In this document: positions 1 through 64,000 of the stretch, piece by piece
How the letters are laid out: each line of letters starts with the position of its first letter
Position numbering within the stretch: position 1 is the first letter of the stretch
Assembly: GCA_035550655.1 (NCBI GenBank)
Contig: DASZOU010000022.1
Span: 31,096-95,095 of the forward strand
DNA: 64,000 bases
Direction: 5' to 3'
Source: Mycobacteriales bacterium
Lineage (GTDB): Bacteria > Actinomycetota > Actinomycetes > JAFAQI01
The notes under the pieces: model-generated
What the model was told of the DNA's origin: nothing
What the model saw: only the letters and a program-made list of their open reading frames with translations
Database searches by the model: none
Position numbers and translations under genes: made by a program

Positions 1-183
1 CACGTTGACGAAGCGGTTCAGCGAGCCGTCCTCGCTCACCAGCCGGCCGCGCAGCCCCTCGTAGCGCGAGTCGAGATCCACGAACAGCTCCTGCAGCGTC
101 CCGCCTTCGCCGGTCACGGCTTTCTCGCCGCCGGTGTAGCTGCGCAGGATCGTCGGGATACGGGCTTCGATTGCCATGGCCAT
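1..183 (-). CDS. cysO: Sulfur-carrier protein CysO (MoaD/ThiS beta-grasp), N-terminal ~61 aa only, truncated by the window edge
   Basis: Reverse translation from 183 gives MAMAIEARIPTILRSYTGGEKAVTGEGGTLQELFVDLDSRYEGLRGRLVSEDGSLNRFVNV, a typical CysO/MoaD N-terminus. It sits directly downstream of mec, as in the mycobacterial mec-cysO-cysM arrangement. Confidence 0.7.
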   Translation of the reverse strand, partial: MAMAIEARIPTILRSYTGGEKAVTGEGGTLQELFVDLDSRYEGLRGRLVSEDGSLNRFVNV

Positions 184-220
184 ATTTTCGCAACACCGCC
201 TGCCCGGCCGGGATTCCGGG

Positions 221-625
221 TCAGACGATCTCGACCGGCTCCTCTTCCACGGCACCGTCGACGATGCGGAAGCTGCGGAACTCGGTGGTGTCGGGCTCGC
301 GAGTCGACACGAGCACATAGTGAGCGCTGGGCTCCGCGGCCAGACCGATGTCGGTTCTCGACGGGTAGGCCTCGGTCGCGGTGTGTGAGTGGTAGATCAC
401 GACTGGCTCCTCGTCCCGATCGTCCATCTCCCGCCATACCCGGAGCTGTTCCATCGAGTCGAACCGGTAGAACGTCGGCGATCGTTCCGCGTTCTGCATC
501 GCGACGAACCGTTCCGGCCGATCGCTGCCGGCGGGGCCGGCGATGATCCCGCAAGCTTCGTCGGGATGGTCACGACGAGCGTGGTCGACGATTGCGTCGT
601 GGAGATCGCGGCGAATCCTCAGCAC
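221..625 (-). CDS. mec: JAMM/MPN+ metalloprotease Mec (CysO-cysteine peptidase)
   Basis: 134 aa with the HSHTATEAYPSRTDI JAMM motif (HxHx7Sx2D) and an EACGII N-terminal region. Located immediately upstream of cysO. Confidence 0.85.
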   Translation of the reverse strand: MLRIRRDLHDAIVDHARRDHPDEACGIIAGPAGSDRPERFVAMQNAERSPTFYRFDSMEQLRVWREMDDRDEEPVVIYHSHTATEAYPSRTDIGLAAEPSAHYVLVSTREPDTTEFRSFRIVDGAVEEEPVEIV

Positions 626-651
626 GCGCAGAGGCTACGTCGACCCAGCCG

Positions 652-1215
652 TCAGCCCCCGGTGACGGCCCGGACCATCGCGTCCTGCAACCAGGTCACC
701 CAGTCGTACACGCCGAGCTGAAGGTGGCGCGACGACCCTGGTTCGGCTGACCGCCGTTCCTCATCCATGTCCTCCGTGACGCCCAGCGTCGTTCCGAGCG
801 CGAGTCGCACGTCGGTGAGGGCGTACAGCCAGCGCTCGGCCGCCGCTTCGGGGAGCTCGAGCCGAAGCTGCCCACCCTTGCGGCCCCCCGCCCCGGCCAA
901 GTCGTCAATCACCTGTTGGAGCGCGAGGCACTTCTGCGCCCGCAAGTCACTGTCCATGAGGCGCCGGAACTCGCCCGCGGCCGCGTCGTCATCGCGGTAA
1001 GCGTTGGGGAGCAACCGGGCGAGAACCGGATCCTGCGGCGGCTCGATGGCCTCCGGCGGCAGCGCGAGCATCGCCTCCATCGGATCGACCGGACCAGCGG
1101 AGCCCTCGCCCCCGAGCAGCTGCTTCACCTGCGCCGCGAGGCTGGCGAGCAGGACCACCTCGGAATCGTCGAGCCCGAGCCGGACGGCGCCGCCACGACG
1201 ACGGACGGAGCCCAC
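652..1215 (-). CDS. DUF2017-family protein (Rv1332-like)
   Basis: 187-aa acidic protein lying between clpS and mec in the conserved mycobacterial order. No catalytic motif recognised. Confidence 0.7.
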   Translation of the reverse strand: MGSVRRRGGAVRLGLDDSEVVLLASLAAQVKQLLGGEGSAGPVDPMEAMLALPPEAIEPPQDPVLARLLPNAYRDDDAAAGEFRRLMDSDLRAQKCLALQQVIDDLAGAGGRKGGQLRLELPEAAAERWLYALTDVRLALGTTLGVTEDMDEERRSAEPGSSRHLQLGVYDWVTWLQDAMVRAVTGG

Positions 1216-1218
1216 CGC

Positions 1219-1509
1219 TCAGTCCTGCTGCAGCGTGGCCCACAGGCCGGCGGCGTGCAGTCTCGCGACGTCGTTCTCCATCTGCTCGCGACTTCCGCTG
1301 GACACGGCGGCACGGCCCTTGTGGTGAACGTCCAACATCAGCTCGGTCGCCTTGTCGCGGCTGTACCCGAACAGCTTCTGGAAGACCCAGGTGACGTAGC
1401 TCATCAGGTTGACCGGGTCGTTCCACACGATCGCAACCCAAGGCTTGTCCGGCTCCTCGGCCTCGAACGCCTTGGGGCTCCGCGATCGCTCGATCGTCGG
1501 CGCCGTCAT
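1219..1509 (-). CDS. clpS: ATP-dependent Clp protease adaptor ClpS
   Basis: 96 aa. The [47 protein letters not shown] stretch is a canonical ClpS core. Divergent from pncB. Confidence 0.9.
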
Positions 1510-1538
1510 CCATCCAGTGTCGCTTCTAGAGTCAGCGC

Positions 1539-2846
1539 ATGGCCAGCACTGCGCTGCTCACCGACCACTACGAGCTCACCATGGTGGACGCCGCCCTGCG
1601 CAGCGGTGCCGCCACCAGGCGCTGCGCCTTCGAGGTCTTCGCCCGGTCGTTGCCGGGACAGCGGCGATACGGCGTGTTCGCGGGGTTAGGCCGCCTCGTC
1701 GAAGCCATCACGATGTTCAGCTTCGACACCGACGCCATCGAGTTCCTCGCCGCGCGGGGGGTGGTCGACGCTGCGACGTGCGAGTGGCTGGCGAGCTATC
1801 GCTTCGGTGGATCCATCGACGGCTACGCCGAGGGTGAGGTCCACTTCCCGGGCTCGCCGGTGCTCACCGTCGAGGGCAGCTTCGCCGAGTGCGTGGTCCT
1901 CGAGACCCTCGTCCTGTCCGTCCTCAACCACGACAGCGCGGTGGCCACCGCGGCGGCGCGGATGACCGGCGCCGCTGCGGGCCGACCGTGCATCGAGATG
2001 GGCTCGCGACGTACCCACGAGGTCGCGGCGACGGCGAGTGCTCGCGCGGCCTACGTCGGCGGCTTCGACGCCACGTCGAACCTCGCCGCCGGGGAACGCT
2101 GGGGAATCCCGACGACCGGCACGGCCGCCCACGCCTTCACCCTCGTGCACGACGACGAGCGCAGTGCGTTTGCGGCGCAAGTCGAGGCTCTGGGCGTGGG
2201 CACGACGCTTCTGGTCGACACGTACGACGTCGAGGCCGGCATCCGCACGGCAGTCGAGGTGGCCGGACCCTCGCTGGGCGCTATCCGGCTCGACTCCGGA
2301 GACCTCCCGACGCAGGCACGGGAGGCGCGCCGGCTGCTCGATGCCATGGGCGCGACGAAGACCCGCATCGTCGTGACCAGCGACCTCGACGAGCACGCCA
2401 TCGCCGCGCTGGCGTCTGCTCCGGTCGATGGCTACGGCGTCGGAACCTCCGTCGCCACCGGCAGCGGCGTCCCGACCGCGGGCTTCGTCTACAAGCTGGT
2501 CGCCCGCGAGGACGGGACCGGGGCGATGCGGCCGGTCGAGAAGCGAAGTGCCGGCAAGACCAGCGCCGGCGGGCGCAAGCATGCGTCGCGGCGACTCGCA
2601 CACGGCATCGCGGTCGCCGAGGTCTTGCGAATCGGGCCGGGCGACATCGCCGTCGACGAACGACCGCTGCAGCTCGCAGTGATGCGTGACGGCGATGCCG
2701 TCGCGGTCGATGCCCTCGCCGACGCGCGAGAGCGGTGCCGGCGATCCCTCGCCGAGCTGCCGCCGCATGCGATGAAGCTGTCTGCGGGTGAGCCCGCTAT
2801 CGAGACCGTCGTCGAGCCCCCGAAGTCGGAGACAATCAAGCCATGA
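1539..2846 (+). CDS. pncB: Nicotinate phosphoribosyltransferase
   Basis: 435 aa. The N-terminus [15 protein letters not shown] and overall length match NAPRTase. Overlaps pncA by ATGA. Confidence 0.9.
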
Positions 2847-3412
2847 CCAGGGCGCTCGTCGTCGTCGATGTGCAGAACGACTTCTGTGAGGGCGGCTCGC
2901 TGGCCGTCGCCGGCGGGGCGAGCGTCGCCGCCGGGATCAGCACGCTGCTCGCCACCACCGACTACCCGGTGGTCGTCGCCACGCGGGATGCCCACCGCGA
3001 CCCCGGCGATCACTTCTCGGACCGTCCGGACTTCGTCGACCACTGGCCGCGGCACTGTGTCGTCGGGACGGCCGGCGCCCAGCTCCACCCCAACCTCGAC
3101 ACCCAGAGGATCGACGCGATCTTCGACAAGGGCGCCTTCCACGCCGCCTACAGCGGGTTCGAGGCGGTCGACTCCGATGGCACCGCCCTCGCGGACTGGC
3201 TGCGCTCCCGCAAGGTGGACGCGCTCGACGTGGTCGGCATCGCCACCGATCATTGCGTCCGCGCGACCGCCCTCGACGCCGTCAAGGAGGGGTTCGCGAC
3301 CACGGTCCTGCTCGATCACACCGCCGGGGTCGCGGCGGAAACGGTCGAGCGCGCGTTGGCGGAGATGTCGGCCGCGGGAGTCACGCTTCTGGGTCGACCA
3401 GCTTCCGCTTGA
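2843..3412 (+). CDS. pncA: Nicotinamidase/pyrazinamidase (isochorismatase family)
   Basis: 189 aa. ALVVVDVQNDFCEGGSLAV, the catalytic Cys in ATDHCVRATALDA and a metal-binding Asp/His pattern are present. Confidence 0.85.
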   Translation: MTRALVVVDVQNDFCEGGSLAVAGGASVAAGISTLLATTDYPVVVATRDAHRDPGDHFSDRPDFVDHWPRHCVVGTAGAQLHPNLDTQRIDAIFDKGAFHAAYSGFEAVDSDGTALADWLRSRKVDALDVVGIATDHCVRATALDAVKEGFATTVLLDHTAGVAAETVERALAEMSAAGVTLLGRPASA

Positions 3413-5021
3413 GGACCTTCCCCGTCGCGTTGCGGGGCAGCGCGTCGTGCCGGACGATCTCGCGCGGCACCTTGTAGTTGGCGAGCTGCTGCTTGACGTG
3501 CGACCGGAGCTCCTCCGAGGTCGCGCTGGCACCCTCACGAAGGACCACGTGGGCGACGAGGGCCTGCCCGAACTTCTCGTCCGGCATCCCGACGACGGCT
3601 ACGTCGAGCACGGCGGGATGGCTGTGCAGGACATCCTCGACCTCGGCCGGGAAGACGTTCTCGCCACCGGAGACGATCATGTCGTCGTCGCGACCCTCGA
3701 CGTACAACCGGCCGTCGTCGCCGAACCGCCCCAGGTCGCCGATCGATGCGAGGTTCCCGAGCCGCGCCTTGTCCTCACCGCTCGTGTAGCCCTCGAAGGA
3801 CATTCCGCTGCCTGCGAAGATGCGGCCGACCTCGCCGGGCGCGACGTCCTGGTCATTGTCGTCGACGATCCGCACGGACACGCCCTTCAGCACCCGGCCC
3901 GCGGTCGTCGGGGCTTCCCGGAGGTCGGCGGGACCGGCGACGCTCACGTACGCGATCTCGGTGGATCCGTAGAGGCTGTAGAGCACGTCGCCGAAGCGAT
4001 CCATGAATCGCGTGGCGAGCGTGGGGGCCAGCGCGGAGCCGGACAACGCCACGATGCGCAGCGAGCTCGTGTCGGGCGATGCATCGACGTCGAGCATTCG
4101 CTGGCACATCACCGGAACCGCCGCCATCGTGTCGGCCTGGTGCTTCTCGACGAGCGCCAGAGTGCCCGCAGGGTCGAACCGGCGCGACATCACGAGCGTC
4201 GAGTGCAGGAGCATCCCGATCGTCACGTTGCCGAGGCCCCAGGCGTGGAAGGTGGGCGCCGCGAGCACCGTGACGCCGCCGGCGCGGTACGGGATCGCGT
4301 CGAGCAGCGCGATGCCGCTGACCGCTCCCGTTATCGGGTTCGGCGATCCTCGCGCTGCCCCCTTCGGCCGTCCGGTCGTCCCGCTCGTGAGAATCACGTG
4401 CCGGCCTTCCACGCCGGGGGACGGCAATGCCGGAGCGTCCGCGTCGCCGTGCGCCGCCAGCAGTCCGGCGATGCTGTCCGACCGGTCATCTTCGTCGGTC
4501 CACGCCCACAGCCGCGGCCGGGATCCGGCATGCTGCCGGACGATGTCGGCGAACTCGTCGTCGGCGACGATCGCGGCAGCGTTCTCGCTGTCGAGCACGT
4601 CACCCAGCTGCGGCCCGGCGAAGCCGGTGTTGGCGTACAGCACATCCGCGCCGAGCTTCGAGATCGCCACCATCGCGACGATGAAGGCACCGGAGTTGCG
4701 CGCGAGCAGCGCGACGGAGTCCCCCGCACCGACGCCCTGCGCGGCCAGGCCGGCCGCGACGACGCTGCTTCGGCGGTCGACCTCCGCGAACGTGAGGGTT
4801 TCGCGATCGTCGATGACCGCGACGCCGTCGGGGTACCGCGCCGCGTTCGCGGCATACAGGCCGGCCGGCGTCCGGCCCCAATGACGCAACCCGCCGACGA
4901 CCCCGAGCAGGCGGTCGGGACGAACCGGCGTCGTGAGGCCGATTCGGTGAGCGACCTTCGCGGTCGCCCAGCCACCGCGCGCAACACCTCCGGCGAGAGA
5001 CGCCAGCCGGTCGACGACCAT
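3381..5021 (-). CDS. Acyl-CoA synthetase / AMP-dependent ligase (FadD-like)
   Basis: AMP-binding motifs ILTSGTTGRPKGA, YGSTE and the GRxDD-like GRDDDMIVSGGENV are present. The chosen start ATG at 5021 is preceded by an AGGAG Shine-Dalgarno sequence. The 5090 start in the track would overlap the upstream gene. Confidence 0.85.
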   Translation of the reverse strand: MVVDRLASLAGGVARGGWATAKVAHRIGLTTPVRPDRLLGVVGGLRHWGRTPAGLYAANAARYPDGVAVIDDRETLTFAEVDRRSSVVAAGLAAQGVGAGDSVALLARNSGAFIVAMVAISKLGADVLYANTGFAGPQLGDVLDSENAAAIVADDEFADIVRQHAGSRPRLWAWTDEDDRSDSIAGLLAAHGDADAPALPSPGVEGRHVILTSGTTGRPKGAARGSPNPITGAVSGIALLDAIPYRAGGVTVLAAPTFHAWGLGNVTIGMLLHSTLVMSRRFDPAGTLALVEKHQADTMAAVPVMCQRMLDVDASPDTSSLRIVALSGSALAPTLATRFMDRFGDVLYSLYGSTEIAYVSVAGPADLREAPTTAGRVLKGVSVRIVDDNDQDVAPGEVGRIFAGSGMSFEGYTSGEDKARLGNLASIGDLGRFGDDGRLYVEGRDDDMIVSGGENVFPAEVEDVLHSHPAVLDVAVVGMPDEKFGQALVAHVVLREGASATSEELRSHVKQQLANYKVPREIVRHDALPRNATGKVLKRKLVDPEA

Positions 5022-5037
5022 CCTCAAACTCTCCTCG

Positions 5038-5952
5038 TCACGGCGACAGCTCGATCCCCCAGCGGCCCTGCCACTCACCACCGGGCGCAAGCTCGACGAG
5101 CGACTCTCCCGACGCGAGTGCGTTGGGTGGCGCCGTCATCGGCTCGACGCCCAGCCCTCGCCGCCTGCGGCTCGGGTCCGGCAACGCGTCACCCGTGAAG
5201 ATCTCCAGGTACGGGTACGCCGAGTCGACCCAGACCGTCACCGCGCGTTCGCCTCCGGGAGCGGCAAGGCGCAGCCTGGCAAGTCCATCGGCATCGCGAG
5301 ACAGCCCGGTGTAGGTGTGGTCGACCTCGAGCTCACCGAGCCGGCGCGGCTCGCGGAAGTCGTACGCCGTGCCGGCGACCTCCTCCTGCCCGACGGGGAT
5401 CTGCTGCTCACCGGTCAGCAACCGGGTCGTTGCCGGCAGCGTGAGCACCGCGTCGTCGATGGTCGCGGTGCCGACCGTGACGTACGGATGGAACCCGGCC
5501 GCCACCGGCGCGACCGTCTCGCTCTCGTTGCGAATCGTCGTCACGACGGTCAGGCCGTTGTCGTCGAGCGACCAGGCGTTCGTCACGGTGAGCCGCCAGG
5601 GATATCCCGGCTGCGGCGCACAGACGCAGGAGAGGGTGACGGACGAGTCCGAGTGCTCGACCAGGTCCCAGGCGAGCCAGCGGACCAGACCATGGATCGC
5701 GTTGTGCTGCTCGGGCTCGGTGATCGCAAGCTGCTGATCCGCGCCGTCCCAGCGCCACCTTCCGTCCTGCACCCGGTTGGGCCAGGGAACCAGCGTCTGG
5801 CAGCGGGCACCGTCGCACATCGCGTCCGGCGGGTACCCGTCGAGCACGTCGAGCCCGGCAGCGGTGTACGTGCGCAGCCCGCCGCCGACCTCGACGGCGA
5901 CCGCTTCCTGCTCGCCGTGCCGGATCACGTACTGCGCGCCGCTGGGTTCCAT
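5038..5952 (-). CDS. Aldose 1-epimerase (galactose mutarotase-like) family protein
   Basis: Mutarotase-like beta-sandwich signature (…GFHPYVTV…, …EPMTAPPNAL…). Start taken at MEPSGAQY (5952) because the track's longer N-terminus is Arg-rich low-complexity. Confidence 0.75.
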   Translation of the reverse strand: MEPSGAQYVIRHGEQEAVAVEVGGGLRTYTAAGLDVLDGYPPDAMCDGARCQTLVPWPNRVQDGRWRWDGADQQLAITEPEQHNAIHGLVRWLAWDLVEHSDSSVTLSCVCAPQPGYPWRLTVTNAWSLDDNGLTVVTTIRNESETVAPVAAGFHPYVTVGTATIDDAVLTLPATTRLLTGEQQIPVGQEEVAGTAYDFREPRRLGELEVDHTYTGLSRDADGLARLRLAAPGGERAVTVWVDSAYPYLEIFTGDALPDPSRRRRGLGVEPMTAPPNALASGESLVELAPGGEWQGRWGIELSP

Positions 5953-5960
5953 CGCGCGGA

Positions 5961-6530
5961 TCAGTTCATCGTCGGGTCGTAGGGAAACGTCGCAACAGCG
6001 CAAAGCGGCCACGGCTGCCGTCGCAGCACGGCCGACCAGAGCCCGTCGGGGAAGTCGACGAACGCGTCCCCCGGCATCCGGTCGACGACGAACCACGCCC
6101 CGTCCTCGATCTCGGCCTCGAGCTGACCGCCACCCCACCCCGCGTATCCGGCGAACACCCGCAGCTCGCGGAGCGACGCGGCGAGCTGACTCGGGTCGTA
6201 GTCGAGGTCAACTGTGACGAGCGGCCCGACCACCGGTCGCCATGCCTGCCCGGCCACAGCGCTGCCAGCCGCTCCCGGATCGACCACGCCGAGCGCGATC
6301 GCGACGTTCGGCTCAACCGGACCACCGCTGAACAGCACCGCCGGTGCACTTGCGATGTCGGCGACCGGCGGGACGACCTCGAGCAGCGACGCATCCCCTG
6401 GCCGGTTGAGGACGAGACCCAGAGCGCCGTCGGCGTTGTGCTCGAGCATCGCGATGACCGTGCGGTTGAACTCCGGCGACCGCAACGTCGGGCTGGCGAC
6501 CAGAAGCTTGCCGGCGAGCCCGCCCGTCAT
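5961..6530 (-). CDS. YqgE/AlgH family protein (UPF0301/DUF179)
   Basis: 189 aa; LLVASPTL…FNRTVI…LEHN…GALGLVLNRP is the typical YqgE signature. Confidence 0.85.
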   Translation of the reverse strand: MTGGLAGKLLVASPTLRSPEFNRTVIAMLEHNADGALGLVLNRPGDASLLEVVPPVADIASAPAVLFSGGPVEPNVAIALGVVDPGAAGSAVAGQAWRPVVGPLVTVDLDYDPSQLAASLRELRVFAGYAGWGGGQLEAEIEDGAWFVVDRMPGDAFVDFPDGLWSAVLRRQPWPLCAVATFPYDPTMN

Positions 6531-7759
6531 CAGCGCACCGCCACCGGGAGATCGGTCAGACCGCGCAGGTTGATCCGTCCGTTGCGGGTGACCGCTCCGT
6601 CGAGACTGATCGTGGGGAACCGCCGGAACAGCCCGGCCAGAGCAGCTCGCGCCTCGCGCCGTGCAAGCGCGTTGCCGAGGCAGTGATGGATGCCACCGCC
6701 GAACGACACGTGCTGCTTGGCATTGGGCCGGTCGAGCCTGACGCTCGCAGCATCCGCGCCGAACACGGTCTCGTCCCGGTTGGCCGAGCCAAGGCTCGCG
6801 ATGACGACCCGGCCACGCGGGATGACGACGTCGGCGACGCGGTAGTCCTCGAGCGTCACCCGCCGCGTCAGCTGTACGGGGCTGTCGAAGCGCAACAGCT
6901 CCTCGACGGCGTTGTCCTCGATCCCGGTCTCACGGCGCAGGACCTCTGCCTGCTCCGGGGCGTTGAGCAGGGCGTAGGCGCCGTTGCCGATCAGGTTCAC
7001 GGTGGTCTCATGCCCCGCGACGTACAGCAGGATCACCTGCGAGACCAGTTCTTCGTCGGTGAGAGCGTCGTCACCGTCGTGAACGTTGATCAGCGCGGTG
7101 AGCAGGTCAGCCGCGGGGTGCTCGCGCTTCCAGGCGATCGCCTCCGACGTGCGGTCCGCCATCTCGATCTCGGCAGCGACGATGGCGCGAACGATCTCGG
7201 GGTCCGGCACCGGCTCCAACGACCGGACGATCGTCGCCGACAGCTCGCGCAACCGGTCCACGTCGTTCTCGGGCATGCCGAGCATCGCCGAGATGACGGC
7301 GAACGGAAGGGGGAACGCGAGCGCGTCGATCAGGTTGACCGCGCCCAGGTCCTCGATCCGGTCGAGCGACTCCGCTACGAGCCCGTCGATCACCGGGCCG
7401 AGGCCGTCCACCGTGCGGGGGGTGAACGCCTTGGCGACGAGGCGACGCAACCGGGTGTGATCCGGCGGATCGCGGTCGAGCATCGACAGGCCGCCGCCGC
7501 GACGGCCGTGATCCGCTTCGCTGTAGATCTCGTCGTAGACGTCCCGGAGCGGGCCGTGCTCCGTGACGTGCCGGTCCTCGACCGACATCCGCGAGCGAAG
7601 CAGCTCGTCGACGTCACGGTGGCGCCACAACGCCCAGAACCCGAACTCGTGCTCCTCGACCGGGACGGCGTCGCGGAGGGTGGCGTATTGCGGGTAGGGG
7701 TCCACTGTGAAGGCAGGGTCGAACGGCTGGAAGGAGACCGCCGCCTGCGTCATACCCAA
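6530..7759 (-). CDS. Cytochrome P450
   Basis: 409 aa. Heme-binding loop FGGGIHHCLGNALAR, the EXXR motif (ELLRFDSP) and the I-helix AGHETT are all present. Confidence 0.9.
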   Translation of the reverse strand: MGMTQAAVSFQPFDPAFTVDPYPQYATLRDAVPVEEHEFGFWALWRHRDVDELLRSRMSVEDRHVTEHGPLRDVYDEIYSEADHGRRGGGLSMLDRDPPDHTRLRRLVAKAFTPRTVDGLGPVIDGLVAESLDRIEDLGAVNLIDALAFPLPFAVISAMLGMPENDVDRLRELSATIVRSLEPVPDPEIVRAIVAAEIEMADRTSEAIAWKREHPAADLLTALINVHDGDDALTDEELVSQVILLYVAGHETTVNLIGNGAYALLNAPEQAEVLRRETGIEDNAVEELLRFDSPVQLTRRVTLEDYRVADVVIPRGRVVIASLGSANRDETVFGADAASVRLDRPNAKQHVSFGGGIHHCLGNALARREARAALAGLFRRFPTISLDGAVTRNGRINLRGLTDLPVAVR

Positions 7760-7777
7760 ACGGTATCCACTCGCGGC

Positions 7778-8482
7778 TCAGTCCACGACCGTCGGAAACG
7801 CGACGCCCTGCGCCGCCAACTCCGTCTCTCCACGTTTGCGCGCACGCGCGCTGTATACCCCGGTGAAAACCCCTAGACCGCCGAAGCAGACGAACGCGAG
7901 AGCCGGCGACACGGCGAGAAACGGACCGGTCGGCAGCACCGTCGCGAGGAAGATCCGAGCCGAGGCCTCGACGACCAAGCCGACGCCCCAGGTCAGCGTG
8001 ATCACGGCGAACACGCGCTGCGCGTCCCCGATCTCCCACAGCTCGTCGTACGCCGCCCGCCGCCGCGGATCGTCACCGGCCGACATCGCCTTGCCGATGT
8101 GGAACATCATCGGCCTGCTCATGAGCAGCGAGAACATGCACGCGATCCCGAAGCCGAGGGTGAACGCCGAGTCGCGGACCTTCAGCACGAACGCGCTGCC
8201 GCCCAGCAGTTCCGAGACCGACACGCCAACGACGAACCCGGACAAGACGATGGCACCGATGGGATCGAGCCGTCGGGTCCGGACCCACTGCAGCACGACC
8301 CACGCGGCTGGGAAGAAACCGGCGATGATCAACGCACGCTGGTCGCTCGACACATGATGACGGACCACGTAGTACACGCTCAGTGGCACGATCGCACCAC
8401 CGATGACGCTGGGCACGAACGCCCGTGGCGAGGGCGGCCCGGGCTCCCAAACCGCGCCCGGCGTGCCGCTCTTCTCGGCCAT
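7778..8482 (-). CDS. Polytopic membrane protein of unknown function
   Basis: 234 aa with about 6 hydrophobic segments and no enzymatic motif. Confidence 0.5.
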   Translation of the reverse strand: MAEKSGTPGAVWEPGPPSPRAFVPSVIGGAIVPLSVYYVVRHHVSSDQRALIIAGFFPAAWVVLQWVRTRRLDPIGAIVLSGFVVGVSVSELLGGSAFVLKVRDSAFTLGFGIACMFSLLMSRPMMFHIGKAMSAGDDPRRRAAYDELWEIGDAQRVFAVITLTWGVGLVVEASARIFLATVLPTGPFLAVSPALAFVCFGGLGVFTGVYSARARKRGETELAAQGVAFPTVVD

Positions 8483-8499
8483 CGCGAAAGAATAGATCC

Positions 8500-8937
8500 G
8501 TGCCCGCCGCCAAGGACGTCGTCTACCGCTACGGAACCCGGCTGCACAACGCGCTGTTCACCGCGAGCGGCGGCAGGCTGTTCAACCGCGGCCGCGGCAT
8601 GCCCATGGTCAAGCTGACGACAACCGGCCGCAAGTCGGGGCAGCCGCGCACGATCATGGCGACGACGCCGTTGCAGATGGGCGACTCACTCGTCCTCATC
8701 GCCTCCTTCGGCGGCGACGACCGCGAGCCGCAGTGGTGCCAGAACATCCGGGCGAACGCCGACGTCGAGGTCACGGTGAACGGCCAGACGCGCAAGATGC
8801 GCGCCCGGGTCGCGAGCGCCGACGAACGCGCCGAGCTCTGGCCGAAGGTGGTCGCGAACCCCCACGCTTCGTTCTACGCCGACTATCAGAAGAAGACCGC
8901 CCGCGAGATCCCGGTCGTGATCTTCGACCCTGCCTGA
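8500..8937 (+). CDS. Deazaflavin (F420)-dependent nitroreductase family protein (DUF385/Ddn-like)
   Basis: In-frame GTG at 8500. Translation VPAAKDVVYRYGTRLHNALF…MVKLTTTGRKSGQPRT…ADYQKKT matches the split-barrel Ddn/DUF385 fold. Confidence 0.8.
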   Translation: MPAAKDVVYRYGTRLHNALFTASGGRLFNRGRGMPMVKLTTTGRKSGQPRTIMATTPLQMGDSLVLIASFGGDDREPQWCQNIRANADVEVTVNGQTRKMRARVASADERAELWPKVVANPHASFYADYQKKTAREIPVVIFDPA

Positions 8938-8952
8938 CCTCGCACGAAGCCG

Positions 8953-9138
8953 TCACCCGAGCGTGGACAGCCCGCCGTCCACCGCAATGGTCTGGCCCGT
9001 GATGTAGCTCGCGGCGTCGCTGCCCGAGCGCAACCCCGCAATCGACGAGATCAGCACAGCGGACGCGCCCTCGCCCATCACCGGGAGCGCCGCTTGCGGG
9101 CGAGGCGAGGTCTCATCCTTGCGTCCCTCGCTCACCAC
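8953..9138 (-). pseudogene. C-terminal remnant (61 aa) of a short-chain dehydrogenase/reductase
   Basis: …DAASYITGQTIAVDGGLST is a typical SDR C-terminus. The Rossmann/catalytic part is absent because the intact marR gene occupies the upstream space. The fragment starts 7 nt inside the marR stop. Confidence 0.4.
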
Positions 9139-9644
9139 CCCAGGGACGCCGGCGCCGCAGGACGCAGGCCCGCCGTCTCGGCGGCGGTTGCGAACAGCCG
9201 CAGCGCCTTGACGAGCGCTGCTTGTTCCGAACCGGGGATCGCGCCGATCAGGGCGGCGATCTGACCGCGACGTTTGGCGATGACCTCGGACACCAGGTGC
9301 TGGCCCCTCGCCGTGAGGCAGAGCACGACCTCACGGCGGCTTGCTGGGTTCTCGGTGCGGCTGACCAGCTCCGTCGCGACCAGCCGGTCGATCACGCGCA
9401 TCGCCGTTGAGGCGTTGACGTCGAGCTCGCCGGCGAGGCGGGAGAGGTTTGTCTGCCCGCGGTCGGCCAGCACCGCGAGCGTCCGGAACTGGGTGAGCGT
9501 CACCCGCGGGTCGACCTCTTCGACCGTCCTCGTGGAGATCCCTACCAGCAACCACGAGGCCGCGAGAACCGCCGTCACGAACTCGTCCAGCTCACCGTCA
9601 GCGGACGGTCCCGTCCCCTCAGCCACCCCATCTGAGGTAGTCAC
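9132..9644 (-). CDS. MarR-family transcriptional regulator
   Basis: 170 aa with a winged-HTH (…LTQFRTLAVLADRGQTNLSRLAGELDVNASTAMRVIDRLVATELV…). Confidence 0.85.
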   Translation of the reverse strand: MTTSDGVAEGTGPSADGELDEFVTAVLAASWLLVGISTRTVEEVDPRVTLTQFRTLAVLADRGQTNLSRLAGELDVNASTAMRVIDRLVATELVSRTENPASRREVVLCLTARGQHLVSEVIAKRRGQIAALIGAIPGSEQAALVKALRLFATAAETAGLRPAAPASLGW

Positions 9645-9671
9645 TCGCCCCTCCCCCGGATGACCAATCAG

Positions 9672-9696
9672 CTTCGCGGCACAGCGCGCCGCGAAG
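9672..9696. promoter_or_regulatory. Inverted repeat CTTCGCGGC-N7-GCCGCGAAG between the mscS stop and the marR start
   Basis: Perfect 9-bp arms read directly. The position (28 bp upstream of marR, 4 bp after the mscS stop) fits either a MarR autoregulatory operator or an intrinsic-terminator-like hairpin. Confidence 0.3.
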
Positions 9697-9699
9697 GGC

Positions 9700-10452
9700 T
9701 CATCCGATCAAAGTGTGCCGACCGGCGCCGTTTCGCGCTGCACCCCCCGGCGGAAACGGCTCACCCGGGTGAACAATGCCGCCTACCGCCGGGTCGCGCA
9801 GCCGGCCCACCGCCGCGCCCAGAAGGGCGGCGTTGGGAATCGCGAGCGGGCCCTCGGCGGTTTCCAGCGCGGTGTACACGATCCCGATGGAGGTGATCGT
9901 GCCGTCGAAGGGGCCGTTCAGGGAGCCAGACCGCACCCGGACGTACTCGCCGACCGCGAACGGGCGCGAGACGAGCATCACGATGCCGGCCGCCACGTTG
10001 CTGAGCGGCTGCTGCGCGGCGATTCCGACCACCACTCCGGTGATGGCACCGCCCAGGAGCAGTCGCTGCACCGAGATGTTCATCAGGTTCAGCGTGACGA
10101 CGAGGATGACCAGAATCCCGACGAGCATGACGCCGAGGCGCACGGCAGCGGCGGTCCCTGCGCCGCCACGCAGGCCAGCGACCCGGGAGGCCTCCCCAGC
10201 CGCCGAGCGGACCGCGACCACGCCGAAAACCGCGAACACCACGGCAAGCGCTATCGCGACGTACCGCCGAGTCGCGTGCGCATGCAGGGGGCCGAGCCTG
10301 CCGCTCACGATCACGGCGATGAGCGCCACGGCTCCGGTCCACATGGCCTGCCGAAAGTCGGGGTGAAGCCGGTTCTCCATCGCTTCCACGGCCCGGGCGG
10401 CGACCGCCCGGGTACGGCTGTCGGGGGAACGTCGTCTGATTAGGCGCACCAC
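9700..10452 (-). CDS. Mechanosensitive ion channel, MscS family
   Basis: TM3/beta-domain signature LNLMNISVQRLLLGGAITGVVVGIAAQQPLSNVAAGIVMLVSRPFAVGEYVRV. The true start may be the internal Met at 10380. Confidence 0.8.
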   Translation of the reverse strand: MVRLIRRRSPDSRTRAVAARAVEAMENRLHPDFRQAMWTGAVALIAVIVSGRLGPLHAHATRRYVAIALAVVFAVFGVVAVRSAAGEASRVAGLRGGAGTAAAVRLGVMLVGILVILVVTLNLMNISVQRLLLGGAITGVVVGIAAQQPLSNVAAGIVMLVSRPFAVGEYVRVRSGSLNGPFDGTITSIGIVYTALETAEGPLAIPNAALLGAAVGRLRDPAVGGIVHPGEPFPPGGAARNGAGRHTLIG

Positions 10453-10521
10453 ACTGCTCTGCCCGGATTGGGCGCCAGAACACGGGTGCGAAGGTGATCA
10501 TCGGGGTAGAGATCATGCGAG

Positions 10522-12477
10522 ATGAGCATCGAGATCGCCCCACGCGCCGCCGTTGACCCGCATCAGCTTCGCCGCGTCCTCGATGGGCGCTGGGCGGACA
10601 CTCGCGAGCAGGTCCGCCAGCTTCTTCGCGACCCACGCCTGGCCCCCCGCCAAGGACTGAGCATCGACGAGCAGCGGCAACGCACGCTAGAAGGACTGCT
10701 CGCCGTGGCTGCGACCGACGGCCCGAAGCTGATGTTCCCGAAGGAGTGCGGCGGTCTCGACGAAGTGGGCGCCGGCGTGACCAGCTTCGAGACGCAGGCT
10801 CACGCCGACCTCTCCCTGCTCGTCAAGTGCGGGGTGCAGTTCGGGCTGTTCGGCGGCGCCATCCGCCACCTCGGTACCGCCCGCCACCACGAGCAGTACC
10901 TCCGCGACGTGATGAACGCGGAGCTGCTCGGCTGCTTCGCCATGACGGAGACCGGTCACGGCTCAGACGTCCAGTCGCTTCGCACGACCGCGACGTACGA
11001 CGCGACGACCCAGGAGTTCGTCGTCTGCACCCCCGACGACGACGCCGCCAAGAACTACATCGGCAACGCGGCGCGCGACGGCCGGCTGGCCGTCGTCTTC
11101 GCCCAGCTCTGCACCGCCGGCGAGGTACACGGTGTGCACGCGCTGCTGGTGCCGATCAGGGACGCCGCGGGCAACACCGCGCCGGGGGTGCGAATCGCCG
11201 ACGACGGCGAGAAAGCCGGACTGAACGGCGTCGACAACGGTCGCATCTGGTTCGACAACGTCCGGGTTCCGCGCGAAGCATTGCTCGACCGGTTCGGAGC
11301 GGTTTCGCCGGACGGCAGCTACTCGAGTCCCGTCGACAACGTCAACCGCCGCTTCTTCACCATGCTCGGCACGCTCGTGCAGGGGCGCATCAGCATCTCC
11401 GGCTCCGCGTTGTCCGCGACGAAGAACGCGCTGACGATCGCCGTCCGCTATGGCAACAGCCGCCGCCAGTTCAAGGCTCCTGACGCCGGCGAGGAGATCG
11501 TGGTGCTCGACTACCTCGCGCACCAGCGGGCGCTGCTGCCCGCGCTCGCAACCACCTACGCCTTGAGCTTCGCCCAAGCGGAGCTGGTGAGCGAGCTGCA
11601 CGACGTGCAGTCGGAGGCGAGCGACGAACAGGCGCGCCGACGGCTCGAGACGTTCGCTGCCGGACTGAAGGCGACGTCGACGTGGCATGCCACCGCCACC
11701 ATCCAGGCCTGCCGTGAGGCGTGTGGGGGCGCCGGCTATCTCTCGGAGAACCAGCTCGCGGGACTCAAGGCCGACACCGACGTCTTCACGACCTTCGAAG
11801 GTGACAACACCGTCCTGCTGCAGCTGGTGGCGAAGACGTTGCTGACGAACTACCAGGCGGAGTTCGGAGAGCTCGACACGATCGGCACCGCGCGCTTCGT
11901 CGCCGAGCAGGTGGCCGACATCGTCATCGAGCGGAGCGGTGCGCGAGGGATCGTGCAACGGCTCGTCGACGCGCTCCCCGGTACGTCGGACGACGAGACC
12001 AGCCTGCTCGACCGCGGCTACCAGATCTCACTGCTCGCCTGGCGCGAGAAGCACCTGCTGGAAGGCCTCGCGCGACGACTGCGCAAAGGCGTCGAAGCCG
12101 ATGCCGATCTCTTCGACGTCTTCAACTCGGCGCAGGACCACCTGCTCCTCGCCGCACGCGCCCACATTGACGCTCGCGTCCTCGAGGCGTTCGACACCGC
12201 ATTGAGCGCTGTGGAGGACGAGGCGGTCGCAGACCTGCTGAACCGCGTGTGCGACCTCCATGCGCTGTCGGTGATCGAGCGTGAGCGCGGCTGGTTCCTG
12301 GAGCACAACCGGCTGACGGCCAGCCGCAGCAAGCGAGTGACCGCCACGGTGAACGACCTCTGCCGCGAGCTGCGACCGCACGCCGATCTCCTGGTGGCGG
12401 CGTTCGGCATCCCGGATGAGCTCATCACCGCTCCGATCGCCTGCCGGCCCGCGGGCGCCGGCCCTCGGTTTGGTTGA
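10522..12477 (+). CDS. Acyl-CoA oxidase / acyl-CoA dehydrogenase family (ACOX-like, 651 aa)
   Basis: ACAD N/M/C domains (…CFAMTETGHGSDVQSL…, …GGAGY…) plus the C-terminal ACOX-type extension. Confidence 0.85.
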   Translation: MSIEIAPRAAVDPHQLRRVLDGRWADTREQVRQLLRDPRLAPRQGLSIDEQRQRTLEGLLAVAATDGPKLMFPKECGGLDEVGAGVTSFETQAHADLSLLVKCGVQFGLFGGAIRHLGTARHHEQYLRDVMNAELLGCFAMTETGHGSDVQSLRTTATYDATTQEFVVCTPDDDAAKNYIGNAARDGRLAVVFAQLCTAGEVHGVHALLVPIRDAAGNTAPGVRIADDGEKAGLNGVDNGRIWFDNVRVPREALLDRFGAVSPDGSYSSPVDNVNRRFFTMLGTLVQGRISISGSALSATKNALTIAVRYGNSRRQFKAPDAGEEIVVLDYLAHQRALLPALATTYALSFAQAELVSELHDVQSEASDEQARRRLETFAAGLKATSTWHATATIQACREACGGAGYLSENQLAGLKADTDVFTTFEGDNTVLLQLVAKTLLTNYQAEFGELDTIGTARFVAEQVADIVIERSGARGIVQRLVDALPGTSDDETSLLDRGYQISLLAWREKHLLEGLARRLRKGVEADADLFDVFNSAQDHLLLAARAHIDARVLEAFDTALSAVEDEAVADLLNRVCDLHALSVIERERGWFLEHNRLTASRSKRVTATVNDLCRELRPHADLLVAAFGIPDELITAPIACRPAGAGPRFG

Positions 12478-12486
12478 CTCTTCGCC

Positions 12487-13413
12487 ATGACTGGACGCGA
12501 ACAGGCGATCGGCGCCGCCCTCGCCGTGGTGGTGCTCGTGGGGGTCATCGACGCCTCCGTCTCCGGACATGACAGCGGATCGACGCCGTCGTCCTCCGCA
12601 ACCCCTGCGGCGACCAGCCAGCCGACCACGAGCGCGCCGACACCGACCAGCGCTGCCACCTCGGCCCAGCCCTCGCACCGAGCGCACCACTCCCCGCACC
12701 ACACGGCGAACGGCGGCGTCACGCCTGCGACGACTGCGGCCGAAGCCGCGTCGCCGACCCCGACCCGCACAACCGCTGCGCGGCATGCGTCACCGACCGC
12801 CTCGGCGTCGCCGACCATCCCTCCGGGGGTGCTCGGAACGTTCAGCTACACGACCAAGGGGTCGGAACAGACCAACATCCCGGGAACGCAGCGGGAGTTC
12901 CCCTCAACCACGAAGATCACGAACAAGCGAAAGGCATGCGGTGTCGCCAGCACCTGGAAGCCGGTGCCCGAGCACGTCCAGACGCAGGTGCTCTGCCCAT
13001 CGGGTGACGGGATCAAGGTCACGTCGTACCGCACCACGATCAGCTTCTACGGCGTCAGCAGCGGCGAAGACTTCACCTGCTCCGGACCGTCATACGTCTA
13101 CCAGCCAGCAGTCGCGGCGGGCCACGTCTGGAAGTTCAAGTGCAAGGCACCGGACGCGGTCGCGGTGCAGACCTCACGCGTCGTCGGCTACGACACGATC
13201 GACGTCGGCGGCACGACGGTCCGAACCCTCCACGTCCACGTCGACACGAAGTTGCACGGCAACAGCAGCGGGAGGTCCTCGCAGGACTACTGGATCGCGA
13301 CCAGCAAGCCCATCCTGGTCAAGGAACAGGGCACGGTAGCGGCGTCCCAGCGGAACGTGAACTACACCGAGAGCTACTCGCTGGCGCTCAAGAGCCTCTC
13401 CCCCAAGACCTGA
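12487..13413 (+). CDS. Membrane-anchored secreted protein with a Ser/Thr/Pro-rich linker and a Cys-containing C-terminal domain (unknown function)
   Basis: N-terminal TM helix, ~90-aa PT-rich low-complexity linker, then a ~190-aa domain with 4 Cys. The C-terminal domain has visibly lower GC than its surroundings. Confidence 0.55.
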   Translation: MTGREQAIGAALAVVVLVGVIDASVSGHDSGSTPSSSATPAATSQPTTSAPTPTSAATSAQPSHRAHHSPHHTANGGVTPATTAAEAASPTPTRTTAARHASPTASASPTIPPGVLGTFSYTTKGSEQTNIPGTQREFPSTTKITNKRKACGVASTWKPVPEHVQTQVLCPSGDGIKVTSYRTTISFYGVSSGEDFTCSGPSYVYQPAVAAGHVWKFKCKAPDAVAVQTSRVVGYDTIDVGGTTVRTLHVHVDTKLHGNSSGRSSQDYWIATSKPILVKEQGTVAASQRNVNYTESYSLALKSLSPKT

Positions 13414-14297
13414 CGCTCGCGTTCCGGCATCGACAACAGGCCGGCGGTGAAGACGCCGAGCGCCACCCAAACCAGACAGAAGCCGACGAGACGGACCGCC
13501 GGGAGCGGCTCGTGACGGACGGCTACGCCGATCACGAACTGGATGGTCGGGGTCAGGTACTGCATCAGGCCAAGGCGTGACAGCGCGATCCGCGGGGCCG
13601 CGCCGGCGAACAGCAGCAGCGGCACGACGGTCACGATCCCCGCGCTGGCCAGCAGCGCGGCGTGGTCGGCGCCGTGACCCGTGAACGTCCCATCACCGCG
13701 GGCCGCCGAAACGGCGAGGTAACCCGCAGCAAGCGGCGCGAGGACCGCGGCTTCGACCACGAGTCCGTTCATGGGCGTCACGCCGACGACCTTCTTCACC
13801 AGGCCGTACGCACCGAAGCTGAACGCGAGCACCAACGCGATCCAGGGCGGCCGACCGGCTTGGACGGTCAGGACCACGACTCCCGCGGTCGCGACCCCTA
13901 CCGCCGTCCACTGCGTGCGCCCCAACCGCTCTCGCAGCACGATCACGCCTAGGGCGACAGTGACGAGCGGATTGATGAAGTAGCCCAGCGAGGTCTCCAC
14001 GACATGGCCGTGGTTGACGCCCCAGATGTACACGCCCCAGTTGATGCCGATCAGCAACCCCGCCAGGCTCAACAGGCCGAGCGAGCGGGTGTCCCTCGGC
14101 AACGCCCGCCACGCGCCCCGTCCCGACACCACAAGCAGAAGCACCGTGACGCTGATCAGGGACCACACCACGCGGTGGGCGAGGATCTCCACGGCACCGG
14201 CCGGCTTCAGCAACGGCCAGTACAGCGGGAACAGGCCCCAGATGAGGTACGCCGCGAGGCCCATCACGGTGCCGCGGCGTTCCTCAGTCACGTCCAC
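13374..14297 (-). CDS. rarD: RarD (EamA/DMT-family transporter)
   Basis: 307 aa, 10 TM; N-terminus LAAYLIWGLFPLYWPLLKPAGAVEILAHRVVWS is the RarD signature. Confidence 0.85.
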   Translation of the reverse strand: MDVTEERRGTVMGLAAYLIWGLFPLYWPLLKPAGAVEILAHRVVWSLISVTVLLLVVSGRGAWRALPRDTRSLGLLSLAGLLIGINWGVYIWGVNHGHVVETSLGYFINPLVTVALGVIVLRERLGRTQWTAVGVATAGVVVLTVQAGRPPWIALVLAFSFGAYGLVKKVVGVTPMNGLVVEAAVLAPLAAGYLAVSAARGDGTFTGHGADHAALLASAGIVTVVPLLLFAGAAPRIALSRLGLMQYLTPTIQFVIGVAVRHEPLPAVRLVGFCLVWVALGVFTAGLLSMPERERQVLGERLLSASE

Positions 14298-14455
14298 GTT
14301 CCCGTCCCCGGCCGGCTGGCACGCCGGGCGGTGCCGGCTGGTCGGTTCGACGCTATCGGCCGGGTCGCATCGCCTCGACGCGTTTTCCGACTGGTCCGCT
14401 CGGCTACACCCGACCTGTGGGCCACGACTATGGCGGCGGGAGCGGTACGCGAGCG

Positions 14456-15706
14456 ATGATCACCGATGTGACCTCGACACCGACCGCACCCACTGCGGCG
14501 AGAGCGGTCAATCTCGAGCGCTGGCCCGGCATGGCGCCGCCACAGCCAGCACGGATCCGTGCGGCGCTCGCGCGCGCCGCCATGCGGCGAATCGCTCGTC
14601 GCGCCGGGCTACGCGTCGACCTGCCCGACGGCTCTCATTTCGGTCCCGATGACGCCCCCGTGATGCGGGTCATCTCCGCCGAGTCCTTCTTCACCCGGCT
14701 GGGACGCGACGGCAAGATCGGCTTCGGCGAGGCGTTCATGGCCGGCGACTGGGACGCGCCCGATCTGGCCGCGGCGATCGAGCCGCTGGCCCGTCACATC
14801 GACTCGCTGGTTCCGGAGTGGCTGCAGTGGATCCGTGGGGCCTACGAAGCGCGCCAGCCCGCGACTGAGGACAACGATCGCCACGGAGCGCGCAGCAACA
14901 TCGAGCGCCACTACGACCTGTCGAACGAGCTGTTCGCGCTGTTCCTCGACGAGACGATGACGTACTCGTCGGCGATCTTCGACGACCCGGGCGAGCCATT
15001 GGCGACGGCACAGCGCCGGAAGATCGACCGGCTGCTCGACCAGGCCGGGGTCGAGGCGGGAAGCCGGGTGCTCGAGATCGGGACCGGCTGGGGCGAGCTG
15101 GCGATCCGCGCCGCCCGCCGCGGTGCCTCGGTCACGACGATCACCCTGTCGAAAGAGCAGGCGGCACTCGCCCGTCAGCGTGCGGGGGCAGAAGCGGTCG
15201 ACGACAGGGTCGACGTTCGGCTCTGCGACTACCGCGACATCGGCGGCACGTACGACGCGATCGTCAGCGTCGAGATGATCGAGGCGGTCGGTGAGCGATG
15301 GTGGCCGACGTACTTCGAGGTACTCGACCGGCGGCTGCGGGCAGGCGGGCGGGTCGGCCTGCAAGCCATCGTGATGCCACACCGCAGGATGCTCGCCTCA
15401 CGTCGGTCTTACTCCTGGATTCACAAGTACATCTTCCCGGGCGGAATCATCCCGTCGCTCGACGCCATCGAAGACATCGTGCGAAAGCAAACCGCGTTGC
15501 GCATCATCGATGTGAAGCGGTTCGGCGCCTCCTACGCGGAGACGTTGCGGCGTTGGCGAGAGCGCTTCGTCTCGGCCGCCGCCGCCGTCAGCGCCCTCGG
15601 CTTCGATGACACCTTCCGGCGGATGTGGACCTTCTACCTCGCCTACTGCGAGGCGGGATTCCGTGCCGGCCATCTCGACGTCGTACAGCTCACGATGACG
15701 AAGTGA
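14456..15706 (+). CDS. Cyclopropane-fatty-acyl-phospholipid synthase family SAM-dependent methyltransferase
   Basis: HYDLSNELFALFLDETMTYSSAIF…VLEIGTGWGELAIRAARRGASVTTITLS…; the N-terminal IGFGEAFMAGDWDA extension is typical of the mycolic-acid/CFA synthase-like family. Start taken at ATG 14456. Confidence 0.85.
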   Translation: MITDVTSTPTAPTAARAVNLERWPGMAPPQPARIRAALARAAMRRIARRAGLRVDLPDGSHFGPDDAPVMRVISAESFFTRLGRDGKIGFGEAFMAGDWDAPDLAAAIEPLARHIDSLVPEWLQWIRGAYEARQPATEDNDRHGARSNIERHYDLSNELFALFLDETMTYSSAIFDDPGEPLATAQRRKIDRLLDQAGVEAGSRVLEIGTGWGELAIRAARRGASVTTITLSKEQAALARQRAGAEAVDDRVDVRLCDYRDIGGTYDAIVSVEMIEAVGERWWPTYFEVLDRRLRAGGRVGLQAIVMPHRRMLASRRSYSWIHKYIFPGGIIPSLDAIEDIVRKQTALRIIDVKRFGASYAETLRRWRERFVSAAAAVSALGFDDTFRRMWTFYLAYCEAGFRAGHLDVVQLTMTK

Positions 15707-16527
15707 GCGACTTCGGGGGGGACCGGTTCGCCACCGGATTGGCGGTCACGGCCGGGGTCGACATCGTGGTCTTCGCGGCGACGTGGGCGCTGGCGCGCCG
15801 GCGCGGCCGATACAACATCGTCGACGTGACGTGGGGGCTCGCAATCCTCGCGATCACGGGGACGGCCTTCGGCTGGTCGACCGCTACTTCGGGTGACACG
15901 ACGCGGCGAGTGCTGGTGCTGGTCATGACAGCCGCGTGGGCGTTGCGCCTTGCGTGGCACATCGCAGCCCGCAACCGCGGCCATGGCGAGGACCCGCGCT
16001 ACGCCGCGATCCTGCGCAAAGCGCCGGGCTCGGTGCCGCTGTACGCGATCCGCCGCGTGTTCCTCCCGCAAGCCGTGATCGCCTTCGGTGTCTCGATGCC
16101 GCAGCAGGTCGCGATGTACCAGCGCGGCTCCCGGCCGGCGCTCGACATCATCGGCGCGGCCTTGTTCGTCATCGGCCTCGGGTTCGAGGCGACGGCCGAC
16201 GCGCAGCTGGCGCGGTTCATTCGTACTCGCAGCGGCAGTCACGAGGTCATGGACCACGGGCTGTGGCGTTACAGCCGTCACCCGAACTACTTCGGCGAGT
16301 CGGTGCTCTGGTTCGGCCTCTGGCTGCCGGCGGCCGGTGACTGGCGCGGGCAGCTGACGGTGATCGCTCCGGTGGTCGTGACCTATCTCGTCGGGTTCGC
16401 GACCGGCAAGCCGATGCTCGAGAAGGGAATGGCCAAGCGCAAGCCGGCGTACGCGGCGTACATGGCGAAGACGTCCGGCTTCGTGCCCCTCCCGCCGCGG
16501 CGGCTGCGACCAACCGTGCCCGAGTGA
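15703..16527 (+). CDS. DUF1295 membrane protein (steroid 5-alpha-reductase / ICMT-like fold)
   Basis: In-frame GTG at 15703 overlaps the TGA of the preceding gene (GTGA). The C-terminal HEVMDHGLWRYSRHPNYFGESVLWFGLW motif is characteristic of the family. Confidence 0.8.
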   Translation: MSDFGGDRFATGLAVTAGVDIVVFAATWALARRRGRYNIVDVTWGLAILAITGTAFGWSTATSGDTTRRVLVLVMTAAWALRLAWHIAARNRGHGEDPRYAAILRKAPGSVPLYAIRRVFLPQAVIAFGVSMPQQVAMYQRGSRPALDIIGAALFVIGLGFEATADAQLARFIRTRSGSHEVMDHGLWRYSRHPNYFGESVLWFGLWLPAAGDWRGQLTVIAPVVVTYLVGFATGKPMLEKGMAKRKPAYAAYMAKTSGFVPLPPRRLRPTVPE

Positions 16528-16545
16528 CCAGGACATGATCCCGAC

Positions 16546-17562
16546 ATGACGGTCCGACCTGTCAGCGAGCTGCTCGCCCGAGCCTCTGAACGCCGTGCGG
16601 TAAACCCCGCGGACGGAAAGAGCTCCTCGACCTTCGAGAAGGTGACGATCGACGGCGAGCGGTATTTCTTGAAGCGGCTCAGCCCGGCGACGGACTGGAT
16701 CATGCGGGTGACGGGCGACGAGGTGCATCGCCCCTACCTGGTCTGGCAGGCGGGACTCATGGGAGAGGCGCCGGCCTCCATCGACCACACCGTCGTGGCA
16801 ATGCAGATCGACGGGGCGGGCAAGGATGCCGTCTGCTCCACGCTGATGCGCGACATCGCCGAACACCTCGTCCCAGAGGGTGACGGCGTCGTACCGAGGT
16901 CGCAGCACGAGAGCTTCATCGATCACCTGGCGGAGCTCTCCGCAGCGTTCTGGGGATTCACCGACACCATCGGCGGCCTGACGACGATGACCGAGCGGCT
17001 GCGCTTCTTCGATCCCCGGGTGGTGGCGAAGGAGCTCGAAGTCGCCGACCCTCCCGGCCCGATCGTCGGGGCGGACGCCGGGTGGCGCGCGCTCCCCGCG
17101 CTGTCGCCCCTCCTCGCCGACCTGGCCTTCGCCGTGCAGGACGACCCGTCCCTGCTGACGGTTCCGCTGTCGCAGACGCCGGTGACCTTCCTTCACGGGG
17201 ACTGGAAGATGGGCAACCTGGGGTCTCACCCGGATGGACGGACCATCCTGCTCGACTGGGCCTATCCCGGATCGGGCCCGGCCTGCTGGGACCTGTGCTG
17301 GTACCTCGCGCTCAACCGGGCGCGGCTGCCGGAGCCGAAGGAGGCCTCGATCGAGCGGTTCCGGGCGGCTCTCGAGCGCCACGGCGTCGCGACGGCCGAC
17401 TGGTTCGACCGGCAGCTCGACCTCTGCCTCGCAGCGATCATGGTCACGTTCGGCTGGGAGAAGGCGATCGGCGACGAGACTGAGCTGCGATGGTGGGAAC
17501 ACCACGTCCGTGAGGCCCTGCAGCGTCAGGGAATCGGGCTTCCGCGCCGCGGTCCGGCGTGA
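16546..17562 (+). CDS. Phosphotransferase enzyme family protein (APH / choline-kinase-like kinase fold)
   Basis: Brenner-type catalytic motif FLHGDWKMGNLG and the DWAYPGSGPACWDL activation segment are present. Confidence 0.75.
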   Translation: MTVRPVSELLARASERRAVNPADGKSSSTFEKVTIDGERYFLKRLSPATDWIMRVTGDEVHRPYLVWQAGLMGEAPASIDHTVVAMQIDGAGKDAVCSTLMRDIAEHLVPEGDGVVPRSQHESFIDHLAELSAAFWGFTDTIGGLTTMTERLRFFDPRVVAKELEVADPPGPIVGADAGWRALPALSPLLADLAFAVQDDPSLLTVPLSQTPVTFLHGDWKMGNLGSHPDGRTILLDWAYPGSGPACWDLCWYLALNRARLPEPKEASIERFRAALERHGVATADWFDRQLDLCLAAIMVTFGWEKAIGDETELRWWEHHVREALQRQGIGLPRRGPA

Positions 17563-18338
17563 CCATCGACCACTACGCCGGTGCTGCCCGCCGATGGGCC
17601 GAAGGCGCGACGATCGTCTACCGGCCGATCGCCCATCGGCTGCTCGACACCAGCCCACATCGACTGACTGGACGGGCGGTCCTCGACGCCGGCGCCGGCA
17701 CCGGGGTGGTCAGTGCGGCGCTGACCGAGCTCGGGGCACGTCCGATCGCTCTCGATCTGTCCGTCGACATGTTGGCGTGGGGCGCGGATCACCGGCCACC
17801 AGCGGTCGCGGGGGACGTCACCCGGCTGCCGCTTCGCTCCGACGCGGTGGACGACACCGTCGCGGCGTTCGTGTTCAACCATCTGACCGAGCCCCATCTC
17901 GCGCTCGCCGAGGCCGGTCGGGTGACGCGCCCGGGTGGCGGCGTACTCGCCTGCGTCTACGCGAACTCCAGCCGAAGTGAGGTTCGCGACGCGCTGGACG
18001 AAGCGGCCCGCGGTGAGGGCTGGCGCGTCCCCGACTGGTACGTGCGACTGAAGCAGACAGCGACACCACTGCTCGGTGATCCGCACCGGATGGCGGCGAC
18101 CGCCGACCGGGCCGGGCTTGCCGACGTCATCGCGACCGAAGAGGTCCTGGACGTCGGCGTCGAGGAACCTGAACAGCTCGTCGACTACCGGCTCGGCCAG
18201 GCTCAGTTCGCCGCCTGGCTCGACGAGCTCGGACCCCGCCGGGCGGAGCAGGCGAGAGACCGCCTGGTCGAGGTGGTCCGGCCGATCATGCGGCCCTACC
18301 GGCCGACCGTCGTGTTTCTCGTGGCACGCGCTCGCTGA
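17559..18338 (+). CDS. Class I SAM-dependent methyltransferase
   Basis: Motif I AVLDAGAGTGVVSAAL and post-I acidic residue. ATGA overlap with the upstream kinase-like gene. Confidence 0.75.
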   Translation: MTIDHYAGAARRWAEGATIVYRPIAHRLLDTSPHRLTGRAVLDAGAGTGVVSAALTELGARPIALDLSVDMLAWGADHRPPAVAGDVTRLPLRSDAVDDTVAAFVFNHLTEPHLALAEAGRVTRPGGGVLACVYANSSRSEVRDALDEAARGEGWRVPDWYVRLKQTATPLLGDPHRMAATADRAGLADVIATEEVLDVGVEEPEQLVDYRLGQAQFAAWLDELGPRRAEQARDRLVEVVRPIMRPYRPTVVFLVARAR

Positions 18339-18412
18339 CGCGAGCAGGTGGCGGTCGCTCGCCAAACGGCTCGCTACGACGCAGACTCAGGATCGACCCG
18401 GGAGGGGATGTC

Positions 18413-18973
18413 ATGGCAGACCTGAACGACGTACACCGCCGAGTGCTGAGCGCGACCGGCACGATCGTCGCCGGCATCGGTCCGCAACAGTGGAATGAGG
18501 CGACCCCGTGCGAAGGGTGGGATGTACGCGCCCTGGCCAACCACGTGGTCGCGGGCAACTACTGGGCCGCTGAGCTCGCCGCGGGGAAGACGATCGACGA
18601 AGTCGGAACCGCCCTCGACGGCGACGTGCTGGGGGACGACGCGGCCGGCTCGTACGAGAAGTCGGCAGCTGCGGCAGCGGCCGCCTTCGAGGCGCCGGGA
18701 GCCCTCGACGCACCGTGCGCCGTTTCCTACGGGCCGGTCCCCGGCTCGGTGTACGCCGGTCACCGGATCATCGACGTGCTCGTTCACGGCTGGGACCTTG
18801 CCAAGGCGACCGGACAGGACACCACGCTCGATCCCGATCTGGTCGCCGCCTGCATCGAGATCGTCGAGCCTCAGCTCGACATGCTGGCGGCCAGTGGAGC
18901 CTTCGCCCCCGCCACCGAGGTCGGGGACGACGCGGATCCGCAGGCGAGGCTGCTGGGCTGGCTCGGTCGCTAA
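18413..18973 (+). CDS. Mycothiol-dependent maleylpyruvate isomerase N-terminal-domain / DinB_2-like protein (TIGR03086-type)
   Basis: 186 aa; WNEATPCEGWDVRALANHVV…HGWDLAKATG conserved His/Asp pattern of the DinB/YfiT four-helix family. Confidence 0.65.
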   Translation: MADLNDVHRRVLSATGTIVAGIGPQQWNEATPCEGWDVRALANHVVAGNYWAAELAAGKTIDEVGTALDGDVLGDDAAGSYEKSAAAAAAAFEAPGALDAPCAVSYGPVPGSVYAGHRIIDVLVHGWDLAKATGQDTTLDPDLVAACIEIVEPQLDMLAASGAFAPATEVGDDADPQARLLGWLGR

Positions 18974-19659
18974 CCCCCGCGCCGCGCGGCGGTGCGGATC
19001 GACAGCCGCGGCCCGATGAAGACCCGGGCCAGCGCCAAGAGGGCAACCGCGTACATCGCGCCCTCGATCAGCGGCCACAGGATCGGGCCGTGGCCTGCCA
19101 GGCCGGTGTCGATGAGCAGCCGCGCGCCGTAGAACGGCAGCAGTTTCGCGACCGTCGACGTGTGGCTCACCGCAAGCTGGATGCCGACGACACCGATCAG
19201 GACGAGCGTTGCCTCGAGCTCGCGCGGGACGATTGCGGCGACGGCGATGCCGAACGGCACCGCGATCGCAGCAACGGCACTCACCCCGAGCAGCAGCACG
19301 CCAGGGTTGTCGGGATGCGAGATCGGCGCCATCAGCGCGGTGAACAGCCCGGACAGCACGATGCCGAACGGGCACAAGAAGAGCAGCCGACCGACCAGCA
19401 GCTCGTGGGGCCGGTATCCCGACAGCACGAGCCGGTGATCGACCTCACTGGAGGACAGCGCGGAGAAGACGGTGGCGCCGCCAACGGCGAACGCCATCGC
19501 CACGCCCCCGGTGCCGACCGCGTCCCGGCCTTCTCCCACCGAGCTGAGGTAGAAGCTCATCGGCAGTGCCACGAGCAGCGCGATGGCGATGTGCCGGCGG
19601 ACCAGGTCCCGGCCGTGCATCTCCGCCATGATCACCATGCGCGACAGCGACTCCCTCAT
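18970..19659 (-). CDS. ABC-2 type transporter permease
   Basis: 6 TM segments. Start at MRESLSRM (19659) is coupled to the ATPase stop (ATGA). Confidence 0.7.
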   Translation of the reverse strand: MRESLSRMVIMAEMHGRDLVRRHIAIALLVALPMSFYLSSVGEGRDAVGTGGVAMAFAVGGATVFSALSSSEVDHRLVLSGYRPHELLVGRLLFLCPFGIVLSGLFTALMAPISHPDNPGVLLLGVSAVAAIAVPFGIAVAAIVPRELEATLVLIGVVGIQLAVSHTSTVAKLLPFYGARLLIDTGLAGHGPILWPLIEGAMYAVALLALARVFIGPRLSIRTAARRGG

Positions 19660-20273
19660 GGCCGCTCCAACGAGGGGTGCGACGGCAGCTCGACCACCCG
19701 GTCGGCGCGGCTGAGCTCGGCGAGCATGTGCGTGACGACCACCACCGCTTTCCCCTGCCGGCTCCACGCGCGGCAGTGGTCCCAGAAGTTGACGTAGGTG
19801 CCCCGGTCGAATCCTTGGTACGGCTCGTCCAGTAGCAGGAGTCCGGGATTGCCGAGAAGGGCGATCGCGAGGTTGAGCTTCTGCCGCGTGCCGCCCGACA
19901 TCTCGGCAGTGACGACGCGCGCGCCGACCGGGAACCCGAACTCGTCGAGCAGGTCGTGACCGCGTCTCAGCGCCGTGGCACGGCCGAGTCCTAGTCCCCG
20001 GCCGAACATCACCAGGTGCTCGTCCGCGGTCAGGAGCTCGAACAGGCCCGGCGTCTGCGGGCAGTACCCGACGGCACCCGCGACCCGGACCTCACCCGCA
20101 TCGGCGGGCAAAAGCCCGGCGCAGATGCGCATGAGGGTCGACTTGCCGGCGCCGTTCTCGCCGGTCAGCGCGACGACCTCACCGGCGGTCACCGACAGGC
20201 TGACCCGGTCGAGCACCGTCGCGCGCCGGTAGCGCTTGCACACGCCCTCGACGACGAGCTCGTCGGGCGGCAT
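19656..20273 (-). CDS. ABC transporter ATP-binding protein
   Basis: Walker A GENGAGKST, signature MSGGTRQKL, Walker B LLLLDEP. Start set at MPPDELVV (20273). Confidence 0.8.
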   Translation of the reverse strand: MPPDELVVEGVCKRYRRATVLDRVSLSVTAGEVVALTGENGAGKSTLMRICAGLLPADAGEVRVAGAVGYCPQTPGLFELLTADEHLVMFGRGLGLGRATALRRGHDLLDEFGFPVGARVVTAEMSGGTRQKLNLAIALLGNPGLLLLDEPYQGFDRGTYVNFWDHCRAWSRQGKAVVVVTHMLAELSRADRVVELPSHPSLERP

Positions 20274-20467
20274 GGTGCGCACGTCTCGATGGTCGGGTTG
20301 CGCTGGTCCCGTCAGCCAGGGGCGAAGGTCATCCCCTCGCCTGGCGGGTCCGGGCAGCCCAGGATGGTCACGCCAATTTTCTGACAATTTGTTGTCAACA
20401 ACGCCCGGCAGTGCTTGGTTCACAGGTGTCGGGCCGTTTGAGCCTGCAGCCCAAGGGAGGGCCTGCG

Positions 20468-20869
20468 ATGGGCATGTTCAAGGACATCCGCAGCATGCAG
20501 AAGACCGCGAAGGAGATGGTGCCGCCGGAGCATCGGGGGGTCGCGGGCGGGTTCCGCGCCCTGAAGGACACCGCGGCGATGGGCGCCCAGATGATGGGCA
20601 ACCTGCAGGCGGCCAACGAGACCGCCACCCGGCTCCGCTCCACCGGCAAGCCGGGTACGGCGGTGGTGACGAGCGCGACCCAGACCGGCGCGTACATCAA
20701 CGACAGCCCGCAAGTACATCTCGGGCTGCAAGTGACCGTGGACGGCGCCACCTATCCCGCCGAGACCGACGCCATCATCCCGATCATCCAGATCCCACAG
20801 GTTCAGCCGGGCGCGACCCTTGCGGTTCTCGTCGACCCCGCGGACCCCAAGGTGCTGATGCTCGCCTGA
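20468..20869 (+). CDS. Hypothetical small protein (133 aa)
   Basis: AAGGGAGGG Shine-Dalgarno 7 nt upstream of ATG 20468. No recognisable domain. Confidence 0.4.
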   Translation: MGMFKDIRSMQKTAKEMVPPEHRGVAGGFRALKDTAAMGAQMMGNLQAANETATRLRSTGKPGTAVVTSATQTGAYINDSPQVHLGLQVTVDGATYPAETDAIIPIIQIPQVQPGATLAVLVDPADPKVLMLA

Positions 20870-20896
20870 ACGGCGCGCGGTCTTGATCGGCAGGTG

Positions 20897-20924
20897 CCGG
20901 GCGGCCGGATGCGCGGCCGCCCGG
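20897..20924 (+). terminator. GC-rich hairpin (11-bp perfect stem CCGGGCGGCCG / CGGCCGCCCGG, 6-nt loop) 28 nt after the stop of the small ORF
   Basis: Read directly from the sequence. There is no U-tract, which is common for actinobacterial intrinsic terminators. Confidence 0.35.
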
Positions 20925-20965
20925 TACCCGCTGTCCCGGTGAAGGCGGGCCAGTAGCCTCCCCCC

Positions 20966-21676
20966 GTGGAGTCGGGCGGGGACTTGGCATTGCTGCGGAT
21001 GTCGGGCGTCTCCAAGCACTTCCGCCGCGGCCGCGAAGTCGTCGCCGCCGTCAACGACGTCAGTCTCGAGGTCCGCGCCGGTGAGTTCGTCAGCGTTGTC
21101 GGCCCGAGCGGGTCCGGCAAGTCGACGTTGCTGCATCTCGCCGGCGGTCTCGATCGCGCAGACACCGGCTCGGTGTGGGTGGACGGGCAGGACGTCTCGA
21201 CGCTGTCGGCGTCGGCCCTGGCGCGACTGCGTCGCCGGCACGTCGGATTCGTGTTCCAGTTCTTCCACCTGATCCCGAACCTGACGGTCGGTGAGAACGT
21301 CGCGCTGCCACTGGTCCTGGACGGCGGACGCCATGGTGACGATCGGGTCGCCGAGCTGATCGAACGGGTCGGCCTGGCGCCGCGAGCGCGGCACCTGCCG
21401 GGTGAGCTGTCGGGCGGCGAGATGCAGCGAGTGGCGATCGCGCGGGCGCTGGTCAACTCACCCCGCCTGATCCTCGCCGACGAGCCGACCGGCAACCTCG
21501 ACCGCGCGACCGGCGCCGAGATCCTCGCCGTACTGGAGGAGCAAGTCACCCAAGCGGGAGTGGCGCTGCTCATGGTCACGCACGACGAGGCCGCCGCCCG
21601 GCGCGCCGAGCGAACCCTGCACGTCGTTGACGGACAGCTGACCTCAACTCGGCGCGCCTCCGCCCGGCGGGGCTGA
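20966..21676 (+). CDS. ABC transporter ATP-binding protein (MacB/LolD-type)
   Basis: Walker A GPSGSGKST, Q-loop, signature LSGGEMQRV, Walker [12 protein letters not shown]. Confidence 0.9.
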   Translation: MESGGDLALLRMSGVSKHFRRGREVVAAVNDVSLEVRAGEFVSVVGPSGSGKSTLLHLAGGLDRADTGSVWVDGQDVSTLSASALARLRRRHVGFVFQFFHLIPNLTVGENVALPLVLDGGRHGDDRVAELIERVGLAPRARHLPGELSGGEMQRVAIARALVNSPRLILADEPTGNLDRATGAEILAVLEEQVTQAGVALLMVTHDEAAARRAERTLHVVDGQLTSTRRASARRG

Positions 21677-21677
21677 C

Positions 21678-24206
21678 GTGCTCCGGGTCGCCTACTGGTT
21701 GAACCTGCGCCAAGCCCGCCGACGTCCGCTGCGCGCGGCGCTCGCAGTGATCTCGATCGCCGCCGGAGCGTCGCTGGGTGTCTCCGTGCTCGTCATGACG
21801 GCGAGCGTGTCCGCCAGCTTCCACACCTTCGGCCGCCAGCTCGCCGGACCCGCACCACTGCGGATCGTGGGCGCCACATCCAACGGCGGCATCGACGAAA
21901 GCGTCCTCAACACGGTCGAGCGGACCCCGGGCGTGCAGACCGCCGTACCGGTCGTACAGGTCGTCACCTACGCCGGAAGCCGCGCCGATCCGCGGGCGGA
22001 GAGCATCCTCAGCCTCGGCATCGACTGCCGGCTGCAGGCGCTGGTCGGACGGTTCGGTTGCTCCCGGACCGGGCTGACCGCGTTGGGCGACGCGGGTGGC
22101 GTCGCGGTCAGTCCTCAGCTGGCGAGCCGGCTCGGCCCCGACGCCGCTATCCAGACCGACACCGGCACGATTGCGCTGCGCTCGGCGCTGCGGCTGCCGG
22201 CGCTGGCCCGGTTCAACCACGGCGCCGTGGCCGTGTTCCCGCTGCGCGAAGCGCAGCACCTGTTCGCCCGTACGCACCGCCTCGATGCGATCTACGTGAT
22301 CCCGGCGACAGGGGCCGACGTCCGCGACCTGCGCACCCGACTGCAGGCGGCCGTCGGCTCGTGGAACGGCGTGCTCACCGCAACCCAGCCGCCGCCTGCC
22401 ATCGGCATCTACACCGACACGATCCTGCCGCTCTTCGCGCTGCTCAGCCTGTTCGCTCTCGCCGTCGGCGGAATGCTGATCTTCAACATCTCCGCGCTCG
22501 CCATGGAAGAGCGGCGCCGCGAGCTCGCCCTCGTAGCCGCGCTCGGGGGGACCGCCCGGGTGGTCCGGCTCGGGGCGATGCTCGAGGGCGCCGCGCTCGG
22601 GCTGCTGGGCGGACTGCTCGGGGTGGCTGGCGGCACGCTGCTCGCCCGGCCATTGACGGCGAGCCTGTCGAAGTTCACGGTCCTGGTCGTCGGGGTGCGG
22701 ATCCCTGTCCACCTCACGGTTGGGGCGGTCCTCGCAGGGATCGCGCTCGGCGCGGTCGTCGGCGGGATCGCGGCCCTGATGTCGACGCGGCGGATCGGCC
22801 GGATCGACGTCGTCGCCGAGCTGTCGATGCGCGAGGAGACCTTCGACGCACAGCACCGCCGCAACGCCGTGATGGCCGGCGTCTTCATCGTGCTGTGCGT
22901 CTTGGGGTTCGCGGTCTGCTGGGTCGCTCAGCGCAACGGCGCCATCGAGCCGTGGCAGGCAAAGATCGCGCCCGTCGGCGTGCTGCTCGCGACGGTGTCG
23001 TCACTGCTCGCCTCGGCGTCGCTCGCGGCGGTGATCGCGGCCACCCTCGCGCGGCTCGTCCGTGGCTTCGACGGACCGCTTCGGCTCGGCATCGCGAACC
23101 TGGCGCGGCAGGGCCGGCGCGCCGGTGTGATGGCAGTCGCGGTGGGCGCCGCGGTGACGACGGCGTTCGTCATAGGCAGCACCCAAGCCGCCGCGAAGGC
23201 TGACATCGCCCACAGCATCGAGACCGGGCACCCGCAGGAGGTGTACGTCTCGACGCTGTCCCCCAACAACACGGTCAACATCGAGTCCAAGCCGACCGCG
23301 GCCCTCGGTGCTGCCCTCGGCCGCATCCCGGGCGTCGCACGGGTGGACCGCAGCGAGTTCGTCCTCAGCGGGCACGACAGCAGCCATTTGGTCGGGATCC
23401 TGGCCGCGACGTACCCGTGGCTGAACCTGCCGTTGATCGAGGGCAGCAAGAGCCCGCAGTCGTTCGCGTCCGGCCGGGTGCTGATCGGCGCTGCCCTCGC
23501 GCGAGACCGTGGGCTTCGCCCCGGGTCCACGATGCTCATCGACACCCCGACCGGCCGCAAACCGGTGACCGTCGGCGGCGTCTGGCGGGACGGCAACCTG
23601 GGCGGTCGCGCCGTCACCATCCCGATGTCGCTGTATCAGCGGCTCTTCGGCAGGCAGCCGGTGCAGAGCTTCGGGCTGATTCCGGTCCGCGGCCTCAGCG
23701 CCGCGGCGCTCGCCGACCGAGTCAGGGCAGCGAGCCTGCTTCCCGGACTGATCGTCGAAGATCCGGCGCAGTACGCCGCAGACATCTCCTCCTCCGTCAA
23801 CGACCAGCTGTCGCCGTTCACCGCGATGCAGCGCGGGCTGCTTCTCGTCGCGTTCGTCGCCGTGCTCTCGACACTGCTCCTGGTCGGTGTGCAGCGCCGG
23901 CGCGAGCTCGGCCTCCTGGCAGCAGTCGGAATGGAACCGTCACAGCTTGCCCGGATGACGATTGCCGAGGGTCTGTGCGCCGGGGTCGTCGGCCTCGCGC
24001 TGGCGTTGGTCGGGTCGGTCGTGATCCAGACCGGCTTCCACCTCGTCTTGCCGATCATCATCGGGTTCAAGGACCCGCTCCGCTACGACTTCGTCAGCTT
24101 CGCGGTATGGGCGGCCGCCTCGCTCGTCCTGGTCGGCGCCGCATCGGTGCTACCGGCCTGGCGCAACGCACGCGTACCAGTCCTCGAATCCCTGCAATAC
24201 GAGTAA
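21678..24206 (+). CDS. FtsX-like ABC permease with two FtsX/MacB permease domains (842 aa)
   Basis: Two repeats of the 4-TM FtsX module, each preceded by a large extracytoplasmic domain. Starts immediately after the ATPase gene. Confidence 0.85.
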   Translation: MLRVAYWLNLRQARRRPLRAALAVISIAAGASLGVSVLVMTASVSASFHTFGRQLAGPAPLRIVGATSNGGIDESVLNTVERTPGVQTAVPVVQVVTYAGSRADPRAESILSLGIDCRLQALVGRFGCSRTGLTALGDAGGVAVSPQLASRLGPDAAIQTDTGTIALRSALRLPALARFNHGAVAVFPLREAQHLFARTHRLDAIYVIPATGADVRDLRTRLQAAVGSWNGVLTATQPPPAIGIYTDTILPLFALLSLFALAVGGMLIFNISALAMEERRRELALVAALGGTARVVRLGAMLEGAALGLLGGLLGVAGGTLLARPLTASLSKFTVLVVGVRIPVHLTVGAVLAGIALGAVVGGIAALMSTRRIGRIDVVAELSMREETFDAQHRRNAVMAGVFIVLCVLGFAVCWVAQRNGAIEPWQAKIAPVGVLLATVSSLLASASLAAVIAATLARLVRGFDGPLRLGIANLARQGRRAGVMAVAVGAAVTTAFVIGSTQAAAKADIAHSIETGHPQEVYVSTLSPNNTVNIESKPTAALGAALGRIPGVARVDRSEFVLSGHDSSHLVGILAATYPWLNLPLIEGSKSPQSFASGRVLIGAALARDRGLRPGSTMLIDTPTGRKPVTVGGVWRDGNLGGRAVTIPMSLYQRLFGRQPVQSFGLIPVRGLSAAALADRVRAASLLPGLIVEDPAQYAADISSSVNDQLSPFTAMQRGLLLVAFVAVLSTLLLVGVQRRRELGLLAAVGMEPSQLARMTIAEGLCAGVVGLALALVGSVVIQTGFHLVLPIIIGFKDPLRYDFVSFAVWAAASLVLVGAASVLPAWRNARVPVLESLQYE

Positions 24207-24296
24207 GGCCAGTGACGGACGCGGGCGCCCTTCGTGGCGTCGGCGGGACCGACTCCAAGATCGTTTCCGTCATAGCTCGGCCGTAAGTTCCGCTGC

Positions 24297-24782
24297 GTGA
24301 AGACGCGGACATGCACTGAGTGTCGGCGCATCTTCCAGCCGTCAAGCGGCCATCTGAGATGTCCTTCATGTAGATCGAAGGGTGTCTGCGGTTGCGGTAA
24401 GCCCAAACAAGTCAAGTCGTCGACCTGCGCCGACTGCCGTACCGAGGGCGGCTCATCCAACGGCAACTGGCGCGGTGGACGAACACGACACAAGGCCGGC
24501 TACATCTTGGTCAAAGCGCGCTTGCATCCACGGGGCGGCTCAAGCGGCTACGTGTTCGAGCACATCCTTGTCGCGGAAGAGCTCCTTGGCCGGTACCTGG
24601 CGCCGGACGAGACGATCCACCATCGAAATGGCGTCCGCGACGACAACCGTCCGGAGACCCTCGAGCTGTGGACGCGACCGCAGCCTTCCGGCATCCGCGC
24701 ACGCGATGCGCTCGCCTGGGCGCACGAGATCATCGCGCGCTACGAGGGAACGGGGTCGCCTCCAACAACGCTCACATCGTGA
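24297..24782 (+). CDS. HNH endonuclease with N-terminal Cys-rich zinc ribbon
   Basis: GTG start. CxxC…CxxC…CGCG…CxxC then HNH core GYVFEHILVAEELLGRYLAPDETIHHRNGVRDDNRPENLELW. It sits 98 bp from the 3-prime end of ssrA on the opposite strand. Confidence 0.75.
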   Translation: MKTRTCTECRRIFQPSSGHLRCPSCRSKGVCGCGKPKQVKSSTCADCRTEGGSSNGNWRGGRTRHKAGYILVKARLHPRGGSSGYVFEHILVAEELLGRYLAPDETIHHRNGVRDDNRPETLELWTRPQPSGIRARDALAWAHEIIARYEGTGSPPTTLTS

Positions 24783-24842
24783 GCGCTCATGTTCCTCGCG
24801 AAGGCGGAGCCTTCGCTCGTCAACGAACTTGATCGCCTCGGA

Positions 24843-24858
24843 AGAGCGCAAGCGCTCT
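24843..24858. terminator. Short hairpin AGAGCGC-AA-GCGCTCT between the convergent HNH gene and ssrA
   Basis: 7-bp perfect stem read directly. Lies just downstream of the tmRNA 3-prime end (minus strand) and the HNH stop (plus strand). Confidence 0.3.
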
Positions 24859-24879
24859 CCGCTCGGCTCACGGCGTTCG

Positions 24880-25236
24880 TGGAGGCGGCGGGATTCGAAC
24901 CCGCGTCCTTCGGCGGTTCATCAAGGCTTCTCCGGGCGCAGCCTGTTGCGGTTTTCTCAGCTCCAGCGGCGGCACAGGCGCCCCGCTGCGAGCTCAGTCA
25001 CTGTTTGATTTCCCTTGGATCCCCGTGACCGGGATCCGCGGTGGAGCCTCCTATCGATGCCAGGTCCTAGAGCGGAGGCGCCCCTAGGCTGACAGCTCTG
25101 CTACCTGTCAGGCAGCGAGAGCGAGCCGGTTGTTATCGGCATTTATTGAAGTTGCCGCGAGTGGTTTGCGAGATCACGCGACATCCTCGGCCCGCTTCCC
25201 TTGAATCGACGTCCGAAGTCGAAACCGTTCGCCCCC
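24880..25236 (-). ncRNA. ssrA: tmRNA (transfer-messenger RNA, SsrA), ~357 nt, CCA not encoded
   Basis: Reverse complement begins GGGGGCGAACGGTTTCGACTTCGGACGTCGATTCAAGGGAAGCGGGCCGAGG and ends …GGGTTCGAATCCCGCCGCCTCCA (tRNA-Ala-like acceptor with a G3:U pair). The internal tag ORF at 25108-25140 (minus) reads GCC GAT AAC AAC CGG CTC GCT CTC GCT GCC TGA, giving A-DNNRLALAA-stop. Confidence 0.9.
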
Positions 25237-25314
25237 TCGTGTGTTCGGTGATGAGTACAACGTCGAGCGTACCCCTCGGCTTCCCACCAGGAACCTCGGA
25301 TTTCTGCCACCCCA

Positions 25315-25331
25315 ATACCCCAGGGGGGTAT
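25315..25331. promoter_or_regulatory. RicR/CsoR-type operator ATACCCC-AGG-GGGGTAT (TACCC-N5-GGGTA) upstream of the permease-csoR operon
   Basis: Perfect 7-bp inverted repeat read directly. It matches the published RicR/CsoR GC-rich pseudopalindrome class and lies 58 bp upstream of the permease ATG. Confidence 0.6.
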
Positions 25332-25388
25332 TTTGCAAGGGTGGGCACGCTCTCGACGATCTGGCACAGCCTCGACGAGGGCTTCTTC

Positions 25389-26579
25389 ATGTTCTGGCAG
25401 ACGCTCTGGGCTCTCGTGCTCGGCTTCGTGCTCTCCGGCGCCGTCCAGGCCCTGGTGTCACGTCGCGCGATGGTGCGCACCATGGGCGATCACGGCCCCG
25501 CCGCGATCACCCGCGCGTCCCTGTTCGGGATGGCGAGCTCCTCCTGCTCCTACGCCGCCAGCGCGCTGGCTCGGTCGCTGTTCGACCGCGGCGCCGACTT
25601 CACCACGGCAATCGTCTTCATGGTCGCCTCGACGAACCTCGTCATCGAGCTCGGTCTCGTGATGTGGCTCCTGATCGGCTGGCAGCTCGCCGCTGCCGAG
25701 TTCCTCGGCGGCGCGATCATGATCGTCCTGCTCGCAGCGCTCCTGCCGAAGGCGGCGAGCGCCTCGCTCCTCGAAACAACGAGAGCGCACCGAGATGACG
25801 CGCAAGCGGAGCCTGAAGACTCCGAACCCGACGCCGGCTTCCGCGCTCGGTTGCAGGATCCCGCTCGGCGTCGGGCCGCCGCCCGCTACACGTTGTCGGA
25901 CCTGTCCATGCTGCGCCGCGAGATCGTCATCGGCTTCGTGGTCGCCGGGTTCCTCGCGGTCGGCGTCCCGACTCGGGTGTGGTCGGCCGTCTTCATCCAC
26001 GGTCACGGCGCCCTGACCGCGATCGAGAACGCCCTCGTCGGCCCTGCCGTCGCGATGGTGAGCTTCGTCTGCTCGATCGGCAACGTGCCGCTCGCCGCCG
26101 CGCTCTGGCAACGCGGCGTGAGCTTCGGCGGCGTAATCGCCTTCGTCTTCGCCGACCTGCTCTCGCTGCCGCTCGTCCTCATCTACCGCAAGCTGTACGG
26201 CGGCCGGCTGACACTGCGGCTCGTGGCGGTGCTCTGGTTCGCCATGAGCAGCGCCGGGCTTCTCACCGAGGTCGTCATGCGCGCCCTCGGCGGGATTCCC
26301 GGTCATCGGCCGCGGCTCGTCGCGGCCGAGCACTTCGCCTGGAACCACACGACCGTGCTGAACATCATTGCTCTGGTCGGCTTCGCGCTCGTCGTCCGCG
26401 CCGGACGCGGCGCCAGGGCGGACGACGGCGGCTCGCCGTACGCGATCGATCCGGTGTGCGGCATGCAGGTCGAGCGCGCGCACGCGCCCGCGTCGTACGG
26501 CGACGGCGTGACCCAGGTCTACTTCTGCAGCACTCGATGCCGGGATCACTACGTGACGGACAGGGAGACGGTGGCATGA
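25389..26579 (+). CDS. YraQ/ArsP-like (DUF318) permease fused to a C-terminal YHS/TRASH metal-binding domain
   Basis: Polytopic permease with the family Cys motif (…MASSSCSYAAS…). The C-terminus DPVCGMQV…YFCSTRCRDHY is a YHS/TRASH domain. The track's longer N-terminus (from 25146) would run through the tmRNA gene, so the start is set at ATG 25389 (an in-frame GTG at 25341 is also possible). Confidence 0.8.
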   Translation: MFWQTLWALVLGFVLSGAVQALVSRRAMVRTMGDHGPAAITRASLFGMASSSCSYAASALARSLFDRGADFTTAIVFMVASTNLVIELGLVMWLLIGWQLAAAEFLGGAIMIVLLAALLPKAASASLLETTRAHRDDAQAEPEDSEPDAGFRARLQDPARRRAAARYTLSDLSMLRREIVIGFVVAGFLAVGVPTRVWSAVFIHGHGALTAIENALVGPAVAMVSFVCSIGNVPLAAALWQRGVSFGGVIAFVFADLLSLPLVLIYRKLYGGRLTLRLVAVLWFAMSSAGLLTEVVMRALGGIPGHRPRLVAAEHFAWNHTTVLNIIALVGFALVVRAGRGARADDGGSPYAIDPVCGMQVERAHAPASYGDGVTQVYFCSTRCRDHYVTDRETVA

Positions 26580-26866
26580 CCACAACGCGCGGCTACACCG
26601 CGGACAAGGCGGCGTACCAGCGCCGGTTGCGCCGGATCGAGGGACAGGTGCGCGGCATCGCGCGGATGGTGGACGACGACGAGTACTGCATCGACGTACT
26701 GACCCAGGTCGCAGCCGTCACCAAGGCGCTGCAGGCGGTCGCCCTCGGCCTGCTGGAGGACCACCTCGGACACTGCGTGCGCGAGGCCGTTGCGGACGGC
26801 GGTGACGATGCCGACGTGAAGCTGCGCGAGGCCTCCGAAGCCATCGCCAGACTGGTTCGCTCGTAG
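26576..26866 (+). CDS. csoR: CsoR/RicR-family copper-sensing transcriptional repressor (DUF156)
   Basis: 96 aa; YCIDVLTQVAAV…HLGHCV contains the Cys-His-Cys Cu(I) ligand set. ATGA overlap with the permease stop. Confidence 0.85.
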   Translation: MTTTRGYTADKAAYQRRLRRIEGQVRGIARMVDDDEYCIDVLTQVAAVTKALQAVALGLLEDHLGHCVREAVADGGDDADVKLREASEAIARLVRS

Positions 26867-26950
26867 CGCGGTTGCGCGGCGACTTTCCACAGTCACGGGC
26901 CGAAATCCCTTTATTCACAAGACAATTCAGGGCTTGACACTAGGCATTCT

Positions 26951-26966
26951 TCGAACATATGTTCGA
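26951..26966. promoter_or_regulatory. LexA SOS box (Cheo-type) TCGAACATATGTTCGA overlapping the -10 of the REP13E12 gene promoter
   Basis: Perfect match to the actinobacterial/mycobacterial consensus TCGAAC-N4-GTTCGA. TTGACA at 26934-26939 and TATGTT at 26958-26963 with an 18-nt spacer form a sigma-70-like promoter. Confidence 0.7.
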
Positions 26967-26969
26967 GTC

Positions 26970-28280
26970 GTGCTGGACCCCGAGTTCGATCGCATCTTCG
27001 GAAAGACGGATGCGCGGCTCGCTGTGCTGGAAGAGATGCCGGTGGGTGGCGCTCTCGCATCGGCACTCGTCGCGCTGCGGAGCCTGCAGATGGACGGGTA
27101 CGCCGCGGTCCGGGTTCATGCCCTGTGGTCGAAGGTCATCGCGTGGGCGGCGGCTCAACAGATGATCGCCACGAATGACTGCGTCAGCGGTGTGCGCGGA
27201 CTCGTCGGACCGCCGGACGATCCCCACGAGGCCTACGTGCTCGCCGCGCAGGAGATTGCGTGCGCCACCTCCGTCCCCTACCCGACAGCGATGGCGCAGA
27301 TCGAGCTCGTCGACCGGATCGGGGAATGCATGCCCGAGAGCTGGTCGGCACTCGACCGGGGCGACATCTCGTTGAACCACGTGAAGGCATGTCACCGCGC
27401 GACGCGCAACTGCCCGCCGAGGGTCGCCGCCGCGGTCGAAGCACAGGTGATCCCGCAGGCGGTTGCGCGTGGCTGGACGCCGAGCGAGCTCGCTCGCGCG
27501 GCGCGCAAGCTCATCATCACGATCGATCCGGAGGGCGCCGCGCAGCGCGAGGCGGAAGCCAAGACCAGGTCCGACGTCGAGTTCTTCCCGGGCGAGGACG
27601 GCATGGCCGGACTGAACTCGTTCGGCCCGGCTCCGCTGGTCCGAGAGATGGCCGACGTGATCGACGATCGTGCCGCAACGATGAAGCGTGAGGGCGACAA
27701 CCGATCGATCGGCCTGCGGCGTTTCCAGGCGCTGTACGACGCCGTCGTCGGCTCGTCGGCCGGCTCCAAGCCGAGTCCCGCCCGCGCGCACACGCTGCTG
27801 ACCGTCCCGCTCACCACGGTGCTCGGGCTTGATGACCAACCCGGCGAGCTGGCCGGCTACGGGCCGGTCACTGCGGCAACCGCGCGCCGGATCGCCGCAG
27901 ACTCGACGTTGAGCCGGCTCGTCACCGACCCGATGTCCGGTACGCCGATCGACCTGGGCCGAAAGTACAAGCCGTCGCGTCTACTGCGCGACCTCGTCAA
28001 GGCCACGCAGCCACGGTGCTCGATGATCGGCTGCTCCCGGCCGGCGTACCAGTGCGAGATGGACCACCGACTCGAGCACAACCGGGGCGGTGACACCAAT
28101 CCACAGAACCTGCAACCACTGTGCAAGCTGCATCACCAGCTGAAGACGAAGCAGCGCTGGAAGGTCGGCATCAACGCCGACGGCGAGCAGGAGTGGACCA
28201 GCTACCTCGGCTTCCGCTACGTCTCGCGCGACCGGGACCCGCGGGCCGGCGACCCCGACCCGCCGCGGCAGGTGGCGTGA
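26970..28280 (+). CDS. REP13E12-family protein (DUF222 N-terminal domain + C-terminal HNH nuclease)
   Basis: DUF222 body followed by CSMIGCSRPAYQCEMDHRLEHNRGGDTNPQNLQPLCKLHHQLK (HNH). The start is uncertain; in-frame GTG 26970 is used, and the track's TTG at 26934 lies inside the promoter. Confidence 0.8.
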   Translation: MLDPEFDRIFGKTDARLAVLEEMPVGGALASALVALRSLQMDGYAAVRVHALWSKVIAWAAAQQMIATNDCVSGVRGLVGPPDDPHEAYVLAAQEIACATSVPYPTAMAQIELVDRIGECMPESWSALDRGDISLNHVKACHRATRNCPPRVAAAVEAQVIPQAVARGWTPSELARAARKLIITIDPEGAAQREAEAKTRSDVEFFPGEDGMAGLNSFGPAPLVREMADVIDDRAATMKREGDNRSIGLRRFQALYDAVVGSSAGSKPSPARAHTLLTVPLTTVLGLDDQPGELAGYGPVTAATARRIAADSTLSRLVTDPMSGTPIDLGRKYKPSRLLRDLVKATQPRCSMIGCSRPAYQCEMDHRLEHNRGGDTNPQNLQPLCKLHHQLKTKQRWKVGINADGEQEWTSYLGFRYVSRDRDPRAGDPDPPRQVA

Positions 28281-28287
28281 CGAGAAC

Positions 28288-28764
28288 TCAGACCCAGCCT
28301 TTTGAGCGCCTGCCGGTCGCGCGCTCGATCTCACGCGCAGCGTCCCGCGCGGCGAGGGTCTGCCGCTTGTCGTAGGCACGCTTTCCGCGCGCCAAGGCGA
28401 TCTCGACCTTCACCTTGCCGTCCTTGAAGTACAGCTGCAGCGGGACGAGCGTGAGGCCCGACTCCTTGGTCTTGCCGACCAGCTTCGCGATCTCCTCGCG
28501 GTGAAGCAGCAGCTTGCGGCGCCGGCGCGGCTCATGGTTGGTCCAGGTGCCCTGCGTGTACTCGGGGATGTGCAGGTTCTCCAGCCACACCTCGCCGTCA
28601 CGCACTGTGGCGTAGGAGTCGACCAGCGACGCCCGCCCCGCACGCAGCGACTTCACTTCGGTTCCCTGCAGCACGACGCCTGCCTCGTAGACGTCCTCGA
28701 TCGCGTAGTCGTGGCGAGCCTTGCGGTTCTGCGCGATGAGCTTGCGGCCGGACTCCTTCACCAT
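28288..28764 (-). CDS. smpB: SsrA-binding protein SmpB
   Basis: 158 aa; [32 protein letters not shown]…LENLHIPEY…LLLHREE is the canonical SmpB sequence. Confidence 0.95.
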
Positions 28765-28779
28765 GGGTCAACAGCGCCG

Positions 28780-29943
28780 TCAGCCGGCGCTGCCGGCGTC
28801 GGCGGTGAGACCGGAGAGCACCTCGATGGCGTGCTGGTAGAGCACCGACTGCGGAACCTCTGGGCCGAGGATGACGTCGGGAGTGATGCCGACGCCGTCG
28901 AGCGATCGTCCCTGGGGCGTCAGGTAGTGCCCGACGGTGAGCTCGATGTCGGATCCGTCCGAGAGCCGGTCAGGAGCCTGCACGCTGCCCTTGCCGAACG
29001 TCTGCGATCCGACGATCACCGCGCGGCCGCGGTCCTGCAGCGCACCCGCGACGATCTCCGCGGCACTCGCCGTACCGCCGTTCACCAGGACCACGAGCGG
29101 GATCGCGGTGTTGCCGCGACCACCGGTCGTACCGAGCGGAAGCGGTGCCGAGCCCCGCTGCACATAGCTCACCACGGTGCCGCGATCGAGGAACACCGAC
29201 GCGGTCCGGACCGCCTCGTCCAGCAGGCCGCCGGGGTCGTCCCGCAGGTCGAGCACGATGCCGCGCAGGTGGTCGCGCTCGGCGGCGCGCACCCGAGCGC
29301 GCACCCAGTCACCGACACCACGCGTGAACATCGCGACCCGCAGCCGCTCGACGCCCGGCGCGAGACGTTGCGCGCTCACGTCACCGTTGCGGATCGTCGC
29401 CCGCGACAGCACGTCCGTGACCGACCGGCCGCCGCGATCCACGCGGACGGTCACGCTGGTGCCCGGGCGCCCCCACAGCGCGTCGGCGACGTCCGCGACC
29501 GTCCGGCCGGTCACCGGCAGGCCCGCCACCGCGGTGAGCACGTCTCCCACCCGCAGCCCGGCGCGTGCGGCAGGCGAGCCGCTCTGCACGCTCTCGATCC
29601 GCAGCACACCCGAGGCGGCACGGCGGACCCAGATCCCGACCCCGCTGTAGGAACCGGAGAGGGTCTGCTCGTACCGGGCGAACTCCGTCGGCTCGTAGTA
29701 CGCCGACCACGGGTCACCCAGCGCCCGAAGCATGCCGTCCACCGCAGCCTGCTGCAGCACCGATTCCGGCACCGGCTTGGAAGCGTGCGACTCGATCGCC
29801 CTGACCGCCTGGTCGAGCACGGTGGCGCGACCTGCTGCGGGCGTCCCGGCACCACGATGCAGGGCGGCACCCGTCGCGACCCCGGCGCCGAACACCGCCA
29901 CGGTCGCCGCGAGGGCAAGCGGCCGGACGCTCGCGAGCCGCAT
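28780..29943 (-). CDS. S41-family C-terminal processing peptidase (Ctp-like)
   Basis: Signal/TM N-terminus, PDZ domain (GLRVGDVLTAVAG) and S41 catalytic region (…GGTASAAEIVAGALQD…, Ser/Lys dyad context). Confidence 0.85.
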   Translation of the reverse strand: MRLASVRPLALAATVAVFGAGVATGAALHRGAGTPAAGRATVLDQAVRAIESHASKPVPESVLQQAAVDGMLRALGDPWSAYYEPTEFARYEQTLSGSYSGVGIWVRRAASGVLRIESVQSGSPAARAGLRVGDVLTAVAGLPVTGRTVADVADALWGRPGTSVTVRVDRGGRSVTDVLSRATIRNGDVSAQRLAPGVERLRVAMFTRGVGDWVRARVRAAERDHLRGIVLDLRDDPGGLLDEAVRTASVFLDRGTVVSYVQRGSAPLPLGTTGGRGNTAIPLVVLVNGGTASAAEIVAGALQDRGRAVIVGSQTFGKGSVQAPDRLSDGSDIELTVGHYLTPQGRSLDGVGITPDVILGPEVPQSVLYQHAIEVLSGLTADAGSAG

Positions 29944-29946
29944 CGC

Positions 29947-30846
29947 CTACACCCTCAGATGGCGCTGCAGCGTGAGGAAGGACGCGATCGCCGGTAGCAG
30001 GATGCCGATGAGGATGACGAGCGGCAGCGCCTCCCACAACGTCGACCACTGGCCGAAGGGCGCGAGCACCCGCGTCGCCAGCGTGCTGGAGATGTACCAC
30101 CGGACGAGCAGGAGCAACACCACCGCGAGACCGGAACCGGCGACCCCCGCCGCGGTGCCCTCGAGCACGAACGGCGCCTGGATGTAGAAGTCCGATGCGC
30201 CGACCAGCCGCATGATGCCGGTCTCCCGGCGACGGCTGAACGCCGCCACCCGCATCGAGTTGTAGATCAGCAGGCAGGTGGAGATCAGCAGCAGGACAGT
30301 GAGCAGCAGCGCGCCGAGCGTCACGTGGTGGAAGAAGGCGAACAGCCGCTTGAGGGTCGACGAGGCGTTCTGGACCGACTGCACGCCCGGCGCTCGGCCC
30401 ACGGCGCTCGTCACCACCGCGAACTGGTGCGGGTCCTTGAGCTTCACCGCGAAGGACTCGGGCAGCTGGTCCTGCGTCGTCACGCGGACCAGGTCAGGGT
30501 TGCCCTTGAACTCTTCCTTGAACCGCTTGTACGCGTCGGCCTGCGAGATGTAGGTGACGTGCTCGACCTGCGGCAGCCCGTTGAGCGTGTTCTCGATGTT
30601 GGTGCGGTCCGCGTCGGTGAGGCAGTTGGAGCCGGCCTGCGGCGTTCCGCACACGGGCTGCAGGTAGACCGACACCTCGATCTGGTTGAGCAGATCGTGC
30701 TCGAGCTGGTTGGCGCCGACCCGGATGATCAGCGCGATGCCGAGCAAGGTCAGTGAGATCGCGACCGTCATGACCGCCGCGATCGTCATCGTCACGTTTC
30801 GCTTGAGGCCGATCCCGACCTCTTGCAGCACGAACTCGGTGCGCAC
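29947..30846 (-). CDS. ftsX: Cell-division ABC transporter permease FtsX
   Basis: 299 aa, 4 TM with a large periplasmic loop. Located between ftsE and the S41 peptidase, as in other actinobacteria. Confidence 0.9.
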   Translation of the reverse strand: MRTEFVLQEVGIGLKRNVTMTIAAVMTVAISLTLLGIALIIRVGANQLEHDLLNQIEVSVYLQPVCGTPQAGSNCLTDADRTNIENTLNGLPQVEHVTYISQADAYKRFKEEFKGNPDLVRVTTQDQLPESFAVKLKDPHQFAVVTSAVGRAPGVQSVQNASSTLKRLFAFFHHVTLGALLLTVLLLISTCLLIYNSMRVAAFSRRRETGIMRLVGASDFYIQAPFVLEGTAAGVAGSGLAVVLLLLVRWYISSTLATRVLAPFGQWSTLWEALPLVILIGILLPAIASFLTLQRHLRV

Positions 30847-30858
30847 GCCAGGCCTCCG

Positions 30859-31548
30859 CTACTGCGCGTAGCCGTAGACGCCGCGGCTCTGGTCGCGGGT
30901 GACGTGCCCGCCTTCCAGCTCCACGACGCGGCGGCGCATCGAGTCGACGATGTTCGAGTCGTGCGTGGCCATCACGACCGTCGTGCCGGTCCGGTTGATC
31001 CGGTCGAGCAGCTTCATGATGCCGATGCTCGTCGCCGGGTCGAGGTTTCCGGTGGGCTCGTCGGCGAGCAGCACGCGCGGCCGGTTCACGAATGCGCGCG
31101 CGATCGCAACGCGCTGCTGCTCACCACCGGAGAGCTCGTCGGGCTTGCGGTTCTCCTTGCCGTCCAGCCCGACGAGGCTGAGCACCTCAGGCACGACCTT
31201 GGCAACCACGGAGCGGGGCTTGCCGATGACGTCGAGCGCGAACGCGACGTTCTCCGCGACGGTCTTGTTGGGCAGCAGCCGGAAGTCCTGGAACACGGTG
31301 CCGATCTGCCGGCGCAGCGCCGGCACCCGCCAGTGCGACAGTCGCGACAGCTGCTTGCCGGCGACCCAGATCTCGCCCTTGGTCGGCGTCTCCGCCTTCA
31401 GGGCAAGCCGCAGGAAGGTCGACTTCCCCGATCCCGACTGGCCGACGAGGAAGACGAACTCACCCTTGTCGACGTCGACCGAGACGTTGTCGAGGGCTGG
31501 CCTTGTGCTCGTCGGGTAGACCTTGGTCACCGACTCGAAGCGAATCAT
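30859..31548 (-). CDS. ftsE: Cell-division ATP-binding protein FtsE
   Basis: [11 protein letters not shown]…GQSGSGKST…[14 protein letters not shown]…[11 protein letters not shown] is canonical FtsE. Confidence 0.95.
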
Positions 31549-31571
31549 TTGCCGGTCAGTCTAGATGCGCT

Positions 31572-32678
31572 TCAGGCATCCGCCTGGCTGCGACGCCAGC
31601 GGACCTCAGCTTCGATGAAGGCGTCGATGTCGCCGTCGAGCACTCCTCCGGTATTGCCCACCTCGAGGCCCGTTCGAGCGTCTTTGACCAGCTGGTAGGG
31701 ATGCAGGACGTAGTCCCGCACTTTGTCGTCGCTGCCGAAGCCGACGGTGTTGCGGGACCCCTTGAGCCGGTCCATCTCGGCGGCCTCGGCCTTTCGCCGC
31801 TCCTCGAGCAGCTTCGCGGCGAGCACCTCCATCGCCCGAGCCCGGTTCTGGATCTGACTGCGCTCGTTCTGGCAGGTCACGACGATCCCGGTCGGCAGAT
31901 GGGTGATCCGCACTGCGGAGTCGGTGGTGTTGACCCCCTGCCCGCCCGGCCCCGACGAACGGTAGACGTCGACCCGGATCTCGTCTTCGGGGATGTCGAC
32001 ATGGTCCGCCTCGTCAACCACAGGGGTCACATCCACCCCGGCGAACGACGTCTGCCGCCTGGCCTGGTTGTCGAACGGGGAGATGCGGACCAGCCGGTGC
32101 ACCCCGTGCTCCCCCGCGAGCGTGCCGTAGGCGAAGGGCGTGCGTACGACGAAGGTCGCCGACTTGATCCCCGCCTCTTCCGCGTAGGAGGTGTCGAAGA
32201 CCTCTGTCGCGTAGTCGTGGCGCTCCGCCCAGCGCAGGTACATCCGCATCAGCATCTCGGCCCAGTCCGCGGCGTCGGTCCCGCCGGTACCGGAGTTGAT
32301 CGTCACGAGGGCGTCCCGCTCGTCGTACTCCCCGGACAGCAGCGTGCGGATCTCGAGGCCCTCGATGTCGCTGCGCAGCGCCGGAAGGTCCGCGGCGGCC
32401 TCGGCGAGCAGGTCGGGATCACCGAGCTCGATCGCCGCAGAGAGGTCGTCGAGACGGTTCCGAAGGCCATCGAGGCGCGCCAGGTCCGCCTTGAGCGCCG
32501 ACAGCCGGCGGGTCACCCGCTGGGCGCGCTCCTGGTCACCCCACAGGTCGGGGTCGGCGGCCTCGGTCTCGAGCTTCTCGAGCTCACTGCGCATGTCAGC
32601 AGGCTTGAGCACGGCCTCGATGGATCCCAGCGTCGCGGAAAGCTCCTTGAGCTCCTCGGCTGGCTCGGTCCCGGACAC
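31572..32678 (-). CDS. prfB: Peptide chain release factor 2
   Basis: SPF motif (RISPFD), GGQ motif ([19 protein letters not shown]). GTG start at 32678 is preceded by GGGAGGAGG. There is no programmed frameshift; the ORF is continuous. Confidence 0.9.
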
Positions 32679-32741
32679 CTGTCCTCCTCCCGGCCCACCG
32701 CCCAAGATCGGCCTCGGCTTCGCCGACATCGGCTAGCGAGG

Positions 32742-33245
32742 TTACCGGGCGTCGTCGCAGGCAGCAGTGCTACCCGCGACGGGTGACGTCGCGTGCGCCG
32801 TGTCCCGGACCGGCACCGCACCACCCGCATGCGTGATCCCGAGCCAGCCCAGCAGCCGCCCGAACGGCACCGTGACCTCGCCCCGCAACGCGACGGTCAC
32901 GGTCCCTCCCGCCACCGTGGTGTCGGGCGGATCCAGGTGCCGGAACGTGCGCGCGAGGTCCGGGCTGCGCTGCTCGATCGAGTCACGAGCCATCTTCGCG
33001 GCGCGGGCCGGGTCGAGCGGGAGCGACCCGCCGCAGCGCAGCTCGGGCCCGTCGTAGACCCGGTCGGTGTCGACACCTTGCGCCGCGTCGATCGCCGCGG
33101 CGTCCGCGGCCGACGACAGCGCCCGCTCCGCGAGGAACACCTTCGACACGTCGATGCCGGCGACGATCAACGCGACGGCGATCGCCGTGTAGCCGATGAC
33201 CAGCACCGCGAGCGATCCGTCATCGCGGCCACCCGCTACTCGCAC
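32742..33245 (-). CDS. TadE/TadG-like pseudopilin / pilus-assembly protein
   Basis: N-terminal hydrophobic TadE-type segment (…SLAVLVIGYTAIAVALIVAGIDVS…) followed by a soluble domain. Third of three consecutive TadE-like genes; start uncertain. Confidence 0.5.
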   Translation of the reverse strand: MRVAGGRDDGSLAVLVIGYTAIAVALIVAGIDVSKVFLAERALSSAADAAAIDAAQGVDTDRVYDGPELRCGGSLPLDPARAAKMARDSIEQRSPDLARTFRHLDPPDTTVAGGTVTVALRGEVTVPFGRLLGWLGITHAGGAVPVRDTAHATSPVAGSTAACDDAR

Positions 33246-33706
33246 GACGCGTCCGGTACGCCGGTGCCGGAGTAGCAGCTGATCCGTTCCGAGTGGTGTG
33301 CGCTGACGCCGATCGCCGCGACGCAACGGCCGCGGCACATCCAGACAGGCACCAGCGGGATCGGGACCTGAGCGCCGAGCGACACGGTGAACCGCGAACC
33401 CGGCGCGTAGTCGCACGCGCCACAGTCGACGACCCGCCCGTGCGGCGACCAGCGCACACCTTCGTCACGCAACGCGAGCGCGACCGCGGCCTCCGCCCGC
33501 CGCTCACCCAAGTCGTCGGCGCCGGCCGTGGCGTAGGCACGAGCAGCGTCGCGCGCTGCTGCCGTCATGCCGAACGCCGCCCGCTGCACGGTGACCGCGG
33601 TCATCACGACGTATCCGAGCGGCACGAGCAGCAACACGGAGAGGAAGACGAACTCGACGAGCGCGCTGCCGGTGTCGCCGCCGAGCCGCTCGCCCTGGTT
33701 CGTCAC
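33236..33706 (-). CDS. TadE-like protein
   Basis: GDTGSALVEFVFLSVLLLVPLGYVVMTAV TadE/prepilin-like N-terminus. GTG start overlaps the upstream stop (GTGA). Confidence 0.6.
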   Translation of the reverse strand: MTNQGERLGGDTGSALVEFVFLSVLLLVPLGYVVMTAVTVQRAAFGMTAAARDAARAYATAGADDLGERRAEAAVALALRDEGVRWSPHGRVVDCGACDYAPGSRFTVSLGAQVPIPLVPVWMCRGRCVAAIGVSAHHSERISCYSGTGVPDASCE

Positions 33707-34110
33707 GACTGGGCTTCGAGCAGGGCGTGTCCGGTCGCGTGGACGGTCGGACCGACCGGCAGGAACCACGCGAGCAGTGGCAACCGAGCCGTCACCTCGA
33801 TCGTCACGACCTGGGCGCCGTCGACCGAGTCCTGCGAGCGGGCCGCAACCGCGTGGGCGTACGACGGGCCCAGCGCCTCCTTGATCTCCCGGTTGGCCGC
33901 AGCAGCCGCCGCCGTTGCGCTCGCGACATCCGCGTTGGCGCCGTACCTCGCGCCGTCCGCAACACACGCTGCCAGCACGTTGCGCACGTGGTAGTCCACG
34001 CCGACCTGCAGGACAGCCAGGAACAGCAAGGTGACGAGCGAGCCGACGAGGACGAACTCGACGGCCGCAGAGCCGGTGTCGGCGGCCGCGGAGCCGCGAC
34101 CGGTGCTCAC
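33703..34110 (-). CDS. TadE-like protein
   Basis: GSAAVEFVLVGSLVTLLFLAVLQVGVDYHVRN TadE-type N-terminus. GTG start overlaps the stop of the small upstream ORF. Confidence 0.6.
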   Translation of the reverse strand: MSTGRGSAAADTGSAAVEFVLVGSLVTLLFLAVLQVGVDYHVRNVLAACVADGARYGANADVASATAAAAAANREIKEALGPSYAHAVAARSQDSVDGAQVVTIEVTARLPLLAWFLPVGPTVHATGHALLEAQS

Positions 34111-34307
34111 TGGCTCGGGTCGCCCGCAATGTTCAGCGCGTTCGTGAGCAGGTTGCGCAGCGTCGGCTCGGCAACGACCCACAAGGCGACGACGATCCCT
34201 GCCGTCATCATCGTGATCAGCACCCAGCCGGGGACGTCGCCCCGGTCGCGGTCGTTGGCGATCCGGAACCCCAGCGACCGCCACCACGCCTGCACCGAAC
34301 TCCTCAT
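34107..34307 (-). CDS. Small membrane protein in the flp position of the tad locus (putative Flp-like pilin, 66 aa)
   Basis: ATG 34307 is preceded by GGAGG. The product is MRSSVQAWWRSLGFRIANDRDRGDVPGWVLITMMTAGIVVALWVVAEPTL…, with a charged leader and one hydrophobic helix. The canonical G/XXXXEY motif is absent, so it is Flp-like only by position and size. Confidence 0.4.
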   Translation of the reverse strand: MRSSVQAWWRSLGFRIANDRDRGDVPGWVLITMMTAGIVVALWVVAEPTLRNLLTNALNIAGDPSQ

Positions 34308-34335
34308 GACTGCACCCTCCTGTCGAGACGGATCG

Positions 34336-35274
34336 TCACGGCACTGCAAGACGCAGGCCGTAGAAACCGGGAAAGAGCGCGAACACAACGGTCACGGGGA
34401 GGACGAAGAACACGACGGGGACGAGCATCGCGATCTCCTTTCGACCGCCGGCTTCGAGCAACGCCCGGCGACCCTCCTCACGCGCGTCGGCCGCTTGGGC
34501 GCGCAAGACGTCCGCCATCGGCGTCCCGCGCTCGACGGCGATCGCCATGCCGTCGACGAACCGGATCACGGCCGGCAGCGCCGTCCGCGTCGCGAGCGAC
34601 TCGAGAGCGGACACGAGGGTTGCACCGGCTCGGCTGTCGGCCAGGACCTGGCGGATCTCCGCCGCGAGCTCGCCGGTCGCAGTCCGCGAGACCCGCTCGA
34701 GCGCGCTCACCGGGCTCTCGCCCGCCCCTACGGCGAGCGCCAGAAGCTCCGCGATCGTCGGGAACTCCGCAACCATCCGCGCCTCACGTCGACGTACCTC
34801 ACGAGTGAGCAGGTGGTCGCGCACCATCACGCCGAACAGGCCGAACACCACCGCGAGAACCAGCAGCGCGACCGGTGACCGGTGCGCGCCACGAACCGCT
34901 GCGACCACCGACAACACGAGCCCGACCGCCAGCCCGACGGCGCCATACAGCACCTGCTCGACCCGGAATGCTTCGAGTGTCATCCGGCCACCGGCGCGCA
35001 GCAGCCGTCGCCGCACCGACGCTGCGCCACCGATCCAGCCGTCGACGCGACGGGCGAGGTGTTTGAGGGTCGGGCCCAGCAGCCGTTCAACGGCGCCGAA
35101 CGACGTCGTCGGGGCCGTTGTCGCGAGCAGCCGTGACTGCCGGGGCGTGTCGGTGAGGTACGGCGCCAGCCGATCGTCGAGTCGCGCCCTTCGCATCGGG
35201 GGGCTCGATCGAAGCGCCAGCCACAGCCCGCTGCCGCTGACCGCACCCAGTCCGGCTCCGGCCGGCGACCACAT
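34336..35274 (-). CDS. tadC: Type II secretion system F-domain protein TadC
   Basis: T2SSF domain (…ELLALAVGAGESPVSALERVS…). ATG start shares 1 nt with the tadB stop. Confidence 0.75.
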   Translation of the reverse strand: MWSPAGAGLGAVSGSGLWLALRSSPPMRRARLDDRLAPYLTDTPRQSRLLATTAPTTSFGAVERLLGPTLKHLARRVDGWIGGAASVRRRLLRAGGRMTLEAFRVEQVLYGAVGLAVGLVLSVVAAVRGAHRSPVALLVLAVVFGLFGVMVRDHLLTREVRRREARMVAEFPTIAELLALAVGAGESPVSALERVSRTATGELAAEIRQVLADSRAGATLVSALESLATRTALPAVIRFVDGMAIAVERGTPMADVLRAQAADAREEGRRALLEAGGRKEIAMLVPVVFFVLPVTVVFALFPGFYGLRLAVP

Positions 35275-36125
35275 CACCGCAGCACCCGAACGTCGTCGGG
35301 GAGCCGGGCGACGAGCAGCATCACGCGATAGGCGAAGAAGGAGACGACGCCGCCGCACACCAGCACTGCGACACCCGCCGCGCTGTCATACGCCGCGACC
35401 GTCTGCGGCCGAAGTGAGAGCGTTGCGAGGACGAACCAGGGCGCTGAGAGCGCCAGCCGGGCCGCCGCAACGGTCCATCCCTGGCGGGTCTCCAGCTCCC
35501 CGCGGGTTCGGGCATCGTCGCGCAGGAACTGCGAGAGAGTGCGCAACAGCCGGCCGAGGTCGCTGCCCCCGACATCTCGTGCAATCCGAAGCGACTCGAT
35601 GATGCGGTCCGCCACCGGGTCCGCCAGCGACATCTTCAACCGGTCGAGGCAGTCGCCGAACCGGCCGGTCGCACGATGGTCGACGGCGAAGCGCTCGAAC
35701 TCGGGTCGCAGCGGCTCCGGGCCGCGTACCGCCAGCTGTGCGACCGCTTCCGGCAGTGACAGACCGGCGCGCACCGCCGAACCCAGGTTGTCGACGACGT
35801 CCGGCCAGAGCGCCCGCAGCTCGGCGACCCGCAACGACCGGCGGCGGCGAACCAGAGCAAGCGGCGCATAGCCGGCGAACCCGGCAAACGCTGCCGCGAT
35901 GGTGGCGGCCCGGCTGATGCCGGCCACCACGATGAAGGTCACGAACGCCGCTCCGGCGCACATGGCGTAGAGCTGCCTCGGGCGGATACCCGGCAAGCCC
36001 GCTTGGGCGAGCAGCTCGCGGGTGCCTTGGCCGGATTCGCGGGGCACCCCGCGCGGCGCGTCCCTGGCCGTCCACACCAACAAGCACCCGACACCGAACA
36101 TCAGGCCCAACAGCGCGCCGATCAC
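35274..36125 (-). CDS. tadB: Type II secretion system F-domain protein TadB
   Basis: 283 aa with the T2SSF domain (…LPEAVAQLAVRGPEPLRPEF…). Confidence 0.75.
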   Translation of the reverse strand: MIGALLGLMFGVGCLLVWTARDAPRGVPRESGQGTRELLAQAGLPGIRPRQLYAMCAGAAFVTFIVVAGISRAATIAAAFAGFAGYAPLALVRRRRSLRVAELRALWPDVVDNLGSAVRAGLSLPEAVAQLAVRGPEPLRPEFERFAVDHRATGRFGDCLDRLKMSLADPVADRIIESLRIARDVGGSDLGRLLRTLSQFLRDDARTRGELETRQGWTVAAARLALSAPWFVLATLSLRPQTVAAYDSAAGVAVLVCGGVVSFFAYRVMLLVARLPDDVRVLR

Positions 36126-37432
36126 GCCGTCCGCTCCTGCGCGAGCAGCTCGGCGAGGTCAACCCGCGCTGCGTCAAAGCGTTGCGGGTGCGGTGGCCAG
36201 CCGTCCGCCCGCACCAAATGACCGTTACGAGTCGTGAACAAGTCGGCGGTTTCGACGACGTCACCCTCGACCCGTCCGGGCACCGCGAGGATCTCCCGAA
36301 CCCGTCGCCGGCCTCGTCCGTCCCGGGCCAGGTGAATGACCAAGTCGACGCTCGCGGCGACCGTCGGAACCACGAACTGGTGGCTGACGTTCTCCCCCGC
36401 CAGCAGCGGCAGCGTGCAGAGCTTCGTCACGGCCTCGCGCGCCGAGTTCGCGTGCAAGGTGCACATGCCAGGCAGCCCGGAGTTGAGCGCGATCAACAGG
36501 TCGAGCGCCTCCTCCTGCCGGACCTCCCCCACGACGATCCGGTCCGGGCGCATTCGCAGCGCCTCTTTCACCAACCGGCGCAACCGCACCTCGCCCGTTC
36601 CTTCGAGGTTGGGTTGCCGGGTCTGCATCGCGACGACATCCGCCAGCTGCACCCGGAGCTCGAAGACCTCTTCGCAGGTGATCACCCGCTCGTGCGCAGG
36701 GACTGCCGAGACGAGGCAGTTGAGCATCGTCGTCTTCCCGGCTTGGGTTCCGCCGGCGACGATGATGTTGAGCCCTGCCACGACCGCGGCCTCGAGAAAC
36801 CGCGCGGCCTGGCGAGTGATCGTGCCGAGTGAGATGAGCTCTTCGAACGAGTGCGCCGACAAGACGAACTTGCGGATGTTGACCGCCCAGTCCGCGCGTG
36901 TGACGTCCGGGATCACGACGTGGAGCCGTTCGCCTCCAGGGAGCATTGCGTCGACGAACGGCGTGCTGAAGTCGACCCGCCGCCCCGAGGTCTTCAGCAT
37001 CCGCTCGACCAGGTCCTTGACTTGGGTCGCGTCGAGGATCGTGGTGGTCAGCTCGCTGCGGCCACGCCGCGCGACGAACACACGTCCGGGCTCGTTGATC
37101 CACAGCTCCTCGACTTCCGGGTCGTCGAGGTAGCGCTGCAACGGGCCGAACCCGGCGACGGCGTCGTACACCGCGCGGGCAACGCCTTCGGGATCGGCGA
37201 GCGGCGGCAGCGTGCTCGTCGCCGCCCGCTCGTCGTAGTCGGCCACCGCCTCGTCGACGAGGCGCTGCATCTCATGCGGAGCCGACACCGGGTCGAGGCC
37301 ACGACGACGGACCAGCTCACGGACCTCGTCCTCGACCAGAGCCCGCCCATCCACGGCGCGGAACGCTAGATGCGGCGGATGCCCGCGACAACCTCCAGTT
37401 GGAAAGCTGTGGAGGCCTTCGAGTTCCTGCAC
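36122..37432 (-). CDS. tadA: Tad/Flp pilus assembly ATPase TadA/CpaF (VirB11-family secretion ATPase)
   Basis: Walker A IVAGGTQAGKTT, Asp box, Walker B, His box (…GLPGMCTLHANSA…). GTG start at 37432; an alternative start at 37354 is possible. Confidence 0.9.
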   Translation of the reverse strand: MQELEGLHSFPTGGCRGHPPHLAFRAVDGRALVEDEVRELVRRRGLDPVSAPHEMQRLVDEAVADYDERAATSTLPPLADPEGVARAVYDAVAGFGPLQRYLDDPEVEELWINEPGRVFVARRGRSELTTTILDATQVKDLVERMLKTSGRRVDFSTPFVDAMLPGGERLHVVIPDVTRADWAVNIRKFVLSAHSFEELISLGTITRQAARFLEAAVVAGLNIIVAGGTQAGKTTMLNCLVSAVPAHERVITCEEVFELRVQLADVVAMQTRQPNLEGTGEVRLRRLVKEALRMRPDRIVVGEVRQEEALDLLIALNSGLPGMCTLHANSAREAVTKLCTLPLLAGENVSHQFVVPTVAASVDLVIHLARDGRGRRRVREILAVPGRVEGDVVETADLFTTRNGHLVRADGWPPHPQRFDAARVDLAELLAQERTA

Positions 37433-37458
37433 CGCCCGCCGTCAAAGCGGCGCGACCG

Positions 37459-38166
37459 CTAAGGGACCCGCGCGAATGCGTTGAAGCGGTACCTCGCGTT
37501 GGCGTAGTTGGCGATCTGCTGGTCCTCGATGACGACGTCCGTGAGACCGGCGTCGCGCATCGCCTCCGCCATCCATTCGCGGTCGAAGCGGTGATCCAGT
37601 CCGTCGTACCGTTCGGCGTACGTCGCCGCGCCACCGAGCCGCTCTTGCCGGCCGGCGAGCGCCTCCGCCGCAGTGGCGAGATCGGGGACGTCCAGCACCG
37701 CGACCGCCCGCACCGCCTTGCGGGCCATGCGCTCGATGACGAGCCGCGCGTACTCGTACGACGGGAAGTAGAAGAAGACACTGCATGCCACGACCGCATC
37801 CACTGCCGGCTGAGTGTCGAGCTCAGCCGCCTCCGCGACAGTGAAGGCGGCGCCGGGCATGACACGCCTGGCGTCTTCGATCAGGCGCGCCGAGTAGTCC
37901 ACGCCACCGACATCGATCCCCGCGACGAAGGCCGGATAGAGAAAGGCACCCGAACCGCACCCGACCTCGAACAACGAGTCACCGGGGCGAAGCTCCAGGC
38001 GATTGCAGGTCCGACGGACGAAATCGGTCCACGCATCCTCGGTGATGGACCCGAACCCGGTATCGAATCCGTCGGCGGCGAGCATTCCTGCGAGTGGCGA
38101 CCTCGACTCGGCATCGTGCTCGACGCCATGACGGCTCCAGACCTCATGCCACCGGCTCTCCTTCAA
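37459..38166 (-). CDS. Class I SAM-dependent methyltransferase
   Basis: Motif I LFEVGCGSGAFLYPAFVAGIDVGGVDYS. The start is ambiguous: TTG 38166 overlaps the upstream stop (TTGA), while the first ATG is at 38085. Confidence 0.65.
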   Translation of the reverse strand: MKESRWHEVWSRHGVEHDAESRSPLAGMLAADGFDTGFGSITEDAWTDFVRRTCNRLELRPGDSLFEVGCGSGAFLYPAFVAGIDVGGVDYSARLIEDARRVMPGAAFTVAEAAELDTQPAVDAVVACSVFFYFPSYEYARLVIERMARKAVRAVAVLDVPDLATAAEALAGRQERLGGAATYAERYDGLDHRFDREWMAEAMRDAGLTDVVIEDQQIANYANARYRFNAFARVP

Positions 38167-39983
38167 GACGTTGTCACCCGGCTCAGGGCGTCGACAAGGC
38201 GCTCGTTGTCGGCAGGAAGCTTGACGGCGACCCGAATGAACTGCCCGTGCTCCAAGCCGGGCTTGCCGGTGCAGTCCTTCACCAGGATCGACTCGCCGAG
38301 CAGCCGTTGGGCGACGTCCGTTGCCGTCAGCGAGCCGGGCAGCTCGCAGAGCAGGTAGTTGCCGTGCGACGGCACGACCCGCAAGGAAGGGAGCTCGCTC
38401 AGGCTGCTGGCCAGCTCGTTGCGAGCACCGCGAAGCTGCGCACACGCCTTCTCATAGGCAGGCTCGTAGCGGCCCATGAGCTGCATGAAGTACTCACCGA
38501 AGGAGTTGATGTTCCACACGGCCCGATGTGCCCGAAGCCGCTGCAACAACTCGGAGTCGGCCGTCGCAACCACCCCCAGCCGGCACCCGGGAACGCCGTG
38601 CGTCTTGCCGATGCTCCTCACAAGGATCATGTTGGGGTAGGCGGCCAGGACCTCGTCGTCCACCAGCGAGGCGCAGTGATCGGGTTCCGCGAAATCGACG
38701 AACGACTCGTCGACGATGAGCCGCTTTCCGGCCGTCGCCATGTGCTTGGCCAACTGGAGCACCTCGAAGTCCGGCAAGCAACGGCCGGTCGGGTTGTCCG
38801 GGTTGACGAGGACGAGGACATCGGTGCGGTCGGAAAGGTCGAACAGGCTGGCCGGCTCGAGCCCGAAGTCAGGATCCGCCGAGGGCAGCTCCTCGATCTC
38901 GGCACCTGGAAACCGTTTGAGGTACTCCTCGAACGTCGGCACAGGTACGCCGACGCGTTCCGCCTCGAGGACTGTGCCGATCGCGGTGATCCACTCCGAG
39001 GCGCCGTTACCGACCGCTATCAACGACTCGTCGCACCCGAACATCTTTGCGGCGAGGTGGTCGACCACCCACGCCGCTGATGGGTAGTTCCGCAGTAGTG
39101 GATCGAACTCACGTCGCAGCTCGTCGACCATCTCCGGCGGCGGGAAGAACGGGTTGCTGAGGTAGCAGAAGTCGTGCAGCTCCGTGAACCGCCAGTACCC
39201 GCCATGGCGTTGCAGGTACGCGTCGTACTGCCTGTCCGGCGGCGCGAACAGCGTCTCCGCGATTCGGAGGTCCTGCAGGTCGTCGATCTCGTACCACTTC
39301 TCGTCGTCAAGCGTCATCGCTGCGAGGTTGTGCCGTTCGAGCGTCGCGATGACGCGCATCACTTCCTCGTAGTACTCGTTGTTGCCCATCGTGCGCACGT
39401 AGGCCTCGAGGAAGGGCAAGTACTCGTCCGCGAGGTACTCGCGGGAGAACTTGTAGATGTTGACCGTCTTGTAGTGCTGCGTCAGCGCGTCACGGTCGAA
39501 GGCGCGCTTCGGAACGAAATGGTCGATGGTCCCCTCGGGCGTGACGGTCACCACCGTGCCGTCCATCCAGCTGCGAAACCTGTCGACGACTGCGACGTTC
39601 GGCTGCGGGTGCTTGATCAGACGCGTGAGGATTCGAGGCTCGTAGATCAGGTCGCTCTCGAGGAGCAGGGTGTCGTCCTGCACGAGCTCGTCCCGCGCGA
39701 GGTAGAGCGAATGGATGTTGTTCGTGGTGTCGTAGACGGTGTTGTCGACGTACGAAACCGGAGTGCCGTTCCACTCCGTCCCGACAAGGTCTCGTACGCC
39801 CTGCGCCCCGTGCCCGACAACCAGGACGATGCGGTCCACGGCACCGGTGTCGACCAAGGCATCGAGGCTGCGTTCGATGAGCGTGCGGCCGTGAATGCTC
39901 ACCATGCACTTGGTGCGGTCCTTGGTGAGCGCGCCGAGCCTCCTTCCCATGCCTGCCGCGAGGATCAATGCCTGCATCGGCAC
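38163..39983 (-). CDS. Bifunctional fusion: N-terminal LicC-like cytidylyltransferase (NTP-transferase fold) + C-terminal HisC/CobD-like PLP-dependent class I/II aminotransferase-fold enzyme (606 aa)
   Basis: N-terminal ALILAAGMGRRLG…NNIHSLYLARDEL…WYEIDDLQDLRIAE parallels pneumococcal LicC (NNFYSLYLVKEEL…IYEIDSVQDY). C-terminal LVNPDNPTG and SIGKTHGVPGCRLG (PLP Lys) are the fold-type I aminotransferase/threonine-phosphate decarboxylase motifs. Confidence 0.8.
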   Translation of the reverse strand: MPMQALILAAGMGRRLGALTKDRTKCMVSIHGRTLIERSLDALVDTGAVDRIVLVVGHGAQGVRDLVGTEWNGTPVSYVDNTVYDTTNNIHSLYLARDELVQDDTLLLESDLIYEPRILTRLIKHPQPNVAVVDRFRSWMDGTVVTVTPEGTIDHFVPKRAFDRDALTQHYKTVNIYKFSREYLADEYLPFLEAYVRTMGNNEYYEEVMRVIATLERHNLAAMTLDDEKWYEIDDLQDLRIAETLFAPPDRQYDAYLQRHGGYWRFTELHDFCYLSNPFFPPPEMVDELRREFDPLLRNYPSAAWVVDHLAAKMFGCDESLIAVGNGASEWITAIGTVLEAERVGVPVPTFEEYLKRFPGAEIEELPSADPDFGLEPASLFDLSDRTDVLVLVNPDNPTGRCLPDFEVLQLAKHMATAGKRLIVDESFVDFAEPDHCASLVDDEVLAAYPNMILVRSIGKTHGVPGCRLGVVATADSELLQRLRAHRAVWNINSFGEYFMQLMGRYEPAYEKACAQLRGARNELASSLSELPSLRVVPSHGNYLLCELPGSLTATDVAQRLLGESILVKDCTGKPGLEHGQFIRVAVKLPADNERLVDALSRVTTS

Positions 39984-39991
39984 AGTCTCGA

Positions 39992-40798
39992 TCAGGGTTC
40001 GTCGAATGTCACCAACTCGGTATGCGTCTCTCGCGCATGCTCCGGCGGGGGCGTCATGTAGTCGTCCCCGAACTCGGCGCGCAGATAGGCGTCCGGGTCA
40101 GCCGGACCGGGCAGCGTGAGTCCACCCAGCCGCTGCGGACTGAGGGGGAAGATCACCTCCCTCGGCATGGCCGCCCAGATACCTGCGGCGCCGATGCCCA
40201 GCAAGTTGCCGTCGCGTTTCGACTGCCGCCAAGTCAGCCAGCGCTCGAGCAGTCGAGTCAGCCAGCCTGGTAGCTGCGCGACCAGCCACCACTTGGTCCG
40301 CTGCACTCCGCGCGGCAGCGCGGGCGACCGGGCCATGTGCGCGGCGTAGCTGGCGGTCTGCACGAGCAGGGCCATCGCTCGCTCGATGCGTCTCAGCACA
40401 GCGGACGTCGAGACCGGCACCACCGTCATGATGTCGATGAAGAGGCCGTCGTGCGCGGGGGCCGGAAGTTGGTGCAGGGCGTGGAAGGCGCTCGGCGCAT
40501 GGGTGCCGTTGATGTACACCTTGACGGTTGACGTGATCGCCGGGTCGTCGTGAGGGGTCTGCACGAGGTACGCCGGCCCTAACAGCGCGGGGGCCGCCGA
40601 GACGAATCTCTCGATGTCCCTGGGAAGCATGCAGAGATCGACGTCGTCGTCCCACGGGATCGGCGAGCCTTCCCTCACGGCGCCCAGGAGGGTCCCGCTG
40701 TCGATCCAGTAGGTCACGCCCAGCGCCTGGCAGACGCGGTCGACGTCGTGCAGCGCATCGAGAAGGGTGCGAAGCACGCGATTGCGGCGCCCGTCCAT
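39992..40798 (-). CDS. LicD-family phosphotransferase (phosphocholine / aminoalcohol-phosphate / polyol-phosphate transferase)
   Basis: LicD DxD signature GTLLGAVREGSPIPWDDDVDLCMLPRD. ATG at 40798 is preceded by AAAGGAG. The longer track ORF N-terminus is Arg-rich and antisense-like. Confidence 0.75.
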   Translation of the reverse strand: MDGRRNRVLRTLLDALHDVDRVCQALGVTYWIDSGTLLGAVREGSPIPWDDDVDLCMLPRDIERFVSAAPALLGPAYLVQTPHDDPAITSTVKVYINGTHAPSAFHALHQLPAPAHDGLFIDIMTVVPVSTSAVLRRIERAMALLVQTASYAAHMARSPALPRGVQRTKWWLVAQLPGWLTRLLERWLTWRQSKRDGNLLGIGAAGIWAAMPREVIFPLSPQRLGGLTLPGPADPDAYLRAEFGDDYMTPPPEHARETHTELVTFDEP

Positions 40799-40939
40799 CC
40801 TCACTCCTTTGGTGCGCCGTGCAGCCCCGCGGTTGATGGTGACAGATCTCCTCCGGCTGATTGGTGACACCTGAGCCGTTCCACGTCGGATCAGGCTGCC
40901 ATCTGACACGATGCCGAGGAGATCCGCACTGGGTGAAAG

Positions 40940-42775
40940 GTGTTCCACATGGCCGCCGAGGCCGCGCCCGCCGGCGTGCCAGCCGATGCCGGGACGGCCC
41001 GACTCGGACCGGCGTACTCGCGGCTGCTGACCTACCCGGTGATGACGGCCGGCGCGCTCGCCGACTGCATCGCGTTCGCGATGAGCCGCAGCGGCGACGC
41101 AGGGGCCGCACCGCTGTACTGGCTCGGCCAGATCGCCCTCCTTCTTCCGTGCATCGTCATCTGCCTGCGCCGATCCGCGTCGCCGAAGAGCCGGATATGG
41201 GCACTGCAGCTGTTGGCGGCGCTCCAAAGTTTCGTCGCATGGGCGTACAGCCCGGACCGCTTCCGCTTCCCGGACGAGCTACAACATCTGCGGACGGCCG
41301 ACAACATCCTCGCCACCGGGCATCTGTTCAGCGCGAACCCCGCACTACCCGTCAGTCCGGGGTTCCCGTCGTTGGAGATCGTGACCACCGCCGTGAGCAG
41401 GTTGTCCGGCATGTCGGTGTACACCGCCGGCGTCATCACCTCATCGGTCGCGCACGTCCTGCTCGTGACTGCGGTCGTTTCTTGGGCCCACGCGCTGCGG
41501 CTCGGGTCACGCCAAGCTGCCGCAGCCGCGCTCGTCTTCGGATTCGCCCCCGACTACCCGTACTTCGACACCCTGTTCACCTACACCGCAATCGCGCTGC
41601 CGTTCTTCGTCCTTGCGGCCCGCGCCGCAGTCCGCTCAGTCACGCGACAGGATGCCGCCCTGCTCGTGCTGCCGCCGTTGCTGATCGCTGTCGTCAGCCA
41701 TCACCTCACCGGCTACCTTGCCTGCGGCTATGTCGCGCTCCTCGCCGCAACGTTGGCGATGGGGCGCCGGCCCGAGCCGTCGGCGCCGTGGTGGACGGCC
41801 CCTGGCGTTGCCTTGGTCGGCGTCGCCGGGGTGGGCGTGGTCTGCGCAGCAGCCTGGACAGCGGCCTTCGCCCCGCATGCGCTCGACTACCTGCTGACCC
41901 CGACCAAGGCCGCATTGCACGCAGTGTTCAGCCCGAGCGGATCGGCCGCAGGCGATGTCGCCGCACACGGCGAGGTTGCCCCGCTGTGGCAACGGGCCCT
42001 CGCCATCGCGGGCAGCGTCGTCATGCTGGGGCTGGCGGCGGTCGGCACGGTTCGGTTGTGGCGGTCACCCGTGCCCCGCTGGGTGCAGCTGCTCGCGGGC
42101 GGCGCGATCGCCTACCCCGCCGTCCTCGTCATCCGGGTGGTCGCTGCGGACGGTCCCGAGATCGCGTCTCGGCTCCTGGTCTACGCGATGCTGCTGACCT
42201 GCCTGCCCGTGGCCGCCCTGCTGGTCGCCGTGTGGGCCGACGGCACCTCGCGGGGACGCGTCGTGATCGCCTTGACCCTCGCCGTCACGATCGCGGCGGG
42301 ATCAACGGTGGCCGCGACCCCTTCCCCCTGGGAACGCCTACCCGGGTCGTTCCACGTCGCCGCAGAGGAGAGCGGCGTCGATGCGCGGGTCGCGGCCGCG
42401 GCCCACTACGGAGACCGGACGTTCGCCCCCGGCAGCGTCGTCGCCTGCGACCTGTCGCTGTGCAGCCTCCTCGGCGGCGAGTCCAAGGCGATCACCAGCA
42501 GCGCGTCGGCACCGATGTTCTTCGCCCCGACGGACATCCTGCGCAATGGCGAGATCAGCCGGCTCGGGCTGGACTACGTGCTGGTCGACGACCGGTTGAC
42601 GCAGCAGCTTCCCGCCTTCGGTCTGTACTTCCCCGGCGAGAACAACACAGGCGGATACCCGCGACCTTTCCCACCCGCCCGTCTCGCGTCCTTCGCCACC
42701 GACCCGCTATACAGCCGGGTCTACGACAACGGGGACATCCAGATCTACGACGTGTCCGCGGTGTGGAATGTCTAG
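40940..42775 (+). CDS. Large polytopic membrane protein (611 aa), candidate glycan polymerase/transferase of unknown family
   Basis: More than 12 predicted TM segments and a C-terminal soluble domain. Divergent from licD. Confidence 0.55.
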   Translation: MFHMAAEAAPAGVPADAGTARLGPAYSRLLTYPVMTAGALADCIAFAMSRSGDAGAAPLYWLGQIALLLPCIVICLRRSASPKSRIWALQLLAALQSFVAWAYSPDRFRFPDELQHLRTADNILATGHLFSANPALPVSPGFPSLEIVTTAVSRLSGMSVYTAGVITSSVAHVLLVTAVVSWAHALRLGSRQAAAAALVFGFAPDYPYFDTLFTYTAIALPFFVLAARAAVRSVTRQDAALLVLPPLLIAVVSHHLTGYLACGYVALLAATLAMGRRPEPSAPWWTAPGVALVGVAGVGVVCAAAWTAAFAPHALDYLLTPTKAALHAVFSPSGSAAGDVAAHGEVAPLWQRALAIAGSVVMLGLAAVGTVRLWRSPVPRWVQLLAGGAIAYPAVLVIRVVAADGPEIASRLLVYAMLLTCLPVAALLVAVWADGTSRGRVVIALTLAVTIAAGSTVAATPSPWERLPGSFHVAAEESGVDARVAAAAHYGDRTFAPGSVVACDLSLCSLLGGESKAITSSASAPMFFAPTDILRNGEISRLGLDYVLVDDRLTQQLPAFGLYFPGENNTGGYPRPFPPARLASFATDPLYSRVYDNGDIQIYDVSAVWNV

Positions 42776-43565
42776 CTTCCCGCGCACTCGCTCCGATCTC
42801 GTCGCTCTCGGGCTCCTTGCGCTGGGCGGCGGCGTCGCCGACATCGGGGCAGCCGGGTGGAGCGGGCCCGTACCGGCGGCGGTGGTGCTCGCAACCGCCT
42901 TCCTCGGGCCCGGCCTGGCCTGGCAGAACCTTCGCGGCACCCTCCGCTCCGGCCCGGTCAGCCTCGGCCTCGCCGCTGCCATCAGCACCGGCTGCCTCAT
43001 CACCCTCGGGCTCGGGATGAACGCCGCCTCAGTTGCGCTGAGCCGCAGCCATTGGGCGACGGCGCTCGCCGCGGTCGTCATCGGGTTGGCCGTCGCCGCG
43101 CTGATCCGGCCCCGGCGGATGCTGTTCGATCGCGAGCTTGGGCAAGACGCCGCCGCAACGCCCCGTCGCGTCAGCATTGCCGCGATCTGCGCCTTGTGCG
43201 CGGTGCTGGCCGCGAGCGGCGGGCGGATCGCCTGGTCGAGCCAGCAGCACTGGCTGGCCCGCCAGCACTACACCGAGCTCTACGCCACCGCGACCACGAC
43301 CGGCGAGCTGGTGACGGTCAACAACCATGAAGGCAACCAGGTCAGCTATGTAGCCAGAATCGACGCGGCGGGACAGCCTGCCGCGGTTGTCCGCTTCACC
43401 CTGCCGCAAGGTGGGACGTGGCGGCGCACGGTTGTTGTCCAACCAAGCGAGGTGACAACCGACAGGCCGCTGCTGCAGGTCGAGCTGGCGCGCGACGGTG
43501 TGCCCGGGGTGTACCGCTGGATCAGACTCATCCGACCACAGCCCTCGGCGTCGGCAGCCGGCTGA
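42768..43565 (+). CDS. Membrane protein with C-terminal extracytoplasmic beta-rich domain (unknown function)
   Basis: About 5 TM segments then a ~110-aa soluble domain. Overlaps the upstream gene by 8 nt. Confidence 0.5.
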   Translation: MSSFPRTRSDLVALGLLALGGGVADIGAAGWSGPVPAAVVLATAFLGPGLAWQNLRGTLRSGPVSLGLAAAISTGCLITLGLGMNAASVALSRSHWATALAAVVIGLAVAALIRPRRMLFDRELGQDAAATPRRVSIAAICALCAVLAASGGRIAWSSQQHWLARQHYTELYATATTTGELVTVNNHEGNQVSYVARIDAAGQPAAVVRFTLPQGGTWRRTVVVQPSEVTTDRPLLQVELARDGVPGVYRWIRLIRPQPSASAAG

Positions 43566-43674
43566 GCGCTGGGCCGCGAGACCGCCGCGAAATAGGCTGA
43601 TCACTCGGCGCAAGCCCCGGGATCGGCCCGCCCAGCCCGCGAGCTCGACGGCAAGTACGGAAGGGGTGCCAGGC

Positions 43675-44505
43675 GTGGATCCACTGCCCGGGTTGGCGCC
43701 GGCCGACGTCGACGAAGCCGCGGCGGTCGTCGAACAGCTGTGGTCCGCGACCAGCAGCCGGCTCGCCGTGTTTCGAGTGCCAGTGCTCGCGTTGCGGCAC
43801 CGACGCCTGCTCACGGCCCTCTCGCGGGCTCTCGGGCAGCTTCCGATCCTGCGAGTGCAACCGTCCCGGTCACCGGCGGGTCAGGAGCTCACGGCGTTGC
43901 TGCTCGGTCCGCACTGGCGGGCCGACTCGGGTCGTCGCCTTCCAGAGCTTCGCGTGCGCATCGGCGGCCGGCTGCTGCGGATGCCCGACCGGCGCGCCGC
44001 CGTCGCCGTACTTGAGCTGCCAGCCGATCCCGCGGAATACCTGGCAGGCCGGAAGAAGCAGGCGCTGCGCACCAACCTCGCACACGCTCGCGAACACGGC
44101 ATCACGGTCAGCGAGATCGTGGCTGGGGCCGAACAGCTCGACTGCATCGAACAGGTGCTGGTTGCTCGCGAGGACGAGTGGTGGGCCAAGTACGAGAGCT
44201 GGTTGCGGCGCGTGGTTGACGCGAGACTCGTGCGGCTTTTCGCGGGCCGCGGACCCGACGGCGCGGTTCTGACCGTTGCCCTCGTGGTTCCGGACGCGCC
44301 GTGGGCGATGCTGCGCCTGTTCGTGAGCACACCGGACGACCTCGCCGGTTATGCCAGGTACTCGACCCACGCCTTCATGGTGGAAGCGCTGGCGAAAGCC
44401 GGTGTCCGCACCCTGCTTGTCGACACCGTCTTCGATGCTCCCCCAGGTGTGCGCTACTTCCAGAGCCGGCTGGGCTTCGAGCTGGCAAACATCGCGGTCG
44501 GGTAG
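43675..44505 (+). CDS. FemAB/CelD-like (BioF2-like, GNAT-fold) acyl/aminoacyl-transferase family protein
   Basis: …AEYLAGRKKQALRTNLAHAREHGITVSEIV… is the Acetyltransf_6/CelD-type motif. GTG 43675 is placed 9 nt after a GGAAGGGG Shine-Dalgarno; the start is uncertain. Confidence 0.55.
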   Translation: MDPLPGLAPADVDEAAAVVEQLWSATSSRLAVFRVPVLALRHRRLLTALSRALGQLPILRVQPSRSPAGQELTALLLGPHWRADSGRRLPELRVRIGGRLLRMPDRRAAVAVLELPADPAEYLAGRKKQALRTNLAHAREHGITVSEIVAGAEQLDCIEQVLVAREDEWWAKYESWLRRVVDARLVRLFAGRGPDGAVLTVALVVPDAPWAMLRLFVSTPDDLAGYARYSTHAFMVEALAKAGVRTLLVDTVFDAPPGVRYFQSRLGFELANIAVG

Positions 44506-44512
44506 CGCCGCC

Positions 44513-45625
44513 ATGCAAGCCCGAGTCATCCCGCTGGCGGACCTGAGCCTCGCCGACGAGTCCAAGTGGGCCGCGCTCGCCGAACGAGCCGCCGAGCCCA
44601 ATCCGTACCTCGAGCCGGACTGCGTCCTCCCCGCCTGGCGCCATCTGCCCGAAGCATCGGACCTGCGTTTGGTCGTGGCGGAGCACGCCGACCAGTTCCT
44701 GGCATGCCTTCCCATCGGCTCGCCCCAGCCGTGGAGCCGGCTGCACCGCGCCGCACTGATGGGCCGGGCGGACACGACATCCATATTGCTCAGCACCCCG
44801 TTGGTGGATCCGGCCGGAGGTCTGGATGCCGTAACGGTGTTGCTACAAGGAATCCGCGACCAGGGTCGGGCCCTCGGCGCAGGTTTGCTGGTGTTGGACT
44901 GGCTCGGAGACGACGGGACAGTCGGCCCCCTGCTGCGCGAAGCCGCCGCAGGGCTCCGGATGCCCCGGTCGGAACTGTGGCCGTGGCAGCGGCCAGCAAT
45001 GTTTCGCAAAGCTGACCCCACCGAGTACTGGCTGCGCGAGCTCGGCCATCAGCACCAACGCAAGATCCAGCAGAAGCGCCGTCAGCTGGCCAAGCAGATC
45101 GGACCGCTCGAAGTGGTCGACCGGGCCGGCGACCCTTCGGCCGTCGCGGAGCTCATCCGGCTGGAAGCCACCGGATGGAAGCAGACTTCACCCGAGGGCG
45201 AGGCATTCGCGCGCCGAGAGGCGACGGTGCGGTTCTTCACCGAGCTGTGTGAGCGGTTCGCTGCCTCCGGCCGACTCGTTCTGCTCTCGTTGCAGTCCGC
45301 GGATCGCGCCGCCGCCATGCTGTGTTGCCTGCGGTCCGGAGAAGGACTCTTCGCCTATCGGATCGGCTTCGACGAGGCGCTGGGGCGCGGCAGCCCGGGC
45401 GTGCAGGTCTTCCTCGACGCCATGGCCTACCTGCACCGGGAGACCGACGCGGCGTTTCTGGATTCCTGCACCACACCGGACAACCGCTACCTGCCGGATC
45501 TGTTGCCCGACACCCGCAGCCTGACGACGATGGTGATCGCGATCGGCGGCGCGCTCGATCGGGGCTTCGTCCGGGCCCTCCCTCTGCTCTCAGCCGCGCA
45601 ACGAGCGTCTGGCCGGACGCCGTGA
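44513..45625 (+). CDS. FemAB/CelD-like (BioF2-like, GNAT-fold) acyl/aminoacyl-transferase family protein
   Basis: 370 aa; …YWLRELGHQHQRKIQQKRRQLAKQIGPLEVV… is the same family motif. Paralog of the preceding gene. Confidence 0.65.
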   Translation: MQARVIPLADLSLADESKWAALAERAAEPNPYLEPDCVLPAWRHLPEASDLRLVVAEHADQFLACLPIGSPQPWSRLHRAALMGRADTTSILLSTPLVDPAGGLDAVTVLLQGIRDQGRALGAGLLVLDWLGDDGTVGPLLREAAAGLRMPRSELWPWQRPAMFRKADPTEYWLRELGHQHQRKIQQKRRQLAKQIGPLEVVDRAGDPSAVAELIRLEATGWKQTSPEGEAFARREATVRFFTELCERFAASGRLVLLSLQSADRAAAMLCCLRSGEGLFAYRIGFDEALGRGSPGVQVFLDAMAYLHRETDAAFLDSCTTPDNRYLPDLLPDTRSLTTMVIAIGGALDRGFVRALPLLSAAQRASGRTP

Positions 45626-46935
45626 CGGCCCGGCGATCGATTCGAGTGCCGCAGGCACTGACCCGAGAACGCGCCGCGAGCCTCGCGGCCAGCCCGGTCA
45701 TTCGCGGCACCGCCTTCCTCTACGGCAGCACGATCACCACGAGTGTTCTCGGTTTCTTCTTCTGGTTCGTCGCCGCCCGACTGCTGACGCCGGAAGAAGT
45801 CGGCGCCGGATCAGCGGCCCAGTCGGCCGCTCAGCTCTGCGCGACGATCGGCATCCTCGGCCTCGGCACGCTCACCATCGCGGAGCTCGCGACGGATCGA
45901 AGCAAGGTCCGCCAGCTCGTGTCGGCCACGTGTCTCGTCGCAGCGATCGCGTCCACTGCGGCCGGCGTGGTGACAGGCGTCGTGCTCACTCACACGAGCC
46001 GTCATCTCGACGCCGTCGTCGGCGGCTGGCTGCCGTTGACCACTTTCGCGCTGCTCGCCGGTACGACCGCCGCCGGTCTGGTTCTCGACGATGCCTGCAT
46101 CGGCCTCCTGCGCGGCGAGATCCAACTCGTGCGCAACGCCGTGTTCGCGGCGGCGAAGCTCGCCTTGCTACCGGTGGCGATCTATGCCGGTGGATTCGGC
46201 CACGGCCGCCAGATCATTGTGGTCTGGCTGCTCGCCAGCGCGGGCTCGCTGGTCGTCGCGTACGGCCTGATCCGACGACGAACCGAGCCCGCGACGTGGC
46301 GGCCAGACCTGTCCAACCTGATCGCAAAGCGCCGGTTGATCTGGAGCCACCACCTGCTCAACGTCGCCGTCCTGGCTCCCGGGCTCGCCGCTCCGGTCGT
46401 CGTGACGACCCTCGTGGGACCCAGCGCAAACGCGGGCTTCTACACCGCGCTGCTCGTCACCAACTTCGTGAACATCATCCCGAGCCAGCTGGCGACCACG
46501 TTCTTCGCGCTCGCCCCGGGCGACGAAGCGGCGCTCGCACGCGAGATCCGCATCACGCTTCGGGTCTCGGTCGCCGTCTCGGTGGCGGCCGCGGTGCTGT
46601 TCGGGTTCGGCTCACACCTGATTCTTCACGTGTTCCGGCGAAGCTACGTGTCCGCTGCGCCCGCGATGGCGCTGCTCGGATTCGCCACTTTTCCCTACGC
46701 GATCAAGTCGCACTTCGTGGGCATCACCAGAGTTCAGGGCCGAATGCAGCGAGGGGCGGCGTTTGCAGCGCTCGCTGCGATCATCGAGATCGTTGGCGCG
46801 GTCATCGGGACAAGCCTCGACAACGTGACCGGCGCGGCCGCCGGACTGCTGACCGCACTCGTCTTCGAGTCGCTGCTGTTCGGTCCGACGGTGCTGTCCG
46901 CGCTCCGCGGACAGCAGCCATCAGCGTCGACGTGA
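45622..46935 (+). CDS. Polysaccharide biosynthesis protein / MOP-superfamily flippase (Wzx-like)
   Basis: 437 aa, ~14 TM with a duplicated architecture. GTGA coupling to the upstream gene. Confidence 0.75.
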   Translation: MTARRSIRVPQALTRERAASLAASPVIRGTAFLYGSTITTSVLGFFFWFVAARLLTPEEVGAGSAAQSAAQLCATIGILGLGTLTIAELATDRSKVRQLVSATCLVAAIASTAAGVVTGVVLTHTSRHLDAVVGGWLPLTTFALLAGTTAAGLVLDDACIGLLRGEIQLVRNAVFAAAKLALLPVAIYAGGFGHGRQIIVVWLLASAGSLVVAYGLIRRRTEPATWRPDLSNLIAKRRLIWSHHLLNVAVLAPGLAAPVVVTTLVGPSANAGFYTALLVTNFVNIIPSQLATTFFALAPGDEAALAREIRITLRVSVAVSVAAAVLFGFGSHLILHVFRRSYVSAAPAMALLGFATFPYAIKSHFVGITRVQGRMQRGAAFAALAAIIEIVGAVIGTSLDNVTGAAAGLLTALVFESLLFGPTVLSALRGQQPSAST

Positions 46936-47904
46936 GGACACGCGCCGGAGCGCCGCGGCGCCACGGGTGAGCGCGCGCCGGAGCCTTGCCGGCAGCATCA
47001 CGGACGCCAGGAAGAACACCCAAGCGCGCCAGCCCGCTGATCGCTCGGCAAGCACGCTTCGTGCGATGCGCCCGGCGCCGCGCCAGTCCCGCTGGGCTAC
47101 CGCGAGAACGCCGGTGACGCACAGCAGACCGTCGCCGTGTTCCCGCGGCGTCAGACCAGCGCGCTGCCCCTCGAACCAGTCGCGACTGAGCCGCCAACCC
47201 GCCCGCGACGAGGCGGAGTCGCCCGCGGCAGCGACGGTGTAGTCAAGCAGCACCTGGTCCAGCATGAGGACCGCAGTGGACGGATCGGCGGCGAGAAGCA
47301 GCAAGGTCTCCCAGTCCTCGTGCAGATGCGTCGCGCTGGTCGCCCTTGCCCGCTGCGCAGCGTCTCGGCTGAGCAGCATCATCGACGCCGCGACGGTTGT
47401 CTCCCCGGGTCGAATCTCCCGACGGACAAACAGGTAGTCGGCAAGCCGTTCACCGGGCCGAAGCACGCGGCGTGGCACGGTCTGGATGAACCGGCCGTCG
47501 GAATCGACCAGGTTCATCCGGCACAGCACCACGACGTTGCCGGCCAGCTCGGCCTTCGCCGCCTCCGCGGCCGCGACCTGGCGACGGATCTTCTCCGGAT
47601 GCCACCTGTCGTCGTCGTCGAGAAAAGCGATGTAGTCGGCGCCCGCGGCCGCATCGATCGCAGCCGCCCGAGCCGCCCGTGGACCTCGGCGTCGATCCGA
47701 CTCGATGATCCGCAGCCGCGGCTCGTCGGGCAACGCGGCGGCGAGCTCACCCGGTGCGGGGCCGTCCACGCTGACCACGACCGCGACGTCGCGATAGGTC
47801 TGCTGCAAGGCGCTTTGCACCGCCCTCACGACATGGGGCGCGCCAAGGGTGGGCACCACGACGACGACCCGCGGTCCGGTCCGGGAACCGTCACTCGAGG
47901 CCAT
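46921..47904 (-). CDS. Family 2 glycosyltransferase
   Basis: GT-A motifs VVVVPTLGAPHVVRAVQSALQQTYRDVAVVVSVDGP and IAFLDDDDRWHPEK (DxD). Start at ATG 47904. Confidence 0.8.
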   Translation of the reverse strand: MASSDGSRTGPRVVVVVPTLGAPHVVRAVQSALQQTYRDVAVVVSVDGPAPGELAAALPDEPRLRIIESDRRRGPRAARAAAIDAAAGADYIAFLDDDDRWHPEKIRRQVAAAEAAKAELAGNVVVLCRMNLVDSDGRFIQTVPRRVLRPGERLADYLFVRREIRPGETTVAASMMLLSRDAAQRARATSATHLHEDWETLLLLAADPSTAVLMLDQVLLDYTVAAAGDSASSRAGWRLSRDWFEGQRAGLTPREHGDGLLCVTGVLAVAQRDWRGAGRIARSVLAERSAGWRAWVFFLASVMLPARLRRALTRGAAALRRVSSRRR

Positions 47905-48143
47905 CCATCCGCCGTTCACAGAGAGTCGGATCTGAGGTGACGCTATCGGCCTTCGATCCGCCCGCGTCCTCGACCGGGCGAGCCTCGTTAGGACAAGACG
48001 AACCCCCACGGTTCATCGCCTGCCGTCACAAGGCAAGCAAGTCCGCCGTTTCCGGCGAACGGCTTGGTTGTCCGCAGACGTCGGGCGGCGGACCACCCGT
48101 CCGGCGGATCACCAACTCGGGACAAGGGATCGAGACAGTCATC

Positions 48144-49289
48144 ATGAGACGCACCCCAGCCGTCGTCGCCGTCCTCGCCTCAGTCGGACTGCTCATGTCC
48201 GTGGGGGTGGGAGTGTCTTTGGCGTCCGCAACAACAGCTACGTCCCCGCGACCGTTCACCGCCTACATCAACGTCGGTGACGCAGCATCGCTGTCGGCGC
48301 TCGGGACCCGGATCGGGGCACCGATCAGCTATGCGTCGGACTACTTCGACGACCGCTCGTGGGCGAACATCGACGACAACTGGAACATGAGCAACTGGGC
48401 GGGCAAGGGCTACCGGATGATCTGGGGTGTCCCGATGCTGCCGCTCTCCGGAGCAACTCTGGCGAGCGGCGCAACCGGGGCCTACGACCAGTACTACGTG
48501 ACGGTGGCCAAGGACCTGGTCGCGCACGGCATGGGCGACTCGATCCTGCGTCTTGGCTGGGAGTTCAACCAGCCGTCCTACCCCTGGTACGCCGCCGGAC
48601 AGGCATCGGCCTTCGTCGCCTACTGGCGTCACATCGTCAGCGCGATGCGCGGGGTCGCGGGAGCCGCGTTCAGCTTCGAGTGGAACCCGTCCATGGGCGA
48701 CAACGGCGGCGGCGACAAGTCGATGGGCGACTTCACCTCGTACTACCCGGGTGACGCGTATGTCGACATCGTCGCGCTCGACGTCTACGACATCGCGTGG
48801 AACAGCTACCCCGGCGAGCCCGCGCAGTTCTCCAGCATCCAGTCCCGGACCTGGGGGCTCAACTGGCTCTCGTCCTTCGCGAGCCAGCACAGCAAGCCGG
48901 TGGCCATCGCGGAGTTCGGCCTCGGCTGGGGCGGATCTGCCGGCAACGGCCAGCCGTACTCAGGAAGCGGCACCGTGTCCGGCGGCGACAACCCCCGTTT
49001 CGTGCGCGACATCGCAACCTGGATGCAGCAGCACAACGCAGTGATCGGTGGCTTCTGGGACAACTCCTTCTCCTCCATCGACAACGGCCAGAACCCGATG
49101 ACCGCAGCCGAGATCGCCGCGCAGTTCGGTGGCGGCGCGGCGCCGACACCGGCGCCGACCACCACGACCGCAGCGCCGAAGCCGGCGCCGACCACCACCA
49201 CCGCGGCGCCCACACCCGCGGCCACCGCCACCCCGACGACATCAACGACGCCGGCGAAAAAGCGCCGCCCCCACGATCACCTGCGCTAG
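48144..49289 (+). CDS. Secreted GH26-like glycoside hydrolase (mannanase-family fold) with C-terminal Pro/Thr-rich tail
   Basis: Sec signal peptide (…SLASA|TT), LRLGWEFNQPSYPWY (RxGxEFN acid/base region), …AIAEFG… nucleophile region. ~85% nt identity to the 56523-57869 gene. Confidence 0.75.
   Translation: MRRTPAVVAVLASVGLLMSVGVGVSLASATTATSPRPFTAYINVGDAASLSALGTRIGAPISYASDYFDDRSWANIDDNWNMSNWAGKGYRMIWGVPMLPLSGATLASGATGAYDQYYVTVAKDLVAHGMGDSILRLGWEFNQPSYPWYAAGQASAFVAYWRHIVSAMRGVAGAAFSFEWNPSMGDNGGGDKSMGDFTSYYPGDAYVDIVALDVYDIAWNSYPGEPAQFSSIQSRTWGLNWLSSFASQHSKPVAIAEFGLGWGGSAGNGQPYSGSGTVSGGDNPRFVRDIATWMQQHNAVIGGFWDNSFSSIDNGQNPMTAAEIAAQFGGGAAPTPAPTTTTAAPKPAPTTTTAAPTPAATATPTTSTTPAKKRRPHDHLR
49149..49214 (+). 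repeat. Tandem 33-bp duplication inside the Pro/Thr linker-coding region (APTTTTAAPKP / APTTTTAAPTP)
   Basis: Two adjacent units, ccggcgccgaccaccacgaccgcagcgccgaag / ccggcgccgaccaccaccaccgcggcgcccaca (28/33 identical), read directly. Confidence 0.6.
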
Positions 49290-49293
49290 CGGT

Positions 49294-50310
49294 TCAGCCA
49301 GCCGGGTTGAGCCGGTCGAGGCCGCGTTCCGCGTGCTCGTAGACCTGCTGCGAAGCAGGGAAGTTCGCAAGTCGATGCGTTCCGTAGTCGAAGTACGCCT
49401 CTGAGGCGACATCGTGAGTGGCGCACCAGTCGAGCAGCTTGCTGACGAAATAGGGGTCATCACCCCCGCCGCCGTTGGTGTTCTCCTCAGGCGTCGCCAG
49501 CGCCCACTCCGGCAGCGAGATCGGCTTTTGATGAGCGGCGCCGAAGGACGCGAGCCAGTCAAGGCCGTTGGGATGTGTCTCGATCCAGTCCCACCGCGAC
49601 TCCGGCGTGGCGTCCGGCGTGTTCCATTCCCAGTCGTAGACGTCCAGACCGATCTGGTCTACGTACGCGTCGCCCGGGTACGCCGCCTCGGCGTCCATGC
49701 TGCGCGTTCCGGTGTTCGGGTTCCAGACGAAAGTGAACCGCTGACCCTCGACAGAGCGCATGGCCGTGACGATGTGGCGGTAGTACGCGATCCAGGCCTG
49801 CGGATCATCCACGGCCGACCAGCGGTACCAGCCGCCGTTCATCTCCCACCCGATCCGCAGCGCCGCCGACGCGGCGCCGTAGCGGACGAGGTTTGCCGCC
49901 AGCGTGTGGAAGTACTGGTCGTAGTCGCCTTGCGCACCGTCGGCGATCGACGAAGGCCCTTGGTCGGGAAGCATCGGGACCCCCAGCATCAGCCGGAATC
50001 CCGAACCCTGCCACCGCCGGAGCAGCCACAGCGGGGAGGCGATGTCATCCCAGGTGGCGGACGGCAAATAGTCCGAGGCGAACCCCACCGCGACCTTGCG
50101 CCACTGGCCGAAGTCGACCGCTCCGTTCGGGTCGCCCGGCCCGATGTACACCCCCGACACCGGCGCGGTACGTGCCGACGGCGGCGCGGTTGCCGTCGCC
50201 TCGGGACGGTGCGCCAGCTGCCAGCCGAAGATGCCGGCAGCTGCGGCGACGGCCGCGAGCGCCAGCGACGCCACCAGCCGCCGCCGCGAACGCCTGCCGC
50301 TACCCGGCAC
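49294..50310 (-). CDS. GH26-like glycoside hydrolase, divergent paralog, with twin-arginine-like signal
   Basis: RIGWEMNGGWYRW and PEWA regions align with the two plus-strand paralogs. GTG 50310 gives VPGSGRRSRRRLVASLALAAVAAAAG (RR + hydrophobic + AxA). The start is uncertain and overlaps the upstream GT2 stop by 11 nt. Confidence 0.7.
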   Translation of the reverse strand: MPGSGRRSRRRLVASLALAAVAAAAGIFGWQLAHRPEATATAPPSARTAPVSGVYIGPGDPNGAVDFGQWRKVAVGFASDYLPSATWDDIASPLWLLRRWQGSGFRLMLGVPMLPDQGPSSIADGAQGDYDQYFHTLAANLVRYGAASAALRIGWEMNGGWYRWSAVDDPQAWIAYYRHIVTAMRSVEGQRFTFVWNPNTGTRSMDAEAAYPGDAYVDQIGLDVYDWEWNTPDATPESRWDWIETHPNGLDWLASFGAAHQKPISLPEWALATPEENTNGGGGDDPYFVSKLLDWCATHDVASEAYFDYGTHRLANFPASQQVYEHAERGLDRLNPAG

Positions 50311-51319
50311 GGGACCGCTCCTCCGGCACCGGTACGTCGTCCCCAGCTGCCGGAGCAGCCTTCGCGGCCGGGCTATGGAGAGCGGCATGAACGGCGCCGG
50401 CGAGCGCGGCAAAGCAGCCGGCCAAGACGGCGGCGAAACGCAGCACCGCGGCGAAATCGCCGCTGACAACCTGCCAGAGGCATCGGCCGAGTGCGGTGGG
50501 CACGGTACGGAGGGCATAGGCCCGCTCGGAGCTCAGCCGCTCATGCGTCAGCCGTCGCATCTCGATCTTGCCGCGCCCCTCGCTGAAGCAACGAGCGAGG
50601 AAGAAACGGAAGCTGGACCGGCCGGTCGGCACGAAGTGCTCGACCCGGGCATCCGGCACGTAGAGCCAGTGATCGCCGGACCGCCGGGCGAACCGGATGC
50701 ACATCTCGGTGTCCTCAGGGCGCGAGACGTCGAGGCGCTTGCCGAACCCTTCGTCGAACCCGCCGCAGGCCAGGAACTGGGCGCGGCGGATCGCCATGTT
50801 CTCGCTCCAGACGTTGCGGACCTCGGCCTGGGAGGTCGGCATGCCTTTGAAGCTGGCGCCCACCACCCACAGGAACTCGTCGGGGAACCACCGCGGCTTG
50901 CCCGTCTGCCACCGCGGGCTGGCACTCCCGCCGGTGCCGGCGACCGACGGCTCGCCCAGAGGCGCGATCAGCCGGCGCAGCCAGCTAGGGGCTGCAACCA
51001 CGTCGTCGTCGAGGAACGCCACGAGGGGGCTGCGGGCAGCACGAACTCCGGCGTTGCGCGTCGACGATGCGCCTCGCACACCCGTGTTGGCGACCACCTT
51101 GACGCGCGGATGCACCCGGTACAGCGTGCGCAGCTTCAGATAGAGGGGGTCGTTGTTGTCGACCGCGATGACCACCTCGAGGGGTGTCACATCCTGCGCG
51201 AGCGCGGAGGTCACACTGCGCTGGAGCAAGTCCAGCCGGTTCTCGCTGTGGCAGGCGATGACGACGGACACGCCACCGGTGAGCACGTCGCTGGGAGAGA
51301 GCGGCTGCCGGCGGTTCAC
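50300..51319 (-). CDS. Family 2 glycosyltransferase
   Basis: VSVVIACHSENRLDLLQRSVTSALAQD…VIAVDNN…FLDDDV (DxD) GT-A core. Confidence 0.8.
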   Translation of the reverse strand: MNRRQPLSPSDVLTGGVSVVIACHSENRLDLLQRSVTSALAQDVTPLEVVIAVDNNDPLYLKLRTLYRVHPRVKVVANTGVRGASSTRNAGVRAARSPLVAFLDDDVVAAPSWLRRLIAPLGEPSVAGTGGSASPRWQTGKPRWFPDEFLWVVGASFKGMPTSQAEVRNVWSENMAIRRAQFLACGGFDEGFGKRLDVSRPEDTEMCIRFARRSGDHWLYVPDARVEHFVPTGRSSFRFFLARCFSEGRGKIEMRRLTHERLSSERAYALRTVPTALGRCLWQVVSGDFAAVLRFAAVLAGCFAALAGAVHAALHSPAAKAAPAAGDDVPVPEERSRAG

Positions 51320-52218
51320 GACGCCACGCTTTGTTCGGTCACAGCGGCCGCGGCGAGGTCGCTCGAGGAAGTGCGCTGCGTCGGTAGGACAACCGGGCGG
51401 TGGAGTCGCGCCGGCGCCTCAGCGCGGTATTCGCGCATGATGGTGCGAAGCACGCGCCAGCCGTCCTTGATCGTGTTGAGGTTGGTCTCTCCGTACAGCC
51501 GCCGGCTCTCGACGCTCGGCACCTCGGCGATGCGTGCGCCCGCTCGGGCGATCCGGACGTTCATCAGCGTCTCGATCTCGAAGCCGTCCCCCCAGACCGC
51601 TTCTCCGGCTTCGCCCACGCTGAGGCCGAACGCCGGCAGGCAGCTCGCCCAGAACGCGTTATAGCCGTAGCAGAGGTCGGTGAAGCCACTTCCGAACAAC
51701 ACGTTGACCAGGCGGTTGAGGGCGCGGTTGCCCAGGCGACGGATCGGCGTGATGTCGTGCGAGCAGCCGCCGACGGCGAAGCGCGAGCCCTTCGCGAAGT
51801 CCGCGCCGGCCAGCAGCGACGCCACGAACTCCGGGATCTCGGCGGGGTCAGTCGAGCCGTCCGCATCCAGCATCACGATGATCTCGCCGGTGCAAGCGGC
51901 GAAGCCGCATGCGAGGGCGTTTCCCTTTCCGCGGCGGTTCTGGTGGATGACCTTGACATCCGGTCGTAGCCGCCGTGCCACCTCGACAGTGTCGTCGACC
52001 GAGTGGCCATCGACGAGGATGACCTCGTAGACATCGTTCGGGATCCGCGCGAAGACGTGCTCGAGGTTGCGCGCCTCGTTCATCGCCGGGATGACGACAC
52101 TCACGGTCGGCATCCGGAAGCTCGTCTCGAGCTCGACGATCTCGGCGAGACCGGCACGCTCGGCCGATCCGGCGAGCTGGGCGGTTTCGGTGGCTGCTGC
52201 ACCGGTGCGGGTCGCCAT
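51316..52218 (-). CDS. Family 2 glycosyltransferase, polyprenol-phosphate sugar synthase-like (DPM1/GtrB/Ppm1-type)
   Basis: MPTVSVVIPAMNEARNLEHV…VILVDGHSVDDT…GKGNALACGF…VMLDADGSTDP is the canonical GtrB/DPM1 motif set. ATGA overlap with the downstream GT2. Confidence 0.8.
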   Translation of the reverse strand: MATRTGAAATETAQLAGSAERAGLAEIVELETSFRMPTVSVVIPAMNEARNLEHVFARIPNDVYEVILVDGHSVDDTVEVARRLRPDVKVIHQNRRGKGNALACGFAACTGEIIVMLDADGSTDPAEIPEFVASLLAGADFAKGSRFAVGGCSHDITPIRRLGNRALNRLVNVLFGSGFTDLCYGYNAFWASCLPAFGLSVGEAGEAVWGDGFEIETLMNVRIARAGARIAEVPSVESRRLYGETNLNTIKDGWRVLRTIMREYRAEAPARLHRPVVLPTQRTSSSDLAAAAVTEQSVAS

Positions 52219-52448
52219 CGTTGGCCCATCCTTCGTAGTGACAGGTCGGGCCGGTTTCGCCATTGCTCCCCGCCGGGCTATGGCGACCAGTTCGTCGCCC
52301 GGTGGTTCATCGCTCCCAATTGCGACGCTAGGCACGAGGACTGGCGAATACCACGGGACAAGCGCCCGACTCGATGACCCGAATGCGGGGCGAAAAAACC
52401 ACCCGTCGTAGCTATTGCGCCGACGTCAGACACGCGGCTAACGGCAAG

Positions 52449-53705
52449 ATGGTGCGGGTGAGCAGCGTGCTGAAGCGCATCGATCTCACCGCCCTGCGCG
52501 CTCCCGCGAAAGTGGTCGATGTATCACTCGACGAGACGCCGGCCGGTGCCGCGCGAGTCGTCGACACGGCCGGCTACGAGTCGCTCTGGTGCCTGCTGCG
52601 CTCGGGCGGGGTACCCGTCGGCATCACGCTCTGGGACGTTTCCGGAGACGACGAGGTGAGCGTCGACGTCATCCGAGCGGCCACCCGAACCGAGTTCGAC
52701 CGTCACGATGCCGCCCCCGATCCGCAACCCGTGCCCGGCCTCGACCTCACCGTCGCGCTGTGCACCCGCGAACGCCCGGATGACCTGCGGGCTGCGCTGG
52801 ACAGCCTGAGCCAGCAGACCGACTCCGCGTTCTCCGTCGTAGTCGTCGACAACGCGCCCGCCAGCACGTCGACTCGGGAGGTCGTCGAGGCGGCAGGCGG
52901 CACGAACACGCGCTACGTCGTCGAGCCTGCGCCGGGCCTGTCTCGAGCCCGCAACACCGCGCTCGCCGCCGTCGAGACTCCGCTCGTCGCCTGGATGGAT
53001 GACGACGAGACCGCCGATCCGCAGTGGATAGAACGGGTCAAACAGGGCTTCGGCCACTCGTCCCGACCGGCTGCGGTGTGCGGACTGATGCTGCCCGCCG
53101 AGCTCGAGACGGAGGCGCAGGTCCGCTTCGAACAGTACGGCGGGTTCAACAAGGGCCGCGGCCTCGTCCCCGAGGTCCTCTCGCTCGCCGCGGGAACGGT
53201 ACGCAGCCCGATGTACCCGCTGCCCAACTTCGGCGCCGGCGGCAACATGGCGTTCCGGGTCGAGGCGTTGCGCGCCGCCGGTGGCTTCGACCCCTGCCTC
53301 GGCGCCGGAACCAGCACCCACGGCGGCGAGGAGACCCGAGCGCTCGCGCTGGTCCTCCGGGCGGGCGGCACGGTGCTGCACTGGCCCGCCGCCATCACGT
53401 GGCACTACCACCGGCGTGAGCTCGACGCGCTGCGCAACCAGTTCCGCGGCTACAGCGCCGGGCTGTCAGCCTTCTTCGCGAGCATGTGGTTGACCGCTCC
53501 CTCGGCGAGCAGCCGCGAGTTGTTGCACGTCGTTCCCACCGCCCTTGGCCACGTCCGACCCGGCGCCGGGAACCGGCGCGTCGGTGGCCTCCCCGACGAC
53601 TTCCCCAAGGACCTGCTCCGGGCCGGGCGCGCCGGATTCCTCGAGGGCGGCGTTGCGTACCTCCGCGAGCGTCGCCGCCACCGCGCGGCTTCCGGCGCGG
53701 GTTAG
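52449..53705 (+). CDS. Family 2 glycosyltransferase with N-terminal extension
   Basis: LTVALCTRERPDDLRAALDSLSQQTDSAFSVVVVDNAP and WMDDDETADPQW (DxD). Start taken at ATG 52449. Confidence 0.7.
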   Translation: MVRVSSVLKRIDLTALRAPAKVVDVSLDETPAGAARVVDTAGYESLWCLLRSGGVPVGITLWDVSGDDEVSVDVIRAATRTEFDRHDAAPDPQPVPGLDLTVALCTRERPDDLRAALDSLSQQTDSAFSVVVVDNAPASTSTREVVEAAGGTNTRYVVEPAPGLSRARNTALAAVETPLVAWMDDDETADPQWIERVKQGFGHSSRPAAVCGLMLPAELETEAQVRFEQYGGFNKGRGLVPEVLSLAAGTVRSPMYPLPNFGAGGNMAFRVEALRAAGGFDPCLGAGTSTHGGEETRALALVLRAGGTVLHWPAAITWHYHRRELDALRNQFRGYSAGLSAFFASMWLTAPSASSRELLHVVPTALGHVRPGAGNRRVGGLPDDFPKDLLRAGRAGFLEGGVAYLRERRRHRAASGAG

Positions 53706-53714
53706 GCAAACCGG

Positions 53715-54725
53715 ATGCAGCTGCGCACCCTGGCGGGAACGACCGTCACCACCTCTGCCCTTGGACTGGGGTGCGCCGGGCTGTATCGACTTCCCCGGCG
53801 CGACCACCGGGAGGCCGTCCTCGCCGCGGCGGTGGCGGCGGATGTTCGCCATTTCGACACGGCTCCGATGTACGGATTGGGCCGGGCCGAAGCCGAGCTT
53901 GCTCCGTTGCTCCGGTCGCGCCGCGACGAGTTGACCGTCACGACGAAGTTCGGCATCGAGCCGTCAGCGATCGGCGCCATGATCGGGCGGGTTCAAGGTC
54001 CGGTGCGGTCGCTGCTCGCCCGGCGTTCCGGGCTTCAGCAAAGCGTGGGCCGCTCCGGCGCCGGACCGGCAAGCGGTGCCGTTGGCCGCTTGCTGTACAG
54101 CGCGGCGGGGTACGACGCGGGCACCGCAGCGCGCAGCCTGACGCGCAGCCTGCGAGCCCTGCGGTCGGACTACATCGACATCTTCGCCCTGCACGATCCG
54201 ATGGGCACCGCGGTGACGAACGCCCCTGAGCTCATCGGTTACCTCGAGGACCAGGTTCGAGCCGGGACGATCCGGTGCTGGGGGATCGCGGGCGAGCTGC
54301 CCCCGACCGGATCGCCGGGCCGCCGGTTGCTCGAGGGCGCGCCACTCGTCCAGCAGCCCGACGACGTGTTCGAGCCGGCGGAGTCGGTCTCGCCGGACCG
54401 GGCCACGATCACCTTCGGTTGCCTGTCACGAGCCCTGCCCGCGTTGCTCGCGCATGTCACGGCCACGCCCGGCACGCGCGCCCGATGGAGCGAGCGACTG
54501 GGCGTGGACGCCGCCGACCCGCAGGCGATGGCGGGGCTGCTGCTCAGAGCGGCGATTCGCCGCAATCCCTCGGGAGTCGTGCTGTTCTCGACGACGCGGC
54601 CCGAGCGAGTTGGCGCCGCGGTCGAATCCGTCGCAAGGCCCGAAGACCCTGCCGTGGCGAGCGCATTGCATGCCATTGTCCAGGAGGTCGCACTACTGCC
54701 CGAACACCGCGAAAGGCCCGAATGA
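53715..54725 (+). CDS. Aldo/keto reductase
   Basis: 336 aa; LGLGCAGL…FDTAPMYG…TKFG AKR catalytic-tetrad context. Confidence 0.85.
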   Translation: MQLRTLAGTTVTTSALGLGCAGLYRLPRRDHREAVLAAAVAADVRHFDTAPMYGLGRAEAELAPLLRSRRDELTVTTKFGIEPSAIGAMIGRVQGPVRSLLARRSGLQQSVGRSGAGPASGAVGRLLYSAAGYDAGTAARSLTRSLRALRSDYIDIFALHDPMGTAVTNAPELIGYLEDQVRAGTIRCWGIAGELPPTGSPGRRLLEGAPLVQQPDDVFEPAESVSPDRATITFGCLSRALPALLAHVTATPGTRARWSERLGVDAADPQAMAGLLLRAAIRRNPSGVVLFSTTRPERVGAAVESVARPEDPAVASALHAIVQEVALLPEHRERPE

Positions 54726-56419
54726 TCGACGATCTCGCTGCGCTCGGCACCGACGCGCGCTTTGCCGCGGACCTGGCTGTCGTCGGCGCCGGACCAGCCG
54801 GCATCGTGGTTGCCCTCGAGGCCGCCCGGCGGGGGCTCGACGTCGTACTGCTCGAAAGCGGACGCGAGCACTACGACGAAGCGGTCCAGGAGCTGTCCGA
54901 GGCGGCCGAATGGGATCGGTCCCGCCACGCCCCGATGTCGATGGCGATCCGGCGGCAGGTCGGGGGCACGTCGGTCACCTGGGGCGGCCGATGCGTGCCG
55001 TTCGACCCGGTCGACTTCACCACGCGAGCCGTCGCGGGCTCGGCACGGTGGCCGGTGAGCTACGAAGAGATACGGGAGTACTTCGGCCGGGCCTGCGACT
55101 GGATGCAGTGCGGCAGACCCGTGTTCAACGTCGCCGACATTCCTTCCCTCGCCGGCGATTTGGTCCCCGGTCTCACCGACCGCGACGGTGTGAAGTCGAC
55201 GGATCTCGAACGATGGTCGCTCCCGACCAACTTCGGCCAGGTGTATCGAAAGCAGCTCCACGACCTGCCGAACCTGCGACTGCTTGCGGGGGTGACCTGC
55301 ATCACCGTCGAGTGCCCGCCGGAACGCCGGCAGGTCGACGCAATCGAGTGCCGCACCACCGCGGGCGGGCGGGTGCGAGTCGAGGCGCGGGCCTTCGTGA
55401 TCGCCGCCGGTGGCCTTGAGAGCACTCGGCTGCTGATGAGCTCGCCAGGACCACAAGGCGGCGAGCTGGGAAACCACTCCGGACATCTGGGCCGCTGGTA
55501 CATGGCGCACGTGGAAGGCGTGGCAGCAAAGGTCCAGTTCACCACCGCGCCGCGCGCGACGAAGTACGACTACGAACGTGACATCGACGGCAGCTACGTC
55601 CGCCGCCGGTTCACGCTGACCGAGGAGCTCCAGCTGCGCGAAGGAGTCCCTAACTTCGCCGCGTGGATCACCAATCCGGACCTCGCGGACGCCTCGCACG
55701 ACCGCGGCGAGCTCTCCTTCGCCTATCTCGCTCTCGTCTCACCGGTCGGCAAGCGGTTCGCACCTGACGCCCAGCGGTTGTCGTTGACCGGCGTAGTCGT
55801 GCCGGGCGCACCGTACGGCCACACGGAGATATCTCCGGTGGGCGAGCACCTGCGCAACCTGGCGCGGCATCCCGTGACCACCGGACGGTTCGCCTTCGGA
55901 TTCGGTACCCGCCGATTTCTCCAGCGCGGTCGCCGCGCCCCCGGCTTCTTCTCCTACAGCCCCAACAACCGCTACCCGCTGCAGTACCACGCCGAGCACC
56001 TGCCGCAGGCCGACAGCCAGGTGTCGCTCACCCGCGAGCGCGACGCGCTCGGCCGGCCGAAGCTGGCCATCGACCTAAGGTTCGCGTCGGCCGACGTCGA
56101 GGGCGTGGTCCGGGCTCATGCGCTGCTCGATCGAGCCTTGCGAGACTGCGGCGTGGGGCGGCTCGAGTACGTATCGACTGACCTTCCGGCGGCGATCGAA
56201 GAACGACTTGGCGGCGGCTTCCACCAGTCCGGGACCACGCGAATGGCAGCGACGGAGAACGACGGCGTGGTCAACCGCGACCTCCGGGTGTACGGCGTCG
56301 ACAATCTCTACGTTGCGAGCAGCTCCACGTTCGTCACATCGGGTCAGGCCAACTCGACCTTCATGATCGTCGCCTTCGCCGTGCGCCTCGCCGAGCACCT
56401 GGGCCGCCGGCTCAGCTAG
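54722..56419 (+). CDS. GMC-family FAD-dependent oxidoreductase
   Basis: FAD motif DLAVVGAGPAGIVVALEAARRG, GMC signature regions, and a C-terminal His/Asn active-site region (…HQSGTTRMAA…). ATGA overlap with the AKR. Confidence 0.85.
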   Translation: MIDDLAALGTDARFAADLAVVGAGPAGIVVALEAARRGLDVVLLESGREHYDEAVQELSEAAEWDRSRHAPMSMAIRRQVGGTSVTWGGRCVPFDPVDFTTRAVAGSARWPVSYEEIREYFGRACDWMQCGRPVFNVADIPSLAGDLVPGLTDRDGVKSTDLERWSLPTNFGQVYRKQLHDLPNLRLLAGVTCITVECPPERRQVDAIECRTTAGGRVRVEARAFVIAAGGLESTRLLMSSPGPQGGELGNHSGHLGRWYMAHVEGVAAKVQFTTAPRATKYDYERDIDGSYVRRRFTLTEELQLREGVPNFAAWITNPDLADASHDRGELSFAYLALVSPVGKRFAPDAQRLSLTGVVVPGAPYGHTEISPVGEHLRNLARHPVTTGRFAFGFGTRRFLQRGRRAPGFFSYSPNNRYPLQYHAEHLPQADSQVSLTRERDALGRPKLAIDLRFASADVEGVVRAHALLDRALRDCGVGRLEYVSTDLPAAIEERLGGGFHQSGTTRMAATENDGVVNRDLRVYGVDNLYVASSSTFVTSGQANSTFMIVAFAVRLAEHLGRRLS

Positions 56420-56491
56420 CCCCAAGAATCGACCGACAAGCCGGACGATCCGGGCAAGTCGGTCGCCGCTGCCACCCATCCGGCTCATTAC

Positions 56492-56511
56492 CGAAACGCG
56501 ATCACGTTTCG
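56492..56511. promoter_or_regulatory. Palindrome CGAAACG-CGATCA-CGTTTCG 12-31 nt upstream of the third GH26-like gene
   Basis: Perfect 7-bp arms read directly. Its position overlaps the expected promoter/RBS region, so it is a candidate operator. Confidence 0.3.
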
Positions 56512-56522
56512 AGACACTGAGT

Positions 56523-57869
56523 ATGAGACGTGTCGCGGCCTTCATCGCCAGCCTCGTCGTCTCGTGCCTGATCATCGCAATCGGGGTCGGACGCGGGGCG
56601 CCGTCAGCGGCAGTCGCGAGCACGACCAGCCCGTTCACGGCGTACATCGATGTCGGCGACAACACCGGACTTGCGGCGCTCGGGCAGCGCATCGGCACCC
56701 CAATCAGCTACGCCTATGACTACTTCGACGACCGCTCGTGGGCGAACATCGACGACACGTGGAACATGAACAACTGGGCCGGTACCGGCTATCGCATGAT
56801 CTGGGGCGTACCGATGCTGCCGCTGTCGGGCGCGACGCTTTCAATCGGTGCGACCGGCGCGTACGACCAGTACTACGTGACTGTCGCGAAAGACCTCGTC
56901 GCGCACGGTATGGGCAACTCGATCCTGCGGCTCGGCTGGGAGTTCAACCAGAAGTCCTACCCGTGGTACGCCGCCGGGCAGGCCCCGGCGTTCGTCGCCT
57001 ACTGGCGACACATCGTGACCGCGATGCGCTCGGTGTCGGGGGCAGCCTTCACCTTCGAGTGGAACCCATCGCTCGGCGACAACGGCGGCGGCGATGCAGC
57101 GATGGGCAACTTCACGAGCTACTACCCGGGCGACGCGTACGTCGATGTCGTCGCGCTCGACGTGTACGACATCGCGTGGAACAACTACCCCGGCGAGCCG
57201 GCGCAGTTCTCCAGCTTCGAGACGAGGACGTGGGGCCTCAACTGGCTCGCGTCGTTCGCCTCGCAGCACGCGAAGTCGCTCGCGATCGCCGAGTTCGGCC
57301 TCGGCTGGGGCGGCTCTGCCGGCAACGGCCAGCCGTACTCGGGGTCCGGCACCGTCTGCGGTGGCGACAACCCACGGTTCGTCCACGACATGGCCGCATG
57401 GATGAAGCAGCACAACGCCGTCACCAGCGGCTACTGGGACAACTCCTTCTCCTCCATCGACAACGGTCAGAACCCGTTGACGGCCAGCGAGATCGCGGCC
57501 GACTTCGGTAGCGGCGCGACGCTCACACCGTCGACGTCTCCCACTCAGACGTCGACCGCCCCGACGACCACGAAGCACAAGCGGAGCCACCTGCGCCAGG
57601 CCGGGCTGACCCTCGGCCGCGTCGTTGCCTCGGCGAACGGCATCACGCTCAGCGGCCGCTTGGTCCCGGCACACTCCGGCATCAAGGTGCGCGTGGAGAC
57701 GGCGCAGTCGGCTCACGCGGCGCGTTGGGCGTCACGCGGACAGGCGGCCACCTCCGCCAACGGCCGCTTCCACACCGTCGTCGCGAACCCAGCCCATGCG
57801 CGATACGTCCGGGTCGTCGCGAAGGTCGGCCGGCACACCCGCTCCTCGCACCCCGTCATGGTCGGCTAG
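56523..57869 (+). CDS. Secreted GH26-like glycoside hydrolase (paralog of 48144-49289) with extra C-terminal domain
   Basis: Signal peptide, same catalytic regions (LRLGWEFNQKSYPWY, AIAEFG), then a ~110-aa C-terminal extension after the PT linker. Confidence 0.75.
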   Translation: MRRVAAFIASLVVSCLIIAIGVGRGAPSAAVASTTSPFTAYIDVGDNTGLAALGQRIGTPISYAYDYFDDRSWANIDDTWNMNNWAGTGYRMIWGVPMLPLSGATLSIGATGAYDQYYVTVAKDLVAHGMGNSILRLGWEFNQKSYPWYAAGQAPAFVAYWRHIVTAMRSVSGAAFTFEWNPSLGDNGGGDAAMGNFTSYYPGDAYVDVVALDVYDIAWNNYPGEPAQFSSFETRTWGLNWLASFASQHAKSLAIAEFGLGWGGSAGNGQPYSGSGTVCGGDNPRFVHDMAAWMKQHNAVTSGYWDNSFSSIDNGQNPLTASEIAADFGSGATLTPSTSPTQTSTAPTTTKHKRSHLRQAGLTLGRVVASANGITLSGRLVPAHSGIKVRVETAQSAHAARWASRGQAATSANGRFHTVVANPAHARYVRVVAKVGRHTRSSHPVMVG

Positions 57870-57888
57870 CCCTCACTACGTTGTCTGT

Positions 57889-58449
57889 GTGAGCCGCACC
57901 GACGTCCTGGTCGTCGCCGCGACCCGCGAGGAAGCGCGATACGTCCCGGACGACGTGCCGCTCCTCGTCACCGGTCTGGGCAAGGTCGCCGCAGCCGCTG
58001 CGCTGGCCGGCTGGCTGGGCGCCGCTACTCCACTGGAGCCAGGGTTCGAGGTGATCAACATCGGTACGGCGGGTGCACTGCGCGACGGCATCCACGGACT
58101 TCACCTTCCCGGACAGGTGATCAACCACGACATCTCCGCTGATCTGCTCGCGGGCATCGGCATCAAGGTGGAGGACTCACTCGTGATCGAGGGCGGGAGC
58201 GACCTCGTGCTCGCGACCGGCGACACGTTCGTCGCCGACGCGGCCACCCGCGCCGCACTCGCCGAGCGGGCAGCGCTGGTCGACATGGAGGCGTTCGCGG
58301 TGGTCTGGGCATGCCGCAAGGCCGCCGTCCGGGTGCGGGTCGTCAAGCACATCAGCGACAACGCGGACACGACCGCGCTCTCGTGGCCCGAGCTCGTCGA
58401 CGCGAGCGCCCTCGCGCTCGGGCGCTGGGTCGCCGACTACCTGGCGTGA
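57889..58449 (+). CDS. Nucleoside phosphorylase-family protein (MTA/SAH nucleosidase / futalosine hydrolase-like)
   Basis: GTG start. …LVTGLGKVAAAAALA…INIGTAGAL…DMEAFAV… PNP/UDP-1 fold motifs are present. Confidence 0.65.
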   Translation: MSRTDVLVVAATREEARYVPDDVPLLVTGLGKVAAAAALAGWLGAATPLEPGFEVINIGTAGALRDGIHGLHLPGQVINHDISADLLAGIGIKVEDSLVIEGGSDLVLATGDTFVADAATRAALAERAALVDMEAFAVVWACRKAAVRVRVVKHISDNADTTALSWPELVDASALALGRWVADYLA

Positions 58450-58589
58450 GCTCGGAGCCGGTTCGCTCGACGGAGGAGCCGACGTACGGCGCGGTGCGCT
58501 GACGCCACGCGGTCAGTCGTCCTAGGGTCGAGGTTTCTGCGTCGGCGACGCCGACCCCGCTGTCGGGCGGAGAGCCGGAAGGAGGACGA

Positions 58590-60302
58590 GTGACTGCCCA
58601 GCCGGTCGATGCGGCGCCGACGGCGCGGCCGTCTGCGGCACCGCGACTTCGGGCTTGGCAGGCGGAGGCACTCGGGCAATACCGGGAGAAGTCGCCGGCG
58701 GATTTCCTCGTCACGGCAACGCCGGGCGCCGGCAAGACCGCGTTCGCCCTGGCACTCGCCGGCGAGCTGCTCGCCAAACGGGTGGTCGACCGGGTGGTCG
58801 TCGTGGCGCCGACCGACCACCTGCGCACGCAGTGGGCATACGCCGCGGACCGTCACGGTCTGCGCCTCGACCCGACGCTCGGCAACGACGTCGGCCCGGT
58901 TCGTGCCGGCCTGCACGGCTACGTGACGACGTATGCGCAGGTTGCTGCCAAGCCGGCGATCCACGAGGCCAGAACCCGGGCGAAGCGCACGATCGTGATC
59001 CTCGACGAGATCCACCACGCCGGCGACGGGCTGTCCTGGGGTGAGGCCGTCATGACCGCCTTCGACACCGCCACGCGCCGGCTGGCGCTGACCGGGACAC
59101 CGTTCCGCACCCGTCCCGACGAGCGAATCCCCTTTGTTCGCTACGAGGTGGACAGCGACGGCGCGCTCGTCAGCATCGCCGACTACACCTACGGGTACGG
59201 CGAGGCGCTCGCCGAAGGCGTGGTTCGCCCGGTCGTGTTCGCGGCGTACACCGGGGTGTCGCGGTGGAAGAACTCCGCCGGCGACGTCATCGCGTCATCG
59301 TTGTCCGAGGCCTCGACCAAGAGCACGGAGGCGCGGGCTTGGCGAACCGCGCTCAACCCGGGCGGCAAGTGGATTCCGCACGTGATCGCGGCGATGGACG
59401 AGCGGATCACCCACCTGCGCGCGACGTCGATGCCCGACGCCGCCGGGCTCGTGCTCGCGAGCGATCAGAACGACGCCAGGGAGTACGCCGAGATCGTCAA
59501 GCGGATCACCGGGCACGCGCCCGCGCTGATCCTGTCGGACGACCCCAAGGCCAGCAAGCGGCTCGAGCGCTTCACGCACTCCGATGAGCGGTTCGCGGTG
59601 TGCGTCCGGATGATCAGCGAAGGTGTCGACATCCCGCGCGCGGCTTGCCTGGCCTGGATGACCAGCTACCGGACACCATTGTTCTTCGCCCAAGCGGTGG
59701 GCCGCGTCGTGCGGTCGCGGCGGCCCGGCGAGTCGGCCACCGTGTTCCTTCCCGCGGTACGCCCCCTGCTCGCCCTCGCCGCGGAGATCGAGCAGGCGCG
59801 CAACCACGTGATGCCGCCGCGTGCTGACAGTGGTGACGCCCACGACCTCGATCCGCTGGTCGCGGCCGACGATCGCCTGACCGGAGTCGACGGCTGGGAG
59901 GCACTGGACTCCGACGCTGCGTTCGCTCACGTGCTCGAGGGCGGCCGGGCTGTTGTCGCCAGCCCCGTCGTGCACAGCGCAGAGGAACAGGACTATCTCG
60001 GTCTGCCAGGGCTGCTTACTGCCGAGCAGACCGCCTCGCTGCTTGCCCGCCGCGACGAGGCCCACCGGCGCCGCGCCACGGGGGACGACATCGTCGGCCG
60101 GCCGCGCGACACGGCATGGCAGTCAGCCGCAGGACTTCGCAAGGAGATCCACGAGATGGTGGGCCGGCTCGCCGTGCGCAAGAACATCAGCCACGCCGCC
60201 GTCCATGCGCAGCTGCGCAAGGCGGTGCCGAGTACCGCCAAGCCCCCCGGCGAGGACGTGCTCGCCGCCCGTCGCGACTGGCTGATGGAGCAGCTCATCT
60301 GA
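58590..60302 (+). CDS. Superfamily 2 DEAD/DEAH-box-type helicase (ResIII-like N-terminus + ~200-aa C-terminal domain)
   Basis: GGAAGGAGGA Shine-Dalgarno 6 nt before GTG. Walker A TPGAGKT, DEIH (ILDEIHHAG), motif III TGTPFR, motif VI QAVGRVVR. Confidence 0.8.
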   Translation: MTAQPVDAAPTARPSAAPRLRAWQAEALGQYREKSPADFLVTATPGAGKTAFALALAGELLAKRVVDRVVVVAPTDHLRTQWAYAADRHGLRLDPTLGNDVGPVRAGLHGYVTTYAQVAAKPAIHEARTRAKRTIVILDEIHHAGDGLSWGEAVMTAFDTATRRLALTGTPFRTRPDERIPFVRYEVDSDGALVSIADYTYGYGEALAEGVVRPVVFAAYTGVSRWKNSAGDVIASSLSEASTKSTEARAWRTALNPGGKWIPHVIAAMDERITHLRATSMPDAAGLVLASDQNDAREYAEIVKRITGHAPALILSDDPKASKRLERFTHSDERFAVCVRMISEGVDIPRAACLAWMTSYRTPLFFAQAVGRVVRSRRPGESATVFLPAVRPLLALAAEIEQARNHVMPPRADSGDAHDLDPLVAADDRLTGVDGWEALDSDAAFAHVLEGGRAVVASPVVHSAEEQDYLGLPGLLTAEQTASLLARRDEAHRRRATGDDIVGRPRDTAWQSAAGLRKEIHEMVGRLAVRKNISHAAVHAQLRKAVPSTAKPPGEDVLAARRDWLMEQLI

Positions 60303-60308
60303 GGCGCG

Positions 60309-61061
60309 GTGCGCCATGATCACCCGATGAACCGGGTCAAGGCAGGCTTCTTCAGCCTCACCCCCGCCGCGCCGCCGGACGATGACGGCAGCTACCTGCG
60401 CTGGCACCTGCTCGACCACATGCCGGAGCAGTACCAGATCCCAGGAATCGTTCTCGGCTTGCGCTGGATCGCGGATGGCGACTACCCGGAGCACCGGATC
60501 ACTGCCGCCGGCGCGCTCGCCGACGTGGGTAACGCCGTCGCCTACCTGATGGCGGAACCGGTGCAGCAGACGTACGACGCCTTCATGGATCTCGGAGCGC
60601 AGCTTCGCGAGGCCGGCCGGTTCCCGGAGGTCCGGCCGTCGCTGCAGACCCGGCTCCTCGCGATCGGGCCATGCCAGGCCTCGCCGGCCGCAGCCGTATC
60701 GGGCGAGGTCATCCCCTTCCGCCCCCACCGTGGAATCGTTCTCGTCGTCGAAGGTCCCAACGACGATGCGACGGCGTGGCACGACTGGCTGGCCGTCGAG
60801 CACGAAGCGGCGCTCCTCGAGGTACCAGGGGTGGCGGGCATCTGGTCCTTCCAGTCGAACGACATCTGGAAGCTGCGGCCGACCTGTGTCGGCCCCCCGC
60901 AGCGCACCACGGTGATCTTCGTGGACGCCGACCCGATCGCGACGACCTCGGCCTTGGCGCCGATGATCGAGCAACGCTGGTCTTCGCGCGCGGTACGTCC
61001 GTTGTTCGCAGGTCCGCTGCGGACGATGGTCGACTGGGACGCCTGGCCGAGGGAGACATAG
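60309..61061 (+). CDS. Conserved hypothetical protein (250 aa)
   Basis: No motif recognised. An internal ATG at 60327 is an alternative start. Overlaps the downstream gene start by 1 nt. Confidence 0.45.
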   Translation: MRHDHPMNRVKAGFFSLTPAAPPDDDGSYLRWHLLDHMPEQYQIPGIVLGLRWIADGDYPEHRITAAGALADVGNAVAYLMAEPVQQTYDAFMDLGAQLREAGRFPEVRPSLQTRLLAIGPCQASPAAAVSGEVIPFRPHRGIVLVVEGPNDDATAWHDWLAVEHEAALLEVPGVAGIWSFQSNDIWKLRPTCVGPPQRTTVIFVDADPIATTSALAPMIEQRWSSRAVRPLFAGPLRTMVDWDAWPRET

Positions 61062-61921
61062 TGCGACTGTCGCTCGTCACGCCGGTGCTGACGATGATGC
61101 CCGGAGCACATGCCCGCTGGGAGGAGACCGGCGGAATCGACGACGTGGCGCGAATCGCGGCGGCATGCGACCGGCTCGGATTCGACCACATCACCTGCAG
61201 CGAGCACATCGGCGTACCCGACCATGAGGCCCCGCGACGAGGGGCGACCTACTGGGACCCGCTGGCCACGTTCGGCTATCTCGCGGCCCGCACCCAGCGG
61301 ATCCGGCTTGCGACCAACGTCCTCGTCCTCGGTTACCACCATCCGCTCGAGATCGCCAAGCGCTACGGCACGCTCGACGCGGTCAGCGGCGGGCGGCTGG
61401 TCCTCGGCGTCGGCGTGGGCACGTTGGTGGAGGAGTTCGAGCTGCTGGGAGCACCGTTCGAGGACCGAGGAGAGCGCGCCGACGATGCGATGCGGGCGTT
61501 GCGGGCGTCGCTCTCACGATCCAACCCGTCGTACGACGGGACGTACTACTCCTTCGGCGGCCTCGTCATCGATCCATGCGCCGTTCAGGAGAGGGTTCCG
61601 ATCTGGGTCGGCGGTCGAAGCCTCCGCTCACTACGGCGCGCCGCAGCCCTCGGCGACGGCTGGACCCCGTTCGCGGTGAGCCCAACGCAGGTTCGCGACT
61701 GGCTCGGCGAGGTGGAGCACTCCCCCGACTTCGAGGTCGTGCTCGCACCCGCCCAGCCACTCGATCCGATCGATCATCCGCAGCAGACCATTGACGAGCT
61801 GGCGGCGCTCGGCGAAGCAGGCGCGACGATCGTGAAGGCAAGCATCGTGCACCACTCGCTCGACCATTGCATCGAACAGCTCGAAGCCCTCGCCGCTCTC
61901 GCTCAGGCCGGCGTGAGGTAG
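61061..61921 (+). CDS. LLM-class F420-dependent oxidoreductase (luciferase-like monooxygenase family)
   Basis: GTG start. …LSLVTPVLTMMPGAH…IDDVARIAAACDRLGFDHI…RLVLGVGVG… is the typical TIM-barrel LLM sequence. Confidence 0.8.
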   Translation: MRLSLVTPVLTMMPGAHARWEETGGIDDVARIAAACDRLGFDHITCSEHIGVPDHEAPRRGATYWDPLATFGYLAARTQRIRLATNVLVLGYHHPLEIAKRYGTLDAVSGGRLVLGVGVGTLVEEFELLGAPFEDRGERADDAMRALRASLSRSNPSYDGTYYSFGGLVIDPCAVQERVPIWVGGRSLRSLRRAAALGDGWTPFAVSPTQVRDWLGEVEHSPDFEVVLAPAQPLDPIDHPQQTIDELAALGEAGATIVKASIVHHSLDHCIEQLEALAALAQAGVR

Positions 61922-62181
61922 CCCCGCACCTCGTACTGCTTCACGTCTGGCGATGCCAGGCCGAGCTCTCCGGCGAGTGGGCCGATCTTCTCGAGGACCA
62001 GCTCGTCGGCGGCATCGGCCGACTCATAGACGTCGACCGCAAGAACACCGTCGTCGGTCACGGCTGCCCAGTGGAAGAGCACTCCTGGCGCCGAGTGGCC
62101 GCCGAAGCCCATGAGCTCGATCAGCTTGTCGTACTGCTCGCCGGTCCAACCCGGCCCGTGGAACTCCCGTGCAATCACCAT
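61903..62181 (-). CDS. Hypothetical small protein (92 aa)
   Basis: Clean ORF divergent from padR. No motif recognised. Confidence 0.4.
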   Translation of the reverse strand: MVIAREFHGPGWTGEQYDKLIELMGFGGHSAPGVLFHWAAVTDDGVLAVDVYESADAADELVLEKIGPLAGELGLASPDVKQYEVRGYLTPA

Positions 62182-62248
62182 GACACGCCCCTCCCCTGAA
62201 CGATTCCGAGATCCGTAGTTTTACTCCACTCAGGAGTAAGTTGGCAAG

Positions 62249-62872
62249 ATGCGGCGGACCGGCACCACTGCACATGCGCTGCTCGGCCTACTCGCGCTGC
62301 GGCCGGCCTGGTCGACGTACGAGCTCAACCAGCAGATGCAGCGCAACCTGCGCTTCTTCTGGCCTCGTGCGGAGAGCCGCATCTATGCCGACGCGCTCGC
62401 CCTCGTCGAGCGCGGTTGGGCGGCGACGAAGACCGAGCAAACCGGTCGCCGCACCCGCACGATCTACCGCATCAGCCGCCGCGGCCGGGCGGCACTCAGC
62501 GACTGGCTCGCGACCCCGCCGCGCGCGACCGCACTCGAGTGCGAGGCCCTGCTACGGGTGTTTCTGGCAGACCATGCGCCGCCCGGCGCCACCCGGGCTG
62601 CGCTCGACCAGGTGCGAGCGGACGCCGAGGCGATCCTCGCCGTGGGCAGGCGGGTCAGCGAGGAGTACGCCGCCGGCACGGCGCCGTTCCAGGACCAGGT
62701 GCACATCCGCTCGATCGTGTTCGACTTCCTGAGCCACCACGCGATGATGCTGCGCGAGTGGGCCGACCGCGCGGAGGCGACCATTGCGTCGTGGGAGGGC
62801 ATGGGCGCCGAGGAGCGCGCCGTCAGAGCGATCGAAGCGATCTCGACGGTGCGGGCGAAGTACCCCGACTAA
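62249..62872 (+). CDS. PadR-family transcriptional regulator
   Basis: ALLGLLALRPAWSTYELNQQMQRNLRFFWPRAESRIYADALALVERGW winged-helix PadR signature. Confidence 0.85.
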   Translation: MRRTGTTAHALLGLLALRPAWSTYELNQQMQRNLRFFWPRAESRIYADALALVERGWAATKTEQTGRRTRTIYRISRRGRAALSDWLATPPRATALECEALLRVFLADHAPPGATRAALDQVRADAEAILAVGRRVSEEYAAGTAPFQDQVHIRSIVFDFLSHHAMMLREWADRAEATIASWEGMGAEERAVRAIEAISTVRAKYPD

Positions 62873-64000
62873 CAACGGACGCCGGAGGTCATTCGGTTCG
62901 ACGTGGGGTTGTAGCAGGCGCCGGGCATGCCGAGCATCTGTGCCGGAACGCATCGGTTGGAGTTGAGGCAGGCGCGCGGCGCCGGGTCACCGCCGAGGAT
63001 GCGCACCGCCAGATCGGGCTCGGCGTAGAACGGACGGCCGATCCCGACCAGGTCGGCCTCGCCGGCGTCGAGGATGCCATTGACCTCGCCCGCCGTGCGG
63101 ATCCCACCCACGGCGAAGACCGGAATCGACACCTGTGACTTGACCGCAGTGAACAGCTCGCGGTTCCAGACCGGCCGGAACGGTGCACGCCTTCCCGCCC
63201 ACCAGTAGCCGAACTGCAGCGAGACCCGACGGGAACGTCGAGGAGCTGCGCGATGAAGCCGTTCGGACATCGCCTTGTTGGTTCGCAGGTTCGTGGGCGC
63301 GTCGCCGCGCGCGAGCGTGGTGTCGGGGAGCACCGAGACGGTCACGGGCGTCACTGCGTCGTAGCCCCACTCCTGCACCAGCCGAGCCAGCGCCACCGCC
63401 TCTTCTGCATTGGAGTGCGGAAGGCCGAGCGGTGCGACCTCCGCCGGCACCTTCACCGTGCACGCGAAGTCGGGTCCGGCACGCTCCGCCACCGACTCCC
63501 TGATGAGCCGCAGGACACGGGCGCGGTTCTCGAACGACCCACCGAACTCATCGGTGCGCCGGTTGTAGAACGGTGAGAGGAACTGGTCGAGCAACTTGGC
63601 GTTGGCCGAGCCGAGCTGCACCCCGTCATAGCCGGCCTCGCGAGCCCAGGCCGCGACCTCACCGTAGCGGGTGGCCATGTCGCGCACCTCTTGGGTCGTC
63701 ATCACGTGAATCGGAACACCGCGAAACGACGGCCGGAGGAACCACGGCAACGGCGACGCGGCGAGAACAGGAGCCTTTCGCTGCGACGCGTACGGCTCGT
63801 GCCACGCTTCGATCGCGTAGATGCCGGCGTGCCCGACCTGCAGCATGATGCTCGCACCGGCCGCGTGGACGGCCGCAACCATCGGTGCGAGGCGAAGCAC
63901 CTTGTCACGGCTGTCTATGCACGTCATCCCCGGTGACGACCGGCCCTCGGGCCAGATGCAGGACGAGCCCTGGATGATCAAGCCGACGCCGGCCTTGGCG
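62869..64000 (-). CDS. NADH:flavin oxidoreductase (Old Yellow Enzyme family), N-terminus beyond the window end
   Basis: …LIIQGSSCIWPEGR…, …FDGVQL…HGAHGYL-like (…VQLGSANAKLLDQFLSP…), …VFAVGGIRT… are OYE TIM-barrel motifs. The ORF runs to the window edge. Confidence 0.8.
   Translation of the reverse strand, partial: AKAGVGLIIQGSSCIWPEGRSSPGMTCIDSRDKVLRLAPMVAAVHAAGASIMLQVGHAGIYAIEAWHEPYASQRKAPVLAASPLPWFLRPSFRGVPIHVMTTQEVRDMATRYGEVAAWAREAGYDGVQLGSANAKLLDQFLSPFYNRRTDEFGGSFENRARVLRLIRESVAERAGPDFACTVKVPAEVAPLGLPHSNAEEAVALARLVQEWGYDAVTPVTVSVLPDTTLARGDAPTNLRTNKAMSERLHRAAPRRSRRVSLQFGYWWAGRRAPFRPVWNRELFTAVKSQVSIPVFAVGGIRTAGEVNGILDAGEADLVGIGRPFYAEPDLAVRILGGDPAPRACLNSNRCVPAQMLGMPGACYNPTSNRMTSGVRC

Follow-up and report, generated by a model that had tools for sequence, protein, structure and literature searches.

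An HNH endonuclease family at the 3' end of actinobacterial and phage tmRNA genes, apparently selfish, and the probably mosaic ssrA locus of one carrier

A large and apparently undescribed family of HNH endonucleases, seemingly selfish, is encoded almost exclusively at the 3' end of the tmRNA genes (ssrA) of actinobacteria and their phages. One member lies in the window, the 64-kb stretch of DNA analysed here, where a first-pass annotation had described it as a solitary gene. The anatomy of the family fits an integrase-free, homing-type element. For the locus as a whole we favour, with reasonable though limited confidence, a joint reading in which three unrelated modules form a mosaic around ssrA: a copper module, a DUF222-HNH gene and the mobile HNH element (Table 1).

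Table 1. Features of the ssrA locus, in window coordinates.
Feature	Position	Strand	Match or remark
ABC transporter permease (FtsX-like)	21678-24206	+	PF02687; native neighbour of ssrA 3' end
Lineage-specific insertion, 673 bp (HNH element and spacer)	24207-24879		ABC permease stop to tmRNA 3' end
Possible eroded distal copy of ssrA 3' end	24235-24256	+	TGGCGTCGGCGGGACCGACTCC vs TGGAGGCGGCGGGATTCGAACCC
HNH_3 endonuclease gene	24297-24782	+	PF13392; 161 aa, two N-terminal Cys4 zinc ribbons
Inverted-repeat outer arm CGCCTCCA	24757-24764	+	exact reverse complement of TGGAGGCG
Element inner hairpin ACAACGCTCA-catcg-TGAGCGCTCA	24765-24789		matches family consensus ACAAYGCTCA-loop-TGAGCRYTCT
90-nt spacer with two further hairpins	24790-24879		between element hairpin and tmRNA end; atypical for family
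ssrA (tmRNA)	24880-25236	-	ARAGORN 24879-25236; Rfam RF00023 24877-25236
Predicted RicR/CsoR-type operator ATACCC-CAGGG-GGGTAT (TACCC-N5-GGGTA)	25315-25331		upstream of permease-repressor operon
ArsP_1-family permease	ORF 25146-26579; probable gene 25389-26579	+	PF03773, 204 bits
CsoR/RicR-type Cu(I) repressor	26576-26866	+	PF02583, 102 bits
Promoter-like TTGACA	26934-26939	+	ahead of SOS box
SOS box TCGAACATATGTTCGA, perfect mycobacterial type (TCGAAC-N4-GTTCGA)	26951-26966	+	promoter of DUF222-HNH gene
DUF222-HNH gene	ORF 26934-28280; probable start GTG 26970, gene 26970-28280	+	PF02720 and PF01844
smpB	28288-28764	-	PF01668, 217 bits
S41/PDZ C-terminal processing peptidase	28780-29943	-	between ftsX and smpB
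ftsX	29947-30846	-	
ftsE	30859-31548	-	

The tmRNA gene scores 154.4 bits against its covariance model (RF00023; gathering score 47) and encodes the tag peptide ADNNRLALAA in the ARAGORN reading frame. Its encoded sequence lacks CCA, and the discriminator base, the 3' end of the mature tmRNA, is position 24880. smpB and ssrA lie on the same (-) strand, separated by 3.05 kb and by three genes on the opposite strand, which encode an ArsP-family permease, a CsoR-family repressor and a DUF222-HNH protein; on the other side, the HNH_3 gene runs towards the 3' end of ssrA. The first-pass annotation had described this split correctly, and its gene identities also hold: a copper-type CsoR/RicR repressor, a REP13E12-like DUF222-HNH gene with an SOS box, and a zinc-ribbon HNH gene. 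Of the intact ftsE-ftsX-smpB backbone that it described, all three genes are present, but the S41/PDZ peptidase gene separates ftsX from smpB. It had found neither an integrase nor a clear att repeat, and our searches agree: the ORFs scanned, which reach from the ABC transporter across the S41 peptidase gene to ftsX, gave no match to an integrase family, and the 64-kb window contains no second copy of the ssrA 3' end at 3 or fewer mismatches.

Homologues of the window HNH protein number more than 1000 at 58–73% identity. The loci we surveyed were drawn from the best 80 matches of a pattern scan and so represent the close family alone (at least 55% identity); within that close family, a tmRNA gene lies directly 3' of the HNH gene in 67 of 74 informative loci. 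Of 83 homologue loci, 53 contain a full convergent tmRNA, 7 others a tmRNA truncated at the contig end (Rfam), and a further 7 a T-arm/acceptor motif. Seven loci with enough flank have no tmRNA, and three of these (L083, L152/L153) retain a 3' stub of it beside the HNH gene. Hosts are Actinomycetota (Actinomycetes and Acidimicrobiia) and phages with a tmRNA gene of their own. The family has the invariant motif EH...HH.NG..DNR.ENL, and the protein a zinc finger resembling that of I-TevI; its best PDB fold match, I-HmuI, is weak (E = 0.08), from a structure model of moderate confidence (pLDDT 73).

The element also carries an inverted repeat. In the window, its outer arm mirrors TGGAGGCG, the terminal 8 nt of ssrA in + strand reading (24880-24887). 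This 8-nt inverted repeat is present in 35 of 53 occupied tmRNA loci and in none of 66 scorable HNH-free tmRNA loci. Across the family the outer arm covaries with the acceptor stem of the host tmRNA, with compensatory changes in 8 of 17 stem pairs, values reached by none of 500 shuffles. Wobbles comprise 30 G.T against 8 A.C, an excess that favours an RNA hairpin in the tmRNA sense. Such a hairpin probably terminates transcription in both directions, between the convergent ssrA and HNH genes.

Comparison with the related genome L002 reveals a clean empty site: there just 3 nt separate the ABC permease stop codon from the tmRNA 3' end, and the entire 673-bp insertion is missing. Another relative, L001, carries a different gene at this place. 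No direct repeat of the ssrA 3' end was found to flank the window element at up to 3 mismatches, and the best candidate for an eroded copy is not significant alone (score 18, empirical p = 0.135). That candidate ends about 40–49 nt upstream of the HNH start, a range similar to that of intact distal copies in relatives (48–49 nt in L127/L133, 60 nt in L112). Most family members have no gap between the hairpin and the tmRNA 3' end; in the window copy, whose stop codon falls inside the inner hairpin, the 90-nt spacer intervenes. It also carries N121T in the ENL motif, a change unique among 196 members, 193 of which have Asn. We regard the window copy as probably an immobilised relic, because of this unique substitution, the junction disrupted by the spacer and the non-significant distal repeat.

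Phage genomes show the element where it appears fresh. In Streptomyces phage MulchMansion, gp182 (54% identity) faces the tmRNA gene of the phage in convergent orientation, while phages Angela and LilMartin, with flanks 99.5% identical to those of MulchMansion, have an empty site; just 1 of 86 BE-cluster phages has the homologue. The insertion of about 0.75 kb comprises the HNH gene and a 59-aa ORF without a Pfam match; no integrase is annotated in it, and neither ORF matches one. The MulchMansion allele contains a 25-nt duplication of the tmRNA 3' end with the native 3' end displaced, and the new 3' end differs by three changes that preserve T-stem pairing. HNH homologues occur at the tmRNA 3' end of seven IMG/VR phage contigs, in both orientations; the direct repeat seen in MulchMansion is also present in phage contig L177. 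Direct repeats of 22–26 nt are found at seven bacterial loci as well; in 48 of 55 bacterial copies a distal repeat was undetected.

Presence and absence between near-identical phages, together with the 25-nt duplication, support the homing-type reading, and clean boundaries delimit the difference both between the window and L002 and between MulchMansion and its empty relatives. The empty site in L002 and the tmRNA-specific family support one of the origins suggested in the first-pass annotation, a homing-type insertion. We envisage a small mobile element whose sole gene is the HNH_3 zinc-ribbon endonuclease and which, where fresh, is flanked by a direct duplication of the T-arm and acceptor 3' strand of the tmRNA (about 25 nt). 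An unoccupied tmRNA gene would be cut by the endonuclease close to the 5' edge of its T-arm, and repair would then copy the element from an occupied allele, with the tmRNA body and the portable, duplicated 3' end as homology arms; copying would rebuild the RNA gene and push the native 3' end to the far side. This mechanism is deduced from anatomy alone and forms part of the joint mosaic explanation. Against it, a homology arm of 25 nt is near the lower limit for RecA-dependent recombination, and 25-nt direct repeats of a tRNA-like 3' end also mark integrase-mediated insertion, possibly in trans.

Could the HNH gene instead be a domesticated, vertically inherited partner of ssrA that is repeatedly lost but not mobile? 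Possible roles would be to terminate or insulate the convergent transcripts, to shape pre-tmRNA 3' ends, or to protect the attachment site in ssrA from islands. In the HNH tree, members cluster largely according to the tag type of the host tmRNA, in broad congruence with the tag groups; much of the family has therefore descended vertically, or else moves only among relatives. ORFs are intact and keep about 50 invariant residues in hosts as distant as Acidimicrobiia, the gene stays with the tmRNA while the outer flank changes (L102 vs L137), and the covariation and wobble bias of the inverted repeat also speak for such a partnership. We nonetheless consider it unlikely. L001 and L002, the closest relatives, lack the gene, as do all 66 tmRNA loci of named relatives; among the 86 near-identical phages a single one carries it. 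The gene lies between direct copies of the tmRNA 3' end, and in phages it is found in both orientations. Moreover, HNH identity plateaus at 62–73% whatever the tmRNA identity.

Still less probable is that the HNH gene is the last remnant of a decayed integrase-type island or prophage in ssrA, or a miniature cargo that tmRNA-specific integrases move in trans. Integrases classically target ssrA (PMC11915505), the direct repeats in MulchMansion and the seven bacterial loci would suit such an origin, and the tmRNA stubs of L083 and L152/L153 are as expected from later insertion of an island in between. But neither the window insertion nor that of MulchMansion contains an integrase, the window lacks a significant att repeat, and the same compact HNH-only unit recurs at 67 loci, where independent decay would not yield the same gene repeatedly. 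The old, decayed integration offered as the other origin in the first-pass annotation is unneeded, as related copies of the HNH element are complete units of 0.6–0.7 kb without an integrase.

The homing-type reading concerns one side of ssrA; on the other, the genes between smpB and ssrA appear from comparison of gene order to be mostly old residents. smpB and ssrA are adjacent in just 27 of the 80 closest species; Micromonospora and the related MAG L008 show the adjacent state. In 39 of the 80 they lie 0.8–9.6 kb apart on the same strand, and several more have them on opposite strands or separated by more than 5.7 kb. In split lineages smpB is typically followed by an Amidohydro_2 gene, which comes after smpB in L014, L007, L003, L004 and some 35 further species. 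The three genes of the window recur in L002 in unchanged order, a finding that the first-pass annotation had named as evidence against an insertion; the repressor-permease pair is present without the DUF222-HNH gene in L001 and L004, and the L014 interval holds Amidohydro_2 and DUF222-HNH. Gene identities in the interval track those of the flanking genes, and GC content shows no island-like step. That the permease, repressor and DUF222-HNH genes entered as one recent 3.5-kb insertion, as first annotated (larger than the measured gap), could be argued from their shared orientation against the backbone and from the adjacent pair in Micromonospora and L008, but the data from L001, L002, L004, L014 and the 80 nearest species, among which the split is the majority state, reject it almost completely.

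The two genes of this interval nearest ssrA are best read as an old resident copper module, not as selfish DNA. The permease probably starts at ATG 25389 or GTG 25341, not at the ORF start, and ends in a Cys-rich, YHS/TRASH-like tail; its NCBIfam matches, to the SO_0444 Cu/Zn efflux and SaoE families, are weak. Its stop codon overlaps the ATG of the repressor (ATGA). The repressor has the Cu(I) ligand set Cys-His-Cys (C38, H63, C67, as read from the sequence) and is best called RicR-like, because its 154.1 bits fall below the NCBIfam RicR cut-off of 175. Repressor identity is 82–91% in L001, L002 and L004, which like the window have the pair between smpB and ssrA; permease orthologues occupy the same interval in these three and in L007. 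The operator palindrome is invariant in the window, L001, L002 and L004 amid divergent intergenic DNA. Repressor and permease would be transcribed divergently from ssrA under this conserved operator, and the pair was probably inherited vertically within a Frankiaceae-like clade.

The DUF222-HNH gene has a more restricted distribution. It matches PF02720 (71.6 bits) followed by PF01844 (22.9 bits) and is present once in the 64-kb window. Its SOS box, judged against the published consensus (PMC3381160), is the sole perfect one in the window, and the same box precedes the orthologue in L002. Four of five clade members carry the gene; it is present in L002 (65% identity), L010 and L014 and absent from L001 and L004. 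We predict from the SOS box that it is LexA-controlled; it seems specific to the immediate clade and to adjoin smpB now at the place held by Amidohydro_2 in most relatives.

Each module resembles a known system in part. The copper pair recalls the M. tuberculosis RicR regulon (ricR, permease Rv2963), which includes a permease and a similar palindrome and whose ricR promoter site, TACCCCGCTGGGTA, resembles the window operator (PMC3944814). Common to both are a CsoR-family repressor with Cys38 and C-H-C ligands, a TACCC...GGGTA palindrome and a permease as regulated gene (predicted here). In the window, however, the repressor gene shares an operon with the permease gene, which comes first; the repressor scores below the RicR cut-off, and the permease has its C-terminal YHS/TRASH-like tail. 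Like the M. tuberculosis REP13E12/13E12 family (for example Rv0336, Rv0515, Rv1702c), which LexA binds (PMC3381160), the DUF222-HNH gene joins a DUF222 domain to a C-terminal HNH and has a consensus SOS box in its promoter; unlike that family, it is single-copy within 64 kb, in a Frankiaceae-like MAG lineage.

Three systems invite comparison with the HNH element. The tmRNA T-loop can host group I introns, some of which encode LAGLIDADG homing endonucleases (PMC11915505); these likewise are selfish elements aimed at the ssrA T-arm region with homing endonuclease logic. The HNH element would keep the gene intact by duplication rather than splicing, and its nuclease is of the HNH type; it has no intron or ribozyme, the Rfam scan having identified the tmRNA alone. 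Integrase-mediated islands and prophages in ssrA, reportedly covered by Williams in 'Traffic at the tmRNA gene' and by the Islander database, have the same target, the 3' part of the tmRNA gene, and likewise replace the 3' end with an element-borne copy while displacing the native fragment as a direct repeat. Unlike them, the HNH unit has no tyrosine or serine integrase, spans 0.6–0.75 kb and has HNH as its sole recognisable protein.

The free-standing homing endonuclease genes known from phages, for instance T4 SegB in a tRNA gene region, and the HNH enzyme I-HmuI are also small stand-alone nuclease genes that adjoin a conserved (t)RNA gene and vary in presence between near-identical genomes. 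I-HmuI shares the HNH (beta-beta-alpha-metal) fold, and I-TevI has comparable modular zinc-finger DNA-binding parts. Unlike SegB and I-HmuI, the family described here targets the tmRNA gene, as judged from sequence; its element would rebuild the 3' end of that gene by a 25-nt duplication rather than reside in an intron or between genes, has an inverted repeat that covaries with the last 8 nt of its target, and is found mainly in bacterial chromosomes across a phylum.

The window holds a single tmRNA gene by both ARAGORN and Rfam, and the genes around smpB and ssrA lie as the first-pass annotation had described them (ARAGORN, Rfam and domain matches), with no island-like GC step across the window. 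The ftsE-ftsX-smpB backbone named there has all its genes, but an S41/PDZ peptidase gene that had gone unmentioned sits between ftsX and smpB, so the backbone itself is interrupted in the window's lineage. The same peptidase occupies this position in the Frankiaceae-like metagenome-assembled genomes (MAGs) among the related smpB/ssrA loci (L001-L004, L008-L012, L014, L018), and is missing from it in Amycolatopsis, Micromonospora and others. ARAGORN also called a 92-nt "tRNA-Asp" at 21172-21263 (+), inside the ABC ATPase ORF (20966-21676); this is probably a false positive, Rfam reporting no tRNA at that position. Far from ssrA, Rfam matched a c-di-GMP-II-GAG riboswitch aptamer at 52241-52325 (-) with 42.6 bits, just above the gathering score of 40.

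Genes around ssrA in the window
Feature	Coordinates	Strand	Remarks
ABC transporter	20966-24206		beyond the HNH_3 ORF from ssrA
HNH_3 ORF, 161 aa	24297-24782	+	convergent with ssrA, on its 3' side
tmRNA gene (ssrA)	24877/24879-25236	-	ARAGORN and Rfam, 154 bits; tag ADNNRLALAA
ArsP_1 permease, Cys-rich YHS/TRASH-like tail	start probably 25389 or 25341, end 26579	+	between smpB and ssrA
CsoR-family repressor	26576-26866	+	ATG overlaps permease stop
DUF222+HNH gene	26970-28280	+	between smpB and ssrA
smpB	28288-28764	-	same strand as ssrA
S41/PDZ C-terminal processing peptidase gene	28780-29943	-	between ftsX and smpB
ftsX	29947-30846	-	same strand as ssrA
ftsE	30859-31548	-	same strand as ssrA
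prfB		-	shares strand with ssrA, ftsE, ftsX, smpB

The separation of smpB from ssrA had been attributed to a 3.5-kb insertion, and comparison with related loci overturns that reading. A scan with SmpB, at one genome per species, yielded 80 loci, the closest from uncultured Frankiaceae/Mycobacteriales MAGs. The two genes are adjacent in 27 of the 80 and split on the same strand in 39, while several further loci have them on opposite strands or more than 5.7 kb apart. The smpB-to-tmRNA distance is ~115 bp in Micromonospora, ~5.3 kb in Amycolatopsis, 7-10 kb in Geodermatophilus and 0-4.6 kb in the Frankiaceae-like MAGs. Using tblastn with the window's proteins, we found four arrangements between smpB and ssrA among close relatives: L002 has the DUF222-HNH gene, repressor and permease in the window's order; L001, the closest relative, has only repressor and permease; L004 has Amidohydro_2, repressor, permease and a PKD-domain protein; and L014 has Amidohydro_2 followed by DUF222-HNH. 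The insertion reading fails by the test that the first-pass annotation had itself set, because these relatives carry the window's gene content and order, completely in L002 and as the copper pair in L001 and L004.

A history can be drawn from a tree of concatenated FtsE, FtsX and SmpB, in which the window groups with L001, L002, L010 and L014 (87-92% identity), L004 and L007 being the sisters of this clade. An Amidohydro_2 gene (PF04909) directly follows smpB in ~39 loci from Pseudonocardiaceae, Geodermatophilaceae and MAGs (L014:10474-11364 among them), including most Actinomycetes with a split smpB/ssrA, and has no homologue in the window. It appears to be the ancestral smpB neighbour, lost from the window's branch. 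The parsimonious ancestral order is smpB, amidohydrolase and, further downstream, ssrA; the copper pair was then present before the window clade parted from L004 and L007, DUF222-HNH entered at the root of the immediate clade and was later lost in L001, and the amidohydrolase loss falls in the window's branch. On this comparison, neighbouring smpB and ssrA genes are not ancestral for this part of the Actinomycetota, and a split pair here should not be taken as an insertion unless relatives are compared.

The functional labels given to the intervening genes hold up well. That the permease and repressor form a predicted copper-sensing operon is well supported by the repressor's Cu(I) ligand set (C38, H63, C67), by its 154 bits on the NCBIfam RicR model (below the cut-off of 175, far above its FrmR and RcnR scores), by a conserved palindrome, ATACCC-CAGGG-GGGTAT, at 25315-25331, ~60 nt upstream of the permease start, and by likeness to the M. 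tuberculosis RicR regulon. The TACCC and GGGTA arms are invariant in the window, L001, L002 and L004, and the surrounding intergenic DNA diverges. The promoter of M. tuberculosis ricR has a palindrome of similar form, TACCCCGCTGGGTA, which RicR recognises, and the RicR regulon includes the putative permease Rv2963 (PMC3944814). Only ~80 nt separate the predicted operator from the 5' end of the tmRNA, which is read from the other strand (25237-25331), so that the ssrA promoter and the copper-regulated promoter would be divergent and close.

Calling the DUF222-HNH gene an SOS-regulated REP13E12-like gene is a sound prediction from its upstream sequence. Just ahead of the probable GTG start stands a perfect TCGAACATATGTTCGA (26951-26966), preceded by a TTGACA hexamer (26934-26939); the box is the only one in 64 kb, and an identical one precedes the L002 orthologue. 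Experiments have defined this motif as the LexA site of mycobacteria, and in M. tuberculosis LexA occupies six 13E12-family genes in vivo (PMC3381160). Neither a second DUF222-HNH copy within the 64-kb window nor repeats at the gene's boundaries were found. In a distant Actinomycetota MAG, a DUF222-HNH gene (L040:4243-5679; 32% identity), with no obvious SOS box, likewise occupies the smpB-ssrA gap on the opposite strand. This location is probably a coincidence, such genes being common, and targeting of the gap was rejected: six matches in 1.6 Mb of loci, four of them orthologous, are compatible with chance.

On the 3' side of ssrA, the window differs from L002 by a 673-bp insertion (24207-24879) that holds only the HNH_3 gene; at the empty L002 site, just 3 nt separate the tmRNA end from the stop codon of the ABC permease. 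Homologues of the HNH_3 protein number more than 1000 (58-73% identity), with soil metagenomes as the main source, and we analysed 83 of their loci (three by exact look-up, 80 the best of a metagenome scan). A complete convergent tmRNA gene lies a median of 41 nt (range 16-226) from the HNH alignment end in 53; seven more have a tmRNA cut by the contig end (Rfam), seven a T-arm/acceptor motif before the contig end, nine too little flank to be informative, and seven no tmRNA despite sufficient flank. Chance adjacency is rejected by the 67 of 74 informative loci with a tmRNA and by the control, in which 0 of 66 HNH-free tmRNA loci have the 8-nt complement described below. Hosts span at least two Actinomycetota classes, the window's lineage being Actinomycetes and two other loci (L145, L146) belonging by their SmpB proteins to Acidimicrobiales and Ilumatobacteraceae. 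This HNH_3 gene is absent from all the tmRNA loci picked by SmpB similarity. Among the seven tmRNA-less loci, three retain a stub of the tmRNA 3' end; such copies are expected where an island later inserted itself between tmRNA body and element, or where the unit was transferred on its own, leaving the gene behind.

The junction between the HNH and tmRNA genes has a characteristic structure. In a typical locus the last HNH codons read CACCTCCA-ACAATGCTCA, followed by a 6-13-nt loop and then TGAGCACTCT-TGGAGGTG, which leads directly into the tmRNA gene. The result is an 18-bp inverted repeat whose outer 8 bp consist of the 3' acceptor strand of the tmRNA together with its discriminator base; it is conserved as DNA regardless of the frame used by the HNH ORF. 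The outer arm covaries with the host tmRNA, as CACCTCCA, CAGCTCCA, CATCTCCA or CGCCTCCA, and as CGACTCCA in a phage contig. Compensatory changes occur at 8 of 17 stem pairs and 97.7% of cells are paired, values reached in 0 of 500 shuffles, although loci were chosen on the outer 8 nt and only the inner nine pairs are an unbiased covariation test; slid controls are 36-55% paired. A perfect 8-nt complement lies within 90 nt in 35 of 53 occupied loci and in 0 of 66 HNH-free tmRNA loci, which rejects an ordinary host tmRNA terminator. In the tmRNA sense, G.T wobbles outnumber A.C (30 vs 8), hinting at an RNA hairpin in the pre-tmRNA trailer that could act as a bidirectional terminator. Copies lacking a tmRNA gene (L083:5447-5500; L152/L153; L081; L111; L113) also retain the hairpin together with a tmRNA 3' stub, 21 nt long in L083.

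Gene callers run HNH ORFs through this hairpin and antisense into the tmRNA, giving spurious "WRWRDSNPRP" C-termini (entries P0004, P0014, P0015, P0023); these tails are the tmRNA T-arm read antisense, a recurrent artefact affecting hundreds of database ORFs of the family. NCBIfam has no model for the HNH_3 or the DUF222-HNH protein. In the literature, which we covered incompletely, so that an earlier description is possible, we found no account of an HNH family at the ssrA 3' end. ssrA itself is described as hosting integrase islands as well as group I introns, a few types of which bring LAGLIDADG genes with them (PMC11915505), and HNH genes have been reported inside tRNA clusters (PMC6582537).

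Evidence of movement comes from phages. The closest phage homologue (54% identity) is gp182 of Streptomyces phage MulchMansion, which faces the tmRNA gene of that phage convergently across a 15-nt gap and is present in just one of the 86 BE-cluster phages having this region; in Angela and LilMartin the flanks are 99.5% identical and the site is empty. Alignment shows that the occupied allele has two tmRNA 3' ends: the native one (TGGAGATGGCGGGAGTCGAACCCGC, 23-25 nt), displaced to ~27 nt upstream of the HNH start, and a new one, TGGAGATGGGGGGATTCGAACCCCCG, continuous with the tmRNA body. The new end carries three changes, and two of these are compensatory within the T stem. Relative to Angela, MulchMansion also has an extra ~190-nt segment with a 59-aa ORF without Pfam match (gp183; L164:2255-2434), between a membrane-protein gene and the displaced fragment. 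Seven bacterial loci are arranged as in MulchMansion: each has a second, almost perfect copy that lies 48-121 nt ahead of the HNH start (p <=0.016 each). Such displaced 3' fragments imitate island att sites. Full-length homologues also sit next to the tmRNA 3' end in phage contigs from IMG/VR, convergent in L168, L170 and L183 and co-directional in L171, L176, L177 and L180; L177, with the HNH gene in this other orientation, has the tmRNA 3' direct repeat too.

The window's own copy looks like a relic, given a 90-nt spacer (24790-24879) parting its hairpin from the tmRNA gene, a putative distal repeat eroded to non-significance and a unique N121T change in the HNH motif (Asn in 193 of 196 members). 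Two parts of the junction are still in place, CGCCTCCA at 24757-24764, which is the complement of the window's tmRNA end, and the inner hairpin at 24765-24789. The earlier observation that there is no obvious duplicated ssrA 3' segment here stands: neither searches with two 24-25-mers at up to three mismatches nor general repeat finding gave a second ssrA 3' end in the window, and local alignment upstream of HNH returned one weak, non-significant match, the putative distal repeat at 24235-24256.

We judge the chances evenly balanced that these units are a self-contained, integrase-free family (~0.6-0.7 kb, encoding only an HNH_3 zinc-ribbon endonuclease) that homes into tmRNA genes of Actinomycetota and tmRNA-bearing phages, keeping the RNA gene intact through a carried T-arm/acceptor replacement, with the displaced native segment serving as a portable 25-nt homology arm and the covarying hairpin, formed with the last 8 nt of the tmRNA, perhaps adding regulation or immunity. 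The enzyme would cleave unoccupied tmRNA genes close to the T-arm's 5' edge, and the occupied allele would template repair, with homology to the tmRNA body on one side and to the duplicated T-arm/acceptor copy on the other. Donor 3' end, hairpin and HNH gene would thereby be copied into the recipient, giving exactly the MulchMansion allele and a tmRNA that would function without an intron. The best match to an AlphaFold model of the protein (pLDDT 73) is the HNH homing endonuclease I-HmuI (E = 0.08, probability 0.89), and a sequence search of the PDB gave a weak, marginal match of the zinc-ribbon region to the I-TevI zinc finger.

One rival holds that the HNH gene is a domesticated, ssrA-linked gene. 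The HNH tree follows tmRNA tag groups, which points to largely vertical descent or local transfer and leaves rampant cross-lineage transfer unsupported; HNH identity plateaus at 62-73% independently of tmRNA identity, and an apparent outlier, L117, is merely a partial ARAGORN call. Another rival has the unit moved by an integrase acting in trans; the compact units of MulchMansion, bacteria and IMG/VR phages contain no integrase. Loci L102 and L103 are 99.9-100% identical over at least 6.5 kb, from the HNH side through ~80 nt of the tmRNA gene, and 77-89% identical through the rest of that gene and smpB. This switch marks a point of recombination within ssrA or else a chimeric assembly, and we do not count it as a homing co-conversion tract, since a block of at least 6.5 kb fits larger recombination or a chimera.

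The first-pass suggestion of a homing-type event suits the HNH gene at ssrA and not the three-gene smpB-ssrA interval. What gives the finding its interest is the family-level HNH-tmRNA association and the fact that it can be tested directly on cultured material, the phages MulchMansion, Angela and LilMartin. The enzyme's long conserved target could also make it useful as a tool. If the proposal is right, it amounts to intron-free homing, a route for a homing endonuclease into an RNA gene. It would also add a third way to parasitise ssrA, a textbook target of integrase islands and, more rarely, of group I introns. The HNH family is akin both to free-standing homing endonucleases and to the elements that target ssrA.

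Follow-up and report, generated by a model that had tools for sequence, protein, structure and literature searches.

A predicted type 2 CsoR operator embedded in the probable promoter of a DUF318 permease-csoR operon beside ssrA

Introduction

The stretch of DNA analysed here (the window; 64,000 nt) carries a gene for a DUF318 permease followed by a gene for a CsoR-family repressor, in an arrangement back to back with the tmRNA gene ssrA. The locus raises the question of which signal controls the two genes, and of what the permease moves across the membrane and in which direction. The answer is developed below from the operator outward to the promoter, the permease with its C-terminal module, and the repressor. 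The features discussed are collected in Table 1.

Table 1. Features of the permease-csoR locus and its divergent neighbour, with positions in the window.
Feature	Position	Strand	Description
tmRNA gene (ssrA)	24877..25236	-	Divergent neighbour, outside the operon; ARAGORN; Rfam RF00023, 154 bits
CsoR operator (type 2), predicted	25314..25332	.	AATACCCC-AGG-GGGGTATT; exact TACCC-N5-GGGTA and ATACCC-N5-GGGTAT inside
-10 hexamer, predicted	25329..25334	+	TATTTT (TANNNT); in the operator arm on the gene side, 6 nt before the GTG
Permease gene	25341..26579	+	412 aa; GTG start; TGA 26577-26579; DUF318/ArsP_1 core, residues 17-310
YHS/TRASH-like module	26436..26570	+	Residues ~366-410; candidate ligands D370, C373, C396 and C400 (D-x2-C-x22-C-x3-C)
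csoR	26576..26866	+	96 aa; ATG 26576-26578 overlaps the permease stop (ATGA); x-C-H-C set; DNA-binding motif RLRRIEGQ

Results

Operator and neighbouring tmRNA gene

An inverted repeat with TACCC-N5-GGGTA was present at 25315-25331, as the first-pass annotation had claimed, but it was not a perfect palindrome over its 17 nt: the 17-mer ATACCCCAGGGGGGTAT consisted of 7-nt arms and a 3-nt spacer, and the arms could be extended to 8 nt (AATACCCC-AGG-GGGGTATT, 25314-25332). The type 2 CsoR operator of Streptomyces has been defined experimentally as ATATACCCCTNAGGGGTATAT (PMC3902906), with its two conserved hexamers at positions 3-8 and 14-19 of the consensus. The repeat agreed with both hexamers, matching 12 of 12 positions of ATACCC-N5-GGGTAT within 25315-25331, and contained the TAC-N9-GTA dyad. 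When four genomes were aligned, ATACCC and GGGGTA were invariant and the flanking bases were variable. This is a predicted CsoR repressor site, which would also form the promoter of the permease-csoR operon.

A scan for further sites, which had been proposed in the same annotation and was run on the 64-kb window, left the operator as the sole match to ATACCC-N5-GGGTAT, with no additional operators at up to 2 mismatches. A copy of TACCC-N5-GGGTA with 1 mismatch (GGGTG) at 32771 was rejected, being intracoding, adjoining prfB and at chance level (0.37 expected).

Conservation was assessed in 80 related genome loci, 77 of them testable for the operator, with agreement at 10 or more of the 12 positions counted as a match. 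The operator preceded the leading gene of the operon at 45 of the 77 loci, and no background window of 181 nt in the same loci reached that score; the linkage of operator and gene is conserved across related loci. The csoR gene adjoined the permease gene in 40/80 loci (csoR>permease in 32, permease>csoR in 8), and modules of the same kind are frequent among uncultured actinobacteria and in related phyla. In 38/80 permease loci csoR was not adjacent, and in 32/77 a recognisable operator was absent; copper control thus does not extend to the whole permease family. As far as it can be followed in silico, the reading of the locus as a permease-repressor operon was borne out by the operator consensus match, the similarity of the repressor to 4ADZ (see below) and the operator linkage in the 45 loci.

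The operator had been placed about 80 bp from the 5' end of the tmRNA, and the distance from that end (25236) to the 17-mer was indeed 78 nt. The further suggestion that the region is shared with the tmRNA promoter held for the back-to-back proximity, but there was no sign of the operator overlapping the ssrA core promoter. The short intergenic region that holds the palindrome is shared with ssrA and has a further TACCCC block closer to the tmRNA gene, as would suit a G/C-tract arisen by chance, or a structural part of the ssrA promoter region, in place of a repressor site. Such an origin is very improbable: only ~0.0015 exact matches to ATACCC-N5-GGGTAT were expected in the window by base composition, and the operator motif also precedes csoR/permease operons in loci with no tmRNA gene nearby. 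By sequence comparison with the related loci and across the four-genome alignment, it appears effectively refuted.

The divergent arrangement with the tmRNA gene was repeated in loci L001, L081 and L082, and the position of the cassette between smpB and ssrA was kept in relatives down to 67% identity. This conserved order therefore indicates old synteny and not a recent insertion. A genomic island integrated at ssrA was also considered and rejected, as the 3' end of the tmRNA had no repeat elsewhere in the window and synteny was conserved. The idea that copper stress is coupled to trans-translation via this common intergenic region, with the operator ~78 nt upstream of the mature tmRNA 5' end, was unsupported and was set aside. 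An intrinsic terminator after csoR was likewise rejected, as there was only a weak hairpin at that place (z = -0.83) and no terminator-like site was listed for it. No copZA genes were seen beside the operon.

Start codon and promoter

The first-pass annotation had put the operator 58 bp upstream of the permease, which presupposes a start at ATG 25389. That start was rejected, and the start was placed at GTG 25341, 9 nt past the 17-mer. Homologues had invariant S and L residues upstream of the Met encoded by ATG 25389, and the product from GTG 25341 agreed with the deposited 412-aa protein P0001 at 100% identity and coverage. GC3 was 0.63 before 25341 and 1.0 for 25341-25388 (0.90 for the whole gene). 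The four-genome alignment, in which the spacing of the GTG was invariant, backed the same start.

With the permease starting at GTG 25341, the operator therefore ends 8 nt from the start codon, in the position of the promoter of the regulated gene, and overlaps the predicted -10 box. Among the 45 operators, position 6 of the hexamer was T on the gene side in 28, compared with 10 that had the mirror-image A on the distal arm, and the T was invariant in the four-genome alignment. In 15 loci the start codon followed the 17-mer at exactly 9-10 nt, and TANNNT was present in 15/15 of them; the spacing of operator, -10 box and start is conserved among related loci. Since the box lies 6 nt upstream of the GTG, a leaderless mRNA is predicted. 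The permease promoter is probably leaderless, with the transcript start deduced from spacing and conservation. A cis-regulatory RNA in the leader was rejected, as Rfam over 23000-30000 gave the tmRNA only and practically no leader is left to hold one.

Permease core and C-terminal module

The open reading frame downstream of the operator encoded a DUF318 permease, as annotated: PF03773 was matched with 205.1 bits (gathering score 32.3) over profile positions 12-293 of 294. The membrane core consisted of two repeats with one conserved cysteine in each, and the invariant Cys69 (SSSCSYAA) and Cys244 (FVCSIGNVP) were at the tips of predicted helix-break-helix elements. The core is predicted to be ArsB/INDY-like, and no PDB chain had a sequence match to the permease. 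Its nearest named NCBIfam relatives were efflux transporters, including the SO_0444 Cu/Zn efflux family. The equivalog cut-offs were missed both for SO_0444 (60.4 bits vs. 300) and for SaoE (65.6 bits vs. 325), and the permease therefore belongs to a different subfamily.

The C-terminus of the permease read DPVCGMQV...YFCSTRC and had been called a YHS/TRASH metal-binding tail. This call stood on homologues, invariant ligands and an L24e-like predicted fold, but not on the score of the module itself, which at 21.3-21.8 bits (E ~2e-4) was below the Pfam YHS (PF04945) gathering score of 30.3; a scan of the whole permease at E ≤ 0.01 reported no PF04945 match. YHS was the best family for 33/33 column-aligned homologous modules, with a best E of 1.7e-9. 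In an alignment of 64 sequences, C373, C396 and C400 were invariant and D370 nearly so, and in the alignment of 33 sequences all four residues were invariant. Several full-length homologues carried a precomputed PF04945 annotation, and many in the databases were already labelled 'YraQ/YHS'. The D-x2-C...C-x3-C pattern agrees with the YHS ligand pattern in PMC4626032, where a YHS domain confers copper-specific activation on an adenylyl cyclase of M. phlei. The AF2 model of the isolated domain had a pLDDT of 86.6, and the top PDB matches to it in Foldseek were all L24e/eL24, at a TM of ~0.55 and non-significant E-values (≥ 0.6). The module is regarded as a putative metal binder.

The YHS fusion is no peculiarity of this locus. 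The strict YHS motif occurred at least once in 54 of 81 permeases (those of the 80 loci and of the window), and the tails were modular, with 0-3 YHS copies or a His/Cys tail (HCEHH). The YHS tail was absent from a YHS-less actinomycete clade of DUF318 permeases. A YHS-less relative was encoded directly 3' of a multicopper oxidase gene.

Repressor

The start of csoR overlapped the permease stop, and the regulator was of the CsoR family with a C-H-C ligand set, all as had been annotated; the residues of the set are C38, H63 and C67. PF02583 (CsoR/RcnR) was matched with 102.3 bits (gathering score 22.8). The best PDB relative was S. lividans CsoR (4ADZ, E 1.2e-31), in which the Cys/His/Cys ligands of Cu(I) aligned with C38, H63 and C67, and the RLxR motif was also aligned. 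The N-terminus, MTTTRGYTADK, contained no His and hence no N-terminal His ligand. RicR (NF052430) was the top NCBIfam match but missed its cut-off (154.2 bits vs. 175), and the safe name is therefore 'CsoR family, RicR-like'.

The CsoR/RcnR family also comprises CstR, RcnR, InrS and FrmR, and the FrmR/RcnR models matched the regulator weakly (35 bits); furthermore, PF03773 takes its name from an organoarsenical exporter. In that light the signal for the regulator could be persulfide, Ni/Co, an aldehyde or the like and not Cu(I), and the exported substrate of the permease could be a sulfur compound or, as for ArsP, an organoarsenical. This is improbable, because the copper sensors, S. lividans CsoR and RicR, were by far the better matches, and the ligand fingerprint was x-C-H-C with no N-terminal His. 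The operator is, moreover, of the copper-CsoR type 2 class, and the permease tails are YHS or His/Cys-rich, with one relative adjoining the multicopper oxidase gene.

Discussion

The locus probably constitutes an autoregulated copper-stress operon of two genes, that of the permease followed by csoR, operating by derepression and export. At low copper, apo-CsoR would occupy the one palindromic operator (25314-25332), where two CsoR tetramers would be expected from the type 2 sites of Streptomyces, which bind that number. The gene-proximal half-site GGGGTATT would double as the -10 element TATTTT, so that the transcript would begin at or beside the GTG as a leaderless mRNA and RNA polymerase would be blocked by bound CsoR. 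Cu(I) bound at Cys38'/His63/Cys67 would free the operator of CsoR, and permease and csoR would then be co-transcribed, with translation coupled via the ATGA overlap.

The permease would be a DUF318/ArsP_1 secondary transporter of the elevator type, with a predicted ArsB/INDY-like core and two hairpins, whose tips would bring the two invariant cysteines together in a site for soft metals. The YHS/TRASH module (D370, C373, C396, C400) would gather cytoplasmic Cu(I) and pass it to the cysteine site for export, in a role analogous to that of the variable metal-binding domains of P1B-ATPases. Within this scheme, we infer Cu(I) as the effector of CsoR, export as the direction of transport and, for the YHS module, a location in the cytoplasm and a part in metal hand-off.

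In an alternative with the same regulatory circuit, the permease would import copper or another metal, or redistribute it, for instance to an extracytoplasmic sink or a cuproenzyme. Transposon insertion in Rv2963 slightly raised the copper resistance of M. tuberculosis and improved its growth in mice, the phenotype expected on loss of an importer, and the authors of that work left import or export undecided. That phenotype was, however, weak, irreproducible and uncomplemented. Derepression by high Cu(I) follows the logic of a detoxification gene, the nearest named relatives are efflux transporters, and DUF318 relatives have been found important for metal tolerance in fitness screens. Import or redistribution is accordingly regarded as unlikely, and export remains the preferred direction.

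Actinomycetota, Dormibacterota and Chloroflexota all contain DUF318 permeases that have a YHS or His/Cys tail and are under predicted CsoR control, a clade from which, to our knowledge, no permease has been characterised. These permeases may form, and this is proposed tentatively, a widespread class of secondary (non-ATPase) Cu(I) exporters, elevator-type, with a two-cysteine site and a modular cytoplasmic metal-collecting tail, typically with the -10 box inside the CsoR operator and often with a leaderless mRNA. If so, many actinobacteria of soil and peat, and members of related phyla, would export copper partly via a cheap secondary transporter and not via CopA-type ATPases alone, and the swappable YHS and His/Cys tails would be a natural experiment on accessory metal-binding domains that feed a transport site. 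The fusion of operator, -10 box and start codon would be a compact and well-conserved case of repression of a leaderless gene, and it could become a copper-responsive part for high-GC hosts. For annotation, the permease start is to be taken as the GTG beside the operator, and the sub-threshold YHS tails of the permease family as real. Current understanding is not overturned, as CsoR/RicR control of a putative permease and metal efflux by DUF318 proteins have already been described. Judged on its sequence, the operon is an ordinary, cleanly built one, probably for copper stress, and comparable to RicR-regulated Rv2963 and to the Streptomyces CsoR regulon.

Comparison with known systems

The permease resembles ArsP/DUF318 proteins (PF03773, TC 2.A.119) in its strong PF03773 match, its two-repeat core and its one Cys per repeat; these proteins and their relatives of the SO_0444 family are implicated in metal or metalloid efflux. 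The C-terminal module shares D-x2-C...C-x3-C with the YHS/TRASH modules of Cu-ATPases, M. phlei adenylyl cyclase and L24e, as well as the C-terminal placement; its predicted fold is most like that of L24e, at non-significant E-values. In contrast to those modules, it is fused to a secondary transporter, and this copy is a putative metal binder with a score below the Pfam threshold.

In M. tuberculosis, RicR, a paralogue of CsoR, represses the putative permease gene Rv2963 from a palindromic motif in the promoter until copper releases it, which is the likeness to the present locus. The RicR motif is worded as TACCC-N5-GGGTA. The permease and ricR are separate loci in M. tuberculosis, whereas here the two genes form one operon. 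No literature linking Rv2963 with YHS or DUF318 was found, and when a YHS-less permease from Williamsia was used to search for homologues, the best 120 included none from M. tuberculosis. Such mutant data as exist for a permease of the regulon speak against a simple exporter.

The S. lividans CsoR system is close in both regulator and operator. Its CsoR is the closest solved relative of the repressor, with Cys/His/Cys and RLxR aligned, and its csoR is autoregulated; its type 2 operators (csoR, copZA1 and copZA2) have the two hexamers and the TAC-N9-GTA dyad required for binding, all of which are matched here. The present locus differs in having a single operator, and in that its target is a DUF318 permease in an operon with csoR and not a CopZ/CopA P-type ATPase operon.

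Operator and repressor

The inverted repeat described upstream of the permease was found as an exact TACCC-N5-GGGTA match (Table), in a region reading ...ccccAATACCCCAGGGGGGTATTttgcaagGGTGggc..., and flanking A/T lengthened its arms to 8 nt (25314-25332). It was the sole ATACCC-N5-GGGTAT match in the 64 kb, even at two mismatches, with about 0.0015 exact matches expected in the window from base composition. TACCC-N5-GGGTA is the motif of Mycobacterium tuberculosis RicR operators. In that species a palindromic promoter motif is recognised by RicR in its regulon, to which the putative permease Rv2963 belongs (PMC3944814, PMC10961391). The Streptomyces type-2 CsoR consensus is ATATACCCCTNAGGGGTATAT, with positions 3-8 and 14-19 most conserved, and two CsoR tetramers need the TAC-N9-GTA dyad of the type-2 operator for binding (PMC3902906). 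All twelve conserved positions were matched by the window site, which appears to be an operator of this known type. The sequence TACCCGCGACGGGTG (32771-32785), in a coding region adjoining prfB, matched TACCC-N5-GGGTA with one mismatch; it was rejected as a second operator, being at chance level and missing the GTA dyad.

The csoR product matched PF02583 (CsoR family, 102 bits). Its closest solved relative was S. lividans CsoR (4ADZ, E 1.2e-31), with which the RLRRIEGQ motif and the Cys/His/Cys ligands (C38, H63 and C67) of the repressor aligned, bearing out the C-H-C Cu(I) ligand set of the first-pass annotation. The N-terminal His was absent, leaving the ligand fingerprint x-C-H-C, which we take to be that of the Cu(I) class of the family. 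The RicR model was the top NCBIfam match (154 bits; FrmR and RcnR models, about 35 bits), and, since the cut-off of 175 was not reached, the repressor is CsoR-family, Cu(I)-type and RicR-like, and not RicR by the NCBI criterion. The permease TGA (26577-26579) overlapped the csoR ATG (26576-26578), as had been reported, implying co-transcription and translational coupling.

Features of the permease-csoR region (window positions) and operator-to-start sequences
Feature	Position	Strand	Remarks
HNH_3-domain ORF	24297-24782		161 aa; convergent with the tmRNA gene, about 95 nt from its 3' end
tmRNA gene ssrA	24877-25236	minus	ARAGORN and Rfam
GGGGTA(C/G)(G/C)CT block	25266-25275	minus	candidate ssrA -10 element (TANNNT)
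Operator 17-mer ATACCCCAGGGGGGTAT	25315-25331		7-nt arms, 3-nt spacer
Permease	25341-26579	plus	
csoR	26576-26866	plus	
DUF222 + HNH endonuclease gene	26934-28280		between csoR and smpB
TTGACA-18-TATGTT promoter-like site	26934-26963		
Operator-to-start, window			GGGGTATTTT-GCAAGG-GTG
Operator-to-start, L001			GGGGTACCCT-TGCCTC-GTG
Operator-to-start, L081			GGGGTATCGT-TACGGC-GTG
Operator-to-start, L082			GGGGTATGCT-GGTGGT-GTG

Start codon and promoter

Homologue N-termini, the deposited protein, GC3 and a four-genome alignment all indicated GTG 25341 as the permease start codon, not the Met encoded at 25389. The N-termini of eighteen homologues fell at the GTG codon or within a few residues of it, and Ser and Leu residues invariant among them precede that Met. 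The deposited copy (P0001, 'permease [Mycobacteriales bacterium]', 412 aa) was identical over 100% of the GTG 25341 reading. GC3 was 0.63 at 25146-25340, 1.0 at 25341-25388 and 0.90 over the whole permease gene. In the alignment of the window with three other genomes of its clade (loci L001, L081 and L082), GTG was invariant and its spacing fixed. With this start, 8 nt separate the operator from the start codon; the repeat stood, and its distance of 58 bp from the permease did not.

Also invariant in the four genomes were ATACCC, GGGGTA and a T three bases past the 17-mer, with differing bases between. The conserved T gave the last base of a TANNNT hexamer lying 6 nt ahead of the start codon. 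Actinobacterial -10 elements usually take the form TANNNT, and such spacing to the start codon marks leaderless genes. Among the operators of related loci, the T occurred on the gene side in 28/45 vs. 10/45 for the mirrored A on the distal side. The first gene began exactly 9-10 nt past the 17-mer in 15 loci, all with TANNNT (15/15); in other loci the same operator arm read TATAGT or TATACT, and the short leader after it carried a GGAGG-type ribosome-binding site. A variant operator, ATACAC-N5-GGGTAT (left arm C to A), occurred in five loci (L006, L007, L008, L021 and L064). In L006-L008 an ATG lay just 4 nt past the 17-mer, and promoter geometry there must therefore differ from that of the 9-10 nt class. 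A simple sigma-70 scan called no promoter at the operator because a good -35 was absent; from the sequence pattern, we infer the transcription start, with operator, -10 and leaderless start fused in this operon.

Comparative evidence

One genome per species was scanned, which gave 80 loci encoding permease relatives, mostly from Actinomycetota MAGs (Acidimicrobiia, Frankiales-like, Pseudonocardiaceae), with others from Dormibacterota and Chloroflexota. csoR was directly upstream of the permease in 32/80 loci and downstream in 8/80. Of 77 testable loci, 45 had the operator (at least 10/12 matches) in the 160 nt preceding the first gene of the operon, and none of the other 181-nt windows of these 77 loci scored as high. 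Strict ACCC-N5-GGGT had 47 occurrences in 642 kb, and in 31 loci it lay no more than 200 nt ahead of the operon. In some loci (L003, L005 and L051) the operator directly preceded the permease though csoR was not adjacent. These findings back the operator-CsoR-permease circuit close to the limit of what sequence by itself can give, and the proposed copper-type permease-repressor operon is supported as far as sequence analysis reaches.

Permease and C-terminal module

The permease matched PF03773 (ArsP_1/DUF318; 205 bits), and had no sequence match in the PDB. Both repeats contain predicted helix-break-helix elements; the invariant SSSC69SYAA and FVC244SIGNVP sat in these, at the place where such carriers bind substrate, and a two-thiolate C69/C244 site would suit Cu(I). 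Export is favoured by derepression logic and named efflux relatives; mutant data for Rv2963, the sole regulon permease with such data, are weak and, if anything, against export (PMC3944814).

The C-terminal module alone scored 21.3-21.8 bits (E about 2e-4) against Pfam YHS, below the gathering score of 30.3, and a whole-protein scan at E <= 0.01 found no YHS match. The YHS fusion thus failed the Pfam threshold by which the first-pass annotation itself would have had it judged; its identity was upheld through homologues. The module aligned unambiguously with the tails of 63 homologues, YHS was the best family for 33/33 modules tested (best E 1.7e-9), and several full-length homologues carried a precomputed PF04945 annotation or the name 'YraQ/YHS domain-containing'. 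C373, C396 and C400 were invariant and D370 nearly so in a 64-sequence alignment, and all four were invariant in a 33-sequence alignment. The AlphaFold model of the isolated module was confident (pLDDT 86.6), and its top PDB fold matches were all L24e/eL24 (TM about 0.55, with non-significant E-values). L24e is the TRASH prototype. The D-x2-C-x22-C-x3-C residues fit the YHS/TRASH ligand pattern (PMC4626032). The module is concluded to be a divergent YHS/TRASH module.

The smpB-ssrA neighbourhood

The tmRNA 5' end was 78 nt from the 17-mer, close to the 80 bp first estimated; as to a promoter region shared with ssrA, this proximity was confirmed, and there was no sign of operator overlap with the ssrA core promoter. 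smpB normally adjoins ssrA. Here the permease-csoR cassette lay between them, divergent from ssrA (cluster part 24877-28764), and the minus strand carried all the surrounding genes prfB, ftsE, ftsX, an S41 protease gene and smpB. This position was kept in relatives down to 67% identity (L001, L081, L082 and the contig of homologue P0015), so that ssrA proximity is conserved synteny within one clade. No tmRNA gene was found near the module in outside-clade loci scanned for tRNA/tmRNA genes. Locus L019, lacking csoR and operator, had smpB-amidohydrolase-permease-tmRNA all on a single strand, an arrangement suggestive of an old inversion or of gene loss.

The slot between csoR and smpB was filled by DUF222-HNH in the window and on the P0015 contig and by an amidohydrolase in L081 and L082, and L001 had no gene there. 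The promoter-like site in this slot lay 6 nt ahead of an in-frame GTG at 26970; this GTG, and not the listed TTG, is the probable start of the DUF222-HNH gene, whose mRNA would be a second leaderless one. The slot of the HNH_3 ORF likewise differed from relative to relative. The tmRNA 3' end was not repeated anywhere else in the window, and hence nothing pointed to an intact integrated element. The GGGGTA block, which precedes the mature tmRNA 5' end by about 30 nt, was kept in the window, L001 and L081; in L001 (635-655) it belonged to a second, imperfect operator-like palindrome, GACCCCTCCAGGGTAC.

Tail variation and relation to known systems

At least one strict YHS motif was present in 54/81 permeases (80 loci and the window), with two or three in tandem in some, and relatives at 71-79% identity had a short HCEHH or HCAHH His/Cys tail instead. 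Tail interchange was seen among homologues P0018, P0042, P0053 and P0067 and loci L002, L043, L050, L057, L062 and L072. A large YHS-less clade occurred in Streptomyces, Rhodococcus, Mycolicibacterium and Williamsia. In a Williamsia sp. (L080:2492-5173), a three-domain multicopper oxidase gene was followed after 18 nt by a YHS-less relative of the permease with a short His-containing C-terminus, independently supporting a copper role of the wider family; gene neighbours of the permease family point to copper.

The initial observation is real once two points, start codon and YHS score, are corrected. The permease family is widespread and already annotated, its tails vary much as accessory metal-binding domains of metal pumps do, and the locus adds one more member to the known class of CsoR/RicR-controlled copper genes.

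Follow-up and report, generated by a model that had tools for sequence, protein, structure and literature searches.

The DUF222-HNH gene described here is very probably a member of the SOS regulon of its host: its upstream sequence points to repression by LexA, a sigma-A-type promoter and a leaderless mRNA, and in its own lineage it behaves as a fixed, vertically inherited gene and not as an active mobile element. It lies in a 64-kb stretch of DNA from a Mycobacteriales bacterium, the whole of which was analysed and is called the window below. In M. tuberculosis, 13E12/DUF222 genes are already known to be controlled by LexA, so that the window gene is a further example of a known link and in that respect brings little that is new. 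What it offers is a clean case, with a perfect-consensus operator and a fixed start codon, from an uncultured Mycobacteriales lineage; and comparison with its relatives indicates that control of DUF222-HNH genes by LexA is old, occurs widely among Actinomycetota and is not a quirk of the M. tuberculosis repeats. The one point worth following in this locus is a DnaA-box-like partner element upstream of the SOS box, which is described last.

The promoter and its SOS box

The features of the locus are summarized in Table 1. The promoter segment, gggcTTGACActaggcattctTCGAACATATGTTCGAgtcGTGctggac, contains TTGACA, an 18-nt spacer and TATGTT, with the -10 hexamer covered by the SOS box. Counted from the start codon, the box runs from about -19 to -4, and 3 nt separate its end from that codon. 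The consensus to which it conforms, TCGAAC(N4)GTTCGA, was defined by mutagenesis in M. tuberculosis, and the LexA protein of S. venezuelae uses the same motif; the exact match that had been claimed in the original prediction thus holds, at 12 of 12 positions, against an experimentally defined actinobacterial consensus.

Table 1. Coordinates of the features of the DUF222-HNH locus, in positions of the window.
Feature	Position	Strand	Basis
Distal DnaA-box-like element, CTTTCCACA	26883-26892	+	2 mismatches to TTGTCCACA
Proximal DnaA-box-like element, TTATTCACA	26911-26920	+	1 mismatch to TTATCCACA
-35 hexamer, TTGACA	26934-26939	+	Promoter scan
SOS box (putative LexA operator), TCGAACATATGTTCGA	26951-26966	.	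12/12 match to TCGAAC-N4-GTTCGA
-10 hexamer, TATGTT (TAnnnT), within the SOS box	26958-26963	+	Promoter scan and relatives
CDS, DUF222-HNH protein, 436 aa, GTG start	26970-28280	+	Identical NCBI protein; starts of relatives
DUF222 domain, aa 92-345, mostly helical	27243-28004	+	Pfam PF02720
HNH nuclease domain, aa 354-394	28029-28151	+	Pfam PF01844

Counting TCGAAC-N4-GTTCGA sites had been proposed along with the prediction as a calibration of its specificity. Run on the 64-kb window, the count gives this single perfect site, where 0.0015 would be expected from the base composition (69% G+C; ~0.11 per 5 Mb); no perfect box appeared in 100 dinucleotide shuffles of the window. The promoter scan likewise returned one promoter-like site between 26500 and 28800, against a shuffle mean of 0.2. 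The two hexamers, their spacer and the palindrome are therefore confirmed at the positions first proposed, and the arrangement is far beyond chance. The window holds no further SOS boxes from which a regulon could be calibrated, and no LexA gene was found in it. A weak second box, TGGACCCCGAGTTCGA at 26974-26989, has 2 mismatches and was rejected as an operator; it lies within the CDS, where it arises from E-F-D codons, and it is not kept in the orthologous loci L082 and L001.

Upstream of the promoter, a gene of the CsoR family ends 84 nt before the SOS box. No terminator-like site was found between csoR and the DUF222-HNH promoter, so that read-through from csoR could yield transcripts that carry a leader and are independent of LexA.

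The start codon and the form of the mRNA

The gene had been listed as 26934-28280, from a TTG start that was assigned mechanically. The assignment of this frame to a DUF222-HNH gene stands, but its start does not, and the real start is GTG 26970. Translation from this GTG gives a product identical to a 436-aa NCBI record from a ‘Mycobacteriales bacterium’ MAG, and three independent gene calls give the same length. Each of the 15 relatives in the window clade has an ATG at the corresponding position, 3 nt beyond the box; eight of the 15 have no in-frame start between the upstream stop and that ATG, and amino-acid conservation begins at the codon 3 nt past the box. The spacer between the -35 and -10 hexamers is 17 nt in most of the relatives, as against 18 in the window, which puts the TTG of TTGAC out of frame with the coding sequence there. 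The frame is open from 26934, and this is what speaks for translation from TTG 26934 with an intragenic box in place of a promoter operator. That reading is nevertheless scarcely credible: the TTG is part of the -35 hexamer itself, its frame is lost in most relatives, and both the conserved ATG and the onset of protein conservation lie downstream of the box. An upstream start that would make the box intragenic, which the original prediction had named as its weak point, is excluded by the comparison with the 15 clade relatives, and the SOS box is placed in the promoter by the start at GTG 26970.

Two features were taken to indicate a leaderless mRNA: a distance of 6-7 nt from the end of the -10 hexamer to the start codon, and the lack of a Shine-Dalgarno sequence. 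The window promoter has both: in TATGTT-CGAGTC-GTG the last T of the -10 hexamer is 6 nt before the start codon, there is no Shine-Dalgarno sequence, and the same spacing is found in the 15 clade relatives. Since a ribosome-binding site would not fit into 6 nt, the DUF222-HNH mRNA is probably leaderless and translated from GTG 26970. There is an experimental precedent in Rv2100, a 13E12 gene of M. tuberculosis, the transcription start of which has been mapped inside its box.

Conservation of the operator

The operator was compared across 82 loci. Eighty of these came from a scan with the family alignment, with one genome per GTDB species, and an exact look-up supplied a further two, both close orthologues. 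All were picked by protein similarity only, and they come from Mycobacteriales MAGs, Frankia, Pseudonocardiaceae, Lentzea, Cellulomonas and others. In the regions upstream of the 82 genes (39 kb), 31 boxes are perfect and 22 have one mismatch; the flanks of the same loci (494 kb) contain no perfect box and nine with one mismatch. An extra one-mismatch box occurs at L015. Between 24 and 26 of the 82 loci have no box, and LexA control thus does not extend to the whole family.

Within the window clade the layout is the same in all 15 relatives, namely cTTGAC, 10-11 nt, the box with TAYGTT inside it, NNN and ATG. The box is perfect in 14 of them and has one mismatch in the other (L013). At the closest range, the 12 specified bases of the box are invariant in the window and its three syntenic orthologues, while the four syntenic orthologues have dS values of 0.83-1.0, near saturation, and dN/dS values of 0.15-0.33. 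That the box has remained invariant despite near-saturated dS strongly indicates selection on the operator and a trans-acting factor in common. A protein-pattern scan of metagenomes was uninformative: none of its 146 pattern matches was a relative.

Many distant relatives have a second promoter design, in which the -10 hexamer is TAnnnT and shares one base with the box, its final T serving as the T with which the box opens. In a subset of these, TGTCRG-N9-11-TAnnnT abuts the SOS box, with 10 matches in 2,160 nt, one of which (L008) is an overlap artefact; there are two matches elsewhere, in 819 kb. The promoter motif of RecA-NDp/PafBC is tTGTCRgtg-8 nt-TAnnnT, and the presence of TGTCRG beside the SOS box in distant relatives corresponds to the dual control reported for 13E12 genes of M. 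tuberculosis. The dual LexA and RecA-NDp (PafBC) promoters of mycobacteria thus have a counterpart in the distant relatives but not in the window promoter or the window clade, from which the RecA-NDp/PafBC motif is absent.

Control by LexA: precedent and proposed mechanism

It had been stated with the prediction that several 13E12 genes of M. tuberculosis are regulated by LexA, and the literature bears this out. ChIP-seq of LexA in that organism gave six peaks at 13E12 genes; the LexA-regulated members are Rv0336, Rv0515, Rv1702c, Rv2100, Rv1588c and Rv0095c (Davis 2002, Smollett 2012), and RecA-dependent induction by mitomycin C has been seen for five putative HNH endonucleases. The window gene has in common with these genes its protein family (DUF222 with HNH), its operator consensus and the location of the box at the start of transcription and translation (mapped for Rv2100). 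They also share a trap for annotation, in that a mechanically assigned upstream start makes the box seem intragenic. The differences are that the boxes of the M. tuberculosis genes have 1-3 mismatches, whereas that of the window has none; that several of the M. tuberculosis copies have a RecA-NDp/PafBC promoter, whereas the window clade has a TTGAC -35 element and no RecA-NDp motif; and that the M. tuberculosis copies are dispersed repeats, whereas the window gene is single in the window and syntenic. No M. tuberculosis proteins are among the best 120 homologues listed. The literature searched, coverage of which was incomplete, yielded no report of a link between DUF222 and LexA outside M. tuberculosis.

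In undamaged cells, a dimer of LexA would occupy the palindrome at 26951-26966, over the -10 hexamer, and RNA polymerase would be excluded. We infer this exclusion from the geometry, because the box contains the -10 hexamer, together with the known action of LexA. The perfect-consensus operator suggests that repression would be tight, as might be expected for a nuclease that would be harmful if it were made constitutively. DNA damage would lead to RecA-stimulated self-cleavage of LexA and so free the promoter; transcription would then start from or beside G26970, and translation at the same GTG, with no leader. The predicted product combines a helical, DNA-binding DUF222 region, with a probable ParB-like helix-turn-helix (HTH), and a zinc-stabilised HNH nuclease. 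The likeliest role for it would be to nick or cut DNA in a structure- or site-directed manner that feeds recombination or repair. The SOS inducibility that is thereby predicted for the window gene is strongly backed by the conservation of the box in relatives.

The DUF222-HNH protein

The family assignment made at the outset is supported by Pfam, in which both domains score above their cut-offs: DUF222 (PF02720) with E = 8.8e-20 and 71.7 bits against a gathering score of 24.4, and HNH (PF01844) with E = 8.9e-5 and 23.0 bits against 21.4. The HNH domain has C350, C355, C385 and H389 as putative zinc ligands and D365-H366, N380 and H388 as putative catalytic residues. In an alignment of 27 homologues (30-79% identity), C350, C355, D365, H366, C385 and H389 do not vary at all, and conservation is at least 90% for N380 and H388. 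As judged from these residues the HNH domain is intact, with a complete His-Asn-His set and a Cys/His zinc site.

The AlphaFold model (mean pLDDT 83) is all-helical to about aa 260 and has a beta-beta-alpha HNH fold at its end. A Foldseek search of the model against the PDB gave nothing at E < 0.001; among the matches below this threshold, the DNA-binding domains of ParB/Noc recur, with probabilities of 0.85-0.90, which by itself is a weak lead. When the family profile was compared with PDB sequences, Spo0J was matched over positions 85-141 with E = 0.024. A ParB/Spo0J-type HTH around aa 85-141 is thus moderately supported and is best regarded as a lead, not a result. Searches of NCBIfam and PADLOC with the protein gave no match, and a match in PHROGs is confined to the HNH domain.

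The overall architecture resembles that of the nucleases McrA, TagI and VcaM4I, in which an N-terminal DNA-recognition module is likewise followed by a C-terminal HNH domain, and the zinc-stabilised beta-beta-alpha-metal form of the HNH domain is common to all of them. However, the N-terminal module of the window protein is DUF222, for which the only signal is that of the ParB-like HTH. DUF222-HNH proteins are not known to be linked to DNA modification, and PADLOC gave no defence-system match for the window protein.

Host gene or mobile element

The original prediction had described the gene as a REP13E12 repeat of a selfish type, and this description does not fit the window copy. The gene order permease, csoR, DUF222-HNH and (convergent) smpB is kept in L001, L081 and L082, where identity is 94-96% for SmpB and 66-79% for the DUF222-HNH protein. 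A REP13E12 repeat in the strict sense would be present as several near-identical copies of ~1.4 kb per genome, whereas there is a single DUF222-HNH copy in the 64-kb window. Nor does the window gene display variable location, flanking repeats or carriage by phages or plasmids, the features by which a mobile element would be recognized: its stop codon is 7 nt from that of smpB, a search for flanking inverted repeats gave only short GC-rich matches of chance quality, and the family as a whole has four weak partial matches in 50,697 phage records and five in 72,556 plasmid records. The selfish label does fit other subfamilies. Paralogues within one MAG form discrete units of 1.58-1.61 kb with 89-98% nucleotide identity, promoter and box included, and a Lentzea copy has terminal inverted repeats of ~200 bp on either side. 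In addition, a TnpB gene has the same promoter design, and in the literature 13E12 repeats have been called insertion elements with phage attachment sites and have been linked to inversions. These observations speak for the alternative that the window gene, too, is an active REP13E12-type selfish or mobile element that spreads by homing or gene conversion at the time of the SOS response, in which case the box would have been kept because it travels with the element and not for any benefit to the host. Such an explanation is unlikely for a copy that is single in the window, occupies the same slot between csoR and smpB in four genomes, is under a dN/dS of 0.15-0.33, lacks flanking repeats, belongs to a family that is nearly absent from phages and plasmids, and has no match in PADLOC. 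The fixed, single-copy form under purifying selection argues instead that the protein has a genuine role for the host in its response to damage.

A different objection concerns the identity of the regulator. The binding of LexA to the box is predicted from sequence, the lexA gene is not within the window, and the nearest upstream gene, 84 nt away, encodes a repressor of the CsoR family; the palindrome could in principle be the operator of that protein or of the DUF222 HTH, or a structural hairpin. Taken together, these possibilities are very improbable. All 12 specified positions agree with a LexA consensus validated in both M. tuberculosis and S. venezuelae, and the box also stands ahead of family members that have no csoR neighbour and ahead of lexA itself in L151. 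Against a structural hairpin, no T-run or terminator follows the SOS box.

A DnaA-box-like element upstream of the SOS box

Many SOS boxes in the family have a DnaA-box-like element, TTGTCCACAGG, at 40-65 nt upstream; it is degenerate in the window. The extended consensus of the element is TTRTCCACAGG, and the 9-mer TTGTCCACA is the DnaA box of high affinity in both M. tuberculosis and S. coelicolor. Across 53 upstream segments, each 150 nt long, TTGTCCACA or TTATCCACA occurs 11 times without mismatch and 22 times with at most one, as against dinucleotide-shuffle means of 0.05 and 1.65, respectively. There is one perfect 9-mer of this kind in 339 kb of flanks, and there are none upstream of 21 family loci that have no SOS box. 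At the window locus, the core TCCACAG of the distal element (26886-26892) and the CACAA of the proximal one (26916-26920) do not vary among the four syntenic orthologues; at the proximal position, L082 carries TTGTCCACA without mismatch.

A wider scan of metagenomes, for TTGTCCACA followed after 25-55 nt by a perfect box, returned more than 120 matches. The spacing has a peak at 42-45 nt, which accounts for 37 of the 80 matches examined, and a DUF222 gene lies downstream in 35 of the 61 informative loci. It is tentatively proposed, as a possibility that we would rate somewhat below even, that many actinobacterial SOS promoters, those of DUF222-HNH genes above all, carry a second conserved cis-element, TTGTCCACAGG, which contains a high-affinity DnaA box and lies on the upstream side of the LexA box at a fixed distance of some 42-45 nt. 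Alternatively, TTGTCCACAGG may be the site of some other regulator, or of the ParB-like HTH of the DUF222 protein. If DnaA does bind TTGTCCACAGG, expression of the nuclease would respond both to DNA damage, through LexA, and to the status of the replication initiator, through DnaA; co-regulation of this kind, if true, would be undescribed for Actinomycetota. In E. coli, DnaA and LexA co-regulate uvrB and recN (Wurihan 2018, as cited in PMC8203912), and the DnaA-box-like 9-mers beside the SOS box at many family members are reminiscent of that case. Unlike it, the conserved motif here extends to TTGTCCACAGG, and the window copies have 1-2 mismatches. In the literature searched, the only match to the motif GTCCACAGG was a PCR primer.

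Genes of other kinds are also found behind this combination of elements. An ImuA'-like identity was considered for L099 and L134, but this was a reading of the sequences only, Pfam gave no match for L099, and neither locus is counted as evidence. Among the other genes found downstream of TTGTCCACA and the box are lexA, in L151, and a TnpB-type gene, likewise of leaderless design, in L087/L106.

A possible partner element at SOS-box promoters

A DnaA-box-like element, TTGTCCACA or TTATCCACA, with the extended form TTRTCCACAGG, lies 40–65 nt upstream of the SOS boxes (putative LexA operators) of DUF222-HNH genes. Perfect matches near SOS boxes number 11, against 0.05 expected from shuffled sequence, and none was found at the loci of the family that lack an SOS box. 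The two copies in the window are degenerate, with cores that are invariant across the orthologues sharing the csoR/DUF222-HNH/smpB slot. In distant DUF222-HNH genes, a RecA-NDp/PafBC-type motif, TGTCRG-N9-11-TAnnnT, immediately adjoins the SOS box, and these promoters match the dual LexA/PafBC design reported for the 13E12 genes of Mycobacterium tuberculosis.

A scan of metagenomes for the DnaA-box-like element together with a perfect SOS box also returned genes other than DUF222-HNH. Two contigs carry a TnpB-type gene with the same promoter design as the DUF222-HNH genes, in the order TTGTCCACAG, cTTGAC and perfect SOS box, with the ATG 1 nt past the box; this arrangement of sequence elements suggests that the TnpB would be SOS-controlled and translated from a leaderless transcript. 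On a third contig, tandem SOS boxes stand in front of a lexA gene, and TTGTCCACAG precedes the first box by 44 nt. Because the element also precedes this lexA, it is not restricted to DUF222 genes.

Features in the window and at related loci
Feature	Location	Strand	Basis or remark
tRNA-Asp call, 92 nt	window 21172-21263	+	ARAGORN
tmRNA	window 24877-25236	-	Rfam, 154 bits
DnaA-box-like element, window copies	window 26883-26892 and 26911-26920
Second SOS-like box, TGGACCCCGAGTTCGA	window 26974-26989		2 mismatches; within CDS, 8 nt past perfect box
smpB	window 28288-28764	-
c-di-GMP-II-GAG riboswitch aptamer	window 52241-52325	-	Rfam, 42.6 bits vs gathering score 40
DnaA-box-like element, relatives' loci	L082, L006, L017, L043, L066, L078, L030/33/34/77/80
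RecA-NDp/PafBC-type motif abutting SOS box	L024, L026, L027, L043, L045, L052, L056, L058, L074
Terminal inverted repeats around DUF222-HNH gene	L069:2612-2818 and 4022-4227		Lentzea sp. NBRC 105346
TnpB-type gene	L087 and L106, metagenome contigs WNFV01045045.1, WNGB01005295.1		OrfB_IS605 + Cas12f1-like TNB (Pfam)
lexA gene	L151, metagenome contig C688J35102_120903935		LexA_DNA_bind + Peptidase_S24 (Pfam)

The second SOS-like box in the window stems from codons for E-F-D, and neither of the orthologous loci L082 and L001 conserves it; it is therefore unlikely to be an operator. At the ARAGORN tRNA-Asp, nothing reaches the Rfam gathering score as a tRNA, and the call is likely to be a false positive.

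Gene neighbourhood

Between tmRNA and smpB lie three genes on the opposite strand, encoding an ArsP-type permease, a CsoR-type repressor and the DUF222-HNH protein. The start assigned mechanically to the permease reading frame, 25146, falls within the tmRNA gene, and the real start must therefore be farther downstream. DUF222-HNH and smpB are convergent, with stop codons just 7 nt apart (28280-28288) and no terminator-like site found; SOS-induced transcription could thus run antisense into smpB. This close convergence is not conserved, an amidohydrolase gene intervening in the orthologous locus L081.

Mobile-looking forms of the family

The inverted repeats around the DUF222-HNH gene in Lentzea are ~200 bp long and 86–97% complementary, with a 29-nt hairpin in each arm. 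The Lentzea copies with these repeats possibly represent a mobile-element form of the family, and they have no SOS box. Paralogues within single metagenome-assembled genomes (L030/L033/L034 and L077/L080) form discrete repeat units of 1.58–1.61 kb with 89–98% nucleotide identity, each running from ~10 nt before the DnaA-like box to just past the stop codon.
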